IMG/VR virus record: IMGVR_UViG_3300019760_000006
Span: 28,761-92,760 of that record
Source: a virus
DNA: 64,000 nucleotides
Reading direction: 5' to 3' (one strand)
Part shown: in pieces, positions 1 to 64,000 of the stretch
Layout of the letters: every line of letters begins with the position of its first letter
How positions within the stretch are numbered: position 1 is the first letter of the stretch
Translations under genes and position numbers: made by a program
Notes under the pieces: generated by a model
Databases searched by the model: none
What the model was told of the DNA's origin: nothing
Seen by the model: the letters and a program-made list of their open reading frames with translations, nothing else

Positions 1-78
1 GAGTCATCATACTTCAAAACACTTTTTATATATTCATAACTTGGTCTATTACTGGATGGTTCAATATATTTATTCATA

Positions 79-2439
79 TTATCCGCACCTACTGAACCCG
101 CAATTTTTACAAGAAGCACATCCTCCATCATTTACATAAGCTTTCTCGCCACACTCAGGACAAACCAACCCAATCTCATCGTTCTCATCTTCAATTTCTA
201 TCTGTTTTACATATCTTCGAAGAACTCTACTAAGTATGCCAGAGCAATCTACCATACTGTATGATGATTTGTCAAGCTGTTTTAAAACTTCATCAAGAGA
301 GATACCATACCTGAAACACATACTTATAACTCTACAGATGGCATCCCAATTACTTTGCCTTTCAAGTAGAAGAAAGCTATTAAACATACCATCTTTATCA
401 TTACCAGCTTCAAGTGGTAGCTTTGTAAACACTTCAATAGGTAAGTCATCTTCATCAAGAGATACATTCAAATAAGCCTTTGATTTTTTCCACATAACTT
501 CATGTCTTTCTGCATTTTCAATAGGTAGAAGTTCTTTTTTAATGAGAATACTCTCTGTAATTTCTTTTGGAACTGTGTTTTCATTATCTATTACGGCAGA
601 TAATACACCTTCTTTACAGCCATCTCTAAAAACTGTAATTCCCTTTAGTTTTTTCTTCCAAGCATCAATGTAAATAGAAACTATTTGATTCTTTGTACAA
701 TTATTTGGTAAATTAATTGTTGAGCTGATGCTTGAATCTGTAAATTTTTGAATTGCTGATTGAATCTTAATCCTATCCTTTGGTTTAACTTCGTCAGCTT
801 CAATATAACAAAGTTTGTTCTTCGCCTCTTTAAGAGAGATTCCATCAAAGCTATCTAAATCATTTAACATTTGTTTACAGGGAAGATAATGAATAAATTC
901 ATACTCTTTATTATCAATCCTGTTCTTTCTTCTATATGAAAACTTAAAAGATGGTTCAATACCGCTTGTACAATTATCAGAGATAATACTTAGTGTCCCT
1001 GTGGGACCAAAAGTATTGAATGATGTGTTTCTCATTCCAAAAGTGATAATATTTTCTGTAAGATCATCATCTAATTCAATCCAGCCAGACTTTTTAATTG
1101 CTTCGACAAACTTTACTCTATCAGACCTTTCACTTAATGCCTCACATGGGCCTTCATCGACAGCAATATCAACTGATGTCCTCATTGCTTGTGAAAGTAA
1201 AATACTCGTAACCGAGCTAATAAATTCCTCTGACTCTTTGTCTCCATAAACATAGCCAAGCATTGCAAAGGTATCACCAATACCAGTCTGTTCAATACCA
1301 ATACGTTTTCCAAAACTATCAGCTAACTGCTGTTCAGGAAGAGGATGTTTTGTTTCATTGATATCTGAAAACACATTCATAATTCTTGTAGCTGTCTCAA
1401 CATCATACTCAAAAGAATACCAATCAAATTCTGCCAACTCTGTGTAAGGATTTTTAACATATTTATGAAGAACAAAAGAACCCAAAAGGCAATTATTCCA
1501 ATAACTTAACATTTGTTCTCCGCATGGATTGCTGGAAATAGGTTTAAGTTTATCACTAATGTATGTTCCAAAAGTATGCTTCTGAGCTGTATCAATAAAC
1601 ATCACACCTGGATCGCCACATTTATGGCTTGCTTCTGCAATAAGATCAAGGATATCTCTTGCTTTCATTTGGGAATAGTATTTAAACTCCCCACCAGATT
1701 TAAACCACTTGTCATAGTCACCCCCCCACTCTTTCTCATACTTCTCTTTATCTTTTTCAATATCTGGGAAACAAAACACCCACTCTTCATCATTCTCAAT
1801 GGCAGTCATAAAACTATCGGTTAATTTTAGACTTACATTTATACTCGAAATATCAGGCAGACTGTTTGTAAATATATCTTTTTGAAAAACTTGCTCAGGC
1901 CAAGCCTTACATCTGATAAAATCAATAGCGTCTGGATGGCGAATATCAATAGTCGCAATCATTGCCGCCCTTCTACCATTGGTCCCAACAACCTTACCTA
2001 ATTCAGAAAAACTTGGCAGAAAGGAGACACTCCCACTACTTGTTATTGCTGCATTATCAACTTTTGTATTTTTTGGTCTTAGAATCGTAATATCAAAACC
2101 GCTACCACCTCTCATCTTAAAAGTGTTTGCGAGATTCTTCTGGCATTCAAATATTCCATCCATACTATCAGACTCAATTGGTGTGAGATAACAATTACTG
2201 AAAGATCCTCTCTCACCTTTATTACAACAACTAAGTATGCTTCCAGCAGGTAAAAACTTCCCGCTTCTAAGGAGTTCTTTTTGTTTTTTATTTGTTATCT
2301 CACAGTATTCAATAACTCCTTCAATAACATCTTTAACATCTTCGTGACCATACTTGTTAAGGCACACCATTTTGATAAATTGTTCATGTTCTTCAATACT
2401 CTGCTCAAGCAACCCTCTTGTTATTTTCACTTCACTCAT
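79..2439 (-). CDS. nrdJ: Class II (adenosylcobalamin-dependent) ribonucleotide reductase with C-terminal TSCPD/Zn-ribbon-like region
   Basis: Motifs PAGSIL, SNCY, RGGSG, RRAA, DPG, NPCGEQ, PTGTLS, TSGIEP, SISSTIN, KGITVFR; C-terminal CPECG...CASCKNCGFSRC; no small subunit nearby. Likely start ATG 2439 (MSEVK); the track extends to 2472. Confidence 0.92.
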   Translation of the reverse strand: MSEVKITRGLLEQSIEEHEQFIKMVCLNKYGHEDVKDVIEGVIEYCEITNKKQKELLRSGKFLPAGSILSCCNKGERGSFSNCYLTPIESDSMDGIFECQKNLANTFKMRGGSGFDITILRPKNTKVDNAAITSSGSVSFLPSFSELGKVVGTNGRRAAMIATIDIRHPDAIDFIRCKAWPEQVFQKDIFTNSLPDISSINVSLKLTDSFMTAIENDEEWVFCFPDIEKDKEKYEKEWGGDYDKWFKSGGEFKYYSQMKARDILDLIAEASHKCGDPGVMFIDTAQKHTFGTYISDKLKPISSNPCGEQMLSYWNNCLLGSFVLHKYVKNPYTELAEFDWYSFEYDVETATRIMNVFSDINETKHPLPEQQLADSFGKRIGIEQTGIGDTFAMLGYVYGDKESEEFISSVTSILLSQAMRTSVDIAVDEGPCEALSERSDRVKFVEAIKKSGWIELDDDLTENIITFGMRNTSFNTFGPTGTLSIISDNCTSGIEPSFKFSYRRKNRIDNKEYEFIHYLPCKQMLNDLDSFDGISLKEAKNKLCYIEADEVKPKDRIKIQSAIQKFTDSSISSTINLPNNCTKNQIVSIYIDAWKKKLKGITVFRDGCKEGVLSAVIDNENTVPKEITESILIKKELLPIENAERHEVMWKKSKAYLNVSLDEDDLPIEVFTKLPLEAGNDKDGMFNSFLLLERQSNWDAICRVISMCFRYGISLDEVLKQLDKSSYSMVDCSGILSRVLRRYVKQIEIEDENDEIGLVCPECGEKAYVNDGGCASCKNCGFSRCG

Positions 2440-2517
2440 GTACTTTAACCTTTTCTTATTTAATTTTATCATTCACTTGATCTTCTGTGAGCCTGACCAT
2501 TGTTTTTACACTGTTCA

Positions 2518-2748
2518 TTAATTATCTTCCTCTTCAACCTCACTCAAGTAAATCTCATGTTGTTTCTTATAGTATTCATAAAGTTCTTCAGATACACCCC
2601 AATCACTAAAATAGTCTCTTTCCAAAACTTTTACAAATTCTACAAACTTCTTATTTGATACAATTGAAGATATAACAATCATAATATCTTCAAGACTCAT
2701 ATTTACTGTTGAATTATTCGTTACATTATACTCTGTCGTTAGATCCAT
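2518..2748 (-). CDS. Hypothetical protein
   Basis: 76-aa ORF tightly packed in the minus-strand gene string. Confidence 0.6.
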   Translation of the reverse strand: MDLTTEYNVTNNSTVNMSLEDIMIVISSIVSNKKFVEFVKVLERDYFSDWGVSEELYEYYKKQHEIYLSEVEEEDN

Positions 2749-2750
2749 GA

Positions 2751-3182
2751 TTAATTTTCTCCTTTAACATCTTCAGGCATCAAAACATCAAGGTCATACA
2801 ATTCACCCTCTACTCTATACCTATCCCATTTCATATCTAATGATACTTGTAGAAATGCAAGCTCTTCAAGAATTGAAGAAGTATCTTCATTCTCATATTC
2901 ATGAAGTCTTCCTGATTTATTAACTCTCTCTTCTTCCTTCTCATACAGAGCTGTAATATCAGCATCAAAATCAAGAAGTAATTCTTTTGGAATTAGATAT
3001 GTTGTACTCTCATATTCCCTTAAGTTACCAAACTGTTCTCCTTCTTTTTCTTTCCCTTCTTGGGAAGTTATTGAAAGCCGTTCTTCATGCATATTACACT
3101 GTCCATACCCAGGGCATTCAAAATTAAAATAATTACTTCTTTCAAGTGAACACCACCCGCAATCATTATACTTACAAGCCAC
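2751..3182 (-). CDS. Hypothetical protein, Cys-rich N-terminus
   Basis: GTG start behind AGGAGGTG; 143 aa. Confidence 0.7.
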   Translation of the reverse strand: MACKYNDCGWCSLERSNYFNFECPGYGQCNMHEERLSITSQEGKEKEGEQFGNLREYESTTYLIPKELLLDFDADITALYEKEEERVNKSGRLHEYENEDTSSILEELAFLQVSLDMKWDRYRVEGELYDLDVLMPEDVKGEN

Positions 3183-3203
3183 CTTACACCTCCTATACTG
3201 TTG

Positions 3204-3249
3204 AAAAATATAGCATCTTCTATTTATTAAGTATTAAATGGAAGATGCC
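3204..3249 (-). terminator. Intrinsic terminator
   Basis: GCATCTTCCATTTA/TAAATAGAAGATGC stem followed by TATATTTTT on the minus strand. Confidence 0.6.
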
Positions 3250-3283
3250 ATTAGTTAATTTAATAATAATTTTAATTTATTTA

Positions 3284-3859
3284 TTAATCTACTGAAATAG
3301 AAACCGTAGCAGACCCGGCTTTAATAACCCTGTTGTTTTTATAGTCTACTTTAACAGGATAAGGATAGACTGTAACTTTACCCTCTACATAGATAGGCAT
3401 AAGCTGATTTGTATCTTTATCTACTGATAAAACCCAAGTAGCTGTTGTATTCTTTGAAGCAAAAATACCATTAGGTTCTTGCTGTTCAACAACTCCTTCA
3501 AGAAGTGTATGACCCCCATACACTTTAACTCGTTTCTTAGCAAGTTGTAAAGGATTGGTGAGACTTGTATCATAAGGGATTCCAAAACCAATAGAAGGTG
3601 TATCACCTTCAATCATCCCGTAATCACTCCTCCATACAGTATGTGTAGATACCTTCTCATTTCTGAGATCGTATAGTTTTATGATCAAGTCTCTTTCTAA
3701 TGAAAAATCATATGCAGGAATTGGTTGACCTTTAGCATATTGTGAGAGTTGCCTATCCACTGCCTGGGATTCTTTTTCTGTTGATGTTTTTTCATAAGTG
3801 CAAGAACAAAGCCCTGTTACCATAGCCAACACTGATGTAATATAAATAATCTTTTTCAT
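3284..3859 (-). CDS. Putative lipoprotein
   Basis: MKKII + hydrophobic signal + lipobox-like LCSC; SD AGGAGG. Confidence 0.7.
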   Translation of the reverse strand: MKKIIYITSVLAMVTGLCSCTYEKTSTEKESQAVDRQLSQYAKGQPIPAYDFSLERDLIIKLYDLRNEKVSTHTVWRSDYGMIEGDTPSIGFGIPYDTSLTNPLQLAKKRVKVYGGHTLLEGVVEQQEPNGIFASKNTTATWVLSVDKDTNQLMPIYVEGKVTVYPYPVKVDYKNNRVIKAGSATVSISVD

Positions 3860-3878
3860 CTCTTTTCACTCCCTCCTT

Positions 3879-4184
3879 TTAGTTTTTACTCATTTTTAAA
3901 ATGTTAATTGCATCAATCTGAGCTTTAATCTCAGCTTTTGTTCCAGCACTAACATCTGGATTTCTAAGTTTTCCTTTTAGTTGAGAAATCTGCGCATCGT
4001 AAGTTGTAACAGCGTCTCTATCTGCTTCATGTTTCTGATATGAATTTTCAAAAACTACCCTTTCAACAACAGTTTTACCAAAAATACCTGCATAGTTTAG
4101 AATGGTAAACACAATCATTGAACCAATCAAAAGAGTTACAATCCACACCCACCAACCGCCAAAACACTTCTTTTCTTTTTCCAT
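3879..4184 (-). CDS. Single-pass membrane protein with coiled-coil C-terminus
   Basis: WWVWIVTLLIGSMIVFTILNYAGIF hydrophobic segment. Confidence 0.7.
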   Translation of the reverse strand: MEKEKKCFGGWWVWIVTLLIGSMIVFTILNYAGIFGKTVVERVVFENSYQKHEADRDAVTTYDAQISQLKGKLRNPDVSAGTKAEIKAQIDAINILKMSKN

Positions 4185-4249
4185 TATTTATCCCCTCTTT
4201 ATATTTGAGTCCCGCCAAAAAGAGGCAGGACTCGTTTTTAATTGTCTAT

Positions 4250-4507
4250 TTAAAAATCATTATTAATAACTCTCTCAATTCCTTTAATAATATTCTCAGC
4301 TTTCTTAGACTTTTCTTCTTTCACAATCTTTTCTTTTTCAAGTCTAATAATCTCTTCAGTGTGTTTCTTCCTTTCTCTTTCCATATTCTCTTTAATTCTT
4401 TTCAAATCATTTGTAGCTTTTGTAAAACCTTTCACAGCTTTATCAATATCATCTTTGTTGTCCCAAAGAACAGAAATATAAGACCAAAATTGTTTTAAAG
4501 CATTCAT
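4250..4507 (-). CDS. Hypothetical coiled-coil protein
   Basis: 85-aa E/K-rich ORF in the gene string. Confidence 0.65.
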   Translation of the reverse strand: MNALKQFWSYISVLWDNKDDIDKAVKGFTKATNDLKRIKENMERERKKHTEEIIRLEKEKIVKEEKSKKAENIIKGIERVINNDF

Positions 4508-4508
4508 T

Positions 4509-4901
4509 TTAGTTATCTCCTTTTAGAGAGTCTTTATAAGTTTTAATTGTTGATCCAACTGTATCTGAAACAAAAAGTGACTTCTTAGTTTTCATCATTA
4601 ACTCAATCAATTCTATAGCTTCATGAGGAGCAAAGTTATGTTCATCTTCACTATTAGTAGTGAGAAGTTCCCTATACATCAATTTCAAACCCCTTGCCCT
4701 CTTTTTGGTATGCCACTTAATAAATCCATCAAGCAACTGATCTACTTCTTTAGCTGGCAACGCTGTGTAAGATTTAATCATCTCTTTACCAAGAGTAATC
4801 AATGCTTCATTATTTAGCAATTCAAGCCAAGGTTGCATTTCACGAAATACCTCTTTAGCCATCTCCATCATCTCATTTACATCATCTTTTACAAATTCCA
4901 T
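4509..4901 (-). CDS. Hypothetical protein
   Basis: 130-aa ORF with AGGAG SD. Confidence 0.7.
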   Translation of the reverse strand: MEFVKDDVNEMMEMAKEVFREMQPWLELLNNEALITLGKEMIKSYTALPAKEVDQLLDGFIKWHTKKRARGLKLMYRELLTTNSEDEHNFAPHEAIELIELMMKTKKSLFVSDTVGSTIKTYKDSLKGDN

Positions 4902-5044
4902 TATTTTCTAATCTCCTTTCCGCAAACTGTACATCTATACAGATTCTCTGATTTATTAACTTTGTTACAAAGTCTAATCTGTTTACCATACTTTTGGTCT
5001 TGCCACTCATGTTCACAGCTACACTTCAGTTTTTCTGTTGTCAT
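4901..5044 (-). CDS. Small putative Zn-binding protein (47 aa, not in ORF track)
   Basis: Manual translation MTTEKLKCSCEHEWQDQKYGKQIRLCNKVNKSENLYRCTVCGKEIRK; SD AAGGAG; abuts the next gene. Confidence 0.65.
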   Translation of the reverse strand: MTTEKLKCSCEHEWQDQKYGKQIRLCNKVNKSENLYRCTVCGKEIRK

Positions 5045-5081
5045 TTTTAATCTCCTTACTTTTAATTAATTGTTATTATGA

Positions 5082-5155
5082 TGGTGCTCCTGGAGAGAAT
5101 TGAACTCTCATTAATCGCTTATAAGGCAACCGTTCTTCCTTTGAACTACAGGAGC
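5082..5155 (-). tRNA. tRNA-Ile, anticodon UAU (reads AUA)
   Basis: GCTCCTG/CAGGAGC acceptor stem, discriminator A and encoded CCA; anticodon loop CT-TAT-AA; T arm GAGAG-TTCAATT-CTCTC. Confidence 0.9.
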
Positions 5156-5176
5156 TTTAATTTGTTTATGAAAAAT

Positions 5177-5205
5177 ATAATACACCAAGAGTTATTGTCT
5201 GTCAA
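5177..5205 (-). promoter_or_regulatory. Sigma70-type promoter for the tRNA and downstream genes
   Basis: TTGACA-17 nt-TATTAT about 20 nt upstream of the tRNA. Confidence 0.8.
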
Positions 5206-5215
5206 GCACTTTATT

Positions 5216-5407
5216 TCAGTAAATACTATAATAATGATCTTTATCTTCTAATCTACAATCTGGATGAATATAATATTCACCATCATCTAAACCTGTTAAC
5301 GCAACCTCAAGATCTGTGCAAAAATAATATTCATCCCACTTCTGCTGCATAACAGCACAGGGACAATCTTCGCAACTTTTAATCTCTTTATAGAATATTT
5401 TTGTCAT
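5216..5407 (-). CDS. Small Cys-rich hypothetical protein
   Basis: CEDCPC...C...HPDCRL pattern; probable start ATG 5407. Confidence 0.6.
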   Translation of the reverse strand: MTKIFYKEIKSCEDCPCAVMQQKWDEYYFCTDLEVALTGLDDGEYYIHPDCRLEDKDHYYSIY

Positions 5408-5727
5408 TATTTTAAATCTCCAATTAACCAAGTCAATATCCAACCAAATTTAGAATCCTCATCAACATGAGAGTCACCAAACAACACATACCTGAAAGGC
5501 ATTATTATTACAAATAGTGGGTAAACCCATAAAGTATTAATTCTATTCATAAATGTTGTTTTAGGTGCCTCGTAATACCTATCTTTCACAAGGTATTCAG
5601 AATAATACCCCTCCTCATATGTACCAAACAAAATATCAAGAACATCACCCGGTGTTTGGCAGTCATTTTCTTTTATGACATTTTCTAATTCATACCTATA
5701 TAAATTTCTTTTGCTTATTTTAATCAT
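5407..5727 (-). CDS. Hypothetical membrane-associated protein
   Basis: 106 aa with hydrophobic LWVYPLFVIIMPF. Confidence 0.6.
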   Translation of the reverse strand: MIKISKRNLYRYELENVIKENDCQTPGDVLDILFGTYEEGYYSEYLVKDRYYEAPKTTFMNRINTLWVYPLFVIIMPFRYVLFGDSHVDEDSKFGWILTWLIGDLK

Positions 5728-6287
5728 TTTATACTCTTTACAATTTCTTTTATATACATTAAAGGATAATAATCATGTTTTGTGATAATTTTTGCAAATT
5801 TACCACACGTATTCTTACCTTCTTTACAAATCCCATTCCTGTACACACAGTCAGGAACCATGAATAAGGCAAGATTGGGAGATATTTTCTTAATTTCATT
5901 TTTAATTAAAGACATCACTTTAACAGTTTCTTTGTGGCTTTTAAGACATAATCTTTTCCTTGAGAGACTAATGAGTGCTTCAGCATTAATCTTAATTGTA
6001 TGTGTTACAGGGGTTAGTCTGTTAACCCCTTCATTAGATTTTTTATTATTTCTATCATCTCTATTAGAAAATACAAAATGTTCACACCCTATCTTATGCC
6101 TAACAAAATGTGTACTGACAAAAGAAGGAATACCTTCCATTCTAATCAAGTACTCTTGTGTTCTTATAGGTGAATGTTCTAACATATAAGCAATCTTTTC
6201 AGTTATGTGTGTATTGAAATTAACTGTTGAATCGAAAGCCTCTTTCATCAATGCTAAATCTGTAATCTTTTTAACTGTTATTTTCAT
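5724..6287 (-). CDS. thyX: Flavin-dependent thymidylate synthase ThyX-like
   Basis: EHSPIR, THFVRHK...SNR, N...RKRLC, VPDCVYRNGICKE. Confidence 0.8.
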   Translation of the reverse strand: MKITVKKITDLALMKEAFDSTVNFNTHITEKIAYMLEHSPIRTQEYLIRMEGIPSFVSTHFVRHKIGCEHFVFSNRDDRNNKKSNEGVNRLTPVTHTIKINAEALISLSRKRLCLKSHKETVKVMSLIKNEIKKISPNLALFMVPDCVYRNGICKEGKNTCGKFAKIITKHDYYPLMYIKEIVKSIK

Positions 6288-6299
6288 TAATCAATACCT

Positions 6300-6482
6300 T
6301 TACTGATTAGTCCAATACATTGCATCAGCTTTACCTACAAAAACATGCCATGATTGTTTTAATTTATTAGTAAAACTTCTATATTTATAATTAATAGGCC
6401 TTGCAAAACACCAACCAACACCTCTAATATAAACTGTATCTGCTGATTTTGTATTGAACATCTGATCAACATTGTATTTCAT
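6300..6482 (-). CDS. Hypothetical protein
   Basis: 60 aa, W.FARP...W.VF.GKADA..W pattern; AGGAG SD. Confidence 0.6.
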   Translation of the reverse strand: MKYNVDQMFNTKSADTVYIRGVGWCFARPINYKYRSFTNKLKQSWHVFVGKADAMYWTNQ

Positions 6483-6671
6483 ATAATAATCTCCTATTCT
6501 GTTAAAAGTTCATACTGTTTCATAGAATGAACTTGTATTTTTGTATCTCTATCTTCAGGTGTATTCACAATAATGTTTCTTAACTTGATCATATAGTCAG
6601 TATTCACATCTTCTTCATGCACATATCTCAGTCTATCATGAATAAACATTAGAAAGGTTTTATCTTTCATA

Positions 6672-6968
6672 CTAAAACCTCAATTTACTAATCTTTTCAA
6701 TTTCATTATTAATCTCCCTTCGAAGATAATTTTCAAGAGGTTCGTACTCATCTCTCTCTTCATCATATTCTCTCATATCATCTTCTCTAAACCAGATTGG
6801 AATGCCAAGAAATCTAACACAAATATCATTACCATCAGTTGTGAACTCTATAAAATAGTACTCTTCGGGACACTGATCTTCCAATTCTGATTGAAGCTTG
6901 TCAACAATATTAATAATACCTAATACTTCTCTCTCATAATTTGAAACCCCTGGACAATCACTTTTCAT
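6672..6968 (-). CDS. Hypothetical protein
   Basis: 98-aa acidic ORF with SD. Confidence 0.65.
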   Translation of the reverse strand: MKSDCPGVSNYEREVLGIINIVDKLQSELEDQCPEEYYFIEFTTDGNDICVRFLGIPIWFREDDMREYDEERDEYEPLENYLRREINNEIEKISKLRF

Positions 6969-7029
6969 AGTACAATCTCCTTGTTTTTAAAAGATTCATC
7001 TGATAACATTTAAACTTTATATCTTTTAT

Positions 7030-7599
7030 TTATATACACTTTTCTACGAAAACCTTACATGCATCCATAGGATTTTTAATAGGAAATAAAACTTCCTTAA
7101 CACTATTAATATCTATTTTGTCAACATTATTATTCCAATGCCAGTTATGTGTGTTAGCTTTCTTTATAATATCCATCCATTTATCATCTGTATTTAAACA
7201 TTTAAATAAAGATCTGATAGTATCACACCATAACTTATGATCCATAACTATTTCTATTATGTGTTCATGTTCTCCAATAAACCACTCTATTTTAATTTCA
7301 TTTTCTGTATGAAAATAAATATCAAAAATATCACCGTATGCAGGTTTTAGTGATTTTGACCTTAATCTTAAATTATTGGTATCTAAAGACTCTATAACTG
7401 GTTTTATGTTCCTATCTACAAACATATCCATTAAAGTAAAGCGTAACTCTACATTAAATTTAAAATTAGGTGCATAGAATTTTGGAGTGTATTTAGCACG
7501 AAAAACTATAGCATCTTTTAAAAAATCATCTTTATTTTTGTCAATATAAACTGCACTACTCCCAACTTTCCTAACATCACCGCCAGATATTTTTCTCAC
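7030..7599 (-). CDS. Hypothetical protein
   Basis: 189 aa, GTG start behind AAGGAGGT. Confidence 0.7.
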   Translation of the reverse strand: MRKISGGDVRKVGSSAVYIDKNKDDFLKDAIVFRAKYTPKFYAPNFKFNVELRFTLMDMFVDRNIKPVIESLDTNNLRLRSKSLKPAYGDIFDIYFHTENEIKIEWFIGEHEHIIEIVMDHKLWCDTIRSLFKCLNTDDKWMDIIKKANTHNWHWNNNVDKIDINSVKEVLFPIKNPMDACKVFVEKCI

Positions 7600-7612
7600 T
7601 TATACCTCCTTT

Positions 7613-8686
7613 TCATATTTCCCTCATTAATTCTATAATTGGAAGTTTTCCATCATTCAATACAACTCCACAACCAAGTGTAGGTTTAGGCATATCTTTA
7701 GCATAATCAAAAGCATAGGCTTTATGATTAATCCCAACAGGTACTTGCATACTAAATATTGTCTTATTTCTCCCTGTCAAGTAGTTAATATAACAATCAT
7801 GATGCCAATGTCCCGCTACTACACTCATCATCTCTTTTCCTGCCTTTGTATGTGCCTTCATTCCAGTGCCATGTGTATACAAGACATCATCATAAACAAA
7901 GTTATATTGAAAATTCCAGTTTGGTATTTCAAGAACTTCATTTATTGATCTAACCCATTCTTTAGATACACCGGAATCAAAAGCGCGCCTTAGTAAAAGG
8001 CGGTCATGATTTCCCCAACATACATCCGCTTTTTGGAAAATTGAGTACCAATTTTTAATTTTTTTCTTAACATAATAAAGTTCATCTTTAGCTGACATAC
8101 CATCAGGGTCAGACTTATAGAAAGAAGAGTAGTGATTGTCAATAATATCACCTATGAAAATAACATGGTTGCAGTCATACTTCTTATAGATTGCTTTACA
8201 AAAACTTGGATATTCATCTAAACACCAAGGTTCGTGAAGGTCACCAATAACCAAAATATTTCTTGCTTCTTTCTTTACAGGTGACCAAACTCTCTCTCCA
8301 AAAGTACATTGATATTTTTGTTCTAATGGTTTCCAAGTAACCTTAGTTTCTTTAGGATCAGGTTCTATACAAGAATACTCTTTATAACCACCAAATTTAT
8401 ATTTATTAATAGAATTAACCAAGCAATCAAATAATTCTTGTGGATCACTTTCTCCAATCAACCTTTTGCTTTCGTTCAACTCAGTAATATTATCAACTCT
8501 TTCAAACTCTTTATAAGTCTTTCCTGAAATGAAATCAAATACTGTACTTTTTGGTACACCAGTAATCTCTTCAATACTACGAAGAGATTCATTTTCGAAT
8601 TTATACAATTTCCAAATCTGTGTTAGCACTTCATCAGATAGCTGTTTTTTCTTTCTGATCTGCCCATCACTTAATTTTTTACTCAA
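7613..8686 (-). CDS. HTH-fused calcineurin-like metallophosphoesterase
   Basis: N-terminal HTH (SLRSIEEITGVPKSTVFDF); GDLH, GD, GNHD, HG, GHWH motifs. Confidence 0.85.
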   Translation of the reverse strand: MSKKLSDGQIRKKKQLSDEVLTQIWKLYKFENESLRSIEEITGVPKSTVFDFISGKTYKEFERVDNITELNESKRLIGESDPQELFDCLVNSINKYKFGGYKEYSCIEPDPKETKVTWKPLEQKYQCTFGERVWSPVKKEARNILVIGDLHEPWCLDEYPSFCKAIYKKYDCNHVIFIGDIIDNHYSSFYKSDPDGMSAKDELYYVKKKIKNWYSIFQKADVCWGNHDRLLLRRAFDSGVSKEWVRSINEVLEIPNWNFQYNFVYDDVLYTHGTGMKAHTKAGKEMMSVVAGHWHHDCYINYLTGRNKTIFSMQVPVGINHKAYAFDYAKDMPKPTLGCGVVLNDGKLPIIELMREI

Positions 8687-8942
8687 TAATCATCTCCTCA
8701 ACCTGTTCTCTTAGATCTGACATCATAACCTTACCTTCGCTTGTATTTGAAAATAATTGTTCATCTATTACCATATCTGTAGAAATATTGTTACCACAAT
8801 GCCAACATAAACCTTTTATTGGCTTGCAGTCCTCTAAAAAATCATCACATACGTCTTCAATATCTCTATGTTCTGTTTCAACTTCACATTCAAACAATGC
8901 ACTCGCATAAATAGGTAGCCAAATTTTAATTTTCTTTTTCAT
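8679..8942 (-). CDS. Hypothetical protein
   Basis: 87 aa, overlaps the neighbouring gene. Confidence 0.6.
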   Translation of the reverse strand: MKKKIKIWLPIYASALFECEVETEHRDIEDVCDDFLEDCKPIKGLCWHCGNNISTDMVIDEQLFSNTSEGKVMMSDLREQVEEMIIE

Positions 8943-8952
8943 TATTTAACCA

Positions 8953-9177
8953 TCAGTCGTTAGACTGAACCTCTCTAAACTTAAATACAGCAGATTTAAT
9001 AGAATCTTCTGCAAGAACAAGATACTCACCATTTTCAAGTTCTTGGTAAAAGCTAACTACATCTCCTATGAGAATATCTCTTGAGTAATACTTTGCACAT
9101 TCTTCAACAGAATCAAAATTTATTTCACATGTTGTATACTTTTCACCAAATATAGTAATATCAGCTATAATTTTCAT
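8953..9177 (-). CDS. Hypothetical protein
   Basis: 74 aa with SD. Confidence 0.6.
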   Translation of the reverse strand: MKIIADITIFGEKYTTCEINFDSVEECAKYYSRDILIGDVVSFYQELENGEYLVLAEDSIKSAVFKFREVQSND

Positions 9178-9198
9178 TATTTATTTTCTCTCCATTAC

Positions 9199-9396
9199 TC
9201 ACTTAATCTTTTCAAAACATTTAGGTTCATCTGAATAAATACATATTGGTGTAGAACTTTCTGAGATGCCTTCAGAATCATTCCACCACAATTCAGCATC
9301 ATGCTCAACTTCTGGTGTTAATGCCCTGTCACATTCATCACCAAACTTACATTCTTTATAAAATGTACAAAATGTTTTATCTTTATAACAAATCAT
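9199..9396 (-). CDS. Small Cys-rich hypothetical protein
   Basis: MICYKDKTFC...C...C...CF; probable start ATG 9396. Confidence 0.6.
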   Translation of the reverse strand: MICYKDKTFCTFYKECKFGDECDRALTPEVEHDAELWWNDSEGISESSTPICIYSDEPKCFEKIK

Positions 9397-9490
9397 ATAT
9401 AGGGTCCTTTTCAATTTTAAGTTTTTATTCAATAAACAATTTATACGTTGATTATATTTATATAATACAAAACACCATTTGTCAAGCTAT

Positions 9491-9748
9491 TTATTCATCA
9501 CAACACCAATCTTCATTATCTGCCAAGTCAATATCAATATATTGATTCATTTTTTCTTCAGCCTCTTCTCTGATTTTAAATTTAACACATTCATTATTAA
9601 AACCTTGAAAACAAACATCCTCCCACTTACCTTGTATTTCTTCTTTTGTGTACATAAATGTTATAAATGGAAAATATTTCTTAGGTCTTCTCCACATTTG
9701 AATTTTCCAAAAACCACCCTTATTGACACACAACCTATAATTATTCAT
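9491..9748 (-). CDS. Hypothetical protein
   Basis: 85 aa, AAGGAG SD; C-terminus paralogous to 10256..10378. Confidence 0.65.
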   Translation of the reverse strand: MNNYRLCVNKGGFWKIQMWRRPKKYFPFITFMYTKEEIQGKWEDVCFQGFNNECVKFKIREEAEEKMNQYIDIDLADNEDWCCDE

Positions 9749-9766
9749 TTTAATCTCCTTTATAAA

Positions 9767-9991
9767 TTAGTTTTTATTTTTATCTATAATCTTCATAGTT
9801 TCTTCGTCAACATCAAAATCTCTCAAGAATTGGCTCTCTGTGTAAGCTACAGGATCAATTCTTGATAACTTATACCAAACAACCCTATCACATTCATTAC
9901 AAACAAACCTTGTAAAAGCTGGAGTCTTATCTGGAACTCCAACAGATATAAAAGCATCACAATCATCATATGGACGTTCGCCAAAATTCAT
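9767..9991 (-). CDS. Hypothetical protein
   Basis: Probable start ATG 9991 (MNFGERP) behind GAGGAG. Confidence 0.6.
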   Translation of the reverse strand: MNFGERPYDDCDAFISVGVPDKTPAFTRFVCNECDRVVWYKLSRIDPVAYTESQFLRDFDVDEETMKIIDKNKN

Positions 9992-9992
9992 T

Positions 9993-10250
9993 TTATTTAT
10001 TCTCCTCTTTTTGAACACCATACCAAATCTCTTTAAACTTATCACTATCAATCTTATCAAGAGTGTCAGCAAGCTTATAAACCATATCAACCAACTCATC
10101 TCTTTCTTTGATAATATTATTAGCTATATACTTATTAGTACAACAAATAGATTCATCATTTGCACTTGCGATATTGACATCTAAACCATTTGTGTGCCTT
10201 CCAAAAACAAACCACCTTGGGAATCTCTCTTCTACATATCTCTCTATCAT
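9993..10250 (-). CDS. Hypothetical protein
   Basis: 85 aa with AAGGAG SD. Confidence 0.65.
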   Translation of the reverse strand: MIERYVEERFPRWFVFGRHTNGLDVNIASANDESICCTNKYIANNIIKERDELVDMVYKLADTLDKIDSDKFKEIWYGVQKEENK

Positions 10251-10255
10251 TTTAT

Positions 10256-10378
10256 TTATTCTCCTTTATTTGAATCACAAACCCAACTGTCATTTTGTGA
10301 AAGTTCAATATCAGTATAATGATTCATTTGTCCTTCAGCTTCCATTCTTGTTCTAAATTTAACACAAGACAAAAACAT
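10256..10378 (-). CDS. 40-aa paralogue of the C-terminus of 9491..9748 (not in ORF track)
   Basis: MFLSCVKFRTRMEAEGQMNHYTDIELSQNDSWVCDSNKGE aligns without gaps to CVKFKIREEAEEKMNQYIDIDLADNEDWCCD. Confidence 0.55.
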   Translation of the reverse strand: MFLSCVKFRTRMEAEGQMNHYTDIELSQNDSWVCDSNKGE

Positions 10379-10591
10379 AACTACACCTTTTTATTTAAAA
10401 ATTTTAAATATCAAATAGATTGAATCAATACACAATAACTACTAAATCAATCCCTTACAAAATAATATTTACCAGTCCAAGACTCTTCCTTACACCACTC
10501 CTCTGCTTCTTTAATATTATCAAAATCTTTAAATATAATATCTGTTACACAGTGATAATCATTATCAACTTCTACTATCTCAATTTTCATT

Positions 10592-10777
10592 TTATTTTCC
10601 TTTTAAATATTTACAATGAGATAATTCAACCCTTATATTACACAACTCTTCTGTAAGGGCTTTTTGTTTATCAAACATACTATTGACAAACCAATAACAA
10701 TAGCTAAGCCAACAACATAATACAATTATCACTGCAATTAGCCAACAACATGATAGTTTATAAAAATTTTTATCCAT
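10592..10777 (-). CDS. Small membrane protein
   Basis: One hydrophobic helix; AAGGTG SD. Confidence 0.5.
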   Translation of the reverse strand: MDKNFYKLSCCWLIAVIIVLCCWLSYCYWFVNSMFDKQKALTEELCNIRVELSHCKYLKGK

Positions 10778-10788
10778 ACTACACCTTT

Positions 10789-10992
10789 TTATCTAAAAAC
10801 ATTAACATTGTAAGCATTAATAGAGCAAGTAGCGCAATAACAGTTACAACCAACAATAGTCCACCCGTTATCTATGATATCAATTTCATACGCTTCTGGT
10901 ATGTCGTAAGTGCCCCAATTCTTTTCCATAGGTATTTCCATATATTTACCACAACCACTACATCTTATCTTCATTACGCATGTAAAATTCAT
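10789..10992 (-). CDS. Small Zn-finger-like protein
   Basis: CSGC...GW...YCATC; AAGGAG SD. Confidence 0.65.
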   Translation of the reverse strand: MNFTCVMKIRCSGCGKYMEIPMEKNWGTYDIPEAYEIDIIDNGWTIVGCNCYCATCSINAYNVNVFR

Positions 10993-11373
10993 TTTAATCT
11001 CCTTTACAAATTAGTTTTTGTTAAGTTCAAAAACAACTTACTATAACATTTTTATAATGTCAACTATTATTTTTCATATCTTGTAATTTTAAGACTATAC
11101 ATATTATTAGTTTCTATATATAGAAACACTTACATCATTCAATCATCTTATGGATGATAAACACACAAAATACAAAAACAACAATAATTTGTAGTTTATA
11201 TAGTGAGTTACAAGGAAATAAGAGAAAATCTATGAAAACAAGAGCTTTTTAAAACAACAAAAAACATACATTTCTATTGTAACTTCTTATTTTAATTACA
11301 AATATAAACAAAATAAAAATAATCTTGAATTTAGAATAATCTGATATTTGCCTGTAATCAAGAATAATAGGAC

Positions 11374-11402
11374 TTGACAGGCAATAAATTTCAAGGTATA
11401 AT
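11374..11402 (+). promoter_or_regulatory. Consensus sigma70 promoter (junction A)
   Basis: TTGACA-17 nt-TATAAT. Confidence 0.9.
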
Positions 11403-11735
11403 ACTACCTATTAAACAAACAAATTATGAAACTATAAATATATTAGCTATAAATTATATGCCTTTGGCATTAAGTTTATCTTATAAATTTTATTCTTTTA
11501 ATTGTTATTATTAATAAAAAACAAAAGAATAAATTATATATAAATAATTTTATCTCTTTATTTTCTTTTATTAATAAAAACTTAAAGAGATAAATAATGT
11601 TACTTATATATTATATGTCCGTAGGACATAAATATTGTGTTAAAGATTTTATTCCTTTGTTATTTATTATTAATATTAAATAAAGGAATAAATATATAAG
11701 TAACAAATTATATGTACGTAGTACATAAATTATAT
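11403..11735. repeat. Structured non-coding element, copy A (three triloop hairpins, three 45-46 bp inverted repeats)
   Basis: ATGCC-TTT-GGCAT, TATGTCC-GTA-GGACATA, TATGTAC-GTA-GTACATA; TTTATNNNTTT-N23/24-AAANNNATAAA three times; homologous to 49309..49580. Confidence 0.85.
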
Positions 11736-11770
11736 GTTATGATTTTATAATAAATAAAAGGAGAATAAAA

Positions 11771-12106
11771 ATGTTTAATAAGATAAAAATAATCTATAAT
11801 ACATTGTTGTTTATTTCAAGGTATGTTGAAGATTACAACCAATCTAAAGAACATATAAAAAGAGTTGAAAGAGATTTGTATATCGTAAGAGAAGAATATA
11901 GGAGATTGTATTTAGAACACACAAAGATTAAGAAAGAAATAAAAGCAATACAAAAGGATTTAAAACCACCTTATGATGGTGATGTTAGAGTTGTTGATGT
12001 GTTTTGTTCTGTTTGTGGTAACTACATCAGGTCTGTTGAGAGTTTAGATGAGGGTGATATTTACTTTTGTTCTAAATGCCAGAATAATATGTGCAATTAT
12101 AAATAA
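11771..12106 (+). CDS. Coiled-coil plus Zn-ribbon hypothetical protein
   Basis: CSVC...CSKC; AAGGAG SD. Confidence 0.7.
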   Translation: MFNKIKIIYNTLLFISRYVEDYNQSKEHIKRVERDLYIVREEYRRLYLEHTKIKKEIKAIQKDLKPPYDGDVRVVDVFCSVCGNYIRSVESLDEGDIYFCSKCQNNMCNYK

Positions 12107-12149
12107 TAAAAGGAGATATGTTTTTGTAATACAAAAATAAAACAAGTAT

Positions 12150-12389
12150 ATGAAAAACAATAGAAGTGAAGAGAAGATGACTATGAGAGATTACGATAGG
12201 AGATTAAATGATAGATGTGTGTGTTGTAATGAGTTTTTAAATGAGGGGGGTAGGGATGTTATGTGTGACAAATGTAGAAGAGCTTGCTATGAATCAGACA
12301 ATAATTATAATGATTGGTGTGTTGATAGTGTGTTGGGTTGGAATGAAGATATCAGCTTATCTGATCTGAAAATTGATACATGCTATTAA
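12150..12389 (+). CDS. Small Zn-finger-like protein
   Basis: CVCC...CDKC. Confidence 0.6.
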   Translation: MKNNRSEEKMTMRDYDRRLNDRCVCCNEFLNEGGRDVMCDKCRRACYESDNNYNDWCVDSVLGWNEDISLSDLKIDTCY

Positions 12390-12399
12390 ACATTGATTT

Positions 12400-12480
12400 T
12401 AGGTTGATAGAGAGGTGTTTGTATTGATTGGTGTAAGTGTATACGTTTAGAATAAATATCTTTCTATCAGCTTATTTTAT
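12400..12480 (+). terminator. Long G-U-rich RNA hairpin (terminator or processing site)
   Basis: 12401-12422 pairs fully with 12452-12473 (22 bp, 6 G-U), followed by ATTTTAT. Confidence 0.6.
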
Positions 12481-12666
12481 GTGTTAAAATGGAGATTATA
12501 AATAGATGATAGATTTAATTCTATTGAAAGATTATATTTGGTTTGGTGTTTCTTATATTTATATAAAAATGTATAACTATATTCATAAGAAATAACATAT
12601 TTGTAACTATTTATAACAAAAATAACATATTTGTTATTATTTATTACAAAAACGTAATAAAATAGT

Positions 12667-12695
12667 TGCAATAAATTAATATTCATGATATAATT
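12667..12695 (+). promoter_or_regulatory. Sigma70-type promoter with extended -10
   Basis: TTGCAA-17 nt-TATAAT with TG upstream of the -10. Confidence 0.65.
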
Positions 12696-13070
12696 ATTGT
12701 ATTAATTATTTTGATAAATGAAGAAAGGAAGAAATATGGATGATATTGTTTTAGAACTTAAGAAGTTTTATATTTCAGTTATGAATAATGATAAATTAAA
12801 GATTGAAGATAGATTGGATGCAGCGGATAAGCTAAGAGAGTTTCTTAGTGAATATAATGATGATTAATGATAAAATAACTAAACATCGTAAAAATAAGTC
12901 TATAGAAGAACTTAAAAGAAAAGCTGACAAAGCAAGACGAAAAGGTTGGTTCACAGTAGAGGAAATTGATTATGCTGAAGTAGAGGCAGAATATTTAGTT
13001 AAATTGTTTGGTTATAATAAATAATAATTGTTTGTAGATGATTAATAATATTTAGTAGGAGGTGACGAAT

Positions 13071-13406
13071 ATAGATATATTTATGAATTACACTCTTCCA
13101 GATCCTCCAAAAAAGAATAATCCTGAAGAATTTGCTAAAAGAGTTGATGTTTTTATAAATTTTTGGGATTCTCCTAAATTTCCAGGAGAAGATTCAATGT
13201 TTTCAAAAAGTAATCAGATTAAATCTGAGTTTAAAGCTAAGGTTTTAGCTAACACTGAGTTTAAAGAATCAAATGAAAGTATTTATAATAGGAAAACTGA
13301 TTATTCAGATAACTCTTCTTTATCAACTATAAAAGATAACAGTAGTCCAATGGATCATATAATATCTTCTGGTTTTTCCATGGCAGCTATGGGTGGAATA
13401 TTTTAA
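13071..13406 (+). CDS. Hypothetical protein, probable ATA start
   Basis: AGGAGGTGAC-GAAT-ATA; the track's GTG lies inside the SD; alternative ATG at 13083. Confidence 0.6.
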   Translation: MDIFMNYTLPDPPKKNNPEEFAKRVDVFINFWDSPKFPGEDSMFSKSNQIKSEFKAKVLANTEFKESNESIYNRKTDYSDNSSLSTIKDNSSPMDHIISSGFSMAAMGGIF

Positions 13407-13523
13407 TAATAGTTGATTAAGTACTTGCTCTGTTACTAATAAGTAACATCAAATTTGAATCTATAATTTTATAGTCACCTTATACTATTTAATAGATAAG
13501 GTGTTGTAAAATGGAGATATATT

Positions 13524-13748
13524 ATGCTTCCATATGGAATTCCAAGACTCCCTCAAACTGATTGCCCTGATTGTATTGATTTACATTATTTTGGTTTTAA
13601 ATCAAGAAAAGGTAGATTAGACGGTAAGAGTAATATCAGAAATGTTAGAAATAAGAAAGCTACAAGAAGATATTGGAAACGTAAGGAGAGGAGGAGAGCT
13701 ATTAAAGAGATTAACGATGAAATCTATGAAGAAACATCTATTGAGTAG
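13524..13748 (+). CDS. Small basic hypothetical protein
   Basis: MLPYG...K/R-rich C-terminus; GGAG SD. Confidence 0.7.
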   Translation: MLPYGIPRLPQTDCPDCIDLHYFGFKSRKGRLDGKSNIRNVRNKKATRRYWKRKERRRAIKEINDEIYEETSIE

Positions 13749-13760
13749 GAGGTGATTGAC

Positions 13761-14132
13761 ATCAGTAGACCTGTAGGTAGTAACAAAGAATGGCAACAGA
13801 ATAAAAAGATTCTAAAAGCTAAAGCTGATACAGATAAATGGGCTTCTGATTTAGCACCAGAAGCAAGAAAGATAATTAAAGAGCTAATGTTTAGTACAAA
13901 ATCATCACCCGTGGTTAGGAAGGGGTGTGCTGAAATTGTTCTTAAAAGAGTTGATGATAGATTTAAAGAACTTGGTGGTAAGGCTGAATATCTAACTGAT
14001 GAAGAGGTTGAGAAGAAACAACAGCAAGAGCAGTCAGAAAAGGCAAAAAAGAAAACTGAGGAGAATGGTGGAACTCCATTTTTAAGACTTACCTGTGAAA
14101 CACCTGATGAGAAGACAGGGACAAATGATTAA
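13761..14132 (+). CDS. terS: Putative terminase small subunit, probable ATC start
   Basis: Position upstream of TerL; helical protein starting (M)SRPVGS; AGGAGGTGAT-TGAC-ATC. Confidence 0.55.
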   Translation: MSRPVGSNKEWQQNKKILKAKADTDKWASDLAPEARKIIKELMFSTKSSPVVRKGCAEIVLKRVDDRFKELGGKAEYLTDEEVEKKQQQEQSEKAKKKTEENGGTPFLRLTCETPDEKTGTND

Positions 14133-14135
14133 TTG

Positions 14136-14207
14136 TTGACATTAAGTTTATGAAATGATATTCTCTAATATCTTAAAATATTAAATAAAAGGAGAATGTT
14201 GTTTTAT
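14136..14207 (+). promoter_or_regulatory. Sigma70 promoter overlapping an RBS-sequestering hairpin of the HNH gene
   Basis: TTGACA-17 nt-TATTCT with extended TG; 14150-14166 pairs with 14191-14207 (SD and AT of ATG). Confidence 0.75.
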
Positions 14208-14913
14208 GAGTGAAGATGAAAAAGAGTTTAGGGTTATTAAAGAGTTTCCTGATTATGAGATTAACAAAGAAGGTATTGTAAGAAGGGCGAGTGATAAATT
14301 TAAACCTAATATTAGAAGGAATGGTAGGGGGTTTAAGTCAGTATCTCTAAAAGGTTCTAATGGGTTTAGATCTGTATATATAAAAAGACTCTTAGATTCT
14401 ACGTTTAACAAACCAGAAGAAGATGATATTGTATCTTTAGATGTAATAGGTTATCCAGAATATTCAGTAACATATGAAGGAAGAGTATGGAGTTACAGAT
14501 CTAATAAGTTTATGGCACCGAGAAAAATAGGAAGAGGATACTATGGTGTAAGTCTTGTAAATGAATTTGGTGATAAACATTTCTTAATTCATAGATTAAT
14601 GGCTTTAACTTTCATACCTAATCCAGAAGACAAACCAACAGTTAATCATATAGATGGTGACAAAACAAATAACTGTATTGTAAATTTAGAGTGGGCAACA
14701 TATGAAGAAAATAATAAACACGCTATATATAATAATTTAAGAGATAAAATTTTGGACACAGATAAAGTTCATGAGATATGTAAATATCTACAAGACAATG
14801 TAGGTTGTTTTGTAAAAGATGTTTGTAAAAAATTTGACGCTTCTTGGGATCAGGTTGGTGATATAAGAAAAAGAGTGACTTGGACTGAGATATCTAAAAA
14901 TTATATATGGTAA
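14206..14913 (+). CDS. Free-standing NUMOD4-HNH homing endonuclease
   Basis: Two NUMOD4-like repeats (FPDYEINKEGIV, YPEYSVTYEGRV); HRLMA..FIPNP...VNHIDGDKTNN...NLEW. Confidence 0.9.
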   Translation: MSEDEKEFRVIKEFPDYEINKEGIVRRASDKFKPNIRRNGRGFKSVSLKGSNGFRSVYIKRLLDSTFNKPEEDDIVSLDVIGYPEYSVTYEGRVWSYRSNKFMAPRKIGRGYYGVSLVNEFGDKHFLIHRLMALTFIPNPEDKPTVNHIDGDKTNNCIVNLEWATYEENNKHAIYNNLRDKILDTDKVHEICKYLQDNVGCFVKDVCKKFDASWDQVGDIRKRVTWTEISKNYIW

Positions 14914-14929
14914 TAGGAGGTGATCTAAA

Positions 14930-16429
14930 ATAAGTAATGAAGAAACTCATCAGCTTGGGCCTTGTAGTAAAAAGCAAGAGATGATTTTAAACAATGATTC
15001 TACCCTTCTAATATGCGGAGGTGCGGCGGGATCGGGTAAAAGTTATCTCTTGCTACTGATGATTTTGAAGTACGTTGATTGTCCAAATTGGCGTGGTGTC
15101 ATTTTCAGGAGATCGTATACAGAAATTGAATCTGGTGGAGGCTTGCTTGATGAGGCATCTGCAATGTATTTTGGCCTCCCCAAAAAATATAGGCCGACAC
15201 TAAATAGATCAAGGGTTTGTTTTACATTCCCCTCTGGAGCGCAACTCCAGCTTGCGTCGATGCAGCATCACCCTAAAGATACTCTTAAGCAATCTGGTTC
15301 GCAATTTAGTTTTATCGGGTTCGACGAACTTTTTACGTTCGAAGAACAGCAATTCGTTTTTCTCTTTTCCCGCCTTAGATCAAGATCAAAATATCCAGGG
15401 AGGGTAGTTTGCACTACAAACCCTTATGGTGATACATTTATCCTGAAATACGTCATAGATAATCTTGATGAGGGCGGTTTCCCTATTAAATCGCTTGATG
15501 GTAAGAAAAGATATTTTATTCGTAGAGGTGAGGATGTAACATTTGCCGATACTGAAGAAGAACTTAAAGAAAAGTTTGGTGATAAAGTAATGCCAATATC
15601 TTTTTCTTTTATATCGGCTAATTGTTATGATAACACTTACCTAATGGAAAATCAACCTGAGTATGTGGCCCACCTGGAGTCACTAAAAGATGTAGATAGG
15701 GATAGACTTTTACACGGTTGTTGGTTTGCGAAAGAGAAAGCCGCTAAATATTTTGATAGAGACTGGCTCAATAAATTAGATGAAGTCCCAAGAGGTAGTA
15801 CTTGTTGTAGAGGTTGGGACCGTGCATCCTCGCCGCCTTCGGAAAAAGAATTACATCCAGATTTTACAGCCTGTTGTAAGGTTTGGAGGACTCGTAATGG
15901 TGATTTTATAATCACAGGCCAGCATAGTAAAAACAATTATGATGATGTAACTAATACTTACGGTAGGTTTAGAAAGACTCCTGGTGAAAGAGAGAATATA
16001 ATTCTTGAACAAGCTATAAGTGATGGAGAATCTTGCACTATAGTTTTGAGTGAAGATCCTGGTAGCGCAGGAAAATTTGAGTATAAGGAAAGTGCAAAGG
16101 TATTAATGTCTGAGGGTTTTCTTGTTAAAAGAGACCCTGCTTGTCCTACAGCAAGTAAACTAAAGAGGTTTGAACCGTTTTCTATTGCTTGTCAGAATGG
16201 TTTAGTAAGCATAGTTGAGAGTACATTTGACAGAAAAACTCTTGATGCCTACTATAAGGAGCTTGAAGATTTTGATGGTGAGCGTTCTTCAAGAACACGT
16301 AAAGATGATCAAGCCGATGCTACAGCTACAGCCTTTAACTACATTTCCCAAAAGAAAAACATCCCGATAGTTTGTAGAAATCAACAAAATTTAAAGACAA
16401 TGTCTAATAGTCTTCTAAATACTCTTTAA
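14930..16429 (+). CDS. terL: Terminase large subunit, probable ATA start
   Basis: Walker A GGAAGSGKS, Walker B FIGFDE, TTNP, nuclease RGWD and DDQAD; the frame extends upstream through GPCSKKQE to ATA 14930 behind AGGAGGTGAT. Confidence 0.93.
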   Translation: MSNEETHQLGPCSKKQEMILNNDSTLLICGGAAGSGKSYLLLLMILKYVDCPNWRGVIFRRSYTEIESGGGLLDEASAMYFGLPKKYRPTLNRSRVCFTFPSGAQLQLASMQHHPKDTLKQSGSQFSFIGFDELFTFEEQQFVFLFSRLRSRSKYPGRVVCTTNPYGDTFILKYVIDNLDEGGFPIKSLDGKKRYFIRRGEDVTFADTEEELKEKFGDKVMPISFSFISANCYDNTYLMENQPEYVAHLESLKDVDRDRLLHGCWFAKEKAAKYFDRDWLNKLDEVPRGSTCCRGWDRASSPPSEKELHPDFTACCKVWRTRNGDFIITGQHSKNNYDDVTNTYGRFRKTPGERENIILEQAISDGESCTIVLSEDPGSAGKFEYKESAKVLMSEGFLVKRDPACPTASKLKRFEPFSIACQNGLVSIVESTFDRKTLDAYYKELEDFDGERSSRTRKDDQADATATAFNYISQKKNIPIVCRNQQNLKTMSNSLLNTL

Positions 16430-16485
16430 ATATTTTGTTTATAAACAAAGTTTTATCTTACAAAGATAAACCTCGACATAAACAC

Positions 16486-16514
16486 ATATTACAAAATAAA
16501 GCAATTAATGTCAA
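16486..16514 (-). promoter_or_regulatory. Antisense sigma70-type promoter facing terL
   Basis: TTGACA-17 nt-TAATAT on the minus strand. Confidence 0.5.
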
Positions 16515-16552
16515 TAAGATTTTTTAAAGTTTGAAGATCAACACATAAATTT

Positions 16553-16774
16553 ATGAAAATTTCAAAGTATTTAAACAGTAGTGAATCTGCTCAGATAACA
16601 AATGATGGAATTCTATTTCCTTCAATAATTGATTTAAAATATTTTGTAGAGGATATTATATTTGATTTAATAAATAAACACACAATATCCTCTTTAGGTG
16701 GAAAATACATATTGAATAAGGCAGCAGGAGAAGAAGAGAAAAAAAGAAATGAATACATAACAGGAGATAATTAA
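16553..16774 (+). CDS. Hypothetical protein
   Basis: 73-aa ORF, weak SD. Confidence 0.45.
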   Translation: MKISKYLNSSESAQITNDGILFPSIIDLKYFVEDIIFDLINKHTISSLGGKYILNKAAGEEEKKRNEYITGDN

Positions 16775-16780
16775 TTACCA

Positions 16781-17095
16781 ATGATAGATTGTAATAATAA
16801 GAATTTCATAAGAAAACCATTAGATTATATACATAATCAACAATTAACAAGTTCATTTGAACCTGTAACAATACCAGAAGATTTAGATTTTGACACTTAT
16901 TTAGCTAAGACAGTGAATGGCGGTGATTTAGAAGTAAAGTGGAGTAATACAAGTTCTGAATCTTTCACATTTTCATTAGAAGATGGAACTCTTCCATTAA
17001 ACACTGGTTTTGAGAAGAGAAGTTATGATAAGAATGATGTACTGTTTTATGCTAAAGGTAATGATATGTTACAGATTATGTTTGTTAAGGAATAA
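16781..17095 (+). CDS. Small beta-rich hypothetical protein (possibly virion)
   Basis: 104 aa with AGGAG SD, in the late operon. Confidence 0.6.
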   Translation: MIDCNNKNFIRKPLDYIHNQQLTSSFEPVTIPEDLDFDTYLAKTVNGGDLEVKWSNTSSESFTFSLEDGTLPLNTGFEKRSYDKNDVLFYAKGNDMLQIMFVKE

Positions 17096-17158
17096 TGAGG
17101 AAATCAATAATGAAAAGCAATTTTATGTGGGATAAAGTTTCGTTTGAGGGGGTGGTGA

Positions 17159-18796
17159 ATGCGTGAGATTTTCGTTGACTACGAATATGGAGACGATCTG
17201 AATCCAGGGACGTTCGCCGCGCCGTATAAACACGACCGGGGCATGTCCGGATGGTATGGTGGTGGAGTGGCTTACAATCCTGGTGACATCATCCGTTTTA
17301 AACGAGGTGTTGTGTGGCCGAAAGCCACAGGCACCAGTTTTGAAGGGACTTCAAGCGACCCAATAACATATACCGATTACGGTGACGCTGAAGAGCCCGC
17401 GACGCTTCAGCCTTCGGACTATTTGACCGGATGGTCCTTACATGCAGCCGGTATTTATGTTGCTGATCTCGCTTCTCTTGTTGCGTCTTTTATCGTTCTT
17501 GACAATGAGATTCCTCTACCTTCAGTTTCTTCGATTGCTGAAATTACCGAAAATTCCTTCTTCTACGATTCCGGCGCTCAAAAACTATACGTAGGGGTTG
17601 ACGGTGATATCGCAGACCACACTATCTCTGCACCTCACACCGTGCATTGTTTCGCCGTGTCAAAAGCGTACATCCATGTTTACGGCCTGCGTGTAAGGCA
17701 CGGATACGACACTCAAACGGGTGGTATAAAATTGTATGCCGGGGTGACTGAGAAAGTCGGATGTATCGTTGAAGAGTGTGAATCCGTGGCGTGTGGTACC
17801 GGGATTTATAACTATAATACAGATGCTACCATCAGGAAAAATACTGCCCGGAATTGTTGGAATGGGCAGCAATATCCCGCCGGTGCAGGGTTTGGATTAA
17901 TTACTGGGCGTGGTGGTGTTTTCGCAGACAATATTATTGAGGGATGCTACACGGGTGTCGGAACAACAACCGGTAATATCGGTGGAATTTTCACGAATAA
18001 CAAGATTTTGGATTCCATAGTCAACTCCGTGGGGTATCTGTACGGAACAGCAGCAGGCCCGTGTAAAGTGTTTGGGAATTACATCCGACACAGCCCTGCT
18101 GCCGCTGTGGGTCATGGCCTGTGCGCCACAGCTACCGCTGGAAATTACGTCACTGCTAAAAATAACATCGTTGAGATTCCGACTGGCACTATCAATCATG
18201 TAAATATCAATTGCATTTATTTGAGGGATGGTTCGGATTATACGGGCATAGATTTCGACAGCAATGATTATTTCGTGGCCGATGGCCTATCTTGTAAGAT
18301 TGGTAGATTATGGGAGTCCGAAGCCGTTCCGGTTGTTGATTACGACACGTTAAATGCTTTTAGAGATGTGACGGGAACAGACGCAAAATCAATTAGCGCT
18401 GATCCGCAGCTTGATACAGCTGGCAGACCGGCCACGAATTCCCCAATCGTAGGAGCCGGTCAGGTAATCCCGGGCATCCACGACCAGTCTACTCCGGCCA
18501 CGGATATCGACGGCAAGCCCATCCTATTCATACCAAATATGGGGCCTTATGATGACCGGGTGTCCAAAACTATCACCGAAGCCAACTATGCGCCCACTGG
18601 CTACTCAGTTCGGGCCGGTGCCACGCTAACGCTCAAGGGCGGCGGTGATGTTGATCTCTCAGGGATTACTGACACCGGGGAAATCATATGTAAGCTGGTA
18701 GGGGATATCAATTCGTTCGTACCGAATGGGGATGATACAAAGCTATCTTCTATGAAAAAAAAGAAAATATATAATTTAAATGAAAGGAGTTTGTAA
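17159..18796 (+). CDS. Parallel beta-helix (pectin lyase-like) protein, putative depolymerase or appendage
   Basis: N-terminal VD...GDD.NPGT...PYK, PGDIIRFKRG..W; Asn-ladder repeats (NIIEG, NKILD, NYIRH, NNIVE); DIDGKP; markedly GC-richer than its flanks. Confidence 0.75.
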   Translation: MREIFVDYEYGDDLNPGTFAAPYKHDRGMSGWYGGGVAYNPGDIIRFKRGVVWPKATGTSFEGTSSDPITYTDYGDAEEPATLQPSDYLTGWSLHAAGIYVADLASLVASFIVLDNEIPLPSVSSIAEITENSFFYDSGAQKLYVGVDGDIADHTISAPHTVHCFAVSKAYIHVYGLRVRHGYDTQTGGIKLYAGVTEKVGCIVEECESVACGTGIYNYNTDATIRKNTARNCWNGQQYPAGAGFGLITGRGGVFADNIIEGCYTGVGTTTGNIGGIFTNNKILDSIVNSVGYLYGTAAGPCKVFGNYIRHSPAAAVGHGLCATATAGNYVTAKNNIVEIPTGTINHVNINCIYLRDGSDYTGIDFDSNDYFVADGLSCKIGRLWESEAVPVVDYDTLNAFRDVTGTDAKSISADPQLDTAGRPATNSPIVGAGQVIPGIHDQSTPATDIDGKPILFIPNMGPYDDRVSKTITEANYAPTGYSVRAGATLTLKGGGDVDLSGITDTGEIICKLVGDINSFVPNGDDTKLSSMKKKKIYNLNERSL

Positions 18797-18822
18797 TCAG
18801 AGATTACAACAAATAATAAAAA

Positions 18823-19230
18823 ATGATTAAAGAAAAGAAAGAATTTATTTATAAACCATTTGGATCTTTTTGGGTGAGTATGTTTTGGAAAGAGGTTAAT
18901 AAGTGGTTTGAAGATGGTTGGAAAGTTTGTGAGAATACAGGGAATAAATTGAAAGATGTTCCTATCATCCTCCCTAATATGATTAGGGTTGTTTTTGAAC
19001 GTGATAGTATTGATCTATCACTTGAACATCTTAAAACACTTACAAAAGTTGATGAATATAAAGAATTTTGTAAAAAGTGTGATATCGATTATGATAAATC
19101 ACTTGAAAAAGCACCAATGAAATTTAAGAAGTTTATTCGTGAGTGGCTTGAAAACTATGAAGATAAAGAGGAAGATGTAAAACTTGATATCTTTCTTAAT
19201 AAAGATTCTTTTAAACAGGTGAATGATTGA
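18823..19230 (+). CDS. Hypothetical protein
   Basis: 135-aa ORF upstream of the portal. Confidence 0.65.
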   Translation: MIKEKKEFIYKPFGSFWVSMFWKEVNKWFEDGWKVCENTGNKLKDVPIILPNMIRVVFERDSIDLSLEHLKTLTKVDEYKEFCKKCDIDYDKSLEKAPMKFKKFIREWLENYEDKEEDVKLDIFLNKDSFKQVND

Positions 19231-19409
19231 AAATTATAACAAGAAAAAATAAGATTGAGATTTTGGACAATGATGGTAAAGATTTAACAAAGTCTCTTGA
19301 AATAACATCTTTTAAAACAGTTGTGGATGGTACGTCACCTCATAAAACGAGAGGTGTTATCTATATTGATAACGTAGAACATATCTGTGTTGATGAGGAT
19401 AATAAATAA
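19227..19409 (+). CDS. Hypothetical protein
   Basis: TTG start, coupled to neighbours on both sides. Confidence 0.55.
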   Translation: MKIITRKNKIEILDNDGKDLTKSLEITSFKTVVDGTSPHKTRGVIYIDNVEHICVDEDNK

Positions 19410-21061
19410 TGTCAAAACGAAAAAAGAATAAAAACAAAAGAGCATCTCCTAATGTTAAGCAAGACGTTTATGTGAATAAGCAGGCACGTAAACTTTCAAC
19501 AAGGACATCAACAATTGAAGTTGGTCAGCCTGGAATTGTTTCTGGAAACTATTTTATTCAGGATTCAAGAAAGACAGAACTCGCAATGCCACGCAGACTT
19601 TGTACATTTGATGTTATGTGTCAAGATGATGCTGTAAGCAATTCTGTTAATTTTACAAATATGCTTGTTGTTAATTCAATGTATGGTGGTAAAGTTATTC
19701 CTGGTGAAAGTAATAGCTATGCAAGCAGAGTAAGTTCAGATGCGATTAATTACATGTTTCATAACATGTCTTATGGTACTTGGCTTGATTTTTGTATCAA
19801 CGCAGCAACAGACCTTAAATATGGATTCTCATTTGCTAATATAGTTACTGGAAAGTATAAGAAGGGTAAGTACAAAGGTGCTATTGGTATTAAGAAACTC
19901 TCTCCTCGTTGCCAAAAAACAGTTTATGGTTGGGTTTGGGATAATAAGAATAGAGAGTTTGAAGGTTTCTTACAGAATAAGAACCTTTATCAAAGAAAGA
20001 TGACATCTGGAAGATCAACAGATTTTCTTGGTAATATAAATCTCCTTAACTCTGCTAAATATTATACAAATGGTTATCCATTTCTAAGAAGAGAACAACT
20101 TCTTCATTTCACTTATAACTCAACTAACAACAACCCACAAGGCAACTCTCCATTGATGGATTGTTACAACGCCTGGGCTGAGAAGAAATTAATAGAAAAA
20201 TTTGAGATCTCAGCTATAACAAAGGGACTTGGCGGTGTTCTTTTATTACGAATTCCTTCACAATTGATTGAAAGGGCAAATGATCCGCAAGGGAGATTTC
20301 CAGAAGCGACTGCTGAATATCTTGCATTACAACAGGATGCAGCAGCTATTCATTCCGCTGAGAATGCACTTATGGTGCTTACAAGTGATGTAGATGAGAT
20401 AACTAAACAACCTCTATATGATGTCAAATTTATGGGTGTAGAAGGCGGTAGTTCAACTAACTCATTTGACACAACAAAGATTATAGATCAAAAGAGAAAA
20501 GCAATCTATAATACATTCCTTACATCTGCAATTCTTCTTGGTCAAGGTGAAGTTGGTAGTTATGCACTCTCAAACAACATCACAACAATGCATGCTCTGG
20601 CTGTACAAAACAATATTCTTCAAAAGACTAATGTAATCAATACACAATTAATTCCACGTCTACTTGAAGTTAATGGTATTGAACTTGATTGGAAAGATAT
20701 GCCAAGATTTGAGCCTATCTCTCCTACTGAAGTTGATAATGAAATTTTATCGAAAGTCGTACAAAGAATGAAGAGTGTTAATGCCATTACGCCAATAGCT
20801 CTTAAAACTATATATGAAGAGTTTGGTTGGGACACAGAAGGTGTTGATGAATTAGATTTCAGTGATAAAGGAGAGAGTAGAGCAGGAGAAAGCCAAGGAA
20901 GCTCAGGTACAGGTAATTCCCAAAACACTGGTGGTGGAAGTACATCTACATCTAACATGGAGAATTCAGATACTCAGAAGAGTATAAAGTATTTTATAAG
21001 AGATGGCAGTGCTTTAGTAGATGCAACCACTGGAAAATATGTTGGTGAGATTGAAGAATAG
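19409..21061 (+). CDS. Portal protein
   Basis: 550 aa between TerL and protease; YGFS..., KKLSPR.Q, NPQG.SPL..CY.AW.EK, GSYALS motifs. Confidence 0.88.
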   Translation: MSKRKKNKNKRASPNVKQDVYVNKQARKLSTRTSTIEVGQPGIVSGNYFIQDSRKTELAMPRRLCTFDVMCQDDAVSNSVNFTNMLVVNSMYGGKVIPGESNSYASRVSSDAINYMFHNMSYGTWLDFCINAATDLKYGFSFANIVTGKYKKGKYKGAIGIKKLSPRCQKTVYGWVWDNKNREFEGFLQNKNLYQRKMTSGRSTDFLGNINLLNSAKYYTNGYPFLRREQLLHFTYNSTNNNPQGNSPLMDCYNAWAEKKLIEKFEISAITKGLGGVLLLRIPSQLIERANDPQGRFPEATAEYLALQQDAAAIHSAENALMVLTSDVDEITKQPLYDVKFMGVEGGSSTNSFDTTKIIDQKRKAIYNTFLTSAILLGQGEVGSYALSNNITTMHALAVQNNILQKTNVINTQLIPRLLEVNGIELDWKDMPRFEPISPTEVDNEILSKVVQRMKSVNAITPIALKTIYEEFGWDTEGVDELDFSDKGESRAGESQGSSGTGNSQNTGGGSTSTSNMENSDTQKSIKYFIRDGSALVDATTGKYVGEIEE

Positions 21062-21084
21062 ATTATACACTGGGGGTGATTAAA

Positions 21085-21675
21085 ATTCCTTATGCTAATG
21101 TAGCTGATGCAAGAAAGAAAGTTAAAGCATTAAAGAATCTATCTGACAGTCAAGTTAAAACTTTTATATCCGTGTTTAATAAACTTGTTAAAGATGGTGA
21201 GAAAGAAGATAGCGCTTATGCTAAAGCTATTGCATCAGCTAAACGTATTAAAAATAAATCAAAGGGATCTGAAGATCAGGTATACGATATGATTGTAAAT
21301 AAATACATTGAAGAGAAAATGATTGCTTATGAACCTATGTATTGTCCACCAAATGTCGCAGATTGTGTTCAAGATGCAATGACAGATGAAGAGATAGTGA
21401 AGATGGTTGATAACGCAAATAAGAAAATAGCAGATGGTACTTTAAAACCATATCTTTTCCACAAAACACAAACTGATGCTTTTTCTTTTGTAAAAGCCTT
21501 TGTGAATCCTTGGGATTGTGTTGTTGGTGATCAGGAAATTTATGAAGGGCAACCTGTTATTGTTGTTAAGTATAAAAACAAGAGGGCATGGGAACTTAGA
21601 AAACAAGGTATTATTAAAGGCCCTTCTATTGGTGGTATAGCAGGAAGTATTGAGGAGGTTGATGAAGATGAATGA
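21085..21675 (+). CDS. Prohead serine protease (XkdF/S78-like) with N-terminal ChaB-like domain, probable ATT start
   Basis: (M)PY...LSDSQVKTFISVFN; D...D, LFH, W...K.G.IKGPSIGG; GGGGGTGAT-TAAA-ATT. Confidence 0.75.
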   Translation: MPYANVADARKKVKALKNLSDSQVKTFISVFNKLVKDGEKEDSAYAKAIASAKRIKNKSKGSEDQVYDMIVNKYIEEKMIAYEPMYCPPNVADCVQDAMTDEEIVKMVDNANKKIADGTLKPYLFHKTQTDAFSFVKAFVNPWDCVVGDQEIYEGQPVIVVKYKNKRAWELRKQGIIKGPSIGGIAGSIEEVDEDE

Positions 21676-22486
21676 TCTTGATAAAATAAAAACCCCTAAA
21701 AAGAAACCAAAAAAGATTAAAAGGTATTTGAAGGATATTGATCTTGATCATATTGCTATGACAAGTGGTATGGGGGCTGCAAGTGAAATGAATGAACCAT
21801 TTATTCTTAAGTCTGTTGAAAAATCAAGTAAAGATGAAAATACTTATACAGAAGAAGAGACAGGTATTCTTAAAGAACTTGGGGAATGGAAAGAAGAGTA
21901 TATAACTATTAAATCTGTTAGTAAAACTACAGATATTCTAAATGAAGCTGAAGAAAATCCAAATATAAAAGAAGAACAAAAGGAGAAAGAAACAACAATG
22001 TCTAAACAGAATGATGGTGTGGTAGAGACACCTGTTGTTAGTGTTGAGGAACTTGATGCACTACGGCAGGAAGTTATGAAGATGAAGAAAGAGAATGAGA
22101 TTCTTAAATCTAATGAATTGATTAAGGATTTTATTTTTTCTAATGATGAAGATAAACAGAAAGAAATTAAAAAAGGTGTAGCTGAGATTATCTCTACTAT
22201 TGAATTTGAGTCAAGAGAAATTCTTACAAAAGCTTTTAATGCTGCTATCAAACATGTTTCAACAAAGGCTGTAGAAAAAGCTAAGTCTGAGGATAAGAAA
22301 CCTGAAGAGAATACTTTGAAGAAGATGTTGGATGAAGAGGTTGGTAGTGAGGATGGTGAGGATAAAGATGCACTCCTGAAAGGTAATCCTGAAGGTAGGA
22401 CAGAAGTTGATAAGTTTAACGAAGATTTCACTAAGTACTTTAATAAATCTAAAGGAATTAAAGAAGACAATCAGGAGGGGAAGTAA
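21668..22486 (+). CDS. Capsid scaffolding protein
   Basis: E/K-rich coiled coil between protease and decoration/capsid genes; ATG 21668 behind GAGGAGG. Confidence 0.65.
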   Translation: MNDLDKIKTPKKKPKKIKRYLKDIDLDHIAMTSGMGAASEMNEPFILKSVEKSSKDENTYTEEETGILKELGEWKEEYITIKSVSKTTDILNEAEENPNIKEEQKEKETTMSKQNDGVVETPVVSVEELDALRQEVMKMKKENEILKSNELIKDFIFSNDEDKQKEIKKGVAEIISTIEFESREILTKAFNAAIKHVSTKAVEKAKSEDKKPEENTLKKMLDEEVGSEDGEDKDALLKGNPEGRTEVDKFNEDFTKYFNKSKGIKEDNQEGK

Positions 22487-22492
22487 TATATA

Positions 22493-22975
22493 ATGCCTAC
22501 AGTAACTAATAGTACAAAAAGACGACAGATTTCTGAACTAATTAAAGGGTATGATAATTTTCAGTATGAGAAGGGTATTAACTTCTATTTTGCAACAGTT
22601 GATGTAAAAGGAACTGCTGCTATTGATCCAATTGGAACCCCTCTTGTATGGAATAATACAACCTCTGCTTTTGAGGTTTTTATAGCTCAAGATTTTAGTG
22701 CTATTGCTACATCACCACTTCCTGACAAATCACCTATCTGTCTTACTGTTGGTGATAATAGAGGTGTTGGTTTTAATGAAGCAGATACACAACTTATTGC
22801 AGATACAGCCACTAAAATGACAGTTATTTTTAGAGGTGAGGCTGGTGTGAGTGAAGCTGGATTGGATTGGGGAACTGCAAATGGAACCAATCAGGGGCTT
22901 TTTAAAAATAAACTTGAACAGCAGAAAATTGCAATTGTAGAGAGTGCCACTGAAGTCACTCCTTCTTTTATTTAA
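22493..22975 (+). CDS. Head decoration protein
   Basis: 160 aa immediately upstream of the capsid gene; beta-rich, RG motif. Confidence 0.65.
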   Translation: MPTVTNSTKRRQISELIKGYDNFQYEKGINFYFATVDVKGTAAIDPIGTPLVWNNTTSAFEVFIAQDFSAIATSPLPDKSPICLTVGDNRGVGFNEADTQLIADTATKMTVIFRGEAGVSEAGLDWGTANGTNQGLFKNKLEQQKIAIVESATEVTPSFI

Positions 22976-22998
22976 TGAGAGGTGAAATAAAATAATAT

Positions 22999-24090
22999 AT
23001 GAAAATTAATCAGACAGAAATCAGTTATGATGTAAAGAAACAGGCTCAGGTAACTTCACAAGGAAACCCTTGGCTATTCCACGATAGAACAGATCTTCTC
23101 CAGAATTTTCAGGTAAAGCCGGGAATTTTTACTGCTTTGTTCGGTGGATCTTTTACTACAGACAACCTTAAAACTCATACTTATGAATTTGATCGTACAT
23201 TTGAGACACTGGCGATGCCAGGTGGTAAACGTTATGATGAGATTGGTAAGGATCTGAAGAAAGATCAGCACGATATGAAATACTATGGTGTACCTTCTTT
23301 TGGTCTTAGATATAATGTCATGGCACAGGATTGGATGGACAGACGACAGCCTGGCACTATGGAGCTTATGAATGAGGCTTATGTTGAAAGTCAGATGGCT
23401 CTAAAAGCTGAAAGAGCTTGGGGTTTGTTTACAGAGTATGGTATTGCCTCTCTCCTTCTGACTGATCAGAATATCATCCTTGATGGACCTTATACACAGT
23501 ATAATTATTACACAGATCTTATTGGTGGTGCTCGTCCTGCTAAAGTTGATATGAAACTTGATGAGAATGTAAATCATGAAGATCTTATGAATGCTGAAGT
23601 TGATAATATTACTCAGAAAATTATGAAAGCGGGAATGTCTGCTGGAATGATGGTTTGTCTTTGTGGAACTACTTACTTTAATCAGAGGTTGGAGATTGAA
23701 AAGCTTACAACTCTAAACCGTGAAATCAGAAATCGTCTTGATCTTGCATCAATGCCTGTTCCTGAGTCTTCTTTTGGTACTGGTGATCTTCCCTATCGGA
23801 ACTTTGAAGGTATGCTTGATGGTGTTCTTTACATTCATATTGGTAATGAAATTCTTACAGGTACAAAAGTAATTGCTGACACTGATGCATACCTTATGCC
23901 AATGGGTCTTAGTGGTTGGCTTGCAAAAGCTTATGCTCCTGCTATTGATAGAGAGAATGTGAATAAAGAGGCTCGCGATATGTATATGTGGAGTTATGAA
24001 GATAGGTTTGGTCTTAACACTTATTTTGAAAGTAATGTGCTCTTCGCTAATCGCAGACCAGAATTTATCACTCATTTGAAGAATACGTAA
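22999..24090 (+). CDS. Major capsid protein (lambda gpE-like family)
   Basis: 363 aa, synteny, C-terminal AYAPA...ESN.L....RPE, biased codons. Confidence 0.85.
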   Translation: MKINQTEISYDVKKQAQVTSQGNPWLFHDRTDLLQNFQVKPGIFTALFGGSFTTDNLKTHTYEFDRTFETLAMPGGKRYDEIGKDLKKDQHDMKYYGVPSFGLRYNVMAQDWMDRRQPGTMELMNEAYVESQMALKAERAWGLFTEYGIASLLLTDQNIILDGPYTQYNYYTDLIGGARPAKVDMKLDENVNHEDLMNAEVDNITQKIMKAGMSAGMMVCLCGTTYFNQRLEIEKLTTLNREIRNRLDLASMPVPESSFGTGDLPYRNFEGMLDGVLYIHIGNEILTGTKVIADTDAYLMPMGLSGWLAKAYAPAIDRENVNKEARDMYMWSYEDRFGLNTYFESNVLFANRRPEFITHLKNT

Positions 24091-24109
24091 TAAAAATAAT
24101 AGTTTATAT

Positions 24110-24129
24110 AGGGCCTGAAATATGGCCCT
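24110..24129 (+). terminator. Hairpin after the capsid gene (weak terminator or stabiliser)
   Basis: AGGGCC-N8-GGCCCT; poor U tract. Confidence 0.4.
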
Positions 24130-24158
24130 TAGAAAATTATTATAAAGGAAGTTGATAA

Positions 24159-24602
24159 ATGGCAACTATTGATCGAGATAAGTTAAGAGAAGATGTAAAG
24201 TTTTGGTTGCCAGATGGTAATACATTATCTGATGATCAAATAGAAAAATTAGATGAGATGATTATTGGAAAGATAGGTGATGATGATACAAAATATGATC
24301 AAATACTTTGCCTATCTATTGAGTTAGCTGCTATTAAAAATTCTTCTAACTCTTCAATATCATCTACTGATGTAAAGAAAGAGAAACTTGGGCCTCTTGA
24401 AATAGAAAGTTTTAAGAGTAATAGAATCAAAGATCCTTGGCCTGATTGGATTAAATATGATCTACCTTTTATCTGTGCAATTATTGGATACACAGATCAT
24501 TTAGTTAAACTTAAACATTTTCAAATATATGTATCTCCCGGCGAAGATATTGATATATTTGATGGACAATGTGACGATTATAGTCAACGATGTAGTTATT
24601 AA
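24159..24602 (+). CDS. Head-tail adaptor-like protein
   Basis: Follows the capsid gene; VKKEKLGPLEIE motif. Confidence 0.6.
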   Translation: MATIDRDKLREDVKFWLPDGNTLSDDQIEKLDEMIIGKIGDDDTKYDQILCLSIELAAIKNSSNSSISSTDVKKEKLGPLEIESFKSNRIKDPWPDWIKYDLPFICAIIGYTDHLVKLKHFQIYVSPGEDIDIFDGQCDDYSQRCSY

Positions 24603-24712
24603 CAAGTAAGTTAACAAGTAAATTTATATAACACAACATAATTTCCCCGACAATGTAATAATGTTTTAATAATTCAAAAGAAACAATAAAAAAGGAGAAG
24701 AAAAAGGAAATT

Positions 24713-24985
24713 ATGGCAGACACAAGACCTGATGTAATTTTGAATGGTGAAGAGTACCAAGATCTTTATGCAGCTACAGGCATTACTGTTGGTACTAAAT
24801 TAATTCTTTTTAACAAATCTACATCTGATGTGAGTGTAATACTATCAGCAACAAAACCACTTAATAATGATACAAAAGGTATAAGAATTGAGATTAAAGG
24901 TTCTATACGTGCTTTCACTGTTGATAGTGGAGAGAGTGGTTGTTGGGCTAAAGGATGGGGACCATTATCAGTGCAGGAAGCTTAA
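24713..24985 (+). CDS. Small putative virion protein
   Basis: 90 aa beta-rich, late operon. Confidence 0.6.
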   Translation: MADTRPDVILNGEEYQDLYAATGITVGTKLILFNKSTSDVSVILSATKPLNNDTKGIRIEIKGSIRAFTVDSGESGCWAKGWGPLSVQEA

Positions 24986-25023
24986 TATGAACTTAAATTA
25001 TAATAATACAGGAGGTTCATATT

Positions 25024-26670
25024 ATGGCTATTAGACCTTATTTTGGAGGTGGTACCGGTGGTGGTTTTGCTTTAGGCCATTTAGACAATCTTTTTGGGGC
25101 TACAAGTGGTGATGCAACAGCCTCTCCTTCGATAGTCCTTCCTGCTGCAAATAAAGCTGCTGCTATAGCTGTTAGAGATGCTTACTCATCTGCAAATCCT
25201 TCTTGGCTTGCTGAATATGATGCTGATAGTAATCTTAATATTAGATTAATATATTTAGATGGTGGGAATACTATTGTTGTACATCAGATTAGACAAGGAG
25301 GTAGTTGGGTTGATAACGGAAGTGTAACTGCTGTTGAAGGGCTACCAGGAAGTGGTACTGACTTCTCTCATGTTTCTGATAATCATATTCCTGCTATTGG
25401 TGTTGGTCCTGACAAACTTCCATATGATAGTGGTATTGATCACGATCCAGTAACAGGTAATCTTAGAACACCGGCTTCATTAACTGTTGGAAGTAATTCA
25501 CTATCATTTGATGATGCTCAGACAATAAGCAGTGGTATTGAGAATGTCTTCTTTAAACTTGATTTTCAAGATGAAGTTTATTCCCCTGCATGGCAGCAAG
25601 CAAATTTAGATGCTTCTGGCAGAGTTAGAAATAGGAAGTGGATTGGTGATATTAAATCAGATTTTGTTAAACAGCCGATAGATACTGAAACACTGTCTGA
25701 CCCTGTAACATTTAATTACACTGCATCTGATAATATCAGAATAGCTGATTTTCAGTTGAAACTTGAAGATGCAGCTACAGATTTGACAATATCAATTACA
25801 ACAACATCTGATGAGAAGGTTTGGAAATACAATTTTGGAGTTGCATCTCCTGGGTTAAATAAATTTAATATTATTAATAAAACATCACCTGTAGATGTAA
25901 GAATTGGTGATGAGTATAAGATAACAATAAGTGGTGGTCGAGTTAAAGGAAGTGCTTCAAACATTCCTTGGTTTACCGAAACCTATCGTGCCTGGAAAGA
26001 TGTTGATTTAGCAAGAATGGAAGATTTAGGTGGAGATCATACAAAGATTAAAACTTTTATAATGAGAGATCAGCCAACAAAGGTTGCTGCCGGTACACTT
26101 CTAACAGGTAATAGAACATTTGATTTTAGTTTAGAAATGCATGAAGGTGTCGTAGGTAATGGTACGCTAAGACAGAATGGTGGAATATTAAAAGCTGACA
26201 TTTCTCCAGCTGGTTATTTTTTTAACCAAAGCTTATCCCCTATTACATTAAATTCTGGTGAATCTTCAACCTGGACTCTTGAGTTTACCCTTACAACTGG
26301 TGGTATTATAAGTAAATCATTTACAGTATCTGCTGTTGACGCAGAGGAGTTAATGTATTGGGATGTACAAACATCTCATGATGCAAATGCATTTAATTAT
26401 GTTAGCATAACCTCAAGACATGCAGAAATAAATACAGCAATAAAGATAAATATTCAGACATACACAGGCAGCAAATACTTTGCTATTGCACAACCAACAT
26501 CTGAAGCAGATATAACAAAACTCGTTATAGGCGGTATAAATCAGATTGGGGCATTCACTAAAAACACATCTGCTATTACAATTAATACAATATCATATGA
26601 TGTGTGGATTAGTAATAATCTTTTACTTGGAAGTGTTGTATCTGGAGAGACAGTGGAGGTTATAAGATGA
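25024..26670 (+). CDS. Putative virion appendage or decoration protein
   Basis: 548 aa, G/S/T-rich multi beta-domain composition. Confidence 0.55.
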   Translation: MAIRPYFGGGTGGGFALGHLDNLFGATSGDATASPSIVLPAANKAAAIAVRDAYSSANPSWLAEYDADSNLNIRLIYLDGGNTIVVHQIRQGGSWVDNGSVTAVEGLPGSGTDFSHVSDNHIPAIGVGPDKLPYDSGIDHDPVTGNLRTPASLTVGSNSLSFDDAQTISSGIENVFFKLDFQDEVYSPAWQQANLDASGRVRNRKWIGDIKSDFVKQPIDTETLSDPVTFNYTASDNIRIADFQLKLEDAATDLTISITTTSDEKVWKYNFGVASPGLNKFNIINKTSPVDVRIGDEYKITISGGRVKGSASNIPWFTETYRAWKDVDLARMEDLGGDHTKIKTFIMRDQPTKVAAGTLLTGNRTFDFSLEMHEGVVGNGTLRQNGGILKADISPAGYFFNQSLSPITLNSGESSTWTLEFTLTTGGIISKSFTVSAVDAEELMYWDVQTSHDANAFNYVSITSRHAEINTAIKINIQTYTGSKYFAIAQPTSEADITKLVIGGINQIGAFTKNTSAITINTISYDVWISNNLLLGSVVSGETVEVIR

Positions 26671-29600
26671 CTATACCATTATTTGGGAAATTAGTTAGTG
26701 CTACCGGTCAACCTTATGCTGATGCTGATGCAGTTGAAGTTGACACAACAAACTTTAATAAGAATCTCTCAGCATCAGATGATGAAATACAGAAAGCTTT
26801 AGAGACTATAGATGAGCTTGATATTGGTGGTGAAGTTTTTAATCCTGCTGATCATTCAGTTACAGAGTTTAATGATATCACTGATGCCGGTAGTGGAGAA
26901 ATAATTACTGCTGCTGAAAGACAGCAACAAGAAAATAATACATCTGAAATTACTGCAATAAGAGCAATACTGGCTCAAGAAGAGGTTGTTTATAGATATA
27001 TTGGGAGTATTGCACCAACCATACCGTCCTCGTACAGAGGTGAGTATTATGTTGAGATTGTTAACCCAATAGAAGATATAACAACTACATTACCTAATTT
27101 CGCACACAACGAAAATGCAACTAAATATGGTGTTGTTAATAAGTCGGATACTTACAATGTTATAATAAATTCTCCAAGTGGGTATAGTATTGACGGAGGG
27201 TCTAACTATATTATAAGACCTGATTCATTTGCTTACTTCGTTAAAAAAGATGACACCAGATGGGTTGTTGGGTTATCAGGTACAAACACAGATGAAGCTG
27301 GTATAGAGCTTGATGATGGTGTTAATGACGTTGGTGGCATTAAAAAATTAGTAGTTAATGGGATGAAGGTTGAAGCCATAAACACTACGGATGCCAATTT
27401 AAAATCGTATACAGAACTTATGACTCTTGATGGAGATGGGAATCCAACTCAATACACAGGTCAGGGACACGTTATTGAACTAAACCCGCCATTACGAGCA
27501 TACCCTCACCCTTCAGCACAAGACACCTTGATAATGGATATACAGCAAGGGTATTATGAGAAAGTTCATGTCCCTGGATTCTTAGGATATCTTGGTGATA
27601 CAGAATCAATACTTCCACGTTTCGAAGATGAAAATAAATACTTTAAAGGCGCTCTATTTTTCGAAAATGTCGTAAAAGACAGGGGTGCGTTTATTGAGAT
27701 TGATAGAACTAATAAGGCATACGGCATTCAAGAGTTCGATGGTCTTGACCCTAATGTATCTGGTGGCAATGACTACCTTATTGTATTCAGAGCGGCTTTG
27801 ATCGGGACGGCTCCGAGAGATGGAAATGTCAGGCTTGAGTTGGTGAAGAAAGACGCAGACCCATCAGATCCAGATCTTGGATATATTACAGACAAAAACG
27901 GAAAACCAATTGTTGTTGAGAGAGCTTTCAAATCTGGTCAGCGCCTTGGAATAATGGAAGCCGCAGGAATAGTAAACGTCACTGGATTGCAGGAGTTTAA
28001 GTGTATTGTGACAGATACATTTCAACAGGGTGAGGTTATTCTCGGGGATAGGGCAAATGGTGGTACAGGGTTGTTGATCCAATGCCTTACATCTGAATAT
28101 AAAACAGGTGATGCATTACAGCAGTTTGAATTAGATACTGCTCAAAATCTTGAATACAGCTCTTATTATTTAGGTGCTGATATTATAGATTTCAAGGCTG
28201 ATTTTACCTATCCTGTAGCCGAAACGTTGCTTACAGCGGGAAATATACTTTTTAAAACTCACAACGCACATCTTCTTGCCGGTACTAATTTATTGCATGG
28301 TCAAGGAAACAATCATCTTAATATAAAAGATGACGGTGCGGTTACAATGTTTTCTCTTGATGAGGTTATTGATAATGAAAAGTCGCATACGCTGAAAGGA
28401 AAACCAATGCGCTTTTCTGTCACCATGACAAATGACAACTCTGATTTTGATGCCTATGTCTGCAAGTATACTGGAGACTCTACTAACACAAGGACTTCTA
28501 TTGTAAGTGGATTTAATGGTGATGGTTCTCCTATCTTTCGGTCTGGATGGTCTGTAGCAGACCAATTCTTAATACCACAAACATCATTAGGCACTGATGT
28601 CACAACTAATCACGATTTAGTATTGCCTACTGATGCAAGTATCAATAACTTCGGGTTTTTAATCAAACCAACAACGGCCACCTTCCCGTTTGAATGTGAG
28701 ATAGGAAACCTTAATGCCGAGTGTACTGACCCATTTACAGGCTACTATTTAAAATTACCATCAACCGTTGAAGAAGCTCACCTTGAGTTTGATAAAGAAT
28801 ACAAAGGTTTTTCACTTAACTCTGAAGGCAATCAGACTTTAAGATTTACTATTAACAATCTTCCTATTACCGGAACCCCGATGCCTACGGGAAATCCAGG
28901 AAAAGGATTAGCACCGATTGAAAGCAACTCTTCTGTAGATGATATCCCTCCGCAAGACTCTACATATGGAAGAGCAGGGATTAAGGTTAAAAAAAGCGGT
29001 AGGGTGGATGTTAAAACAGGGTTGAGGCTATACTCTGAAAAATCAACTGATACATCCGTTACATTCTGGTGGGAGATTTATAACGCCGGAGCTGATAACT
29101 TTAAAATAGATGCTTCGGAAACAACTTTTGATATTAAAGCAAACAGTAGCAATATCGCTTATAGCATGAATGAGTGGGGATGGGACGCAACCACAGATAT
29201 GGTCTTCCTGCTTAAAGCTCAAGCAAGTGAGACGGATGGTTCATTTCTTGAATCTTATCTCGGTGGACCAGACATGGTTGACATTGATATCGATTTCAAG
29301 TCTTTGAGCACTGGCGAGTCTGCTGATGAACCAGCCGATGCGATATTCGTAGGTGACGAATTAGACCAGGTATGGGAAATAAAATCAGGCACGGATGGCC
29401 GACTCGAAACGCTACAGGATGGAGAGTTACCAGAGAATACAAATTATCATGTAATCGGGACTGATTTTGATACTAATGATTTTGTGGTAGATCAGTTTGG
29501 TGGCATAACCTTGGTAGACAAACCAATAGCCACAGATTACACAGAGATCAGCGCGGACACAGATCTTGATGGGCCAAGGAACTACATTGTTGATACTCTG

Positions 29601-31010
29601 ACACCTGCCACAACAGTCACCATCAACATACCTTTCGAGGAGACTTCATCTTTCACGGTACGTGACGAGAAAAAGGAGTTTGATGCTTATAACTGTATTG
29701 TGACGATCAGGGACGCATCTGACTCAATTGTCCATACCGCAACTCTGAACAATCGTGATAAAGGGTGGATCTTTTACAACAGTGACGGAACGGAAAACGG
29801 GTGGAATTATGGTGAGATAGGTAAGGGTGGTACAACAGCCATTGCTTCTGATCATGTTGCATCAGTTGACTTTCCTGCTACTGAATTAAGTATTGAAATC
29901 TATGATCCTAATACAATTGCTGATGATGTATTTGATATGGATAATATGGCAGAAAGTGTTACTTCTAAAGTAATGACTGCCGATGAAAGAACAAAGCTTG
30001 GTAATATGTCGAGCAATGGTACTGGTGATCATTGGGTTAGTGGTTTGATGATTGCTGAAGATGATCCAAAGAGTCAGTCATTACAATATAACAACGGTAC
30101 TTATATGATTAATGGTTTTATAAAGACCGTTGCTACTGGTGGTGATTATGACCTTACATCACATTACACTGGATTGACAAGTTATCAACATGCTTTTGTA
30201 ACAATCTATGTTGATGGTGATGAAGTCATAAAATCAACTCGTGGTCCTGCTGCTGATAAGTATGAGCTACCTGATACTGCTGCGCATATTGATGACTCAG
30301 TGACACTTGCTTTCATTGAGATAAAAGTTGATAATGGTGGATTACCAAAAGATATTGGTAATAAAGAAATACAAGATGCAAGATGTTATAACAATCCTAA
30401 CTCTGATGAGTTTGTTAAGGTAAGTGCTGATGACACAACAACAGGTCATTTAATAGATAAACTATCTAACAACGGTAATATTTCATTTACTATTGAGAAT
30501 GTTGGGTCTAACGAAACAATTAAAGCTGATTATTCTGGAAGTTCCAATCCACCAAGACTAAATGCCCATTTGTCAACAAATTTATCACTATCTCTTGAAA
30601 TAGAGACAATTATTGAATTTAACACTGTTGAAAATGCGTTAGATATTTCTTTATCTTCTGGTGAAATAACTTTTACACATGGTGGTAAGTATTGTGGTCA
30701 TTTAATTTTAAGTATTGATGAGGATAGAGATCCAGAAGTTTATGTGTGGGTTGAAAAAAAGCCAATTTCAACCGGTGTGTGGGAGTTAGCCAATAACATG
30801 AGTGTTTTGAAAGTAAAAGAAGACGGGACTTATTTTCTGCCAGGAGATGTAGAAGTAGATAGTGGGGATATTATAAGATTTAAAATTTACTATACAAAAT
30901 CAGATGCAACTGCTGATCTTATTTCAATATCAAAAACTTTTTCTCTTGGGACACTGGTACAAGAATCAGCATCTGTTAGTCTAATAAAGGTTGGGGAGGT
31001 GACACCATAA
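26667..31010 (+). CDS. Large mosaic putative fibre or adhesin protein
   Basis: 1447 aa, acidic, beta-rich; fibre-like short motifs (MTADERTKL, VKVSADDTTTGHLIDKL); C1q/TNF-like C-terminus. Confidence 0.55.
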   Translation: MTIPLFGKLVSATGQPYADADAVEVDTTNFNKNLSASDDEIQKALETIDELDIGGEVFNPADHSVTEFNDITDAGSGEIITAAERQQQENNTSEITAIRAILAQEEVVYRYIGSIAPTIPSSYRGEYYVEIVNPIEDITTTLPNFAHNENATKYGVVNKSDTYNVIINSPSGYSIDGGSNYIIRPDSFAYFVKKDDTRWVVGLSGTNTDEAGIELDDGVNDVGGIKKLVVNGMKVEAINTTDANLKSYTELMTLDGDGNPTQYTGQGHVIELNPPLRAYPHPSAQDTLIMDIQQGYYEKVHVPGFLGYLGDTESILPRFEDENKYFKGALFFENVVKDRGAFIEIDRTNKAYGIQEFDGLDPNVSGGNDYLIVFRAALIGTAPRDGNVRLELVKKDADPSDPDLGYITDKNGKPIVVERAFKSGQRLGIMEAAGIVNVTGLQEFKCIVTDTFQQGEVILGDRANGGTGLLIQCLTSEYKTGDALQQFELDTAQNLEYSSYYLGADIIDFKADFTYPVAETLLTAGNILFKTHNAHLLAGTNLLHGQGNNHLNIKDDGAVTMFSLDEVIDNEKSHTLKGKPMRFSVTMTNDNSDFDAYVCKYTGDSTNTRTSIVSGFNGDGSPIFRSGWSVADQFLIPQTSLGTDVTTNHDLVLPTDASINNFGFLIKPTTATFPFECEIGNLNAECTDPFTGYYLKLPSTVEEAHLEFDKEYKGFSLNSEGNQTLRFTINNLPITGTPMPTGNPGKGLAPIESNSSVDDIPPQDSTYGRAGIKVKKSGRVDVKTGLRLYSEKSTDTSVTFWWEIYNAGADNFKIDASETTFDIKANSSNIAYSMNEWGWDATTDMVFLLKAQASETDGSFLESYLGGPDMVDIDIDFKSLSTGESADEPADAIFVGDELDQVWEIKSGTDGRLETLQDGELPENTNYHVIGTDFDTNDFVVDQFGGITLVDKPIATDYTEISADTDLDGPRNYIVDTLTPATTVTINIPFEETSSFTVRDEKKEFDAYNCIVTIRDASDSIVHTATLNNRDKGWIFYNSDGTENGWNYGEIGKGGTTAIASDHVASVDFPATELSIEIYDPNTIADDVFDMDNMAESVTSKVMTADERTKLGNMSSNGTGDHWVSGLMIAEDDPKSQSLQYNNGTYMINGFIKTVATGGDYDLTSHYTGLTSYQHAFVTIYVDGDEVIKSTRGPAADKYELPDTAAHIDDSVTLAFIEIKVDNGGLPKDIGNKEIQDARCYNNPNSDEFVKVSADDTTTGHLIDKLSNNGNISFTIENVGSNETIKADYSGSSNPPRLNAHLSTNLSLSLEIETIIEFNTVENALDISLSSGEITFTHGGKYCGHLILSIDEDRDPEVYVWVEKKPISTGVWELANNMSVLKVKEDGTYFLPGDVEVDSGDIIRFKIYYTKSDATADLISISKTFSLGTLVQESASVSLIKVGEVTP

Positions 31011-31135
31011 TGTATTGGAAGTGACATATTAAATAGTTAATAGGTAATTGCAGTGGAGGAGTATTGATTAGTATCCATCTTCTCCACTGCTAAATAGAAA
31101 AAAAGGAAGAAAGAAAGAAAGGAGTTATTATGTAG

Positions 31136-31540
31136 ATGGGAGATAATGATAATAGTACTTTTTGGGATAGAGTTTTAGATTATCTTTCTAAGGTTATGTT
31201 ACCTTTGTGTTTAGCTGGTGTGTGTTCTGGTGCTTTTTTTGCTTATGGTTCTATACAGTCTAATAAGATAAATGTAGAACATGTTCAGGCAGACATACAA
31301 CGTGTATCCTCAGAACACAATAGTAGAATAATGGCAAACCAAATTGGTTTAGAAAAGACAAACGAGAAGGTGCATAAAATAGAGGTTCTTTGCGAAAATA
31401 TGTATCGAACTTTGGATAATATAGAAGAGAGAATGAGAAGTAACGATAAGAAAACATATTCTGAACTTAAGAATATAAATAAAACTCTTGCTGTTTTAAA
31501 AGATAGAAGTGAAAGGCAGACAGACAAAGAGATTAATTAA
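31136..31540 (+). CDS. Single-TM coiled-coil protein (holin-like candidate)
   Basis: N-terminal TM VMLPLCLAGVCSGAFFAY then a long coiled coil. Confidence 0.5.
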   Translation: MGDNDNSTFWDRVLDYLSKVMLPLCLAGVCSGAFFAYGSIQSNKINVEHVQADIQRVSSEHNSRIMANQIGLEKTNEKVHKIEVLCENMYRTLDNIEERMRSNDKKTYSELKNINKTLAVLKDRSERQTDKEIN

Positions 31541-31561
31541 TACAGGAGGTGATAGTAATTA

Positions 31562-31927
31562 ATGGCATATGCAGGTGATTTAAAAGTTAATTTTACAAAT
31601 CTAATAGCTAAGTATGGAAGTAGTTATACACTGAAAAGGAAGACAAGTTCTGGAACTCTAATAGACCCTTTGAATCCGACAAAAAGGTATGCAGAAACAG
31701 AAACAACACATACAATTACAGGATTTTTATCAGCTTACGACAAAAAAATGATTAACAAACAACTTGTAGAGATCACAGATATTCCTATGTATGTATCTCC
31801 GACAATTACTTTCAATGGTGATACTGATAAGATTACAGTTAACTCAGACGAATATTCTATTGTTACTATCACACCTTACACAGTAAATAATGATGTGATT
31901 TATTATGAACTACAGTTACGTAAATAA
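31562..31927 (+). CDS. Head closure protein
   Basis: LI.KYG..YTLKR...YSIV......VIYYELQLRK pattern. Confidence 0.7.
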   Translation: MAYAGDLKVNFTNLIAKYGSSYTLKRKTSSGTLIDPLNPTKRYAETETTHTITGFLSAYDKKMINKQLVEITDIPMYVSPTITFNGDTDKITVNSDEYSIVTITPYTVNNDVIYYELQLRK

Positions 31928-31956
31928 CTGTGGATACGTAAATAAAAAGGTAGTAT

Positions 31957-32379
31957 ATGGCTAAATCTTTTAAAACATTCGCAAAAGAATTAGATAAAGA
32001 GTTTGATGTTATCAAAGAGGATATCGAACATAAATACAAACAAACAGCTATTGATTTTCTTGATTATGTAACATCACCTCCACCTAAAGGGACACCAAGA
32101 GATACAGGATTTACTTCTAATAGCTGGCACATATCTCTAAACTCACCTTCATTGAATCATGTAGGTGAACCGAGTACATCAACTGGAGCTAATACAGCTA
32201 AAGCACGACAAGAAGAAAGTATTCATAACTTAGAATTAGCAACATTAGAGAATATTAGAAGTATATTTATCAACAATCCAAATTCATGGATAAGTGACTT
32301 AGATGCTGGAAGTAGTACTCAAAATCCTGGTGGGTTTGTAGCTATGGGGGGACAATATGCCGAATCAAAAATTAAATAA
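31957..32379 (+). CDS. Neck protein (HK97 gp10-like)
   Basis: TPRDTG...NSW, NN..W...L..GSS.Q.P.G.V. Confidence 0.8.
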   Translation: MAKSFKTFAKELDKEFDVIKEDIEHKYKQTAIDFLDYVTSPPPKGTPRDTGFTSNSWHISLNSPSLNHVGEPSTSTGANTAKARQEESIHNLELATLENIRSIFINNPNSWISDLDAGSSTQNPGGFVAMGGQYAESKIK

Positions 32380-32406
32380 AACAATTAGGAGGAGTGAAGG
32401 TATGAA

Positions 32407-32823
32407 ATGACAACATTTTTAGAAGCAAGTAATATAACATTATCACATTTCCTAACTGAATGGAGTTCACCTGGGATGCCAGCAACACTCGTTGCTTTAG
32501 AAGATTTAAAGTTTGATAAACCAAATGCTTTGCCTTGGGTAAGAATGATTATTAAGCAAAATGAAGGGAGAGGACAGACTATTGGTGGTAAGGGGTGTAG
32601 AAGCTTTAAAAGGCTTGGTATGATCCTATTTCAGGTGTTTACACCTCTATATTCAGGTACATATGATGGTAATGATTTATGTGAAAAGATAATTAAGATA
32701 TTTGAAGGTGAGAATATTAATAACATTTCTTATTACAATGCTTTCTTTTCACCAACTGGTCCTGATGGTAATTGGTATCAGTTTAATGGCAATATTGAAT
32801 TTAGTTTTAGTGATAAGAAATAA
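32407..32823 (+). CDS. Tail terminator protein
   Basis: PWVR...G.ILFQVFTP...G...WYQ.N. Confidence 0.75.
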   Translation: MTTFLEASNITLSHFLTEWSSPGMPATLVALEDLKFDKPNALPWVRMIIKQNEGRGQTIGGKGCRSFKRLGMILFQVFTPLYSGTYDGNDLCEKIIKIFEGENINNISYYNAFFSPTGPDGNWYQFNGNIEFSFSDKK

Positions 32824-32848
32824 AATGATTAAAAAGGAGAAATAAAAT

Positions 32849-34324
32849 TTGAGTGCTTCAACAAACGAGACAGTCATAAGTTATTCAGTAGAACAGTCCC
32901 CCGGTGTACTTGCAGGTTCACCAACATTTAAAAGTTTGGAGGTAAATGATATTAGCACCCTTGGTGCTACTATTACAACCACTCCAAGAAATCCAATTGC
33001 AAACACACGTGGTCCTCGTAAAGGGTCACCAACAGATCTTGATAGTTCTGTCGAATTACCGGCAGATCTTACCATTGATTCTTTCCTTGATTTCTCTCAA
33101 GGATTTATGTATTCAAGCTGGTATTCACAAGCAAAGTTTGACCCTACTGCTGTTACATCTACTGGATATACAGTAGGAAGTGGTGGTAATCTTGATGCAG
33201 GTACACTTATCTATGCAAGAAACTTTCAGAACTTAGAGAATAATGGTTTGAAAGTTGTAGGAAGTGCTTCAACATCAACAGAAATTAAAACAACAGGTTT
33301 GGTTGCAGAATCATCTCCTCCTGCTGGTGCAATGGTAGAGGTTGCTGGTTTTCAAGGAGCGAGCGGGGATCTTCAGATTAATGCATCTGGTGATCTAACT
33401 TCAACAGCTTTGGACTTTACTACACTTGGAATTATAGTTGGTCAGAAGATTTATATTGGTGGTAATGAGACAGCTACACAGTTTGCAGGTACTAATAACA
33501 AAGGATTGGCAAGGGTTAGAGTTGTAGAAGCTAATAAACTTACACTTGATCATAGAGATCAAGATTATACTACAGATACTGGTGCAGGTAAAACTATACA
33601 GATTTTTATTGGAAGTTTTATTAGAGATCAGCCTGTTCAAGATCCTAAGTTTTTAAGAGAGACATATACATTTGAAGCAGCTTACGCTGGTCTTGGAGCT
33701 GCAAGTAATGAAAACTGGTATGAGTATGCAAAAGGTAATTATGCAAACACATTTACATTTTCAAACCCTGGTCAAGCTTTATGTACACTAACTATGGGTT
33801 TTGTTGGTTTGGATACAGCAGTTCCGACTCAGACACAAGTATCAGCTACACGAAAAGTTCCTACAAGAACATCTGCTTTTAATACATCTTCTGATTATAC
33901 ACGTATTCGAGTTAATAAAGCAGATGAGACTGGATTGACATCTTATTTTGATAGTTTAGAAATTGCTATTAACAATAATGTAAATGCCCGTAAAGTTCTT
34001 GGAACACTTGGTGCAGCTTTTGTAAACATTGGTTCTCTTGAAGTAACCGGGACGGCAGATGTTATCTTCACCGATACAGGTGTTATTGAAGCAGTTAGAA
34101 ATAACTGTACAGTAAGTCTAAACTATGGGGTGAGAAACCAAGATGGTGCTTTGGACTTCTCAATTCCATCTATGACCCTTGGTGGTGCTGATAAATCATT
34201 TCCAAGAAATGAGAGTATTACACTAAGTATTACAGGTAATGCTTTTACAGACACTTTCTTTGGCTATGTATTTGGCATCACATACTTTCCATACATGCCT
34301 GGGTCTACTGCTGCTGTTTGCTAA
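32849..34324 (+). CDS. Major tail tube protein
   Basis: 491 aa, TTG start, position before chaperones and tape measure, tail-tube-like N- and C-termini. Confidence 0.8.
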   Translation: MSASTNETVISYSVEQSPGVLAGSPTFKSLEVNDISTLGATITTTPRNPIANTRGPRKGSPTDLDSSVELPADLTIDSFLDFSQGFMYSSWYSQAKFDPTAVTSTGYTVGSGGNLDAGTLIYARNFQNLENNGLKVVGSASTSTEIKTTGLVAESSPPAGAMVEVAGFQGASGDLQINASGDLTSTALDFTTLGIIVGQKIYIGGNETATQFAGTNNKGLARVRVVEANKLTLDHRDQDYTTDTGAGKTIQIFIGSFIRDQPVQDPKFLRETYTFEAAYAGLGAASNENWYEYAKGNYANTFTFSNPGQALCTLTMGFVGLDTAVPTQTQVSATRKVPTRTSAFNTSSDYTRIRVNKADETGLTSYFDSLEIAINNNVNARKVLGTLGAAFVNIGSLEVTGTADVIFTDTGVIEAVRNNCTVSLNYGVRNQDGALDFSIPSMTLGGADKSFPRNESITLSITGNAFTDTFFGYVFGITYFPYMPGSTAAVC

Positions 34325-34354
34325 ATTTATTTATATAAATTTATATAAGTTATA

Positions 34355-34487
34355 CCCGACTATTAACATAAAGATTTTGTGTTGATACCTCGCGAGGCAG
34401 GTGGGTGGAGTGTTGTCGGGGCACTCTGCTCACCACTTCTCCAGCTTCTACATGCTACTGAATGTAGACATCTATCCGACAAGATGT
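34355..34487 (+). ncRNA. Structured intergenic RNA with loop-loop/pseudoknot potential
   Basis: Five hairpins; GTCGG loop (34415-34419) complementary to CCGAC at 34356 and 34476. Confidence 0.55.
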
Positions 34488-34539
34488 AAAACAATAACAA
34501 CACAACAAATTTTAAGAAAATTTAAGGAGAAATTTAAAA

Positions 34540-34998
34540 ATGACTAAGAAAGTAACTAAGAAAAATGTATATGCAATGTTTGATATGGATCATAGTGTGG
34601 AAGTAGATGGTTTTTGGAGTGAGTATGGAGATTTCCGTGTGAAGATTGCTCGTATGGGTGGTAAGAACACTGAATATACAAAAACTCTTATGAATCTTGG
34701 TAAGAAGTATCAAGCTGCCGGAAAGACAAACATCCCTGATGACAAACTTGTGGAAATTGGTAATGAGATTATTGCTGATGGAATCATTAAGGGTTGGGAA
34801 GTAAGGGATGATGAAACTGGTGAGTGGGTTCCTGATAAGATGTATGCTTACCCTTCAGGTGATATTGTAGACTATAGTAGAGAAGAAGTTCTTAACATTA
34901 TGAACAATCTTGAAGAACTTAGAAAAGATATTGAAGATAAGAGTAATGCTAAGAGGAACTATCTTAAAGCTTATCAGGAAGATATAGTAAAAAACTAA
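34540..34998 (+). CDS. Tail assembly chaperone (gpG-like)
   Basis: KIARMGGKN..Y motif; ends at slippery site GTA AAA AAC TAA. Confidence 0.8.
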   Translation: MTKKVTKKNVYAMFDMDHSVEVDGFWSEYGDFRVKIARMGGKNTEYTKTLMNLGKKYQAAGKTNIPDDKLVEIGNEIIADGIIKGWEVRDDETGEWVPDKMYAYPSGDIVDYSREEVLNIMNNLEELRKDIEDKSNAKRNYLKAYQEDIVKN

Positions 34999-35384
34999 CA
35001 GAAGTTCTTTCTTGGAATCTTAGGAGAGGGAAGGCATATAGGACGGTTATGGAGGGACATGCAAAGAATCCTAATCGTCCTATACCAGAAGAATTTAAAA
35101 AAGTTCCTGAATTAGGGGAGTTTCTTATTTTTTATTGGGAAGTTTTTTGGGAGTTATCAACAGAGAGACTTGTTGAATGTGGACCTATTCCTGGAAGTAA
35201 AATTCTTCAATACTCTAAAGATTTTGATATTTCATATGATGAATTACAACCAATTATAAGAGCATTAGATGGTGAATATCTGAAATATATACAAGAAGAA
35301 CGTGATAAAAAGACAAGTCCTAAATCTAAAGGAGCTTCTACGATAGAAGATAGAATTGGAAAAGCAAGAAGCAGACAAAGTTAA
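34992..35384 (+). CDS. Tail assembly chaperone extension (gpT-like) via -1 frameshift
   Basis: A-AAA-AAC at 34989-34995; -1 frame open from 34992 into ORF 35049..35384 (FWELSTER...GPIP). Confidence 0.8.
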   Translation, partial: KLTEVLSWNLRRGKAYRTVMEGHAKNPNRPIPEEFKKVPELGEFLIFYWEVFWELSTERLVECGPIPGSKILQYSKDFDISYDELQPIIRALDGEYLKYIQEERDKKTSPKSKGASTIEDRIGKARSRQS

Positions 35385-35407
35385 TGATGGAGGAAGAGAA
35401 ATAAATA

Positions 35408-38400
35408 ATGTCTAAAATAAGCGTAGAAGTAGATGGTAATGGGGTTAGTTCTGGTGTTAGATCCATCTCAAAAGATTTATCAAAACTTAGAGATGATGTT
35501 AATAAAACATTCAAGAGTTTTGATCAATTTAACTCTGGATTGAATAGTGTAAGATCAACAAACTTAAACAAACTTTCAAAAGGTTTGACAGATTTTGCTG
35601 TAGCAATAGAATTGTTCAAAAATTCTAATTCTCAATTAGCTGGAAAACAGTTATCATATCTGAATACAAACTTAAAAAGTATAAGTGATCTTAATTTATC
35701 TACTACAAGCAGAAATATTCAAAAATTAAGTAATAGTTTAGCAAAAATGTCTTCTGTTAATTTCTCTGGTAGTTTTACTGAGATAGAAAAGTTTAAGAGT
35801 AATCTGGAAGGTTTGAACTCTCTTAATATAACAGGGGTGGTTAGGAATACAACTACATTTCAGAAGAGTTTAAATAATTTAGGTAAGGTTCCTTATAAAA
35901 AGATATCAAGTGGCATTCTTTCTATTGATAAAGCATTCAAAGCTATTAATAGTACATCATTCTCTAAAGTAATTAAAGATATGGATCAATTCAATAGAAA
36001 CCTTAGAGATATGAAAAAGAATGATATTTCATCTACTGTGAGAAATCTTGGAAAGAATATTGACACTCTTTCAATATCAATGAATAAGCAAGCTGCTATT
36101 CTTGCAAAAGTTGCTGATAGAGTTGAGATATTAGATAATAAATCTAAAAAGGCGGCTATTACTACAAGTAGTTTGAATAGATCAGTTAATACATCTGTAA
36201 TTGGGTTTGGGACTTTGCAAACTGCTTTAATTTCAGTGTCTGCTGCTTTGGGTTTAACAGAATTAAAAGAATATGCCGATACTTGGAAACAAGTAACAAA
36301 CTTAGTTAGGCTTGGTACTCAAACAGAAGAACAGTTGATAAGTGTTAGACAACGTCTTGTCCAATTATCATTGGAAACAAGGACGGATCTTAAAGCACAA
36401 ACAACTCTTTACAATAGGTTGACTATTGTACAGAAAGAACTTGGTGTTTCACAAAGACAAATTGTTGGAGTTCTTGGTACTGTTGGTAAAGCTCTTGCTG
36501 TAACATCAACCTCAACACTTGAAGCCCGTGGATCTTTGATCCAACTATCTCAAGCATTAGGTCAAGGTATTGTAAGAGCTGAAGAGTTTAACTCCATAAT
36601 GGAAGGAACTCCTCGTATTGCAAAGGCTGTTGCAGATGGTTTGGGAATTACAAGGGCAGAATTAAGAAAATTAGTTCTTGCTGGTCAAATTACAAGTAGA
36701 GATTTCTTTATTGCGCTGCAAAGTCAAGCAGAGGATCTTGAAAAAGAATTTTCAAAAGTTGATAAAACAATTGGGCAAGCTTTTACCAATTTAAGAACAA
36801 CATTAATTACAACCGTTGGTGCTTTTGATGATATAACAGGGGCAAGTGGTGAGTTTGTTAAGTTAATTGATAAACTATCTACATCTCTACGTGATGTTAA
36901 TCTTGAGGCTTTTTCGAACACTCTTATCGAAACAGGAGAAATAGTTTTAAAATTAGCAACGGTTATAGGTGTTGGAAGAGTAACTGCTGGTTTAGTTGGT
37001 GGTATATCAGTTTTAATTACATCGTTAGGAGCGGCTACAACAGCAGCAAGAGCTTTTAATGTTGCTATTAATTCTAATTGGGTAGCACTAACAGCTTTGG
37101 CTGCTATATTATCAGCTAAAGAGATTAAAGATGCATTTGACAGAGTATTTGGTAAAGCTGCTGATGATATAGAAAGACTTAATAAGATATCATTAACAAC
37201 TTTGAAAGAAAGAATTATAGATGTTAAAGAAGCTATAGAAGTCGGTGATTTAGATATTATTGAAGATATGTTAGGTGAATCACCTATAAAAATAAAGTCT
37301 GCAATTTATAATATAACAGGACAAATAGATACTTTACAAAGTAAAATAGAAGGGTTTAAAGCTGGAAGCGTAATTGTTGGTAAGGCTGCATTCTCAAGAT
37401 TAAGAGATACTGAAAAAGAAATCAAATCCCTTCAAGATGTATTAGATGGGTATAAAGGTATTGAATCTGCTGTTGAAAACCTTCGTAATGAACAAGGCAG
37501 AGCAGATGCAGTAGAGAATCGGAGATTACAAGGATTAACTAAACAAAAAATTCAAATAATAGCCTCATTCACAAAAGAAAGAGAAGCTTTAGAAAAGAAT
37601 ATTTCTGCTGCTGAAAGGGCTAAAGATATTTATGCCAAATTAAAACCGCCTTCAGCAAGATCAACAGACGAATATAGGCAAGCATATACTGATTTAGAAT
37701 CAATAATGCAAAAAGGTGTTGCTGCACAAGCAAAGTTAGACTCTGCTACAGCTAAGTATGAAAAGACACTAAAATCGTTAAATACTGAAGCTGGTTTTGA
37801 TGTTGAATTAGGTTTTAAACAACTAACTCAAGATGAACAAAGACTCAAAAATATCCAGAGGAATATAGTTGCTTTTAGATCAGAAAGTTCTGAGTATGAA
37901 AAAGAACTAAAAGCACAAATTGTTCTTGGTGAAAAATCTGCTAATCTGAAAGAAAAATTAGATAAGCTTGAAAGAAGTACAGGTCAGACAAGTATAACTC
38001 TTAGAAAAGAGATAAATAAAAACATTGAAGATGGTCTTAAAGCAAGAGAAGAGCTTAATAGGCAGGAAGGCAAGGCTGTTGCTGGAACAGCAGATGGATA
38101 CAATGATTTAAATAGGAGATCAAAAAAATATATTGATCAGATCAAAGAAGAGTCAAGACTTAGAAAGAAAGCACAGAAAGATTATGATAGAATCCTAAAA
38201 AAGCAGGAGAGAGAATGGGAGAAATTCTATGATAAATCAGTAGATTTTGCTGGTGATTCTTTATCTTCACTTTTCAAAAATAGTGAAGATGGTTGGGATG
38301 CCATGTTAGATTCATGGTATGATAGTTTTCTCGACACTATATCTAAGATGATAGCTAATGAAATTATTGTGCCTGTTGTTTTTAATATGGTTGGGGGGAC

Positions 38401-41400
38401 TGGTGGTCCTCTTGGTACAATATCTCAAATGTTGGGATATCAGACAGGTGGTGGTGCTCCAGCAGGAAAGGCTGGTGGTTCAGGTCTTCCAGTCAACGCT
38501 GGATCTTTGCAATGGCTAAGTCAAAACATGCCAGGATTTGCAGGTCTTCAAGGTCTCTTAGCAACCTCCTTACCTGGGACAGGTGGGATAACATTAAACA
38601 CAATGTCTACTGCTTCTCAACTTGGCGTCCCTCAAGCAGGGGTTATAAGTAATATTGGTGGTGTTTCTTTAGGGCAAGCTCTTGGTTTTGGTGGTTTTGG
38701 TAGTCTTGGATATTCTATGCTTGGTGGTAAGTTAGGTTTACCTCAGAATGAGTATACAGGTATTACATCTGGTTTAGGTGGAGCTTTAGGTGGCACATAC
38801 GCTGGTGGTGCATTATCAGCAGCAGGATTAGGAGCTTTAGGTGGTCCTGTTGGTATAGCTTTAGGTGCCATAGCGGGTGGTTTGTTAGGTGGTATGCTTG
38901 GTGATGAAAAAAAACCTGATGTTAGAATTAGTACTGTACTTGGTCAAGGTGAGTTTGGAGTTGGGTTTAAAGATGTAAGTGGTAGTGAGAATAGGGACCA
39001 AATAACTGATGCTGTTACTGATTATTTCAGAAACACTTTTACAGAATTAGGTAAAGTTGTAAATTTTTCTGTAGAAGACGCTTTAAAAAACTCTTCTATT
39101 TATGGTAGAATCAGACTTGATAAATTAGATGAAGATGATCCTAATTCATTATTTACAAAACTTATTGAAAGTGCTTTTACAGGTGGACAAAAATCTACTG
39201 AATTTTCAGGCAGTTTAAGAGAGACATTCTTAGATGCAATGGGATTATCTGCTGAAACTTTCTCTATTGATTTCTTTAAAAACATACAAGTGGATAGTGA
39301 AGATTTAATTTCAACATTCACAAGATTTGCAAGTGTTGCAGAAGAGTTTGATGATTTTAATAGTAGATTCGCAATGCAAATAGAAGAAGGTTTTTCCAGT
39401 ACAAAAGCGTTTGAGAATTTATTAGCTATTGTGGCTGTAACAGGGGAATATACATCAGCTGTTGAAACAATTTCAGAATCTACTATAACACAAAACTTAA
39501 AACAAATCACTGAGCAATGGAATAAGTTTATCGAGGTTTTAGTAGATTCAGGAGCTACAATACAAGAAATCACAGCTATTGAGGAAAATAGAAATACAGT
39601 TGTAGGTAGTCAATTAACAGGTATCACAGCAGATTCTCTGACACAAGCTCTTGTAGGTGGTAATTTCCAAACCGTATTTACAGAGAATCTTAAGAAACAG
39701 GCTGGCTTAGTTGTTGCTTCGAATCTCTCTGAACAATTATTTAATAGTGTTTTTCAACCTATTCTTGAAGATATTGGTGGTAAGTCATCTTCACTATATT
39801 CAGGCAGTCAAGAAGATATTTCTTCTGCCTGGAATGATATTATTAAGAAAATAACAACAGCAGTAAATAATGTTGATTTGAGTCAGTTCAATGAATCATT
39901 GAGAGAGCTTGGGATTCTTACTGAGGATAATGGAGAGAGGATAAAACTCCAAATACAACTTCTTAAATTAGAAGGTAAAGAGGATGAAGCTCTTAAACTT
40001 CAAAGACAAGAATTACTCAAAGTAACCTCAGATTCTTTAAAACCTATACAAGAAAGAATTTGGCTGTTAGAGGATGAACAAAAAGCTTTAGAGAATTATA
40101 AAAAATTTATAGATCCTATAAACGAAGAGTTATCAACTATGGATCTATCACCTACAGAAAAAAGTATTTATAATATAAATAGAGCTTATGAGGAGAATGT
40201 CAAAAAGGCCAAAGAATTAGGTTTAGCTAATAGAGATCTTAATAAGATTGAAGAACTTCGTATATCCTCTATTAGAAAGGTTGCTGATGAGATAAAGAAA
40301 TCAATAGATGATCAGTTATCAACTATTGATATGAGTGAAACAGAACAAGAATTATATGGCATAAAAAAACAATACGAAGAAACCATTAATCAAGTAAAAG
40401 CTATAGAAGAGATGACAAGTAAAACATCGTCAGGATTAGATGCACAAACAAAAGCAACATTAAGCACTACAAATGCTGTTAACTTCATGAATGAAAATGT
40501 ATCTAATATTCTTAAATCTTTATTTGATCTCATAAGACAAAGTGGAACAAAACCTGGGGTAGTGGGGGATGTTCAAAGTATAGCACTAAAAGATGTTGAT
40601 TTTAGTAAGCTTTCTGGTCAAGCAGCATCAATAGTCAGAAGTATTTTTAATTTAAGTGCAGATGTATTTGGGAAAGAAATTGAAACATCATCTCTGAAAG
40701 GGATAAGGCAAAAACTATCTGGAGTTCAATCCGCTCCTTCAGAAGAGCAACTAAAAGAGACGTATGGTTTTAATTTTAGTCTTCTTTCTGAATTAGCTAA
40801 TAGCTTCGCAGCTAAATTAAAAACAGCAGGTGTTGACAGTGATATAGAGCAGATAAAAGCAAGCAGCCCTTCAACGGAGTGGGCTTTATCTAATCTTGGT
40901 TTGAAGAGTATAGAAGATATAGAGAATTTTATATCAACTATTAACAGTGTTAAAAATAAACCAACTATTGATGCTCTTACAGACCTATTAATAAAAGCAG
41001 AAAAGTTAGAATATTCTAAAGACCCTGAAGTTATTTTTCCATCTTTAGATACTGGTGGATTAGCTGAATCAGCTTATGAGCTACAACAGGCGAGTTTTAA
41101 AAAATCTTTCACTGACTTTTTTTCTGGTATACAAACAGAATTTGATCAGTTAAACATGACTGATTTAGAAAAGCAAGTTTACCAGTTACAGAAGATAGAG
41201 GAAGGGAGGATATCAAGTTTAAATACCTACCTTTCTTATGGAGTTATCACACAAGAAGAATATGAAGATGCATTACAAAAAATACATGCTCTAACACAAT
41301 CAATATCTGAGGAAACAAGACAGGTTGGTATAGAAAATATTGTTTCTGGTTTTGTCTCATTTAATAAAGCTTTAGATGAAACTTATCAAGTTTCTGGTGA

Positions 41401-42706
41401 ATTAATTCTATTTTTTGAGAAACTAAATTCTAATGAGCTTCCTGTCCTAACTAATAGTTTTGATGCACTTAATGCAGCTATAGCCTCAACAGAAGATAGT
41501 AGTGGGGATTTTGTAACATCTCTTGTATCTTTTGGAGCTACATTTGAGAAGTTAAATGATTTATTTGCTGAGGGAAGTATTACAAAAGAACAATATAATT
41601 CTTTATTATCTCAAAGCACTGTATTATATACAAAATCAATTGATCAGATTAAAAAGAACAAAACAAATTGGGAGAGTTTTGTTGATAGTATTGATTCTTG
41701 GCTTAGTAAACTAAATAAAGATGCAACAAACCCTGAGGAACTTTATAGAAAAACAAATGAAGTTTTTCAAGATACTTTACAAAGAGCTTTAGAAGGAGAT
41801 GTAAAAGCCCAGGGTAAATTATCTGGCGCTGCCGATGATTTTCTAAATGCTTCTTTAGCATTTAATACAAACCAAATGACATATGCTTCTGATTTTGCAA
41901 GAGTTAGGGTTGCAATGGAAGAGGCACAACAGTATGGTAAGGAACAAGTTTCTTCTATTGATCAGATGCTTGAAGTGGCGAAAGAGCAGGTAATTGATCT
42001 TAAAAATATATCTAATCAATCCTTAGAGAGCCTTAATTCTTTATATTCTGTTGATGAAACTGTAAAAGCTATAAATGAAAGTATAGTAACAGAAGATATT
42101 TTTGATCTTCTTCTTAATAGATATCTCGGAGGTGATTCCTCTCTTTTAAACCTGCTAAAAGGTCTTTCTCTTGGTAAAGATTTAAGTGTTAGTAGATTAA
42201 CGGACCAAAATATTGTCTCTGGTGTTACAAGAGAAGTAGGTGTATCTCTTGATACAGATGTATATGCTACAGTATCAGCAAAAGTACAGCAAATGATAGA
42301 CGCTGGTGTAGCAAGCGGGTTATCTGTGGCTATTACATTAGCTGCTGCAAGTAAAGAACTAAGAGAGAAAGTGCCAAATATTTCTAATCTTGCTGATATT
42401 GTTAAGAAGGTTAAAGGAGACCTTGATATTCCTGGCTTTGTTTCAGGGGGATATCATCCTGGTGGTATTAGAATGGTCGGTGAAGGAGGCCCTGAAGTTG
42501 AAGTTACAGCGCCAAGCTACATCCATAATACTTCTGATACGGCAAAACTTCTTGGTAGACAATATATGGAGGAAATGGCTAAAGAGTTAAAACAGCTAAG
42601 AGAAGATTTTAGAATTGCTATGACAGAAAATATAAAAGCAAACAAAGATACAGCTTTTTACACTGAAAGAGAATATATAGAAAAGCAACAACCAACAACA
42701 ATATAG
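35408..42706 (+). CDS. Tail tape measure protein
   Basis: 2432 aa; QLSQALGQGIVRAEEFNSIME tape-measure domain; Gly-rich hydrophobic stretch; C-terminal F.SGG.H.GG.R.VGE.GPE. Confidence 0.95.
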   Translation: MSKISVEVDGNGVSSGVRSISKDLSKLRDDVNKTFKSFDQFNSGLNSVRSTNLNKLSKGLTDFAVAIELFKNSNSQLAGKQLSYLNTNLKSISDLNLSTTSRNIQKLSNSLAKMSSVNFSGSFTEIEKFKSNLEGLNSLNITGVVRNTTTFQKSLNNLGKVPYKKISSGILSIDKAFKAINSTSFSKVIKDMDQFNRNLRDMKKNDISSTVRNLGKNIDTLSISMNKQAAILAKVADRVEILDNKSKKAAITTSSLNRSVNTSVIGFGTLQTALISVSAALGLTELKEYADTWKQVTNLVRLGTQTEEQLISVRQRLVQLSLETRTDLKAQTTLYNRLTIVQKELGVSQRQIVGVLGTVGKALAVTSTSTLEARGSLIQLSQALGQGIVRAEEFNSIMEGTPRIAKAVADGLGITRAELRKLVLAGQITSRDFFIALQSQAEDLEKEFSKVDKTIGQAFTNLRTTLITTVGAFDDITGASGEFVKLIDKLSTSLRDVNLEAFSNTLIETGEIVLKLATVIGVGRVTAGLVGGISVLITSLGAATTAARAFNVAINSNWVALTALAAILSAKEIKDAFDRVFGKAADDIERLNKISLTTLKERIIDVKEAIEVGDLDIIEDMLGESPIKIKSAIYNITGQIDTLQSKIEGFKAGSVIVGKAAFSRLRDTEKEIKSLQDVLDGYKGIESAVENLRNEQGRADAVENRRLQGLTKQKIQIIASFTKEREALEKNISAAERAKDIYAKLKPPSARSTDEYRQAYTDLESIMQKGVAAQAKLDSATAKYEKTLKSLNTEAGFDVELGFKQLTQDEQRLKNIQRNIVAFRSESSEYEKELKAQIVLGEKSANLKEKLDKLERSTGQTSITLRKEINKNIEDGLKAREELNRQEGKAVAGTADGYNDLNRRSKKYIDQIKEESRLRKKAQKDYDRILKKQEREWEKFYDKSVDFAGDSLSSLFKNSEDGWDAMLDSWYDSFLDTISKMIANEIIVPVVFNMVGGTGGPLGTISQMLGYQTGGGAPAGKAGGSGLPVNAGSLQWLSQNMPGFAGLQGLLATSLPGTGGITLNTMSTASQLGVPQAGVISNIGGVSLGQALGFGGFGSLGYSMLGGKLGLPQNEYTGITSGLGGALGGTYAGGALSAAGLGALGGPVGIALGAIAGGLLGGMLGDEKKPDVRISTVLGQGEFGVGFKDVSGSENRDQITDAVTDYFRNTFTELGKVVNFSVEDALKNSSIYGRIRLDKLDEDDPNSLFTKLIESAFTGGQKSTEFSGSLRETFLDAMGLSAETFSIDFFKNIQVDSEDLISTFTRFASVAEEFDDFNSRFAMQIEEGFSSTKAFENLLAIVAVTGEYTSAVETISESTITQNLKQITEQWNKFIEVLVDSGATIQEITAIEENRNTVVGSQLTGITADSLTQALVGGNFQTVFTENLKKQAGLVVASNLSEQLFNSVFQPILEDIGGKSSSLYSGSQEDISSAWNDIIKKITTAVNNVDLSQFNESLRELGILTEDNGERIKLQIQLLKLEGKEDEALKLQRQELLKVTSDSLKPIQERIWLLEDEQKALENYKKFIDPINEELSTMDLSPTEKSIYNINRAYEENVKKAKELGLANRDLNKIEELRISSIRKVADEIKKSIDDQLSTIDMSETEQELYGIKKQYEETINQVKAIEEMTSKTSSGLDAQTKATLSTTNAVNFMNENVSNILKSLFDLIRQSGTKPGVVGDVQSIALKDVDFSKLSGQAASIVRSIFNLSADVFGKEIETSSLKGIRQKLSGVQSAPSEEQLKETYGFNFSLLSELANSFAAKLKTAGVDSDIEQIKASSPSTEWALSNLGLKSIEDIENFISTINSVKNKPTIDALTDLLIKAEKLEYSKDPEVIFPSLDTGGLAESAYELQQASFKKSFTDFFSGIQTEFDQLNMTDLEKQVYQLQKIEEGRISSLNTYLSYGVITQEEYEDALQKIHALTQSISEETRQVGIENIVSGFVSFNKALDETYQVSGELILFFEKLNSNELPVLTNSFDALNAAIASTEDSSGDFVTSLVSFGATFEKLNDLFAEGSITKEQYNSLLSQSTVLYTKSIDQIKKNKTNWESFVDSIDSWLSKLNKDATNPEELYRKTNEVFQDTLQRALEGDVKAQGKLSGAADDFLNASLAFNTNQMTYASDFARVRVAMEEAQQYGKEQVSSIDQMLEVAKEQVIDLKNISNQSLESLNSLYSVDETVKAINESIVTEDIFDLLLNRYLGGDSSLLNLLKGLSLGKDLSVSRLTDQNIVSGVTREVGVSLDTDVYATVSAKVQQMIDAGVASGLSVAITLAAASKELREKVPNISNLADIVKKVKGDLDIPGFVSGGYHPGGIRMVGEGGPEVEVTAPSYIHNTSDTAKLLGRQYMEEMAKELKQLREDFRIAMTENIKANKDTAFYTEREYIEKQQPTTI

Positions 42707-42736
42707 TTTTATTATGAAGGAGATTATTAATAATAG

Positions 42737-43693
42737 ATGAAAATGATCATCCCGGAAGAAATAACTTATAGTGATTTTTCTATAAATCTTACTGATTCTA
42801 CTGAGGGTGAGTTCGATTATTCTGGTAGTACTAATTACAACAAAGATGATACGGTTAAAGTTAGCTTTGAAAAAGATGGTACTACCAGAATACTGCCAGA
42901 AAAAACATTCACAGTTATTTCAACAGACCCAACAAATGAATACCCTATTGGTAGTACTAAGTGGTTAGATAATGGTGCTGTCAACAGACACAAGATGTTT
43001 GATAAATATATAAACACACAAGCAGAGGCTTTTGGTACAGAAGTAACTGACCCTGGTAAGATTGTATTTACAATCAAAACTGATAGACAAAATGCAATTG
43101 CTTTGTTTGGTGTTGAAGGGACAAGTGTAAAGTATGAATTAAAAGATTATAAAGATACAATTGTAGAGACTTATGAAAATACTAATTTAGATGAAGGATA
43201 TATACAAGATTTTGAAGAATATATTTATAAACCTTTTCCGTTTACACACGATTTAGTTCAATATTTCTCATCATATTTGGTTAGTAAGCTTACAGTTACA
43301 ATAGAAAGAAATGAGACAGGACTATACCCAAAGTGTGGATATGTTATTGTTGGTCAAAGTGTATTTATAGGGTATACTAATTATGGTGTAGAAACAGGTT
43401 ATTTATCTTTTAGCAAAGTAAATAGAGATAGTTTCGGTAATGTTTACGCACAAAAAGGAAATTATGCAAAACTTATGACTCTTCCATTGACAATAGATAA
43501 TGTCATTTATGACAAAGTACAAGCAGCAGCTATCGCTGTTGATGGAATACCAACAGTTTTTGATGGTAATAATGAAGAATTTAACACAGGATATGAGTCA
43601 TTGTTGATATTGGGTTTATTGATTGATTTCAGACCCATCATTCAATACTTTGATATATCTGAAGTTAGTATGAAAATAGAAGGAATTATTTAA
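42737..43693 (+). CDS. Distal tail / tail-tip structural protein
   Basis: Follows tape measure; W...GA.NRHKMFD and FS...RD.FGN motifs. Confidence 0.65.
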   Translation: MKMIIPEEITYSDFSINLTDSTEGEFDYSGSTNYNKDDTVKVSFEKDGTTRILPEKTFTVISTDPTNEYPIGSTKWLDNGAVNRHKMFDKYINTQAEAFGTEVTDPGKIVFTIKTDRQNAIALFGVEGTSVKYELKDYKDTIVETYENTNLDEGYIQDFEEYIYKPFPFTHDLVQYFSSYLVSKLTVTIERNETGLYPKCGYVIVGQSVFIGYTNYGVETGYLSFSKVNRDSFGNVYAQKGNYAKLMTLPLTIDNVIYDKVQAAAIAVDGIPTVFDGNNEEFNTGYESLLILGLLIDFRPIIQYFDISEVSMKIEGII

Positions 43694-43724
43694 TAATAAA
43701 AAGAAAAGAAAGGATAAACTATAT

Positions 43725-45182
43725 ATGGCAATAAATACAAGAATAACACAAACACTAACGCCTCTCCCTTCTGCACCACAAAGAAGTGATAGAGAGACAT
43801 TTGCAGCTAAAGCTGATCCTTTTCTTGCTGGAATGGAAGATGTTCCAACAGAACAAAATACATATGCCACTCAGGCAAATACAATGGCTGATGAGATTAA
43901 TTCAACTGTGTCTGAGATGAACACTATAAAAGATGAAACAGGTGTTATAAAAAATGAAACTCAAGATATAGCAAATACAACATCATCTGTGGCAAATTAC
44001 AAAGGATCTTGGTCAAGTTTGACAGGATCTTTAAGCATTCCGGCAAGCGTTTATCATTCAGGTAAAAACTGGCAACTACTTCAAGATCTTTCAGATGTCA
44101 CAAGCGTCGAACCTGGGGCAAACAACAATATTTGGAATGATTTATCTGTAAGCTCTGGTTTGGGATACGAAGGCGTTACAAGCGAAAAGACAATAACATC
44201 AGAGGATGCAGGACAAATTATAGATATAACATCCGGCACGTTTACAGTAACATTTGACCAAGTATCAAATCTTGGAGACGGATTTTCATGCCATATCCGA
44301 AACAATGGAACTGGTGATATCACTCTCTCAACAAACGGATTTGAAACAATTGACGGGTTAACCACATTTATTATGTACCCAAGAGAAGTGAGACTTTTTC
44401 AATGTGATGGGACAGTAATTCGATCAATTGTGTTGTGCTCGTTTTATCGGGTTTTTACTTCATCTGGAACGTTTGTTAAACCACCTGGATACTTTATGTT
44501 TGAAGGGTTGCTTTGGGGTGGTGGAGGCGGTGGAGGCAAATCAAATACTACATCATATAGATCAGGAGGAGGAGGAGGAGGTGCTTGTGTTCCTTTTAAT
44601 ATATCATACCAAGATATGTCTTCATCTTCTTCTGTTATTATAGGTTCTGGAGGATTAGGCAGATCTGGGTCTTGGGGGGCAGGCATAATTGGTGGAAATT
44701 CAACATTTTCAGGTATAACTTCGTATGGAGGAGGAGGAGGAGGAGGTATAGATAACAACAATGAATCAGGAGGAGGAGGAGGAGGAGTTATGGGTGCCGG
44801 GCAATCGTCCACAGGCCTTTTAACACCCGGTGGATCACCATATTTAGATTTACAATCAAATAAAAATGTTAATAACCCAGGTTTTGGCGGTGGTTCTGCC
44901 TATGAGAATACACCTGGTATGTCAGTTTATGGAGGTGGTTCAGGCTCAAACACCACAACCCCGGGAGGGGACAGTCTATATGGTGGTGGAGGAGGAGGAG
45001 GTGCATCTGGGAATATTGGTCCTGGGGGAAGTTCAACATTTGGTGGAAATGGTGGAGATGGTGGTGTAACAAGTTCTGGATTGAATGGTAGTCCTCCTGC
45101 TGGAGGAGGCGGTTGTACGCAATCAGGCACAAATGCTGGAAATGGTGCCCGTGGTGAGCTAAGAATATGGGGGGTACTATAA
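43725..45182 (+). CDS. Tail fibre with glycine-rich C-terminal domain
   Basis: LTPLP.AP.R.D..TFAAKAD.F N-terminus; FTSSGTF..P...WGGGGGGG Gly-rich domain. Confidence 0.8.
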   Translation: MAINTRITQTLTPLPSAPQRSDRETFAAKADPFLAGMEDVPTEQNTYATQANTMADEINSTVSEMNTIKDETGVIKNETQDIANTTSSVANYKGSWSSLTGSLSIPASVYHSGKNWQLLQDLSDVTSVEPGANNNIWNDLSVSSGLGYEGVTSEKTITSEDAGQIIDITSGTFTVTFDQVSNLGDGFSCHIRNNGTGDITLSTNGFETIDGLTTFIMYPREVRLFQCDGTVIRSIVLCSFYRVFTSSGTFVKPPGYFMFEGLLWGGGGGGGKSNTTSYRSGGGGGGACVPFNISYQDMSSSSSVIIGSGGLGRSGSWGAGIIGGNSTFSGITSYGGGGGGGIDNNNESGGGGGGVMGAGQSSTGLLTPGGSPYLDLQSNKNVNNPGFGGGSAYENTPGMSVYGGGSGSNTTTPGGDSLYGGGGGGGASGNIGPGGSSTFGGNGGDGGVTSSGLNGSPPAGGGGCTQSGTNAGNGARGELRIWGVL

Positions 45183-45622
45183 TGATAGCACATGCAATTA
45201 AAGACGGAAAAGTCGTAAACACCATTGAAGTTGAATCACTTGAGTTTATTACTGGACTTATCGACGCAAGCATGGGTGGTTCAATTGGTGACATGTGGGA
45301 TGGTGAGAAATTTTCAACACCTGAACCTGAACCTAAAACAATCGAGGACAGATTCACAGAGCTGAAAACAGAATTTGAATCATACATTTATGGCCACTAT
45401 GGACCAGCTACACAGATGACTATGATTAAAGCTTATTCTGATGAAGATACTCCTATTGAATTAAAGGCAAAGGCAAAAGAGGTAGGAGATTGGATAAAGA
45501 CAGTACAAACTTACTATAAGAACATAAAAGCTTCCATACTCAGCGGAGCAGTAGAAACAACATGGGATTTTCAGCAATTCGACGCAACCAAACCACAATG
45601 GGATTTTGAGGATTTTGTATGA
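45182..45622 (+). CDS. Tail fibre-associated chaperone
   Basis: AH.IKDG.VVNTI...IG..WDG..F..P; start ATG 45182 overlaps the fibre stop. Confidence 0.6.
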   Translation: MIAHAIKDGKVVNTIEVESLEFITGLIDASMGGSIGDMWDGEKFSTPEPEPKTIEDRFTELKTEFESYIYGHYGPATQMTMIKAYSDEDTPIELKAKAKEVGDWIKTVQTYYKNIKASILSGAVETTWDFQQFDATKPQWDFEDFV

Positions 45623-46113
45623 ATACATGGGATAAAATAAAGCAAATCATTGATAATCAAGATGCAGAAATACAGAGACTAAAAATAGCAGTAAAAGCAG
45701 GTAGCAAAGAACCTGTGACTATTGAGTATGAAAATCCTGTAAGGATAGATGGTTTATGGGATATTGGCGTTCCACTGAATGCAAACTACGCTTTTTCTAC
45801 AGATGATTATTGGTATGGTATTGACAAAGAAGATGTGCAAAAAGTGTTGGATCAACATCAAAATATTAAAGATATGGAGTATAAAGAAAGCTTAACAGAT
45901 TGTGACGATTATGCTCAAGCATTGCATGGTGTTTTTAACCAACATGGACTGTCAAGATTTGCTTTTGGCTATGCATCTTCTGGTGGTCATGCATTTAACT
46001 TCTTTGTTGATCGAAATAAAAAAATATGGATAGTCGAACCACAGACATTTGAAATTCTTGATTATGAAATATGGAAGTATTCAAACTATAAAATTAATAA
46101 ATGGATTATATAA
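45619..46113 (+). CDS. Papain-like cysteine peptidase domain (MOA agglutinin C-terminal-like)
   Basis: DCDDYA...GHAFNFF...VEPQ, a Cys-His-Glu triad pattern. Confidence 0.65.
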   Translation: MNTWDKIKQIIDNQDAEIQRLKIAVKAGSKEPVTIEYENPVRIDGLWDIGVPLNANYAFSTDDYWYGIDKEDVQKVLDQHQNIKDMEYKESLTDCDDYAQALHGVFNQHGLSRFAFGYASSGGHAFNFFVDRNKKIWIVEPQTFEILDYEIWKYSNYKINKWII

Positions 46114-46731
46114 ATGATAATAAAAAAATATTTTATAATAGTATTTTTTATAGTGTCTACATGCAATTCATGTATATTGATGTCAGATAAGTATTATGAA
46201 ACAAAATCTATTGAGTGGCAAGCTAAATCTGATGCAGCTAAAGCATATAATGAGAGTATAGATAATAGATTAGCTGAAATAGACCCGAGAACAGGTGTAA
46301 TAACCTTATATAAGCAGGTTGATCAAAAACCTATGGCAGTGTATGCAGATTCCAATCCCTTCATAGATGGGCTTAAAACAACGCTTAATTCAAGTGCTTT
46401 AAAATTTCTCACTGGTGGGTTGGCATTTAAACTTGCTACAGACAATATGCAAGGTAATACAAGTATGTATCAAGCTGGTGGAGATATGTCAGTTACAAGA
46501 GATAGTGGTAACTCAATAGATTACACATCAACATCTTCTGAAGTTTATGGAGATCAATCCAAAACAAATATCCAAGATTCTTACAACTCTAAGACACTTG
46601 ATAAATCCACTATGACAGATGATCATTCAGTTATGGAGAGTGATAATAGAAGTTATCAGAATAGTTACAATAACGTAACTAATGAGTATGAAAGTAAGGA
46701 AGGAAATACTGGAGTAAATTATGAAGATTGA
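46114..46731 (+). CDS. Putative lipoprotein
   Basis: Signal-like N-terminus ending CNSC; S/T/N/D-rich tail. Confidence 0.6.
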   Translation: MIIKKYFIIVFFIVSTCNSCILMSDKYYETKSIEWQAKSDAAKAYNESIDNRLAEIDPRTGVITLYKQVDQKPMAVYADSNPFIDGLKTTLNSSALKFLTGGLAFKLATDNMQGNTSMYQAGGDMSVTRDSGNSIDYTSTSSEVYGDQSKTNIQDSYNSKTLDKSTMTDDHSVMESDNRSYQNSYNNVTNEYESKEGNTGVNYED

Positions 46732-47053
46732 TAAGAATTGTGTTTTAACTAAAGAGAAACTAAAGAATACTAATGGTTGTGGTAGTTCTTATTGGTTAGC
46801 TCGGCCATTTCGAATACCTGATTGGTTTGGTTGGAAGAGGATTTGAGATAGGCATGATTATAAGTATACTGTAGGTATATCACTAAATGATAAACATGAA
46901 TCAGATGATGAATTGTATAATGCAATGATGTATGATGCTTTTAATAATTCAAACTGGTTCACAAAACCAATTAAGATTAAAGTTGCTGAAATAGCTTATT
47001 GGTGCTTGAATACTAAGTTATCAGAAATTTGTTTCAAGAACGCAAGTTCTTAA
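46721..47053 (+). CDS. Phospholipase A2-like protein with in-frame TGA at the CxxHD cysteine (candidate selenoprotein; not in ORF track)
   Basis: GGAG SD; MKIDKN...NGCGS...RI*DRHDYKY...ESDDELYNAM...; TGA at 46844-46846; frame stays open 68 codons to TAA, then a terminator. Confidence 0.7.
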
Positions 47054-47086
47054 CATTTAAAAAAGCAACAAAAAGCAATTAATAAG

Positions 47087-47126
47087 AATGCCCATAGATA
47101 AATTAATATCTATGGGCATTTGTTAT
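47087..47126. terminator. Terminator between convergent units
   Basis: Perfect 14-bp stem AATGCCCATAGATA/TATCTATGGGCATT with T-rich flanks. Confidence 0.8.
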
Positions 47127-49019
47127 TTAATAAGTTATATTAAACTTTGAATCATTTTTTCTTTCAATTAATTTAACTTTATAATCTTCACAAAAAGGTT
47201 CACTCCAACCGTCATAATGCTCTGAGTTTATCAACACAACACTCCCGTTATAACATTTAATAACCTCTTCTCCAATACATTGTGGTCCTTTTACAATTCT
47301 CCCTTTATCTCCAGCCTTCATTTCCCGGAAAGTAATAACTTTCATTTCATTAAAAGCTATTTTTGATTTACTCTCATGAAAAATTTTATAAACTCTCTCC
47401 CATTCCTTATTTAAATTATCCCACTTTTCTATATCATTAAACGGCCACTGGAATGTACCACTGATAAACATTGTATTTTTAAATTGTAAATATAAAAATC
47501 TGAGTCTATTGTCAACACTTCCATCTTTTCCTTCTACCAATTCATAAAAACTATCATAACAATTGTTAACTTTTAAAACCTGTTTAAATAAATCTATAAT
47601 TTCATCAGCTTCTTTAATTTTATCATAGATATCCTCACCAAATACTCTTTTAAAACAGGTTCTATTCCAAGTGTATTCATCACCATCCTCTTCATTATTT
47701 GATGTTGTCGACCAACCAGAACCACTCTTAGGAGATCTTTTGAATTTATATGATTTGTCAGTTGTGAAACTATCATAAAAATCATTTATAGCTTTGAAGT
47801 AATAAAGCTCATCAATAGGTTTTTCTTCCTTCTGCTCCTCATAAATTTCTTCTGCTAATTCATCATATGCTTGCTCACACCAATTTCCTTCACACATAAA
47901 TGTTGATGTAATAGCATAATCTGTTTTAAGAATGTTCATAAGACAATATTTACAGACATCTTCTTCAGCAAGAGATTCTTTAATTTGATTGATTTCACCT
48001 TCATACTTCTTTGTTTCTTTATACTTATCTATAATTTCTTCATAGTCTCCAATACAAAAACACTTTGTACAATGTTCATCATCAAAATAAATAGTATCTG
48101 GTAGATAGCCAACTATCTGGTATTCGTCAAACCAAATGTTTGTTATTTCACCAGACATACTGTTCAAACCGTTCTTATTTGAATATTTTATAGAACTCCC
48201 ATTTACCAATTTAATAACATTTTCTTTTGTTTTTGATTTCCCTTCCTGTAATTTAATAAACTGTTCAACAAATTTATCAACTTCATACTCTTCATTAAAA
48301 ATACAATTAATGTTACCAGTTACTTTGTACTCTGGTCCACAGCCAAATTCATCCTCTATAACAAAAGAAATATCACATTTATTTTTTGGTTTCTTAGTAG
48401 AAGGTTTCTTAACAGAATGTTTATCAACAGAAGGTTTATCAGGCATTGACGTCTTATAAGTCAACCAAGCTTCATGAAAAGCCCAAGGAACTGGATCACC
48501 ATGCAAATACCAACTATTATCTATATAAGGTGACTTACTCTCCAACACAAAGCTTCTACCAATGAAATTGTCCATAGCATTCACCCAACAAAGTCTGATA
48601 TTATTCTCATTAGCATCACTTCTAACATACATTTTCATTCCAGGTTTTAGAATAGGTTCCCAATATTTAAAATTATTGTCATCTTCATCACAGTAGGACT
48701 CATAAACACCTGCATTCTTACGCTCTGTGACACAACCAAGCCCACTCCCATTATTTTCACTACACCAACGGCAAGTTTCACAACTCTTCTTAATAGGGAT
48801 ACCAATTTGTTTGATATAACTAAGTACGAGGGGGAATCTCCCTGACTCAATTGTAACCACCTCAACATAAAGACCAGGATTATTTTCTACATAAATCAGA
48901 GTCTCTTCAAATGCTTGTGTTCTGATTATAGTTCCTTTTTTCAACATACCCAAATGTTCTTTATTATCTTTATCAAATTCATACCAAATCACAACATTGT
49001 TTTCATTGTTCTCTTTCAT
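47127..49019 (-). CDS. Large mosaic hypothetical protein
   Basis: Probable start ATG 49019 (MKENNE) behind GAGGAG; Cys clusters; own promoter. Confidence 0.75.
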   Translation of the reverse strand: MKENNENNVVIWYEFDKDNKEHLGMLKKGTIIRTQAFEETLIYVENNPGLYVEVVTIESGRFPLVLSYIKQIGIPIKKSCETCRWCSENNGSGLGCVTERKNAGVYESYCDEDDNNFKYWEPILKPGMKMYVRSDANENNIRLCWVNAMDNFIGRSFVLESKSPYIDNSWYLHGDPVPWAFHEAWLTYKTSMPDKPSVDKHSVKKPSTKKPKNKCDISFVIEDEFGCGPEYKVTGNINCIFNEEYEVDKFVEQFIKLQEGKSKTKENVIKLVNGSSIKYSNKNGLNSMSGEITNIWFDEYQIVGYLPDTIYFDDEHCTKCFCIGDYEEIIDKYKETKKYEGEINQIKESLAEEDVCKYCLMNILKTDYAITSTFMCEGNWCEQAYDELAEEIYEEQKEEKPIDELYYFKAINDFYDSFTTDKSYKFKRSPKSGSGWSTTSNNEEDGDEYTWNRTCFKRVFGEDIYDKIKEADEIIDLFKQVLKVNNCYDSFYELVEGKDGSVDNRLRFLYLQFKNTMFISGTFQWPFNDIEKWDNLNKEWERVYKIFHESKSKIAFNEMKVITFREMKAGDKGRIVKGPQCIGEEVIKCYNGSVVLINSEHYDGWSEPFCEDYKVKLIERKNDSKFNITY

Positions 49020-49060
49020 TTTTAATTTCTCCTCTATATTATTGTTAAAATCTGAAATGC

Positions 49061-49088
49061 ATAATATCACAAAAAACACAAAAGTCAA
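49061..49088 (-). promoter_or_regulatory. Sigma70-type promoter, extended -10
   Basis: TTGACT-16 nt-TATTAT with TG. Confidence 0.65.
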
Positions 49089-49278
49089 CAACTATTTTCA
49101 ATCTACCATCATTTTCATGATTTCGTCATAGGTTTTTACAAACACAAAAACAAACACAATTTGTCAACATTGTATATACAATTTAGTGATTATATTTAAC
49201 CACTATGTAAAAAATGTAACAATAATTGTATCACTTTGTGGTAGAAATGTAAAAGTTTTGTAAAACTTCATTATTTTC

Positions 49279-49308
49279 TTGACATACTCCTCTTGACAGT
49301 GATATAAT
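49279..49308 (+). promoter_or_regulatory. Sigma70 promoter (junction B)
   Basis: TTGACA-18 nt-TATAAT with extended TG. Confidence 0.8.
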
Positions 49309-49580
49309 GTATACCATTAATAACAAATAATATGAAGCTATAAATTTATACCTCATATACTATATGCCTTCGGCATTAAGTTTATGTAATAAATTTTATC
49401 TCTTTATATTAATATTAATAAAAAAAAGAAAGAGATAAATAATAAAGTTAATAATTATTGTCCTTCGGACATAAATTATATAGCTTATAAATTTTATTCA
49501 TTTAATTGTTATTATTAAAAAGAAAATAAATGAATAAATTATTAAGTAACAAATTATATGTGCTACGCACATAAATTATT
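49309..49580. repeat. Structured non-coding element, copy B
   Basis: ATGCC-TTC-GGCAT, TGTCC-TTC-GGACA, TATGTGC-TAC-GCACATA alternating with two 45-46 bp inverted repeats; homologous to copy A. Confidence 0.85.
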
Positions 49581-49689
49581 ATCCTAAAAGATATTAAGTA
49601 TAAATAGATTTGTAATAACTATAAGAATAAAAAGGATAGATATAAATATAATATGTATCAATTATAACAATAAAGAAGTATAAAGTAAT

Positions 49690-49766
49690 GAAAGAGATTT
49701 TGTTTTTGTTTATGTTGTATCTATGAAATAGATATGATATGAATGAAAATGAAATCTCTTTTTTTG
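49690..49766 (+). terminator. 34-bp G-U-rich RNA hairpin with T tract
   Basis: 49691-49724 pairs fully with 49728-49761 (8 G-U), GAA loop. Confidence 0.7.
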
Positions 49767-49871
49767 TTTGTGTTATTTGAATGTAATTCTTTTGTAAAAT
49801 GAAATTAATGGTTGTGTTTTATTTTCTTTTGTGATAGGATATTTTTAACTTTAAACAAAAGGAGAAATAAA

Positions 49872-50084
49872 ATGACAAAAGATGTATACGTTTTTGGTAG
49901 AAATGAGTGGGTTTATTGTAAACAACATATGCGACCACACCTAACAGGTTGGTGTACAGTAGATGTTAAAGATAAGGTAGGTCTTGGTATTTCTAATTAT
50001 GTTGGTTCTGAAGAAGATGCTTATAAGAAATGTAGAGAATTTGGTCTGGAATTGTATGAAGATATTAAAGGAGGTTCTGAGTAA
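49872..50084 (+). CDS. Hypothetical protein
   Basis: Start MTKDVY behind AAGGAG; YC.QH.RPH.TGWCTV motif. Confidence 0.7.
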   Translation: MTKDVYVFGRNEWVYCKQHMRPHLTGWCTVDVKDKVGLGISNYVGSEEDAYKKCREFGLELYEDIKGGSE

Positions 50085-50086
50085 GT

Positions 50087-51238
50087 TTGACGAATAATAA
50101 ACAATTTGATGTAAATAAAGATTATTGGGCGGTGTTTGATGCTGATACACTTCTCCACTCTTCTGCTGTGATTTGTGAAAGAAGATATATCATTGCAAAA
50201 CATAAAGCTACTGACACACAGCAGAGATTTGACAATGTAACTCAATTCAAAGGAAGGGGCTTAAACAGCAAACCTGGGGCGTTTGGACAAGAAGGTAGCT
50301 GGATATATTCACTGAATGAGAAACAGCTTAAAACAGGTCATAAACGCTTCACAGTTGGTGAATTCGAGATTATACAAGAAAGAGAGCAAGTTGAAGATCT
50401 TCAGGTTGCAAAGGCAGCTATAAATAATCAGATTAAGAAACTATGCTTACTTCCTTGGATCAATTTCCATAAACTCAAGCTTGTTATTGGTGGTTGTGAT
50501 ACAGATGAAGATTATGAGCCAAATTTCAGATACGAAGTAGCTAAAAGTTTTCCATACAAAGGGAGGCGGGGTGAGAAGCCAATTGTATTTCAAGAGTTAA
50601 GAAAGTGGTTTATAAATAAATACAAAGATAATGTTGTCTTAGCTCAAGGCATGGAGAGTGATGACTACCTGTCGGTGTTTAATTATTGGTGTAATGATCA
50701 TAATCAGAATTGTGTTTTAATCTACCTTGACAAAGATCTTTGTGGTATTCCAAATCATTGGTGGTTTAATTACACAAAGCTGAAAGATGTTTCACCAAAA
50801 GAATTACAAGAAAGAATAGAAAATGACAGCAAATTTGAGCAGAGCGAAACTTTGCACTTGACAAATCCAATTTATATTGATAAGTTTACAGCAGATTACA
50901 ACTTTTGGACACAAATTCTCAAGGGAGATATGGGAACGGATAACATTCCTGGATTGATTGGGAAAGGTAGCAAGTTTGCTGAAGCTGCACTTGCTGATTG
51001 TAAAACAGAAAAGGAGATGGCTGAGAAAGTTATTGAAGCATATAAAGAATATGCAAATCTTCCTATTAAAGGGGGGAAACAGGCTTATACAGACATGTTT
51101 GTGAAGAATGAGTATAACCACTATAAGGATTGGAAATGTGTCTTAAATGAACAGTATTTGCTCCTTAGAATGAGGGAGGATAAAAACAGGATCATCACGT
51201 TGGATGAACATTTAAATAGGTTAGGAGTTAAATTATGA
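50087..51238 (+). CDS. 5'-3' exonuclease (T7 gp6 / FEN-like)
   Basis: DADTL, PNFR...YKGRR, MESDD, DKDL, GD..TDNIPG. Confidence 0.88.
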   Translation: MTNNKQFDVNKDYWAVFDADTLLHSSAVICERRYIIAKHKATDTQQRFDNVTQFKGRGLNSKPGAFGQEGSWIYSLNEKQLKTGHKRFTVGEFEIIQEREQVEDLQVAKAAINNQIKKLCLLPWINFHKLKLVIGGCDTDEDYEPNFRYEVAKSFPYKGRRGEKPIVFQELRKWFINKYKDNVVLAQGMESDDYLSVFNYWCNDHNQNCVLIYLDKDLCGIPNHWWFNYTKLKDVSPKELQERIENDSKFEQSETLHLTNPIYIDKFTADYNFWTQILKGDMGTDNIPGLIGKGSKFAEAALADCKTEKEMAEKVIEAYKEYANLPIKGGKQAYTDMFVKNEYNHYKDWKCVLNEQYLLLRMREDKNRIITLDEHLNRLGVKL

Positions 51239-51445
51239 GGTTTCTACCTGAGAGTAAAATAATTGTTAAAGACGGTGTTAAATATTATTCAGACATCAAT
51301 GTATGTATGTTGCAAATTGTAGGTTTTCTTTGTGGTATCTTAGTTGGTGGGTTTAGTGTTTTCTTTTTAATTTAGAGAAGGAATATTAAAATGTTATATT
51401 CAGGATTGAAGAATTAGATTTTAACTCTATGGTGTGATTCAATAG

Positions 51446-52636
51446 GTGATAAATATGACAATTGATAATTTGTTTAACAAATTAAACAACAGGAGGAGGA
51501 AGATTAATACAATACTTGAAAACATAAAAGATTGTACCCTACCAGAAGCTATTAGAAATAAGGAAGATTTGATGTTGGAAAGAGGAGTTATTGTTGGAGT
51601 TTTAAATGATTTGAATGATATTAAAAATAACGGAGATAAATAATGAGGTGTGATGAGTGTAGCCATTGGGGAAGACTTAATTACCTTGCAGAGGATGATC
51701 TTTGTGTTGGAGAGTGTGAAGAGATTACTTGGCAGATTGGGGGAGAAATTGACGTCGCAGTAACAAATTGTGATTTCTTTTGTGCAAATTTTGAAAAGAA
51801 AGAAGAAGATGAATAATGAATATAATTTAACATTTCATGAAGCATTGGATTGTGTATTAAATAATGAGTGTTGGGTTCAAGGAGAAGATTTTGCATCTGA
51901 GGCTGTTATGAGATTAGATAAAGATTTTACGATTATTTGTGATTGTTTTAGTGACAGTTGGCCTATGATGTTTACAACTGGTGTATCAAGACAGATGTTC
52001 AGAAAAGTTTATACACAACCCGGAGCTAAAAAATAATGACAGAACTTACGCAACAAGAAATGGAAGAGCTGGATATTTATTGCTCATCTCTTCCAATAGA
52101 AGATGATAATGCTTGGGTACTAAATGTTCTTCTTTCAACTTATCAGTTGTCAAGTAAATTGGGTGGAGTTGATAGATCATACACAAGTCATTACAAAATG
52201 AAAGAGAAAGGGTTGATTAGTGATAAATTTAAAGAGGGATTAATTAAAGAGATCAGGAATAAATTACAATGGATGAGAGATAACACAACAATTGTTGAAG
52301 AGGATGTAATTGAAAGAAAGACAAAAAGAGTTATTATTTACAATAATTAAATAAAAGGAGTATTTATTATAGATGGAAATTAATTACAAAACGTTTAAGA
52401 TTTATAGTGATTCAAATGAAAAACAATATATTCTTGCAGAACCTAAAGTAATTAAGAAAGGCAAGACAGCAGGTGAGATTAATGAAAATGTGATTGGTTA
52501 TTATGCAAAGATGGAAGTGCTAATTAATCGTATTATTGAGATTGAACTTATGAGAAGTGAAGATGTTGTAACTTTGAAAGAGTTTGTTGAGAGGAAGAGA
52601 GAATTGGTTGAAGAAATTAATAGTTTGTTTAAATAG
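51446..52636 (+). other. String of five small hypothetical ORFs (51446, 51643, about 51810, 52036, 52373)
   Basis: Each has an SD or stop/start coupling; 51643..51816 (MRCDECSHW...) is not in the ORF track. Confidence 0.6.
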
Positions 52637-52655
52637 TAAAGTGGGGTTATTTACA

Positions 52656-53507
52656 ATGATTAGGAGAAAGAAAACAAAACTAAAGTTCCTTGAGACTGAA
52701 GCTGTAGACATTGGCAGGTTTACTATTGAATCTTGGCTTAAAGTTAAGAAATACAAGAGAGATATGAAGTGTTCACAATGTGGAAATCTTTATGAAGATA
52801 TTCTTATTGTTGAGGAAGATAATACATTATCCTTATTATGGGATAAAGGTTTGTATAAACACATTTGTAATGTTTGTGCTAAGAGGTATGTGGATGAGAT
52901 GAATGTAAAGGATGTTGCTAAAGAAAGGAAGGAAAAATGTATGAAAAGAGAGAATATTCTTACTGAGTTGAAAGAATTGCTGAATGAATATTACCCAAGA
53001 AAGTATTACAATCTTGATGATCAGAAGACAGAGAATCTTGAAGAATTTCTTGAAGTTGAAAGAGAACTAAAAAAGAAAAGAGATTGGATTGCATCTCTAC
53101 CTGAAGCAGATCCAGGAGATATTGATCAGTATTTGATTGATGAATATAATTGTGTATATGATCCTAAGTGGTTGAAAGATGAATGTCAGATTGAAGAGTA
53201 TTTTAAAGATAATGGGTATGATTATTTTGACTGTGGTCAGGGATATTCGCAAAATGAATCAAATGCAATCGTAAAGATTTGTGATAAATATTATTCAGTT
53301 GATTTGTATGCAGAAATTGAGAGTGCTAAACAGGATAGAGGTGATAGATTATATTGGGTTGAGGATATTGAAAGAGTTGAATATAAAGAGATTGAGAAAC
53401 CTATAAAGAAAGAGAGAAAGATTTTAAGACTTGAGTTAGATCTCAATGTAGATGAAGAAAGAGAAGTTGAGGAGTTTATGCAGAGATTTAATTGTAAAGT
53501 TATTTAA
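52656..53507 (+). CDS. Hypothetical protein with N-terminal Zn finger
   Basis: CSQC...CNVC; probable ATG 52656. Confidence 0.65.
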   Translation: MIRRKKTKLKFLETEAVDIGRFTIESWLKVKKYKRDMKCSQCGNLYEDILIVEEDNTLSLLWDKGLYKHICNVCAKRYVDEMNVKDVAKERKEKCMKRENILTELKELLNEYYPRKYYNLDDQKTENLEEFLEVERELKKKRDWIASLPEADPGDIDQYLIDEYNCVYDPKWLKDECQIEEYFKDNGYDYFDCGQGYSQNESNAIVKICDKYYSVDLYAEIESAKQDRGDRLYWVEDIERVEYKEIEKPIKKERKILRLELDLNVDEEREVEEFMQRFNCKVI

Positions 53508-53523
53508 TAAAGGGGGTGATAAC

Positions 53524-53805
53524 ATAGAAATTAGATACACAAAAACAGAATTGGTAGAGTTATTAATTGATACAATCGGGAATACAAAAGGATTGGATAC
53601 TGAGTTTATCTATATAGATGAAAAAGAAATGATTAACTCAGAAGGTTTGCTTGAAGACGAAGATGTCATTTGTTTTTCAGGTATAGATGTTACAAACGAT
53701 CTAATTAACTATGAAAATGGTGAGTATGTATTTGGTGAAAAGTTGGATATGGAGGAACTAAACAAGAAAACTAATCTAATAGGATTTATTAGAAATAATA
53801 AATAA
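53524..53805 (+). CDS. Hypothetical protein, probable ATA start
   Basis: AGGGGGTGAT-AAC-ATA just after the upstream stop; the track start lies inside the previous gene. Confidence 0.55.
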   Translation: MEIRYTKTELVELLIDTIGNTKGLDTEFIYIDEKEMINSEGLLEDEDVICFSGIDVTNDLINYENGEYVFGEKLDMEELNKKTNLIGFIRNNK

Positions 53806-53819
53806 GAGGTGCATTAAAT

Positions 53820-54071
53820 ATGACTGATCTTGAAAGATTTGTAGATTTGTATAAAAGTTTTGGTATAGATTGCAAAGTAACAAAAATTTACAATGAATAT
53901 GAAGAAGTTTGGCAAAATGAAATTATTCTTATAAGCGATACGATAGGAAGTGATAGTTATTGGAATGTCGAGTTAACAAAAAGTACTAATTTTAATGGTT
54001 ATACAGATTTTTACACATCTATTGTGTTTACAGATGACGGTAAGTTTAAAAGTCAAGGTTTTTGGGAATAG
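53820..54071 (+). CDS. Hypothetical protein
   Basis: MTDLERF..LY.SFGI...F..DGKF..QGFWE. Confidence 0.65.
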   Translation: MTDLERFVDLYKSFGIDCKVTKIYNEYEEVWQNEIILISDTIGSDSYWNVELTKSTNFNGYTDFYTSIVFTDDGKFKSQGFWE

Positions 54072-54085
54072 GGAGGTGATAATTA

Positions 54086-54601
54086 ATTAAAAGTTTAAAT
54101 TCTAAAGAATTAGGATATTTAAAATCATGTTTTAGAAAGTATTTTAGATGGCATTCACCAGCATATAAAGAAGTTTATGAGCGTAATCTATGCAAAACAA
54201 AAAAAGGAATACGAGGTGGTAAACTCTATTATTGTGAACAATGTGGAAAGGTGTATGGATATGGTAAATTAGAAGTTGATCACAAAGAAGAAGTTATTGA
54301 GATTGGTAAAACACTTACAGATTATTCTATAATTGATTTGTGGTGGAGAATTAATTGTGATGTTAATAACTTACAGTTGCTATGTCGTGAGTGTCACGCC
54401 AAAAAGACAGCTTGTTTCCGAAGTATGAAAGCTTCATATAATAAATACCTAAAACATAAAGATGAGAAGGATAAGTGGTTTGTGCTTTTTGATGGCAAAG
54501 TTGTTAGAAGATTACAGCCAGAACATAAACATATGATCAGTAAGGTGTATAAGACAGAAAAAGGAGCAGTTAAATATTCAAAGAAGGTGGTAAAATGCTA
54601 A
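54086..54601 (+). CDS. HNH endonuclease, probable ATT start
   Basis: CEQC...EVDH...NLQLLCRECH..KT; the first CxxC lies upstream of the track start; GGGAGGTGAT-AATTA-ATT. Confidence 0.8.
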   Translation: MKSLNSKELGYLKSCFRKYFRWHSPAYKEVYERNLCKTKKGIRGGKLYYCEQCGKVYGYGKLEVDHKEEVIEIGKTLTDYSIIDLWWRINCDVNNLQLLCRECHAKKTACFRSMKASYNKYLKHKDEKDKWFVLFDGKVVRRLQPEHKHMISKVYKTEKGAVKYSKKVVKC

Positions 54602-54963
54602 TTTTAAATGTTTCAAAATCATATGCAGATTCTGTTCCAGATCTTGATGTGGAAGGGTTTGTGAACAGGCTAATAACTTATTATAGAATTGAAAAAGAAA
54701 TTGGTAATAATTTTGATCACATAGATTATATATCTAATTCCCTTGTAATTGAATTTATGAGAGTGGCTATACTGGAAGGTGAGATATCACACACAGATAT
54801 TAAAGTTATTGAAAATGATGTTGAATATCTATTTGATAAAGAAGGAACAATGGGTGTTTTGAATAAAGAAACAAATAAAATAGAAACCAGGTTTCCAGAG
54901 ATATGTGACATATATTCAAATATTCTTTGGAGATTACTTAAAAAATTTGAAAAAAGGAGTTGA
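54595..54963 (+). CDS. Hypothetical protein
   Basis: 122 aa, overlapping the upstream stop. Confidence 0.65.
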   Translation: MLILNVSKSYADSVPDLDVEGFVNRLITYYRIEKEIGNNFDHIDYISNSLVIEFMRVAILEGEISHTDIKVIENDVEYLFDKEGTMGVLNKETNKIETRFPEICDIYSNILWRLLKKFEKRS

Positions 54964-55055
54964 CAATAAAATATTATCCCTGTATATTATGTTCATACTA
55001 AATCACATACAAAAAGATGTGATATGAATGTTTTATACAGGGATTTTTATTTTAT
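54960..55055 (+). promoter_or_regulatory. Promoter embedded in the 5' arm of a long terminator-like hairpin
   Basis: TTGACA-17 nt-TATATT; ATCCCTGTATA/TATACAGGGAT stem plus TTTTATTTT. Confidence 0.6.
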
Positions 55056-55082
55056 GTAATTATTACAAAGGAGAAGATTAAA

Positions 55083-56509
55083 ATGAAAAAGTTCAGAAAT
55101 ACTTTTGAAATGGAAATAGATATTAAATTCGAAGATGAAGGTAAAGCTATTGAGTGTTATATTAATAGTGATTGGAAAGACGTGTTTTGGGATGTAAATA
55201 GTATAAAAGATTTGTCAGAGGATCTCGCATTGTGTTTTATTAAAACACCAGAGAGATGGTTTTCTGATGGTGATGATAGTAATATTGGAAGATTTGTTGA
55301 AGGTTTTGGCACTTTTATCTATGATGGTAAAGATTCCTATATATTTAAAGACAGGTATGGCAATTCTGGTGGGGATATTACTATAAAAATTAACTCTGAA
55401 TTAGAAATTGTTGATAGTTCAGATATCTATCTTTGGGAGGATTAGAGTGGATTTAGATACTATTTTTCATTGGTCAGTTTTTGTTTCTGGATGTTATTTT
55501 ATTATTCTTTCATCGATTGTCAAAACAAAGAATCTTAAAAGTACGTTAATTTTCAAAACTATACCATTGTTGTGTGGAATTTGTTGTTTAAGTGCTGGTG
55601 CAGTCCTTTTAGGTTTCTTTTAGGTTTTATATAATAGAGAGGAGAAAAATTATTGAGTAAAACAATTATAGATTTACAAAATGTAAGAGACCAAAGTGAT
55701 TTATTTTGGTTGATTTTAGAAAGTCTTCCATACAAAATTGAGTGGATGTCTTATGAAGCTATTGAAAATGTTTTAGATTGTTGTGAAGAAGTTTTTGATG
55801 ATGAATAATTGAAAGGAAGATGGTGATAATATGAAACAAGTTAGATGTAAAAAGACAATAACAATTAGCAACACAGTCTGGCACACTGCTGGTGCTATAT
55901 ATGATGTTCTTTACGAAGATTATGATGAAGATGGAAAGTCATATATCATCTCTTCAAATAATAATGAAGCGCATTGGATTGGTGTTCCTGGAAATAAATG
56001 GTTTGATGAATATTTTGAGGAAATATAATGGAATACAAAAACAAAGCAAGATATTGTAAATATAATGTCAACAGGGGTTGCCATAACATTGTTAATCCTT
56101 TTTGCACATATTCAGATGAAGTGGTTAGCAAGATTAAACTTCCACCTAATATCTACTGGTATAGACACATAGTAGATGAAGAATGTTGTGAAAAGTGTGA
56201 ATGTTTTGAACCAGTCAAGTTGGAGGATAATAAATAATGAATATCCACCCACTATTAAAGGGATCTTATAATAAATCTAAATGTGATGGATGCTCTTCAA
56301 GATGTTGCAATGAAATAGAAGAAGAAGAAGAAGGAAGTGGTGTATGTTGTCAGTTTGTTTCATGTGGACCTAATCCAATGTGTTTTGTTGATAAAGGGAG
56401 GCTTCCATGTCCAAAGTGTATGTTTTGGACAGGTTATGGAAATGAAGATATAGATCTTCATAATTGGAATTTATTAATGTGTAATAGGAAAGAGGGTCTA
56501 ATAAAATGA
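55083..56509 (+). other. String of small hypothetical ORFs (55083, about 55448, 55654, 55831, 56028, 56237)
   Basis: SD-led, tightly packed; several Cys-rich, one membrane protein. Confidence 0.6.
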
Positions 56510-57222
56510 AAAAATATTCTATCGGTAACAGAATGAAAGATAATTATGAAAGTAGAAGTAAATATAAATTGATTAGAAGAATGCCTGCGATCATTAGGTT
56601 AGATGGCAAAGCTTTTCATACAATCACAAGAAGGTGTGATAAACCTTTTGATGAAGATTTGTCAATGATTATGATGGAAGGTATGAAGTATTTACTTGAA
56701 AACATACAGGGAGCTAAGTGTGGATATCAACAATCAGACGAGATTTCAATACTTCTAACTGATTTTGATAAACTAACAACAGATGCATGGTTTGATAATA
56801 GTATACAGAAGATTGCAAGTGTTTCAGCATCAATGCTAACAGCCGATGTAAACTCTAAATGGGATTTTGAAAATAGCTTTAACAGAAAATTTGATAGTAA
56901 TAAATATTTCTTGTTTGATAGCAGGTGTTTTAATATCCCAAAAGAAGAAGTTAATAATTACTTTATTTGGAGGCAGAAGGACTGGGAGAGGAATAGTATT
57001 CAGATGCTTAGTAGAAGCTATTTCTCACATAAAGAATGTCACAAAAAGAATTCGTCAGATCTGCATGAGATGCTTTATACAAAAGGTGTAAATTGGACTG
57101 ACCTTTCTGGTAAATGGAAGAACGGTGTATTTATGTATAGATGTGAAGATAAAAGCATTAAATCAGATTGTGATATCCAGTTTATTAAAGATAATTTTAT
57201 TGAGGGTATGTATCTGAGATGA
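56506..57222 (+). CDS. thg1: Thg1-like tRNA(His) guanylyltransferase / 3'-5' nucleotidyltransferase
   Basis: RMK..YE, RLDGKAFH, KPFD, QSDEIS, FD...QK..S..AS, FDSR, YFIWRQ.D..RNSI. Confidence 0.92.
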   Translation: MKKYSIGNRMKDNYESRSKYKLIRRMPAIIRLDGKAFHTITRRCDKPFDEDLSMIMMEGMKYLLENIQGAKCGYQQSDEISILLTDFDKLTTDAWFDNSIQKIASVSASMLTADVNSKWDFENSFNRKFDSNKYFLFDSRCFNIPKEEVNNYFIWRQKDWERNSIQMLSRSYFSHKECHKKNSSDLHEMLYTKGVNWTDLSGKWKNGVFMYRCEDKSIKSDCDIQFIKDNFIEGMYLR

Positions 57223-57393
57223 ATGAATTAATCCTAAACATTATCGGTATTTTAATTATTGTTGGTTTAATATATTTTCTTTTTACTTTTATAAGAAATC
57301 ATGATAAAAGAAAGAATTATTATAAAGAGATTATTAAGAGTAAAAGAGGTTATAGAGAGAAGAGAAATAATAATAAAAGGAAGTAGGTAGTTT

Positions 57394-59118
57394 ATGTCAA
57401 GTAACAGCTATACAGAAGGATATGAAGATCAATACAGAAAATCAAAAGGAAAAAATTGGCATATGAAATCAAAAACATCTTCTTTTAAGACAACTAAAGA
57501 GCAGAAAGAACGAGATCTAATTAATACAAAAAAAGAACTTAAAAGAATTTCTGAATTAGAGACATTTGATTGGACAAAAAGAGGAATTAGAAAAGAAACA
57601 CTTGATCTCTTTGGGGTTAAAATTGAGACAACAGAGACAGAGGGTCCATTTGGCCCTGTAAAGGTTTATTTCCCATATAGAGGTGCTGATGGTAAGAAAA
57701 TCACAGGGTATAAAACAAGAGACTGGAGATTTGATAAAGATGAGGATGGACATTGGGATGTAATTGGTAAGGTTGGTGTGAAATGCCAATTATTCGGTGA
57801 GAAAGAAGTACGGAAGAGTGCTAAAAAGCTGTACATTACAGAGGGGGAGATTGATATGCTCTCTCTTTATCAAGCTATGGTTGATAAAAACGAGGGTGGT
57901 GAGTTCGAGAAGTACACACCAGCAGTAGTGAGTATACAGGCAGGTAGCCCAAATGCTTTGTCTGGCGTTGTTAACAGGGAAGAATTTGTAAAGTCTTACA
58001 AAGAAGTTGTATTGTGTTTTGATAATGATGAGAGATTACCTGGAGAAGGGAAGAATGTTAAACGTGGTAAGGAGGCTTGCGATGAGGTTGGATGTAATTT
58101 AGTCGGCTGTGATGTTTATACACTCCCAATTTCTGATAAGTATAACGACCTTAATGAGATGCTTGTAGATGGTAAGGGGTGTGATTTAGCTAAAATTGCA
58201 ATGTGGGGTTGTGTCAAGTTTAAAAGTGATAAAATTCTTGGTGTTGAAGATATTAATTTTGAAGAGTTGATTAAAGGGAAGGAAAAGGGGGTTTATATTT
58301 CAAGCTTTCCCAAACTCATGGATAGAATTTTAGGGATTAGAAAGAGAGAGTTAACAATCCTCACAGCTTTATCAAATGTAGGTAAGACTTTTGTTGTAAG
58401 TGAGTTTGCTTATTGTCTTGCAGAGCAGCAAAATGAAAAAGTAGCCTTGTTATTCCTTGAAGAGACTGAGCAAGAGACGCTGCTTAGGATGATAGCGAGG
58501 AGGATTAATAAGAATTATTATAAGCTTCAATATGATCCATTAAAATACGCTACAAAAGGAGAACTAAAAGAAGCGTATGATTGGTGTAAAGACAGATTCT
58601 TTTTTCTTGATATTTTTGGTGGCATCCCTGTAGATCAATTAATGAATAAGATTAAAAATCTTGTACATGTTGTTGGTTGTGGATATATTGTCCTTGATCA
58701 TCTTTCTTTTGTTGTTACTACACTTGACCAGAATCAAGATGAAAGGCGTGAGATTGATAAATTGATGACAGAGCTTGCATCATTTGTTGCTAAAACAGAT
58801 GCTGGCATATTTGCTGTCAGCCACCTTAATGGTAAGGCGAGTGAAGAGATTGGTAAGATTGGTGATCTTAAAAAACCTAAATGGATTCCTGTTAAGAAAG
58901 AGCATATGAGGGGGAGTCGTTCTCTTGAACAAGCTGCTTTTAATATTTTAGGGTTGGACTTTGAGATTCTCCCTTCGAGAGAACGCGGGCGTGTTAGATT
59001 GACATCATTGAAAACAAGAAATGGTTGGTCAATCGGTGAATGCGATATCTTTGAAATGCATTCCGAGACCGGGGAGATAATTTTATTTGAGGATGGATAT
59101 AATAAGACAGGATACTAA
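57394..59118 (+). CDS. Primase-helicase (TOPRIM + SF4 helicase, T7 gp4-like)
   Basis: TEGEID, FDND, DLNE; ALSNVGKT, LEE, VLDHL, SHL, RGS..LEQ, LKTR. Confidence 0.9.
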   Translation: MSSNSYTEGYEDQYRKSKGKNWHMKSKTSSFKTTKEQKERDLINTKKELKRISELETFDWTKRGIRKETLDLFGVKIETTETEGPFGPVKVYFPYRGADGKKITGYKTRDWRFDKDEDGHWDVIGKVGVKCQLFGEKEVRKSAKKLYITEGEIDMLSLYQAMVDKNEGGEFEKYTPAVVSIQAGSPNALSGVVNREEFVKSYKEVVLCFDNDERLPGEGKNVKRGKEACDEVGCNLVGCDVYTLPISDKYNDLNEMLVDGKGCDLAKIAMWGCVKFKSDKILGVEDINFEELIKGKEKGVYISSFPKLMDRILGIRKRELTILTALSNVGKTFVVSEFAYCLAEQQNEKVALLFLEETEQETLLRMIARRINKNYYKLQYDPLKYATKGELKEAYDWCKDRFFFLDIFGGIPVDQLMNKIKNLVHVVGCGYIVLDHLSFVVTTLDQNQDERREIDKLMTELASFVAKTDAGIFAVSHLNGKASEEIGKIGDLKKPKWIPVKKEHMRGSRSLEQAAFNILGLDFEILPSRERGRVRLTSLKTRNGWSIGECDIFEMHSETGEIILFEDGYNKTGY

Positions 59119-59140
59119 CTAATAGGGAGATAGTCTTAAA

Positions 59141-61470
59141 ATGAAAATTTACATTATTATGAAAGTCAGAAGGGATATCTCTTCTGTTTACAAAGCTTTC
59201 TACCTGAAAGAAGAGGCTAACGGTTGGTTATATAGTAATATAAACAGATTTCTGCATGACTCTAATGGAGAGGAGGTTAAACATAAATGGGGGTATTGGT
59301 TCGATAAAACAAATAAGTGTTGCCATGTAAACGCTATAATGTATGAGATTCAGAAGCGAGTCCCAGACCACACAATACTGGATTCTTACTATATTGAAGA
59401 AATAGAGGTTAATTAATGACTTTAAAAACTAATGTTTATAAAGAATTTGCAAAACTAATTGCAAAAGATTTAATTATATGTCTAAAGTGGATTTCTATTA
59501 TGGCTATATTGTATATCATATGGTTGATTACATATAATAAGCTTCTTTTAATAAACCCAACTTGTGGTCCAATCATAGCAGGAGGCACTGCCCTTAATGG
59601 ACCAATATTTGGTGGGATAATTATGTTTCTTATTTATTCTTATCTAAAAGATAGGTGGATAAAAGCATATAATAATAAAAAGATGGGGAATAAATAAATA
59701 AAATGTCTGGTTTTAAAAAATATACCACAAAAGAATTACAAGAATTAAATATGATTCTTGTTAAATGTGATTGTTATTTTATTGGTTTTGATGGTAATAG
59801 ATTGCCATCATTTATCTATAAGCAGGTATTGTTTGACAATTTTAGTCAAGCTAAAGATTGGTACTTGGATGAGATTACAAGAAAGATAGAGGATTTTGGT
59901 GTTAGTTTTCACTTGACATTCACATCAGAAGATTGTATAAAGTTTGAATTGTATAATTTAACAACATTGAAAGTTGTTGGTGAAGGGAGTGTAGAGAGAG
60001 TTTATGTAGATTAGTATCAAAATAATTAATAATAGAAATAAGAATAAAAGGAGGCAGGTATGGAGGATTTAGATTTTAGAGTTGGCGATAAAGTATATGA
60101 TTTTATTGAAGGTAATGGTGTGGTGGCACCATGTACAGATGAACTTTACCCAATAAAAGTAATTTATGAAAGTGGTGAGTTTAATAATTTTACAAAGGAT
60201 GGAAAATTATGGCTAAATGAAAAAAGAACTCTTTTTCATGGTCATAATATAGAAGTCATTATTAAAGAAGAAATGCCTATTCGAACTAAGATTAAATGGG
60301 TTTTTGTATACCTTACGAAAAATGGTAGTGCTACCTGCTCTGGTTTTTATGATACAAAAGAAGAGTGTCAACAGGGTTGTACAGATTGTTCAATGAACTA
60401 TAAGATATTGATTGATACCCATGAAGTTGAAATATAATTATAAAAGTAGGTTTATATAAATTAAATGAGGATTGAAACATGAAAATAATTGATGTTTCTG
60501 TAAATAGTGATAAGTATCGGGTTGTATTAGACGATAAAACTGGGTTTAAGTGTTATAGATATGGAGAAGAATGGAAAGATATTGTTGGTGATAATTTAAT
60601 TTATTGGTTAGCTGCTGAACTTCAGGAAGCAAGAGATAGAATAAATACTGCTGTAAAAAGTCTTGAAGTTGTCTTAAACGGTAGTTTAGAAGATGACAGA
60701 GAGGTTTATCTGTTAAATAATTTATTTGAAACCTTATCGTATGGAGAGAATAAATAAAATGCTTAAAATTAAAATGAAATATCAAGTTGAATCATCACTT
60801 GATAATTCGAACATAAAAATATTTACACTTACTAATAAAGAGGTGGCGGGTCATTTGGTAGGTAAAGATGTCTTGGTTTGGGAAAGGGATAGATGGATTT
60901 CAGTGCAACTTGTTGATATTAGGGATTATTTTAAGGTTAGTGGGTTTCCATTTGCTTATGACTTTATAGGAGAGACTCCTGAACAAAAGTTTGAATATAA
61001 AGAGTTGTTTATGCCTGAAAATGTAGATTACCACTGCATCCCGGAAAAGTGTGAATGCTACAGAGATACAATAAAATGTATCAATTGCGTATATGCCCAA
61101 CAAGAGAATTATGAACTTTACAGAAGATGTCTTTTGACAGACAAAAAGTATAAAGATTATAAGATAATTAGTGTAGAAGAGTGTGAATGAAGATAGAGAG
61201 GTTAGATGAATGATGCAAAAAGATATTATTATTGGTGAGAAGTATTATGTTAAAGGTAAAGGTCATTCTATTTTGAATAACAGACCAGGCTATTTTAAAA
61301 GTGAACAGATATTTATTCCAAAGAGGGTTGACAGGAGAAGAGGTAGGAAAGGTGGTTATAGGTATTTCATGGATGATGGTAAGATTTATTTAAAAGCTGG
61401 CGATATTGTTCCTTTTAAATGTTCTGAGATGAATTGTAAAGAGTGTAAGAGGATGGGGTTTACGAGGTGA
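59141..61470 (+). other. String of seven small hypothetical ORFs (59141, 59416, 59703, 60060, 60479, about 60759, 61210)
   Basis: SD-led and co-oriented; 59416 has two TM helices. Confidence 0.6.
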
Positions 61471-61491
61471 TTTAGGAGAGGAGGTTTTGTT

Positions 61492-62169
61492 TTGAGTAGG
61501 AAAATAAATGTAAAAAAGAGACAAAGATTTAATAGATGGGTTGTGATAAAGGAGGTTAAACAAAAATGTAATCAAAGAAGATTCTTGTGTAGATGTGATT
61601 GTGGTACAGTAAGGGAGACTCCGTTAGGACACTTAGTTAATGGAAGTTCTAAATCTTGTGGTTGTTACCACAAAGAGATTGCAACACAAAGTTCTTCCAC
61701 ACACAAAAAATCAAAAACTAAAATATATAAATTATATCACGGGATCAAAAAAAGATGTTATAATGAAAATACAGTCGGATTTGAATACTGGGGCGGGAAA
61801 GGTATTAAGATGTGTGATAAATGGCTAAGTGATTTTGAGATTTTTGAAACTTGGGCATTGAATAATGGATATGAAGAAGGACTTTCTATTGAAAGATTAA
61901 ATAATGAGGAGGATTATTGTCCTGAAAATTGTATTTTTATACCGAGAAATGAGCAACCATTAAATCAAACAAAGAGGAAGGATAATACCTCAGGTTACAC
62001 TGGAGTGTATGTACGAGGTAAAGATAAAGATATCTACTACGCTATGATAAATTTTAATAAGATAAACAACAATCTTGGTACTTTCAGTAGTAAAAGAAAA
62101 GCTGTTATGGCAAGAAATTATTTTATTATTAATAATAATCTCCCACATAAGCTACAGGTGTTGAAATGA
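61492..62169 (+). CDS. Free-standing HNH-type endonuclease with AP2-like C-terminus
   Basis: CRCDCG, SCGC, KRCYN, GGKGI, SIERLNN..DYCPENC, NTSGYTGV. Confidence 0.85.
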   Translation: MSRKINVKKRQRFNRWVVIKEVKQKCNQRRFLCRCDCGTVRETPLGHLVNGSSKSCGCYHKEIATQSSSTHKKSKTKIYKLYHGIKKRCYNENTVGFEYWGGKGIKMCDKWLSDFEIFETWALNNGYEEGLSIERLNNEEDYCPENCIFIPRNEQPLNQTKRKDNTSGYTGVYVRGKDKDIYYAMINFNKINNNLGTFSSKRKAVMARNYFIINNNLPHKLQVLK

Positions 62170-64000
62170 TATACGTTGCCGATAGCGAGTCAGACGGTCT
62201 CTCAGATAAGATGACTAAATTCCACTGTTGGTGTTTTAAAGTATTGGATGAGAAGAGGTTTTTTATATTTTGCAATTATGAGGAGTTAGAGTCTATTATA
62301 GAGGAGGTTAGTGGAAAAAACTATAGAGAACTTTTTGAAGAGAAGTATAATGCAACATTTTTTGAGTTAAATGATTATGTGAAATTATTACAAAGCGAAA
62401 AAACAACTAAGATTATTCTACATAATGGAATAGGATTTGACTATCCAGCCATGAAGAAAATGAATAACATTGACTATGGTATTGGACCTGATTTTATAGG
62501 TGAGAACAAACAACTAATTGTTGAAGACACATTGGTGTGGAGTAGATATTTAAATCCTGAGAGACAACTTCCCAAAGGTTGTCCTAAATCTATACCAAAA
62601 GTTGGGGGCGGCAGCAAGAAAATAGGACCACACTCTTTAGAAGCATATTCTTATCTAACAGGTATTGCAAAACCAACTGTTGTTGACTGGTCAACAAAAC
62701 CTCTTCAGATCTATGTTCATCGTTGTTGTGAAGATGTTTTGAATAATGAAGCAACTTATCATCTCTTATGTAAAGAGAAAGCTGATGTAGCGTTATCTAA
62801 TGGTAGTAAGAAGGGTGATTGGGAAATGCCATTAAAGATGGCTAAGAAGGTTTATCATCTTATGTGTGAACAAGAGAGGACAGGGGTACTCTTCGACCAA
62901 AAAAAAGCGGAAGATCTTGTTGTTTATATTGATAAAGAAATGAAAGAAATTGCTGAAAGAGTTGAACCTATCCTTGGTGAGAGAGAGTTACCAAAAGGCC
63001 AACAACCAAACTTCCCTAAAAATCCTTGGAGGAAAGCTTTTGATTATGAACGCCCATTCACAACAACAGGTAAGCTAAAAAAGGGGGTTATTGATTATTT
63101 ATCTTTAATTGGATTAACCACTGAAAAAGACCAAATAGAATATATAAAAAACAAAATAGAAGAAGATGATTTATCTGGAATTATGAAACACCCATCCCTC
63201 TTATCGGCAAGTGCAATATCTTTTTGTAATAAATTTGGTATTACCGAAGAACAAGAAATGTTTGAAGAGATTTGTAAGATTGAGAGGGGTAATAAAGGTG
63301 TTAAAAAATTAACAGAGAAGTTAAGGCTTAGTCATAAAACAGACACGAAGTATTTTTTGATGCAAGAGTTTGGGTGGGTTCCTACTATCATAAAAAATCG
63401 TAACATCTTAGTTGATAAGAAGACAAAGAAAAATCTTTCAGAAGAGAAAGTTACCGCTGGTGTTGAGAGATATTTAAGGGATATGTATGCCACGCCAATG
63501 TGGAAGATTATTTGTAAAGATTTCGGTTATAAGAAAGAAATCAAGAAACCATTTAGTGAAGCTTTTCTTGCTAAAATAAGAAAACAAGGTAGGAATTTAC
63601 CAGCATCGGCACAATACACGGACCAGAGAGGTGAGCTGTGTCCAAACCTTGGGAAACTAAATGCTCCTGTTGCAAAAGATATTGTTAAGTATTTATCATT
63701 GCAGAACAGAAGAACCACGTTGAAGAGTTTTGATAAAGATACAGGTTGGTTAAATAACAAGAGGTTGGGGGTTGATGGTAGATTACCAGCAGGTCATTCT
63801 GGTATAACCCCTACATTTAGGAAGAAACACACATGTTGTGTTAATGTCCCTAAGCCAAAAGATCATGTGTTGTTGGGTAAAGAGTTTAGAGGGTTGTTTA
63901 TTGCACCTGAAGGATACACTAATGTGGGCGGTGATGGAACAAGTATTGAAGCACTTGTAGCCAGCCATTACACTCTACCTTTTGATGGGGGTCTTTATGC
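62166..64000 (+). CDS. polA: Family A DNA polymerase with 3'-5' exonuclease (partial; not in ORF track)
   Basis: Manual translation open to the window end: DSESDGL (ExoI), HNGIGFD (ExoII), PHSL, RCCEDV (ExoIII), DGRL, R..H, motif A GDGTSIEAL. Confidence 0.92.
   Translation, partial: MIYVADSESDGLSDKMTKFHCWCFKVLDEKRFFIFCNYEELESIIEEVSGKNYRELFEEKYNATFFELNDYVKLLQSEKTTKIILHNGIGFDYPAMKKMNNIDYGIGPDFIGENKQLIVEDTLVWSRYLNPERQLPKGCPKSIPKVGGGSKKIGPHSLEAYSYLTGIAKPTVVDWSTKPLQIYVHRCCEDVLNNEATYHLLCKEKADVALSNGSKKGDWEMPLKMAKKVYHLMCEQERTGVLFDQKKAEDLVVYIDKEMKEIAERVEPILGERELPKGQQPNFPKNPWRKAFDYERPFTTTGKLKKGVIDYLSLIGLTTEKDQIEYIKNKIEEDDLSGIMKHPSLLSASAISFCNKFGITEEQEMFEEICKIERGNKGVKKLTEKLRLSHKTDTKYFLMQEFGWVPTIIKNRNILVDKKTKKNLSEEKVTAGVERYLRDMYATPMWKIICKDFGYKKEIKKPFSEAFLAKIRKQGRNLPASAQYTDQRGELCPNLGKLNAPVAKDIVKYLSLQNRRTTLKSFDKDTGWLNNKRLGVDGRLPAGHSGITPTFRKKHTCCVNVPKPKDHVLLGKEFRGLFIAPEGYTNVGGDGTSIEALVASHYTLPFDGGLY

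Follow-up and report, generated by a model that had tools for sequence, protein, structure and literature searches.

A duplicated A/T-rich hairpin array behind two perfect sigma-70 promoters of an uncultured microbial-mat phage: a probable leader RNA of early transcripts, or possibly an origin activated by transcription

An array of small hairpins was found directly behind two of the only three sigma-70 promoters that score 12/12 in the whole 92,760-bp record of a phage assembled out of microbial-mat metagenomes. The array element is real. Its predicted structure, the paralogy of the two copies, the covariation of their stems and the boundaries of the two units can be read from the sequence. 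Since the homology between the copies runs from the -10 box to just after the last hairpin, the duplicated conserved unit appears to be a promoter core plus the array transcribed from it. The array is so far confined to this one phage, and it is unexplained. Its two leading candidate roles are that of a leader RNA, structured and made early, and that of an origin that depends on transcription; the choice between action as RNA and action as DNA is not decided by sequence alone. We tentatively favor, at nearly but not quite an even chance, an RNA transcribed early, a platform of hairpins about one turn long, which would act on elongation or on an RNA-binding protein. New in this work are the unit boundaries, the contrast in G·U pairs between the arrays and the terminators, and the precedent of the phage c2 ori for the origin alternative.

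The phage record

The window, that is the whole stretch of 64,000 nt analyzed here, corresponds to bases 28761-92760 of a 92,760-bp IMG/VR virus record with a GC content of 32.9% and a CheckV completeness of 71%. The genes of the record include those for the large terminase (TerL), portal, ribonucleotide reductase, exonuclease, primase-helicase and DNA polymerase; the largest ORF (2432 aa) encodes the tape measure protein, and the phage is long-tailed. Nothing resembling a phage RNA polymerase or sigma factor was found across the record, so transcription of the phage probably depends on the host RNA polymerase. The remaining 28.7 kb of the record outside the window has no ORF of at least 500 aa. 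A Pfam RNA_pol search of the phage gave no match, and the control genomes were equally silent in it. The phage is contained in four microbial-mat DNA runs, which show zero variants within the array; no RNA run was listed as containing it. An apparent 11519-to-11678 joint in the DNA runs was traced to cross-mapped contigs of array B.

Architecture of the two arrays

A first-pass annotation of the same DNA had described a perfect promoter followed by short (S) and long (L) hairpins in the order S-L-L-S-L-S, and had stated that the element is present twice. The promoter, all the hairpins and their order were found exactly where it had placed them (Table 1). The second copy lies at 49279-49580, 38 kb away and in the same orientation, and is about 78% identical to the first; no third array copy was found in the genome. 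The L hairpins have arms of 11-12 bp and A/T spacers of 23-24 nt containing TATTAA, and their loops share a conserved A/U apical segment, UUAUUAAUA. In the S hairpins, stems of 5-7 bp carry triloops that a C-G pair closes. Array B has the order S-L-S-L-S, which brings the hairpins across both copies to eleven. The local alignment of A and B starts at the -10 box (11397/49303) and is firm to just after S3 (11733/49579); upstream of the -10 box the two copies share the -35 hexamer only.

Table 1. Features of units A and B, in window coordinates.
Feature	Coordinates	Strand	Description
Promoter P(A)	11374..11402	+	TTGACA 11374-79, 17-nt spacer, TATAAT 11397-402; score 12/12
Leader of array A	11403..11448	+	Matches copy B from the -10 box on (AUGAARCUAUAAAU)
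S1 of A	11449..11479	+	Inner ATGCC-TTT-GGCAT at 11458-70, UUU loop; 7-bp outer stem with the sole U·G
L1 of A	11489..11533	+	11-bp arms, 23-nt A/U loop with TTATTAATAA
L2 of A	11549..11594	+	12-bp arms; extra module, missing from the order of B
Long-range helix of A, 5' strand	11598..11612	+	15 bp, encloses S2 and L3
S2 of A	11614..11630	+	TATGTCC-GTA-GGACATA
L3 of A	11648..11692	+	11-bp arms
Long-range helix of A, 3' strand	11691..11705	+	Closes round S2 and L3
S3 of A	11706..11731	+	TATGTAC-GTA-GTACATA at 11711-27, AAUU/AAUU outer stem
ORF1, 111 aa	11771..12106	+	Coiled coil and CxxC-x17-CxxC zinc ribbon; orphan; predicted to be co-transcribed with array A
ORF2, 79 aa	12150..12389	+	Cys-rich, no family match
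Terminator T(A)	12400..12484	+	Long hairpin 12400-12473, 31 pairs including 9 G·U, then U-tract; closes unit A
Promoter P(B)	49279..49308	+	TTGACA-18-TATAAT; score 12/12
Array B	49355..49577	+	S1 49355-85, L1 49395-439, S2 49459-71, L2 49493-538, S3 49552-77
Possible 9-bp long-range helix of B	49448-56/49537-45	+	Place homologous to that of the helix in A
Terminator T(B)	49690..49775	+	~35-bp continuous stem 49690-49766, 8 G·U, GAA triloop, then U7; closes unit B

Chance expectation and covariation

Chance does not account for the arrays. The RNA fold z-scores were -6.8 for A and -5.1 for B, and the L pattern was matched five times against 0.02 expected. Local perfect hairpins of at least 10 bp numbered three in A (0.31 in shuffles; reached by 2/500) and two in B (0.17 in shuffles; reached by 5/500). 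Perfect hairpins of at least 7 bp were not above chance in such A/T-only composition, so the S hairpins count by their G-C cores, homology and covariation and not by stem length. Perfect 10-11-bp inverted repeats at any spacing are also expected by chance in the composition of the array. Given these two cautions, the case rests on the repeated architecture, the homology and the covariation.

The arms had been said to differ in sequence from module to module and yet to stay complementary, and the covariation analysis, which was computed on paralogues inside one genome, bore this out: 55/55 cells of the five L stems pair, with three covarying pairs and six double changes, a result reached by none of 500 shuffles. 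All 15 of the variable cells in the L arms pair, and the variable position of the S stems, which reads C-G, A-U or G-C, pairs too.

Complementary arms could also mark duplex-DNA operators, or neutral template-switch palindromes in an A/T-rich spacer, with no hairpin function. The control regions of this phage hold many perfect palindromes with 3-nt centers, a compensated 3-nt block and a loop inversion in the arrays look like templated DNA events, and the chance-level 10-11-bp repeats fit such a view. In the sites of dimeric binding proteins, however, arm complementarity is unneeded at uncontacted positions, yet every variable L cell and the variable S position pair; and the conservation of the whole unit at ~80% over a separation of 38 kb argues for purifying selection. 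We consider an operator or neutral origin of the palindromes very improbable.

Pairing beyond the single modules was also observed. The 15-bp long-range helix of copy A is perfect, is part of the minimum-free-energy fold, and has a length reached by 5/1000 shuffles. In the possible 9-bp helix of copy B, one strand has changed from TAT to ATA and the other, in compensation, from ATA to TAT. The helix in A fits one folded strand, and with the homologous compensated helix in B it supports a function as RNA; on the other side, the helix in B is below chance length alone and lies outside the minimum-free-energy fold of B, which extends S2 instead. The outer stem of S1 carries U·G in A and C-G in B, a difference that is neutral in + strand RNA only. 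A single + strand would account for both this change and the long-range helix, which speaks against an origin.

Transcription units and the RNA platform

Unit A has the order P(A)-array-ORF1-ORF2-T(A), and unit B has the order P(B)-array-T(B). Unit B is free of ORFs, so its predicted product is an RNA of ~455 nt. T(A) and T(B) lie on the same strand as the arrays and close units that are separate from the late and replication operons; the fold of T(B) has an energy of -35.4 kcal/mol and a z-score of -11.5. Several features of the units point to a function in the transcript. The A/B homology is bounded by the -10 box and S3, as expected of a promoter-plus-transcript unit; both copies face the same way behind 12/12 promoters; both units end in strand-specific, G·U-rich terminators on the same strand; and covarying stems with conserved loops and linkers are the usual pattern of protein-bound RNA hairpins. 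An RNA can easily form loops of 23-24 nt, which in a cruciform would be expensive.

In the reading that we favor, the host RNA polymerase would make two immediate-early transcripts from the consensus sigma-70 promoters, with the arrays as their 5' part. The nascent RNA would fold into a row of hairpins of about one helical turn each (11-12 bp), in which the S hairpins would form G-C-clamped triloops and the L hairpins would show their conserved A/U apical segment; in copy A the long-range helix would enclose S2 and L3. This multivalent RNA may serve as a protein-binding platform and would most likely act on the polymerase in cis during elongation, as nut, put, canT or conAn2 do; the array would then govern whether the polymerase stops at the strong terminators T(A) and T(B) or passes them. 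Candidate partners are the small zinc-finger proteins whose genes come next after array A. Transcription of the units, a role at the RNA level, binding of a protein and an effect on elongation are all inferred.

The order promoter-array-(zinc-finger genes)-strong terminator-long operon occurs twice, and no convincing sigma-70 promoter was recognized between T(B) and the first gene of the replication module, both of which favor the cis version. Directly downstream of array B are the exonuclease, replication-initiation-like, primase-helicase and DNA polymerase genes. Against the cis version, the late operon beyond T(A) owns a further good promoter at 12666 (TTGCAA-17-TG-TATAAT), upstream of which the motif AATAACATATTTGT is twice repeated in an operator-like manner. 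Eleven hairpins over two copies are many more than known systems use. In addition, T(A) and T(B), with 31-35 pairs, look like hard stops, because 15-bp terminator stems already resist conAn antitermination (PMC10325885) and the stems of T(A) and T(B) are far longer. An attenuator reading was dropped: S3 with its extension and UUUU is terminator-like in A, and this arrangement is unconserved in B.

Comparison with antitermination elements and sponge RNAs

The lambda nut element consists of boxA and boxB, that is one 15-nt hairpin plus boxA, and works with the N protein; the HK022 put element consists of two hairpins in about 70 nt. Like lambda nutL/nutR and HK022 putL/putR, the arrays are two paralogous elements downstream of two early promoters and before operon-gating terminators, with stems that covary between the two copies. 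The first gene behind one of the lambda copies is that of the antiterminator; behind array A come two small zinc-finger ORFs. In both units the array occupies the nut/put position between an early promoter and the first terminator, read-through being only predicted. Unlike nut and put, each array has 5-6 hairpins over ~300 nt at 14% GC, and both array promoters point the same way; no boxA/boxB consensus or two-stem put fold was found in the arrays.

Cis-acting RNA antiterminators of 260-600 nt are present in Gram-positive mobile elements (PMC8191782, PMC11658703). The canT element of Tn916 has 452 nt and conAn2 of pLS20 has 260-600 nt, and their primary sequence is poorly conserved (PMC11658703, PMC8191782). 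The arrays belong to the same size class and are placed likewise, with a strong promoter on one side and, on the other, terminators that precede a long operon. The conAn2 element, however, requires a 16-bp GC-rich tract together with SL1 and the upstream conAn1 gene; the arrays have no GC tract (14-15% GC) and no gene between promoter and array. Neither canT nor conAn2 has modular repeats, unlike the arrays. If the array works as RNA, it would differ from nut, put, canT and conAn2 in being an early platform built of modules from A/U only, and the circuit around it would be simple: a promoter, the array, two orphan genes for zinc-finger proteins, then a terminator of great length.

A close second within the RNA-level reading is a trans-acting early sponge or decoy, because unit B is a complete ORF-free promoter-to-terminator gene. 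Its repeated hairpins would draw away a ribonuclease, a defense factor or some RNA-binding protein of the host. Taken by itself this is rather unlikely in our estimate, which is counted inside that of the RNA-level reading. The sponge RNAs CsrB and RsmZ titrate CsrA/RsmA through repeated GGA loops. The arrays share with them repeated hairpins with a similar motif and, in unit B, an own promoter and terminator. The repeated multivalent modules with a conserved L-loop motif would suit a sponge, as would the very high early expression that perfect promoters seem to imply. The arrays have no extended complementarity to other phage sequences, so regulation by base pairing is unlikely. On the other hand, the arrays are A/U-only, known sponge motifs, whether GGA-type or other, are missing from them, they lack a known protein partner, the S loops are unconserved, and the objections raised below from Watson-Crick purity and low GC apply equally to a sponge. 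A reading as Y-RNA with a TerD protein was dropped: the 630-aa neighbor of array B is an orphan without such a domain.

Evidence bearing on a replication origin

The first-pass annotation had put a DNA-level cruciform array, such as a transcription-activated origin, first and a modular non-coding RNA second. Both readings survive, and we reverse their order, modestly. As an origin, each array would be transcribed from its strong promoter, and no DNA of the genome would unwind more easily. Folding of the S and L palindromes, in the unwound strands, in the transcript or in both, would hold the open state or form a primer; two copies would mean two origins, as in SPP1 oriL/oriR. We regard such an origin as possible, though unlikely. 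Precedents for origins of this kind are the PE1 transcript of phage c2, the T4 oriF/oriG R-loops, the T7 primary origin and ColE1 RNA II.

Base composition speaks for the origin and against the RNA platform: among all 300-nt windows of the genome, the two arrays rank lowest in GC (13.7% and 15.3%). Structured RNAs of A/T-rich genomes are usually GC-enriched, and the extreme A/T richness of the arrays, opposite to this trend, is what a DNA unwinding element would require. Composition by strand tells the same way. Unpaired positions of A comprise 92 A and 93 U, so that the A-over-U bias is absent; the composition of A is strand-symmetric, and the RNA fold energy is equal on the + and - strands. 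The GC skew of the genome is confounded with gene orientation, from which it is inseparable, and lends the origin no help.

The strongest contrast concerns G·U pairs. The array stems had been described as pure Watson-Crick, which holds for all core stems and fails at one U·G in the outer stem of S1 of A (C-G in B). Their distinction from the other hairpins of the genome is confirmed: one G·U was counted in 139 pairs of array stems, versus 17 in 62 in the terminators of the same units and about 20-27% in the RNA hairpins of the phage genome, the ordinary 13-16-bp terminators having 2-4 each. This purity favors the origin and is a point against RNA. It may also be explained at the RNA level in two ways. 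First, very long RNA stems may need G·U pairs against lethal perfect palindromes, an explanation that leaves the G·U pairs of the 13-16-bp terminators unaccounted for. Second, template switching may create perfectly compensated blocks in one step, and the adjacent triple change and the loop inversion resemble template-switch events.

The S loops give a mixed picture. Five of the six do read GNA, as had been claimed, but only when the strands are mixed: the + strand supplies GTA twice, and the - strand supplies GAA twice and GTA once. Read along the + strand alone, the loops are UUU, GUA, GUA, UUC, UUC and UAC and are unconserved, and the S3 loop is inverted between copies (GTA vs TAC), which counts against RNA. 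The inversion of the S3 loop, and the C-GNA-G on either strand in 5/6 S hairpins, count for the origin. N4 hairpins of a similar small type extrude at physiological supercoiling (PMC4496689). For the arrays, however, the 23-24-nt L spacers make extrusion from duplex DNA costly, and as single-stranded DNA the modules reach only -3 to -8 kcal/mol.

The likeness to phage N4 might go further, with S hairpins that extrude as promoters and are read by a hairpin-specific phage RNA polymerase. Stems of 5-7 bp, 3-nt loops and a G-C-rich core are found in the N4 early promoters, which are read by the virion RNA polymerase, as in the three S hairpins of each array (PMC4496689). The S hairpins nonetheless do not carry the conserved -11 purine, -10G and -8G on one template strand; their loop bases vary among hairpins and switch strand. 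No such polymerase is encoded, the 2432-aa ORF being the tape measure protein of a tailed phage that is not N4-like, and the hairpins lie inside a transcription unit of a host promoter. We rejected N4-type promoters as extremely improbable on the two grounds of the missing polymerase and the missing strand-consistent loop bases.

Genomic position is the other argument for replication. Both arrays lie at divergent junctions, and array B is directly upstream of the replication genes. The Ceduovirus c2 ori is ORF-free and lies between divergent early and late blocks, and the non-coding PE1 transcript from the first early promoter is essential for initiation (PMC7150918). The ori types of the lactococcal Ceduovirus groups have no common sequence (PMC7150918), which fits the missing homologues of the arrays. 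The arrays resemble the c2 ori as regions at divergent junctions headed by an early promoter, and the ORF-free unit B is a close match in layout. Layout alone matches, however: in a direct comparison the c2 transcript region was not an A/T-only hairpin array (fold z -0.5). Moreover, c2 has one ori, while the present phage has two copies, one of them in a unit with two ORFs, and a replication role is only a candidate here. No iterons or initiator-binding direct repeats were evident in the arrays.

A more specific version is that of twin origins of a new build, in which the C-GNA-G mini-hairpins and the long A/T hairpins would fold on both strands and in the transcript, hold the bubble open and load the phage primase-helicase, so that N4-style supercoil-driven extrusion would be put to use for replication instead of transcription; we think this rather unlikely. 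If the array acts as DNA, it would be a case of hairpin extrusion used to build a phage origin, and this would explain why its stems avoid G·U while the neighboring terminators are full of it.

Relatives of the array

The array did not match any described family of non-coding RNA above chance, in agreement with the earlier view of it as unexplained. Rfam 15 at the gathering threshold gave a tRNA-Ile only for the whole window, and three chance-level matches of 14-19 bits for 11200-11900 at E<=10. Mimicry of a CRISPR repeat was rejected, there being no Rfam CRISPR-DR match within the array. Searching 10000-14000 against GenBank phages by blastn gave no match, and exact-pattern scans of IMG/VR and GTDB genomes, for which both linkers (S1-L1 and L-S3) and a consensus each of S and L served as patterns, gave chance matches only.

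Conservation of the modules in relatives, which the first-pass idea of selected structure would lead one to expect, was not found. A covariance model of L recovered the five window copies only from 1.28 Mb of related loci, and its best scores in ten whole related virus records were 20-24 bits. No comparable hairpin cluster was found near TerL in the relatives from IMG/VR and the JGI metagenomes (TerL <=46% identical). The 654-aa neighbor of array B has no relatives, and those of the exonuclease are only distant. The absence of the element from the relatives examined, together with covariation drawn from paralogues of one genome, weighs against the RNA platform. The missing homologues leave function unrefuted because the relatives searched are distant; closer TerL relatives, P0002 and P0003, exist at 71-72% identity.

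Two related phages of 90-95 kb, G001 and G002 (TerL about 45% identical), carry 2-3 perfect promoters upstream of the TerL operon, at a divergent junction that is syntenic and falls in the lowest-GC window of their own genomes. A tRNA and a structured RNA of ~340 nt that is free of ORFs are predicted to be transcribed from these promoters. In the ORF-free RNA a GNRA loop is present, and a change that distinguishes G001 from G002 is compensated. The relation of this RNA to the arrays is one of analogy and not of homology, and a structured ORF-free RNA at the syntenic junction is one more point in favor of the RNA platform.

The third 12/12 promoter of the record, at genome position 15555 and thus outside the window, is followed by ~440 nt that contain no ORF, are rich in hairpins and run up to a terminator.

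Untranslated stretches behind consensus promoters

The phage record (92,760 bp) holds three promoters that match both sigma-70 hexamers (TTGACA and TATAAT) fully. Two precede the paralogous hairpin arrays A and B; the third stands at the head of a unit of ~440 nt with no ORF, many hairpins and a terminator at its end. Because this third promoter also heads an ORF-free unit, all three consensus promoters of the phage drive long untranslated stretches. The coordinates of the features are summarized in the table.

Table. Features of the phage genome and of a related phage locus (G000, whole record of the phage; G002, related phage)
Feature	Position	Remarks
Palindrome GTTTCTATATATAGAAAC	window 11110-11127	perfect, 18 bp; leftward-promoter side of divergent gene junction A
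ORF1 (first ORF after array A)	window 11771-12106	111 aa; N-terminal coiled coil and CxxC-x17-CxxC zinc ribbon
T(A), intrinsic terminator of unit A	window 12400-12484	long G·U-rich stem
Extended -10 promoter	window 12666	TTGCAA-17-TG-TATAAT; within region 12590-12694
Palindrome ATTGTATATACAAT	window ~49168-49185	14 bp; matching side of divergent gene junction B
T(B), intrinsic terminator of unit B	window 49690-49775	long G·U-rich stem
tRNA-His guanylyltransferase (Thg1-like) gene	window 56506-57222	phrog_4717, E 1e-80; in replication module
DNA polymerase ORF	window 62166-63998	continues past right end of record
Open frame	G000 1-672	enters from left end of record
TTGACA-17-TATAAC promoters	G000 731, 5205, 7746	+ strand, left arm; outside window
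Third perfect sigma-70 promoter and unit	G000 15555-15994	ORF-free, hairpin-rich; ~13.2 kb before window start
Promoter-cassette region	L036:1000-1820	IMGVR_UViG_3300023173_000001, genome ~31470-32290; same place in G002

In related complete phages (the L036 locus and G002), a promoter cassette (…TTTAGGGGTTGACAAATCC…) is found in three copies, two of which match both hexamers fully. These cassettes are predicted from sequence to drive a tRNA and a structured, ORF-free RNA of ~340 nt, in which CCTTAAGG-like motifs are abundant; a compensated stem change distinguishes the two phages. Rfam detected nothing in the cassette region except the tRNA and a sub-threshold YrlA match.

Terminators and ORF1

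The predicted terminators T(A) and T(B) have stems of exceptional length (31-35 bp) with tandem UG/GU pairs. In pLS20, terminator stems of 15 bp already withstand processive antitermination (PMC10325885). Both strands of the phage genome carry, at scattered sites, further long hairpins that are rich in G·U pairs and run into a U-run.

The cysteine spacing of ORF1 is that of DksA/TraR-type factors, which bind the secondary channel of RNA polymerase. ORF1 gave no DksA/TraR match in Pfam and is an orphan protein.

Record ends and other promoters

The DNA polymerase ORF is cut off where the record stops on the right, and on the left the record begins inside an open frame. For this reason the contig may be an almost complete genome in circularly permuted form, although CheckV puts it at 71%. 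There is no exact join between the two frames.

The AATAACATATTTGT motif occurs twice immediately 5' of the extended -10 promoter, and this region looks like an operator-controlled promoter of the late operon. In the left arm, each of the three TTGACA-17-TATAAC promoters is followed by ATAAACATTG, a form that may represent a distinct promoter class.

What the first reader, a model, noticed from the sequence alone, without database searches (positions are those of the whole stretch)
46721..47053. Candidate phage selenoprotein: PLA2-like gene whose CxxHD cysteine is TGA, followed by a SECIS-like hairpin
Seen: an SD-led ATG (46721) opens MKIDKNCVLTKEKLKNTNGCGSSYWLARPFRIPDWFGWKRI*DRHDYKYTVGISLNDKHESDDELYNAMMYDAF...NASS. 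There is one TGA (46844-46846), and the frame then stays open for 68 codons in AT-rich DNA, ending just before the operon terminator. Established: NGCG...CxxHDxxY...D is the PLA2-like signature, and the TGA sits exactly at the Cys of CxxHD; Cys/UGA correspondence is the hallmark of selenocysteine. Seen: GTATAC-TGTAG-GTATAT (46864-46880) gives an apical loop with GU 25-26 nt after the UGA, with a possible lower stem CATG-ATTAT/ATGAT-AAA-CATG. This fits the loose bacterial SECIS geometry. Inference: the phage borrows host SelB/tRNA-Sec (or SECIS-directed Cys insertion), which could make a membrane-attacking enzyme depend on selenium or recoding. A one-base nonsense change from TGT/TGC or a sequencing error is a fully viable alternative.
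Basis: partly seen in the sequence, partly recalled or inferred. Interest (0 to 1): 0.85.

Follow-up and report, generated by a model that had tools for sequence, protein, structure and literature searches.

The report
Phage lysis phospholipase with probable selenocysteine codon
A small phospholipase-A2-like gene at the end of this uncultured phage's late operon has a real internal UGA at an invariant disulfide cysteine, followed by a hairpin at the same spacing as in distant phage relatives with the same UGA, so it is probably read as selenocysteine, which I found reported for no bacteriophage.

Summary
ORF 46721-47053 (+) has one in-frame TGA (46844-46846) and 68 more open codons. Contigs from three microbial-mat samples carry the same TGA, so it is not a one-off sequencing error.

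The read-through protein belongs to a phage PLA2-like family (NGCG...CxxHD...D). Its model's best structural match is a fungal secreted PLA2 (Z 9.8). The TGA lies at one of 8 invariant columns, and all 33 close relatives have Cys (TGT/TGC where DNA was read).

My first tests argued against a SECIS (folding energy no better than shuffles, no Rfam hit). Wider scans changed that:
- Two phage lineages only 20-22% identical (L031/L040, L097) have TGA at the same column. A third (L226) has it at the other invariant Cys, the likely disulfide partner.
- 77 Cys-form genes (5714 codons) have no internal stop.
- Nine short gene calls in the protein database end exactly before this Cys.
- All four TGA forms have a hairpin whose loop starts 23-27 nt from the UGA, against about 3% of Cys-form controls. 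The hairpin moves with the TGA.

The window's hairpin meets three of four published bacterial SECIS constraints. Selenocysteine is the best reading (about 0.55). A leaky or dead nonsense allele remains viable. The host and its Sec genes are unknown. Earlier notes of this scan reported UGA-bearing PLA2-like phage genes on other DNA.

The parts
46721..47053 (+). PLA2-like gene. It gives 110 residues if TGA is read through: 41 codons, the TGA, 68 codons, then TAA at 47051-47053.
   Evidence: sequence and ORF. Homologues 46-57% identical across both sides of the TGA. PLA2 fold.
46711..46714 (+). Shine-Dalgarno GGAG, 6 nt before the ATG. The start overlaps the upstream gene's stop (46729-46731), which suggests translational coupling.
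   Evidence: sequence; ORF table.
46844..46846 (+). In-frame TGA at the invariant Cys, 3 residues before the catalytic His of CxxHD. Candidate Sec codon.
   Evidence: alignment. (three samples show TGA). (13 homologous loci have TGT or TGC).
46864..46880 (+). Apical hairpin: 7 bp (46864-46870 pairs with 46874-46880) with loop GUA (46871-46873). There are 24 nt between the UGA and the loop. Candidate SelB-binding part of a bacterial-type SECIS.
   Evidence: Hairpins at the same spacing in L031, L097 and L226, but in about 3% of Cys-form controls.
46847..46902 (+). Whole predicted stem-loop including the weak lower stems (CAUG/AUUA pairings). Total -6.7 kcal/mol.
46114..46731 (+). Upstream gene. 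Predicted lipoprotein: N-terminal signal ending in a lipobox-like ...IVSTC.
   Evidence: translation. No Pfam or PHROG match. A relative lies upstream of the PLA2-like gene in L015.
45619..46113 (+). Upstream gene with faint papain-fold matches. Possible peptidase-type endolysin.
   Evidence: PF15644 E 0.018, below threshold. Inference only.
47086..47121 (.). Bidirectional intrinsic terminator that closes the late operon.

Best explanation
The gene encodes a small secreted-PLA2-like lipid hydrolase. It is made late, at the end of the tail and lysis operon, and probably attacks host membrane lipid during lysis or entry. Its codon 42 is UGA at the invariant Cys that, in secreted PLA2s, forms the disulfide tying the Ca2+-binding loop (here N-G-C20-G) to the catalytic helix (C42-x-x-H45-D46).

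Proposed mechanism: the host's SelB with Sec-tRNA(Sec) binds the hairpin 24 nt downstream (46864-46880) and inserts selenocysteine. The full 110-residue enzyme would then carry a selenylsulfide in place of that disulfide.

Shown here:
- The TGA is real.
- It sits at an invariant Cys column.
- The downstream coding sequence is intact and conserved.
- UGA recurs at the two invariant Cys columns of the superfamily.
- A hairpin at fixed spacing accompanies the UGA in each case.

Inferred, not shown: Sec insertion itself, dependence on a Sec-competent host, the disulfide role of C20/C42, and a role in lysis.
For: 1. Real allele. Contigs from three samples carry TGA with no differences. The 41-aa fragment is on 3 contigs.

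2. Cys column. C42 is one of 8 invariant columns in 21 sequences. 13 homologous loci have TGT (9) or TGC (4).

3. Coding continues. All family-invariant residues after the TGA are kept (H45, D46, K58, D62).

4. Recurrence. Exhaustive IMG/VR pattern scans plus an HMM filter found TGA at the same column in L031=L040 (two samples) and in L097. Both are only 20-22% identical to the window. A scan for TGA at the other invariant Cys found L226.

5. Site specificity. 77 distinct Cys-form genes, 5714 codons, have 0 internal stops. Among short gene calls in the 5.8-billion-protein set, nine end exactly before this Cys (P0020, 22, 23, 25, 26, 29, 33, 42, 49), several on contigs of 15-92 kb. About six end elsewhere.

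6. Hairpin coupled to the UGA. The loop starts 23-27 nt from the U of UGA in 4 of 4 TGA forms. That compares with 2.6% of Cys-form controls at either column and 4.6% of this phage's in-frame codons. The result holds across stem, loop and energy settings. Random triples of controls share a hairpin position in 0.4% of draws. The stems differ in sequence.

7. Published bSECIS constraints (PMC13188914). The window meets loop 3-9 nt with stem 4-16 bp, G in the first two loop positions (GUA), and spacing 16-37 nt (24 nt).

8. [quoted passage not shown] This is met at superfamily level.

9. The secreted-PLA2 Cys29-Cys45 disulfide links the Ca2+ loop to the His48 helix (PMC10893444). TGA occurs at both equivalent columns.
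Against: - The window's structure is weak. The hairpin is -3.0 kcal/mol and the whole fold is -6.7, which misses the bSECIS cut-off of -7.5. The fold is no better than shuffles or genome background.
- No Rfam SECIS match.
- Within the close subfamily (about 30 sequences) the window is the only TGA form.
- Two of the four TGA forms (L097, L226) lack a G in the first two loop positions.
- The hairpin criteria were set after seeing the first cases, so the p-values are indicative only.
- The host is unknown, so Sec machinery is untested. The phage has no tRNA-Sec.
- Sec is normally found in redox-active sites, not in structural disulfides.
- A random nonsense hit would fall on a Cys codon in 8% of cases.
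Confidence: 0.55

Rival explanations
1. Plain nonsense allele. A TGT/TGC to TGA change has inactivated an accessory lysis gene in this phage population, and the downstream frame is intact only because the change is recent.
For: - It needs only one base change.
- The window is the only TGA form in its close subfamily.
- The hairpin is weak and common-looking in this AT-rich genome.
- Another contig (L020) holds a truncated remnant of a family gene, so the gene can decay.
- 8% of random nonsense hits in this gene would land on a Cys codon.
Against: - Stops in the superfamily are confined to the two invariant Cys columns. There are 0 in 5714 other codons, and nine database fragments end exactly at this column.
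- The same UGA recurs in lineages 20-22% identical.
- A hairpin at fixed spacing accompanies every UGA but only about 3% of controls.
- All conserved residues downstream are kept.
- The allele is present in three samples.
Confidence: 0.22
2. Leaky UGA without selenium. Near-cognate tRNA-Cys or tRNA-Trp, or Cys carried on tRNA-Sec, reads the UGA at low efficiency. This would give a small, possibly useful dose of a membrane-damaging enzyme.
For: - It explains why TGA is tolerated at Cys codons but at no other codon. Only there can misreading by tRNA-Cys restore the wild-type protein.
- It needs no strong SECIS, which fits the weak fold.
- Established knowledge: UGA is the leakiest bacterial stop codon.
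Against: - It does not by itself explain a hairpin that tracks the UGA at 23-27 nt in four independent lineages.
- I know of no hairpin-stimulated UGA read-through system in bacteria other than SelB with a SECIS.
- The base after the stop is G, which is not the leakiest context (own knowledge).
Confidence: 0.17
3. The host reads TGA as a sense codon (code 4 or 25), or the phage recodes stops late in infection.
For: AT-rich phage from a microbial mat, a habitat where code-25 bacteria occur (own knowledge).
Against: - Genes of 2432 and 1447 codons are open under code 11, and genes are tightly packed.
- TGA ends 35 of 140 long frames.
- All five Trp codons in this gene are TGG.
- The TGA aligns with Cys, not Trp or Gly.
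- There is no suppressor tRNA, only tRNA-Ile(UAU).
Confidence: 0.02
4. Sequencing or assembly error.
For: None beyond the prior.
Against: Independent assemblies of three samples agree at every base across the TGA. Three contigs encode the same 41-aa fragment.
Confidence: 0.01

Closest known systems
Bacterial selenoprotein genes with an in-ORF SECIS read by SelB (prototype E. coli fdhF; consensus model reviewed in PMC13188914)
   Same: - In-frame UGA at a column where homologues have Cys.
- Coding continues after the UGA.
- A stem-loop follows directly, with a small apical loop starting with G-U, 24 nt after the UGA (allowed range 16-37).
   Different: - The gene is carried by a phage. That review does not mention phages or viruses at all, and my literature search found no natural phage selenoprotein.
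- The fold is weaker than the -7.5 kcal/mol cut-off.
- The residue is a structural disulfide Cys, not a redox-active one.
- The machinery would have to be borrowed from an unknown host.
Microbial secreted phospholipases A2 (Tuber borchii 4AUP, Streptomyces violaceoruber 1FAZ; groups XIII/XIV)
   Same: - All-helical fold: Z 9.8, rmsd 2.6 A over 94 residues to 4aup_B. The Foldseek top four hits are all microbial PLA2s.
- The C-x-x-H-D-x-x-Y motif and a later Asp align.
   Different: - Sequence similarity is only marginal (E 0.02-0.3).
- The protein itself has no Pfam match.
- It has an N-G-C-G loop like animal secreted PLA2s.
- It has no signal peptide.
- It is phage-encoded in a late or lysis operon.
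Animal secreted PLA2 Cys29-Cys45 disulfide (PMC10893444)
   Same: Cys in the Ca2+ loop (x-C-G) and Cys 3 residues before the catalytic His. These are the only two invariant cysteines of the phage family, and they are the two columns where TGA is found.
   Different: The pairing in the phage protein is inferred from homology. It was not measured in the model.
Phage and parvovirus PLA2 domains (Vibrio phage 1.097.O 'phospholipase A2 domain protein'; densovirus and parvovirus VP1)
   Same: Best structural matches among viral proteins, and the only tblastn hit among GenBank phages.
   Different: These have Cys, and no UGA form is described for them. The parvovirus domain is part of the capsid protein and acts in entry.
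UGA-bearing PLA2-like phage genes noted earlier in this scan (e1-5948320, e1-6022042, e1-3301986)
   Same: Small PLA2-like gene next to lysis genes, UGA at conserved Cys positions, and a hairpin after it. One note reports two Sec codons, which matches TGA at both Cys columns here.
   Different: Other genomes and other subfamilies. Those are AI notes, and I could not inspect their sequences. Here the window's close subfamily otherwise has only Cys forms.

Membership tests
Bacterial-type selenoprotein gene (UGA plus in-ORF SECIS) | In-frame UGA aligned with Cys in homologues, with at least two Cys homologues | tested here: met
   all 33 close relatives and 77 wider relatives have Cys.
Bacterial-type selenoprotein gene (UGA plus in-ORF SECIS) | [quoted passage not shown] | tested here: met
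   The window, L031/L040 and L097 share the column at 20-22% identity. This holds at superfamily level only. The close subfamily has no second TGA form.
Bacterial-type selenoprotein gene (UGA plus in-ORF SECIS) | Conserved coding sequence on both sides of the UGA | tested here: met
   invariant H45, D46, K58 and D62 lie after the TGA. There are 68 open codons, with chance probability 0.004.
Bacterial-type selenoprotein gene (UGA plus in-ORF SECIS) | bSECIS: apical loop 3-9 nt, upper stem 4-16 bp | tested here: met
   7-bp stem with loop GUA, or 6 bp with loop UGUAG.
Bacterial-type selenoprotein gene (UGA plus in-ORF SECIS) | bSECIS: G in one of the first two loop positions, usually followed by G or U | tested here: met
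   Loop G-U-A. Among the other TGA forms, L031 meets this (GUUU). L097 (AUUUA) and L226 (CUUGA) do not.
Bacterial-type selenoprotein gene (UGA plus in-ORF SECIS) | bSECIS: 16-37 nt between the UGA and the apical loop | tested here: met
   24 nt in the window and 20-22 nt in L226, L031 and L097.
Bacterial-type selenoprotein gene (UGA plus in-ORF SECIS) | bSECIS: minimum free energy of -7.5 kcal/mol or lower | tested here: not met
   -6.7 kcal/mol for 60 nt. The hairpin alone is -3.0. L031 gives -8.4.
Bacterial-type selenoprotein gene (UGA plus in-ORF SECIS) | Host with selA, selB, selC and selD | not testable with these tools
   The host is unknown. The phage has no tRNA-Sec. A Desulfamplus MAG that holds a Cys-form relative has a tRNA-Sec, which says nothing about this phage's host.
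Bacterial-type selenoprotein gene (UGA plus in-ORF SECIS) | Selenium actually incorporated at the UGA | not testable with these tools
   Needs labelling or mass spectrometry.
Secreted phospholipase A2 superfamily | Catalytic His-Asp in C-x-x-H-D-x-x-Y, plus a downstream Asp | tested here: met
   U42-D-R-H45-D46-Y-K-Y49 ... D62. These align with the motif of 4aup, 1faz and 1bp2.
Secreted phospholipase A2 superfamily | Glycine-rich Ca2+-binding loop containing a Cys (x-C-G-x-G type) | tested here: met
   N18-G19-C20-G21 is invariant. Ca2+ binding itself was not tested.
Secreted phospholipase A2 superfamily | PLA2 fold | tested here: met
   Model pLDDT 81. 4aup_B gives Z 9.8, and the next hit gives 6.8. 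Foldseek top hits are PLA2s.
Secreted phospholipase A2 superfamily | Match to a curated PLA2 profile above threshold | tested here: not met
   No Pfam or PHROG hit for this protein. 9 of 21 relatives hit PF06951 weakly, best E 7e-5.
Secreted phospholipase A2 superfamily | Phospholipase activity | not testable with these tools
   Needs an enzyme assay.

The most novel reading that the evidence does not exclude
A bacteriophage encodes a selenoprotein. It would be a lysis-associated PLA2-like enzyme in which selenocysteine replaces one cysteine of the structural disulfide that holds the Ca2+ loop to the catalytic helix, giving a selenylsulfide. Insertion would use the host's SelB and tRNA-Sec through a minimal hairpin 24 nt after the UGA. 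The enzyme's supply would then depend on selenium and on a Sec-competent host. The bridge might form and persist in reducing, sulfidic habitats such as mats, where ordinary disulfides are unstable.
Probability: 0.5. Interest if true: 0.85.

Novelty: new variant of a known kind. Interest (0 to 1): 0.72.

Why it matters
Selenocysteine recoding is known in cellular genomes and in a few viruses of animals. A 2026 review of prokaryotic selenoproteomes does not mention phages, and my searches found no natural phage selenoprotein. If it is confirmed:
- Phages exploit the host's Sec machinery.
- The PLA2-like family becomes a new selenoprotein family.
- Sec is used at a structural bridge rather than at a redox centre.
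- Gene callers systematically truncate such phage genes. Nine truncated fragments are already visible in public protein sets.
- Selenium status and host Sec competence become linked to the last step of phage lysis, and this can be tested with simple reporters.

Tried and rejected
- **Whole-region folding energy.** The z-score against shuffles was 0.2, and the fold sits at the genome-background median. I first read this as 'no SECIS'. I now regard the test as insensitive, because the clearer UGA form L031 also scores z 0.55.
- **Rfam.** A scan of 46600-47150 at E up to 10 gave no SECIS family.
- **RNAalifold.** On the three UGA forms it gave only a 4-pair consensus at -0.36 kcal/mol, because the stems are offset by 1-2 nt. 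This is too few sequences for covariation.
- **Profile libraries.** Pfam and PHROGs gave nothing for the protein itself.
- **First viral-contig searches.** The first search and an exact DNA pattern around the TGA found nothing.
- **Database searches beyond IMG/VR.**
  - GenBank phages: only Cys-form hits, in Vibrio phage 1.097.O and a Thiohalocapsa phage.
  - Pattern search of 401 genomes of the phylum of the Desulfamplus MAG: two chance matches and no family member.
- **Other TGA-split genes in this phage.** None was convincing. The TGA at 61468 seems to separate two genes.
- **Alternative genetic code.** Rejected.
- **+1 frameshift at AUU-UGA** behind the SD-like AGAGGA. Rejected because the +1 frame stops after 9 codons and the homology is in frame 0.
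- **Internal restart.** There is no in-frame start with a Shine-Dalgarno site before the catalytic His.
The DNA behind P0001, P0002 and the seven new truncated fragments could therefore not be read.
- **No RNA holder listed** among the sequencing runs.
- **Host.** TerL is 43% identical to rV5/CR9-like phages of enterobacteria, which is not informative for the host.

Full report
**1. What is there**

The window is the last 64 kb of a 92.76-kb IMG/VR virus record with 33% G+C. It carries a capsid gene, a tail tube gene, a 2432-residue tape measure gene and a glycine-rich fibre gene. It comes from microbial-mat metagenomes.

The ORF at 46721 starts 6 nt after GGAG and overlaps the stop of the upstream gene. 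It has one in-frame TGA (46844-46846), then 68 open codons, and ends at TAA 47051-47053. A bidirectional terminator follows at 47086-47121.

**2. The TGA is real**

Logan contigs of three samples (X1, possibly the source, plus X2 and X3) cross the TGA without a single difference. The 41-residue N-terminal product is on record from three contigs. A sequencing error is excluded.

**3. What the gene is**

- The read-through protein has no Pfam or PHROG match.
- It has relatives 46-57% identical over both sides of the TGA in metagenomes, viral contigs and one MAG.
- In a 21-sequence alignment only eight columns are invariant: G19, C20, G21, C42 (the TGA), H45, D46, K58 and D62.
- A profile of the family hits only phospholipases A2 in the PDB, and the C-x-x-H-D-x-x-Y...D motifs align.
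- The AlphaFold model has pLDDT 81. It matches Tuber borchii PLA2 at Z 9.8, with the next hit at 6.8. The Foldseek top four are microbial PLA2s. Among viral models the best matches are phage 'phospholipase A2' proteins and densovirus VP1.
- In secreted PLA2s, Cys29 of the Ca2+ loop is disulfide-bonded to Cys45, three residues before His48 (PMC10893444). C20 and C42 are the equivalent residues, and they are the only invariant cysteines.

Context:
- In the window the gene follows a fibre gene, a gene with faint papain-fold matches, and a predicted lipoprotein.
- In L031 the related gene overlaps the stop of an endolysin gene (phrog_894, E 2e-29).
- In L014 and L016 it closes virion or ejection modules.

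A late, lysis-associated membrane lipase is the most likely role. This is an inference.

**4. First pass on the SECIS idea was negative**

- The 60 nt after the TGA fold no better than shuffles (z 0.2).
- They fold no better than 55% of in-frame positions of this phage.
- A hairpin of 6 bp or more with GU in the loop at 16-37 nt occurs at 22% of codons, and one as stable at 7%.
- Rfam finds nothing.
- The phage has only tRNA-Ile(UAU).
- All 13 close homologous loci have TGT or TGC.
- A random nonsense hit would fall on a Cys codon 8% of the time.

At that stage I rated selenocysteine at a few per cent.

**5. What changed the reading**

Earlier notes of this scan report UGA-bearing PLA2-like phage genes elsewhere. 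I treated them as a lead and tested the idea on independent data.

Exhaustive IMG/VR pattern scans for NGCG, then 54-72 nt, then TGA-x-x-HD returned 84 stretches. An HMM filter kept three of them:
- L031 and L040 are identical, come from two samples, and read RC-TGA-RVHD.
- L097 reads DA-TGA-QPHD.

Both align at the window's column but are only 20-22% identical to the window. The reciprocal scan, with TGA at the GCG cysteine, found L226 (NG-TGA-GPKG...ACNIHD).

It still gave 77 distinct family genes, with no internal stop in 5714 codons.

A search of the 5.8-billion-protein set with N-terminal halves returned short gene calls:
- Nine end exactly at the residue before this Cys: P0020 (the window), P0022 (L097), P0023, P0025, P0026, P0029, P0033, P0042 and P0049. 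Several lie on contigs of 15-92 kb.
- About six end at other places, mostly on contigs of about 550 nt.

Stops in this superfamily are therefore concentrated at the two cysteines of one presumed disulfide. Random decay does not predict that.

**6. The hairpin travels with the UGA**

Each UGA form has a simple hairpin whose loop starts 23-27 nt from the U of UGA:

| Form | Stem | Loop | Energy (kcal/mol) |
|---|---|---|---|
| Window | 7 bp | GUA | -3.0 |
| L031 | 5 bp | GUUU | -3.2 |
| L097 | 5 bp | AUUUA | -4.6 |
| L226 (after the other Cys column) | 7 bp | CUUGA | -6.6 |

The stems share no sequence.

Controls:
- Among the 77 Cys-form genes, 2.6% have such a hairpin at that offset after either column. 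Among this phage's in-frame codons the figure is 4.6%.
- With minimum stems of 4 or 5 bp, all four UGA forms keep the hairpin across the loop and energy settings tested, against 3-17% of controls. With a 6-bp minimum only two of the four qualify. Using the published wide range of 16-37 nt gives 10-57% of controls.
- Random triples of controls share any hairpin position in 0.4% of draws.

The criteria were chosen after seeing the first examples, so these are indications, not exact probabilities. Taking L031 as the discovery case, the window, L097 and L226 are three successful predictions.

**7. Comparison with the known system**

The bacterial SECIS consensus (PMC13188914) asks for four things:
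- A 3-9 nt loop on a 4-16 bp stem.
- A G in the first two loop positions.
- 16-37 nt between the UGA and the loop.
- A minimum free energy of -7.5 kcal/mol or lower.

The window meets the first three (GUA loop, 24 nt) and misses the fourth (-6.7). L031 meets all four. L097 and L226 lack the loop G.

The published rule for calling a new selenoprotein family is at least two different TGA-bearing sequences plus Cys homologues (PMC1976440). This is met at superfamily level.

**8. Verdict**

The best explanation is selenocysteine insertion by host SelB at codon 42, giving a selenylsulfide-bridged PLA2-like lysis enzyme (about 0.55).

Remaining alternatives:
- A recent dead allele (0.22).
- Selenium-independent leaky reading of UGA, tolerated only at Cys codons (0.17).
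- Alternative genetic code (0.02).
- Sequencing error (0.01).

The finding repeats, on new DNA and in a new subfamily, a pattern that this scan has noted before. I found it in no paper.

Noticed in passing
L226:2042-2434 (- strand): This PLA2-like phage gene has TGA at the other invariant Cys (N-G-TGA-G) and Cys at CxxHD. A 7-bp hairpin (-6.6 kcal/mol) has its loop starting 23 nt from the UGA. This suggests that either partner of the presumed disulfide can be Sec.
   Followed up: partly
L031:11230-11906 (identical in L040): Lysis cassette in another phage: a small ORF, an endolysin (phrog_894), then a UGA-bearing PLA2-like gene that starts at the endolysin's stop. All of this lies downstream of tail-spike genes.
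   Followed up: partly
P0038 (44 aa, on a 35.5-kb contig; DNA not seen): This fragment of a family gene ends two residues after the Cys column (...ASCN-stop). Some relatives have a second Cys there (CxCHD). It may mark a further UGA column.
   Followed up: no
L020:273-377: A truncated remnant of a family gene. The homology stops after NGCGSSYWLAFIF, and unrelated sequence follows. The gene can also simply decay.
   Followed up: partly
window 45619-46731: Two genes before the PLA2-like gene are a 164-aa protein with faint papain-fold matches and a 205-aa predicted lipoprotein (MIIKKYFIIVFFIVSTC...). No recognisable endolysin, holin or spanin was seen nearby, so this may be an unusual lysis cassette.
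   Followed up: partly
window 46843-46870: A promoter-like TTGAGA-16 nt-TATACT (10 of 12 matches) overlaps the TGA and the 5' arm of the hairpin. The number of such sites in the region is no more than chance (10 found against 9.3 expected).
   Followed up: no
window 61210-62169: Two ORFs in the same frame are separated by a single TGA (61468-61470). The second has Cys-rich CxC motifs and a TTG start 8 codons later. They are probably two genes. Homology was not checked.
   Followed up: no
L014:4-5643 and L014:6001-6315: A Cys-form family member sits two genes after an N4-like virion RNA polymerase (phrog_2206, E 8e-246). The PLA2-like gene therefore also occurs in N4-like podophages.
   Followed up: no
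G001 (Desulfamplus MAG holding L012 and L013), C33:46209-46302: This MAG has a tRNA-Sec (74 bits, above the Rfam cut-off). It also holds Cys-form PLA2-like genes on short, low-coverage contigs that may be phage DNA.
   Followed up: no
window 5082-5155 (- strand): The only tRNA of the phage is tRNA-Ile with anticodon UAU.
   Followed up: no

Follow-up and report, generated by a model that had tools for sequence, protein, structure and literature searches.

The gene-free region that we call unit B lies at a switch from minus- to plus-strand genes in a siphovirus genome. It carries an array of two kinds of hairpin, S and L, which has a second copy, copy A, 38 kb away and, judged from its sequence, a true paralogue. 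We conclude that the S/L array is a real, selected and directional element, which belongs to no catalogued family and is so far found in one orphan phage lineage; what is new about it is the modular S/L architecture, not the kind of element that it represents. As to function, we prefer, at a probability of roughly 0.3, the reading that the arrays are cis-acting controls of terminator read-through comparable to nut, put and canT. More broadly, S/L arrays may form an undescribed class of phage RNA, a modular AU-rich 5′ domain of the transcripts with the strongest promoters, working at the RNA level either as a self-contained read-through switch with the zinc-finger proteins of unit A or as a host-protein sponge; we take this prospect seriously, although the odds are somewhat against it.

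The window, the whole stretch of 64,000 nt that was analysed, comprises bases 28761-92760 of a 92.76-kb IMG/VR record with an estimated completeness of ~71%; positions are those of the window unless prefixed L068. The phage, which is also present in several microbial-mat metagenomes, has ~33% GC and encodes a large terminase, a portal, a 2432-aa tape-measure protein, a ribonucleotide reductase, a FEN-type exonuclease, a T7 gp4-like primase/helicase and a family-A DNA polymerase; at the protein level even the closest relatives are very distant.

The two S/L arrays

The features of both units are collected in Table 1.

Table 1. Features of units A and B, in window positions
Feature	Position	Strand	Description
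Copy A	11374..11735	+	promoter 11374-11402, conserved leader, then S-L-L-S-L-S
Copy A modules	S1 11458-70; L1 11488-534; L2 11548-95; S2 11614-30; L3 11647-93; linker + S3 11698-733	+	
Two small Cys-rich (zinc-finger) genes behind array A	11771..12389	+	111 aa (coiled coil + CxxC...CxxC) and 79 aa
Closing hairpin A	12400..12474	+	long, G.U-rich, then U-rich tail; 3′ of both zinc-finger genes
Promoter B	49279..49308	+	TTGACA, 18-nt spacer, TGATATAAT; extended -10; 12/12 consensus match
5′ leader B	49316..49360	+	conserved, mostly unpaired; holds TATGAAGCTATAAAT at 49331-45
S1 hairpin B	49361..49385 (stem-loop 49364-76)	+	ATGCC-TTC-GGCAT, conserved tail TAAGTTTAT
L1 hairpin B	49394..49440	+	11-bp stem TTTATCTCTTT/AAAGAGATAAA; 23-nt AT loop with TATTAATA
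S2 hairpin B	49459..49471	+	TGTCC-TTC-GGACA
L2 hairpin B	49492..49539	+	stem TTTATTCATTT/AAATGAATAAA; two-sided change gives an A-U pair unique among the copies
Linker + S3 hairpin B	49544..49579 (S3 49557-73)	+	linker AAGTAACAAATTATATGT; S3 TATGTGC-TAC-GCACATA; end of similarity to A
Spacer B	49580..49690	+	~110 nt, unconserved, weakly structured, no ORF
Closing hairpin B	49691..49768	+	34-bp hairpin (49691-49761) then U7 (T7 in DNA); predicted strand-specific intrinsic terminator
Weak promoter candidate	49814..49842	+	TTGTGT, 17-nt spacer, TAGGAT, TG in front; by-eye reading, below scan threshold

The order S-L-S-L-S that the earlier note had read in unit B holds at each of its coordinates, and it differs in number and order from the S-L-L-S-L-S of copy A, which has one extra L. 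Three blocks, which that note had described as shared, occur exactly twice each in the window: the leader TATGAARCTATAAAT (49331-45 and 11425-39), the first hairpin with its tail (49361-85 and 11455-79) and the linker with the last hairpin (49544-79 and 11698-733), the chance expectation being 0.00-0.01 for each. The 25-nt S1 block is the same in A and B bar one loop base, and perfectly conserved islands of 18-25 nt stand within a background of ~74% identity. Similarity between the copies runs from the -10 box to just past the last S hairpin, and the DNA upstream of the two promoters shows no similarity beyond that of shuffles; because of these limits we regard the conserved unit as the start of a transcript. 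Each array has ten copies of the motif ATAAAT on its plus strand and a single copy of the reverse complement, with A and T nearly equal in number, a strand bias which implies that the element is directional.

All of the comparative evidence is internal, coming from two arrays and eleven modules. The L-module pattern gives five matches where 0.00 are expected, and when the full 92.76-kb record was searched, unfiltered, with a covariance model of L, the five modules alone came up (51-70 bits; next best 24.9). The earlier note had suggested a search for more copies in the rest of the genome; within the record, the ~71% of it at hand, only the modules of A and B were detected by this model. The stems of the five L modules are Watson-Crick paired in 55 of 55 cells, three adjacent pairs being changed on both sides (U-A/C-G, C-G/U-A and C-G/U-A/A-U), and the observed pairing is reached by no shuffle and no slid register; the number of covarying L pairs taken alone is not significant with five sequences. 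The S stems are perfect in all six cases, always closed by C-G around 3-nt loops of TTT, TTC, GTA or TAC, and the S3 stem has an A-T pair in A where B has G-C, inside an otherwise identical 36-nt block. On this comparison the hairpins are under selection for pairing, and the arrays fold with z-scores of -7.6 (B) and -5.7 (A).

The S and L stems are free of G.U pairs, and it makes no difference to the folding of the arrays which strand is taken, or whether it is taken as RNA or as DNA, so that the stems alone cannot tell an RNA from a single-stranded DNA form. The closing hairpins behave otherwise. That of unit B, which the earlier note had rightly taken for a 34-bp hairpin with a T tract, has a folding energy of -33.2 kcal/mol alone; with its flanks (49685-49770) the values are -35.4 kcal/mol for the plus and -13.1 for the minus strand; that of unit A, with 9 G.U pairs, gives -31.6 and -6.8 kcal/mol respectively. 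Each closing hairpin has 9-10 G.U pairs, and all eight non-Watson-Crick positions of the 34-bp stem in B are G.U in plus-strand RNA. The closing hairpins thus fold well as plus-strand RNA only, their non-Watson-Crick positions being G.U, and this points to selection on a rightward RNA at both units.

Promoters, transcripts and coding content

Perfect promoters of the form TTGACA-N16-18-TATAAT number three in the 92.76-kb record, and two of them drive arrays A and B. The third drives an ORF-free structured region at L068:15555-16060, 13.2 kb before the start of the window, which is ~480 nt long, folds with z = -5.3 and has a GC-rich 5′ domain followed by four short AU hairpins with stems of the TTTCTTTT/AAAAGAAA type; it closes with a hairpin and U6, meets a convergent gene and has no match in Rfam. 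The phage would thus spend its three best promoters on structured RNA predicted to be gene-free, which suggests how much of the non-coding function in genomes of uncultured phages goes unnoticed. Consensus promoters would also make for easy reporter testing in E. coli or B. subtilis.

For unit B we infer a transcription start near 49315-49316. No plus-strand ORF of even 25 aa lies within 49264-49811, a stricter bound than the 60 aa of the earlier note, and the longest plus-strand frame in B reaches 44 aa when TGA and TAG are read through and a start codon is not required. The spacer holds a degenerate AAAGGA...ATG remnant followed by four codons only, and its similarity to the unit-A genes is not significant (score 34; shuffles 29 +/- 4.5). 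Unit A is different: two small genes follow its array, which forms their 5′ leader, with no terminator between array and genes. Unit B, which is ORF-free over ~450 nt from promoter to hairpin and U tract, may give the stand-alone non-coding transcript that the earlier note proposed. Searches of Pfam, PHROGs, PADLOC and the ESM Atlas placed the two small unit-A proteins in no family, and gave no identity for the neighbouring small proteins of the arrays either.

The leader block can be read as a 3-codon mini-ORF, AUG AAG CUA UAA, with no Shine-Dalgarno site (11427-11438 in A, 49333-49344 in B), in which the sole difference between the copies, AAA versus AAG, is synonymous. In both copies the block also carries a -10-like TATAAA some 24-29 nt past the inferred start, a possible site of sigma-dependent pausing. 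The last L loop could pair with the linker as a pseudoknot, over 8-9 bp in both copies, but this is sterically unlikely, the connector being just 3-5 nt long; the complementarity more likely offers an alternative pairing.

Behind the predicted terminator of B, a pattern scan found no promoter of at least 10/12 before the replication genes, and comparing k-mers there for a middle-promoter motif in common was uninformative. The weak candidate of Table 1 precedes the first gene of the replication block (49872-50084). Downstream of the two units, promoters were found at 54960-54988 (11/12), behind B, and at 12666 (10/12; TTGCAA, 17-nt spacer, TATAAT, with TG), behind A. A long plus-strand hairpin terminator (54976-55044, -29 kcal/mol) overlaps the former, inside the replication block. 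Just 5′ of the latter, at 12585-12700, are two direct repeats of ~30 nt (AAATAACATATTTGT...ACAAAAA), which look like an operator ahead of the structural genes.

Control of terminator read-through as the preferred reading

We rank control of read-through first because it explains most features at once. Each array would form the 5′ domain of an early transcript that the host sigma-70 RNA polymerase makes from a very strong promoter; its S and L hairpins, strung together but folding independently of one another, would act in cis on their own transcription complex as lambda nut, HK022 put and Tn916 canT do. The nascent hairpins, alone or with a small phage protein, would carry the polymerase past the long G.U-rich terminator, and the candidate for such a protein would be a product of the two zinc-finger genes behind array A, which are placed like N behind nutL. 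Read-through would then time entry into the replication genes at B and into the ~34-kb structural block that lies downstream of array A; without it, unit B would give a free RNA of ~450 nt. The sequence shows the promoters, the modules with their covariation, the terminators that fold on the plus strand only and the order of these parts; we infer that array RNA is made, that something binds it and that termination is regulated.

The limits of the A/B similarity, the closing hairpins that fold as plus-strand RNA only, the compensatory stem changes and the directional ATAAAT motif speak for this, and so does position. In either copy the array is flanked by a perfect promoter on one side and, on the other, by the first strong hairpin with U tract of a rightward block, and two small proteins are encoded between array and terminator in unit A, none in unit B. 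The early regions of lambda are laid out as PL-nutL-N-tL1 and as PR-nutR-tR1-replication genes (O-P); unit A resembles the former and unit B the latter. Since there is only a weak promoter candidate between the predicted terminator and the replication genes, the same B RNA that is predicted to end at the hairpin could also be a read-through leader.

RNA antiterminators with several stem-loops and lengths of 340-450 nt are described from mobile elements, as canT, conAn2, EAR and put (PMC11658703). Our phage array, of ~330 nt, compares with the 340-450 nt range of canT (Tn916) and its kind, which includes conAn2 of pLS20 (PMC11658703). With nut, put and canT it has in common that there are two copies per genome, 3′ of an early promoter and 5′ of the first operon terminator; that the stem-loops keep their pairing by covariation between copies; and that small genes precede the terminator in one copy, replication genes following it in the other. 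It differs in having five or six modules of two kinds in variable number and order rather than a single fixed two-hairpin fold, and in being extremely AU-rich.

Several observations weigh against read-through control. No boxA (CGCTCTTA or TGCTCTTTAACAA-like) was found in units A and B within one mismatch (8-mer) or three (13-mers), and the boxB consensus is absent from them, the S loops being 3 nt long and C-G closed with no GNRA-like pentaloop. The small A proteins and the neighbours of B matched no N, Q or other antiterminator family in Pfam or PHROGs, in a record ~71% complete. The extended -10 promoter candidate (49814-42) may be enough on its own for transcription of the replication genes, and processive antitermination is not required, because the promoters at 54960 and 12666 restart transcription downstream. 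The hairpins themselves are no proof of selection at the RNA level, since they lack G.U pairs and fold equally on both strands; a GC content of 15-17% is unusually low for structured RNA; a variable module number would suit a platform for loose binding more than one exact fold; and no relative turned up in which conservation could be checked. If read-through control is nonetheless what the arrays do, RNA-based antitermination would extend, in a modular repeated design, to an unrelated lytic siphovirus. To our knowledge it has so far been described from a few lambdoid phages, plasmids and conjugative elements.

A possible transcription-activated origin

The closest rival, which we consider doubtful but not far-fetched, is that A and B are two origins of the same type, at each of which the promoter fires into a 300-nt tract of ~85% AT, the RNA made there serving as primer for DNA synthesis or entering an R-loop; primer hand-over or helicase loading would be organised by hairpins, either of this RNA or of the displaced plus strand. 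As the earlier note had it, array B does sit at a minus-to-plus switch, immediately 5′ of the exonuclease, the T7 gp4-like primase/helicase and the polymerase. Transcription diverges at both array sites, and T7-type replisomes initiate from a promoter with an AT-rich tract. The arrays have 15-17% GC in a 33% GC genome and occupy the two longest ORF-free gaps of the record, and the equal folding of the hairpins as DNA and on both strands fits an origin too. The record yielded no initiator-like protein and no phage sigma factor, and a search for a T7-type phage RNA polymerase gave no match, though control genomes gave none either.

The nearest layout is that of the lactococcal c2-type phages, in which a non-coding region lies between divergent blocks and the PE1 transcript, non-coding and with no ORF or RBS, is needed for replication (PMC7150918). 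Unit B resembles this Ceduovirus arrangement in the non-coding region between divergent blocks, in a promoter with no ORF or RBS behind it, and in a strong early promoter that fires into an AT-rich tract ahead of early and replication genes (PMC7150918). The c2 region is closed by the early promoter PE2 (PMC7150918), whereas here there is the weak 49814-42 candidate, below the scan threshold. From the origins of c2, of T7 and of T4 (oriF and oriG, which form R-loops) the arrays differ in having no sequence similarity to them and in being present twice, 38 kb apart, and modular covarying S/L hairpins have no described counterpart in any of the three.

Against an origin stand the restriction of A/B similarity to the transcribed part, the conserved unpaired leader and the directional ATAAAT motifs, none of which an unwinding element needs. 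There is no DnaA box within one mismatch, and blastn of both arrays against 50,697 phage records gave no match, and hence no similarity to any phage origin region. A switch of GC skew at copy A is no independent evidence for an origin, because it coincides with the change of gene orientation. The record also has other origin-like clusters, at L068:4790-4935 and L068:12560-12920. The first, in a gene-free gap of 565 nt, consists of three iteron-like direct repeats of the TAGACCAAAGTTGGTT type, every one of which is dyad-symmetric in itself, and is a further candidate for an origin or operator region; the second, as we read its sequence, is a cluster of different palindromes with a run of parS-like GTTTCACGTGGAACACGTGG. 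Were A and B origins, the phage would have transcription-primed origins in the style of c2 and T7 with structured covarying modules, and two origins would be mapped for an orphan phage lineage.

A possible trans-acting RNA or ordinary leader, and lesser alternatives

Somewhat less probable, in our view, is an abundant trans-acting RNA whose S and L hairpins, loops and AUAAAU flanks would titrate or assemble a host or phage RNA-binding protein. CsrB/RsmZ and CrcZ act through repeated motifs, and the arrays share with them a strong promoter, a length of ~350-450 nt, an intrinsic terminator, repeated hairpins and paralogues of unequal module number, the last being typical of sponge RNAs. Unit B is a discrete ORF-free unit from promoter to terminator, the loop and flank motifs are kept while the stems covary, and the third perfect promoter likewise serves an ORF-free structured RNA, so that the phage appears to make stand-alone RNAs. 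The arrays are unlike CsrB/RsmZ and CrcZ in being phage-encoded, in having one copy as an mRNA leader, with no terminator before its genes, and in lacking GGA loop motifs: GGA occurs two or three times per unit, mostly within stems, on which ground we reject a CsrB-like RNA. No partner protein can be named for such a sponge, A-rich motifs are expected by chance in sequence of this AT content, and the position of both copies, from promoter to first operon terminator, is left unexplained, a position that read-through control does account for.

An ordinary 5′ leader, concerned with stability, processing or translation through nuclease sites or a repressor operator, from which unit B has lost its ORFs, seems to us improbable. 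Array A is indeed the 5′ UTR of two genes, the remnant in the B spacer could be what is left of a coding start, and processing hairpins are well known in phage early RNAs, the RNase III sites of T7 among them. Yet in B compensatory changes particular to this copy preserve the hairpins, though no gene precedes the terminator, and the B spacer has no significant similarity to the unit-A genes; moreover, the first 45 nt are unpaired, so that the array is no protector of the 5′ end, and the L stems, with their 11 bp, are short for RNase III.

We give very little weight to an RNA antitoxin array like those of type III toxin-antitoxin or AbiF systems, or to a phage decoy of one, although a promoter followed by repeats, a terminator and then a gene that lacks a clear promoter in front is the order of ToxIN and RCd22-AbiF as well (10.1101/2025.04.15.648962), and AAAU follows every hairpin. 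ToxI, CptI, TenpI and RCd22/abiF share this order with unit B, but here the units are diverged and of two types (64-77% alike, with a period of ~97 nt) rather than near-identical tandem repeats of 34-50 nt, and copy A has no terminator before its genes. Rfam gave no match even at E = 10, its antitoxin and abiF motifs included, and the downstream proteins match no ToxN, AbiQ, AbiF or PADLOC family. In the place where a toxin (ToxN, AbiQ, CptN, TenpN or AbiF) would follow the B terminator there is a 70-aa protein with no match in PADLOC, Pfam or PHROGs, the next gene being the FEN-type exonuclease. The antitoxin mimic suggested by the earlier note accordingly fails on repeat identity, on Rfam and on downstream toxin families, and we reject a type III antitoxin array for its need of near-identical repeats and a toxin family downstream.

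Two further families were considered and rejected. VIPR vrRNA arrays consist of 9-16 tandem YNNGG pentanucleotides accompanied by a Vipr protein (10.64898/2026.04.26.720920); here no run of at least three YNNGG exists on either strand, and GG occurs three times per array. A CRISPR array or an RNA anti-CRISPR mimicking its repeats fails as well, the stems differing between copies and no CRISPR-DR model matching inside the arrays. That the arrays have no function of their own and are a duplicated promoter region in drift, its palindromes born of AT-rich low complexity, is barely credible: chance hairpins do arise easily in such DNA and the element is confined to one lineage, but five L-pattern matches against 0.00 expected, 55 of 55 paired cells with compensatory changes, conserved islands in a ~74% background and the fold z-scores of both arrays all speak against it.

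Distribution and neighbouring genes

Relatives of the arrays were sought widely. Exact-pattern scans of IMG/VR gave no match for the S1 block and 20 for the linker, all of them chance matches in coding DNA, and the L pattern gave 11 chance matches there, in AT-only giant-virus DNA. A scan of JGI metagenome contigs for the S3-type block returned 18 chance matches, one of 185,579 prokaryotic species genomes (one per species) for S1 returned three, inside genes, and Rfam gave nothing relevant to the arrays at gathering score or at E <= 10. The neighbouring genes led no further: a search of 5.8 billion proteins gave no homologue of the exonuclease with more than 30% identity, and the distant IMG/VR relatives of this enzyme have no comparable gene-free gap; no relative was found for a 630-aa neighbour protein, and TerL has one distant relative.

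The same phage is present in four further microbial-mat runs, in which the array shows no difference and hence adds no covariation. Other mat contigs, from runs X4 and X5, match positions 49484-49653 only, at >=80%, with unrelated sequence on both sides; these may come from a related phage, or from a third copy located in the part of the genome that the record lacks. Among other genes of the window, one inside the replication block (56506-57222) matches the PHROG family of Thg1-like tRNA-His guanylyltransferases (E = 1e-80), and the minus strand carries a tRNA-Ile(UAU) gene at 5082-5155.
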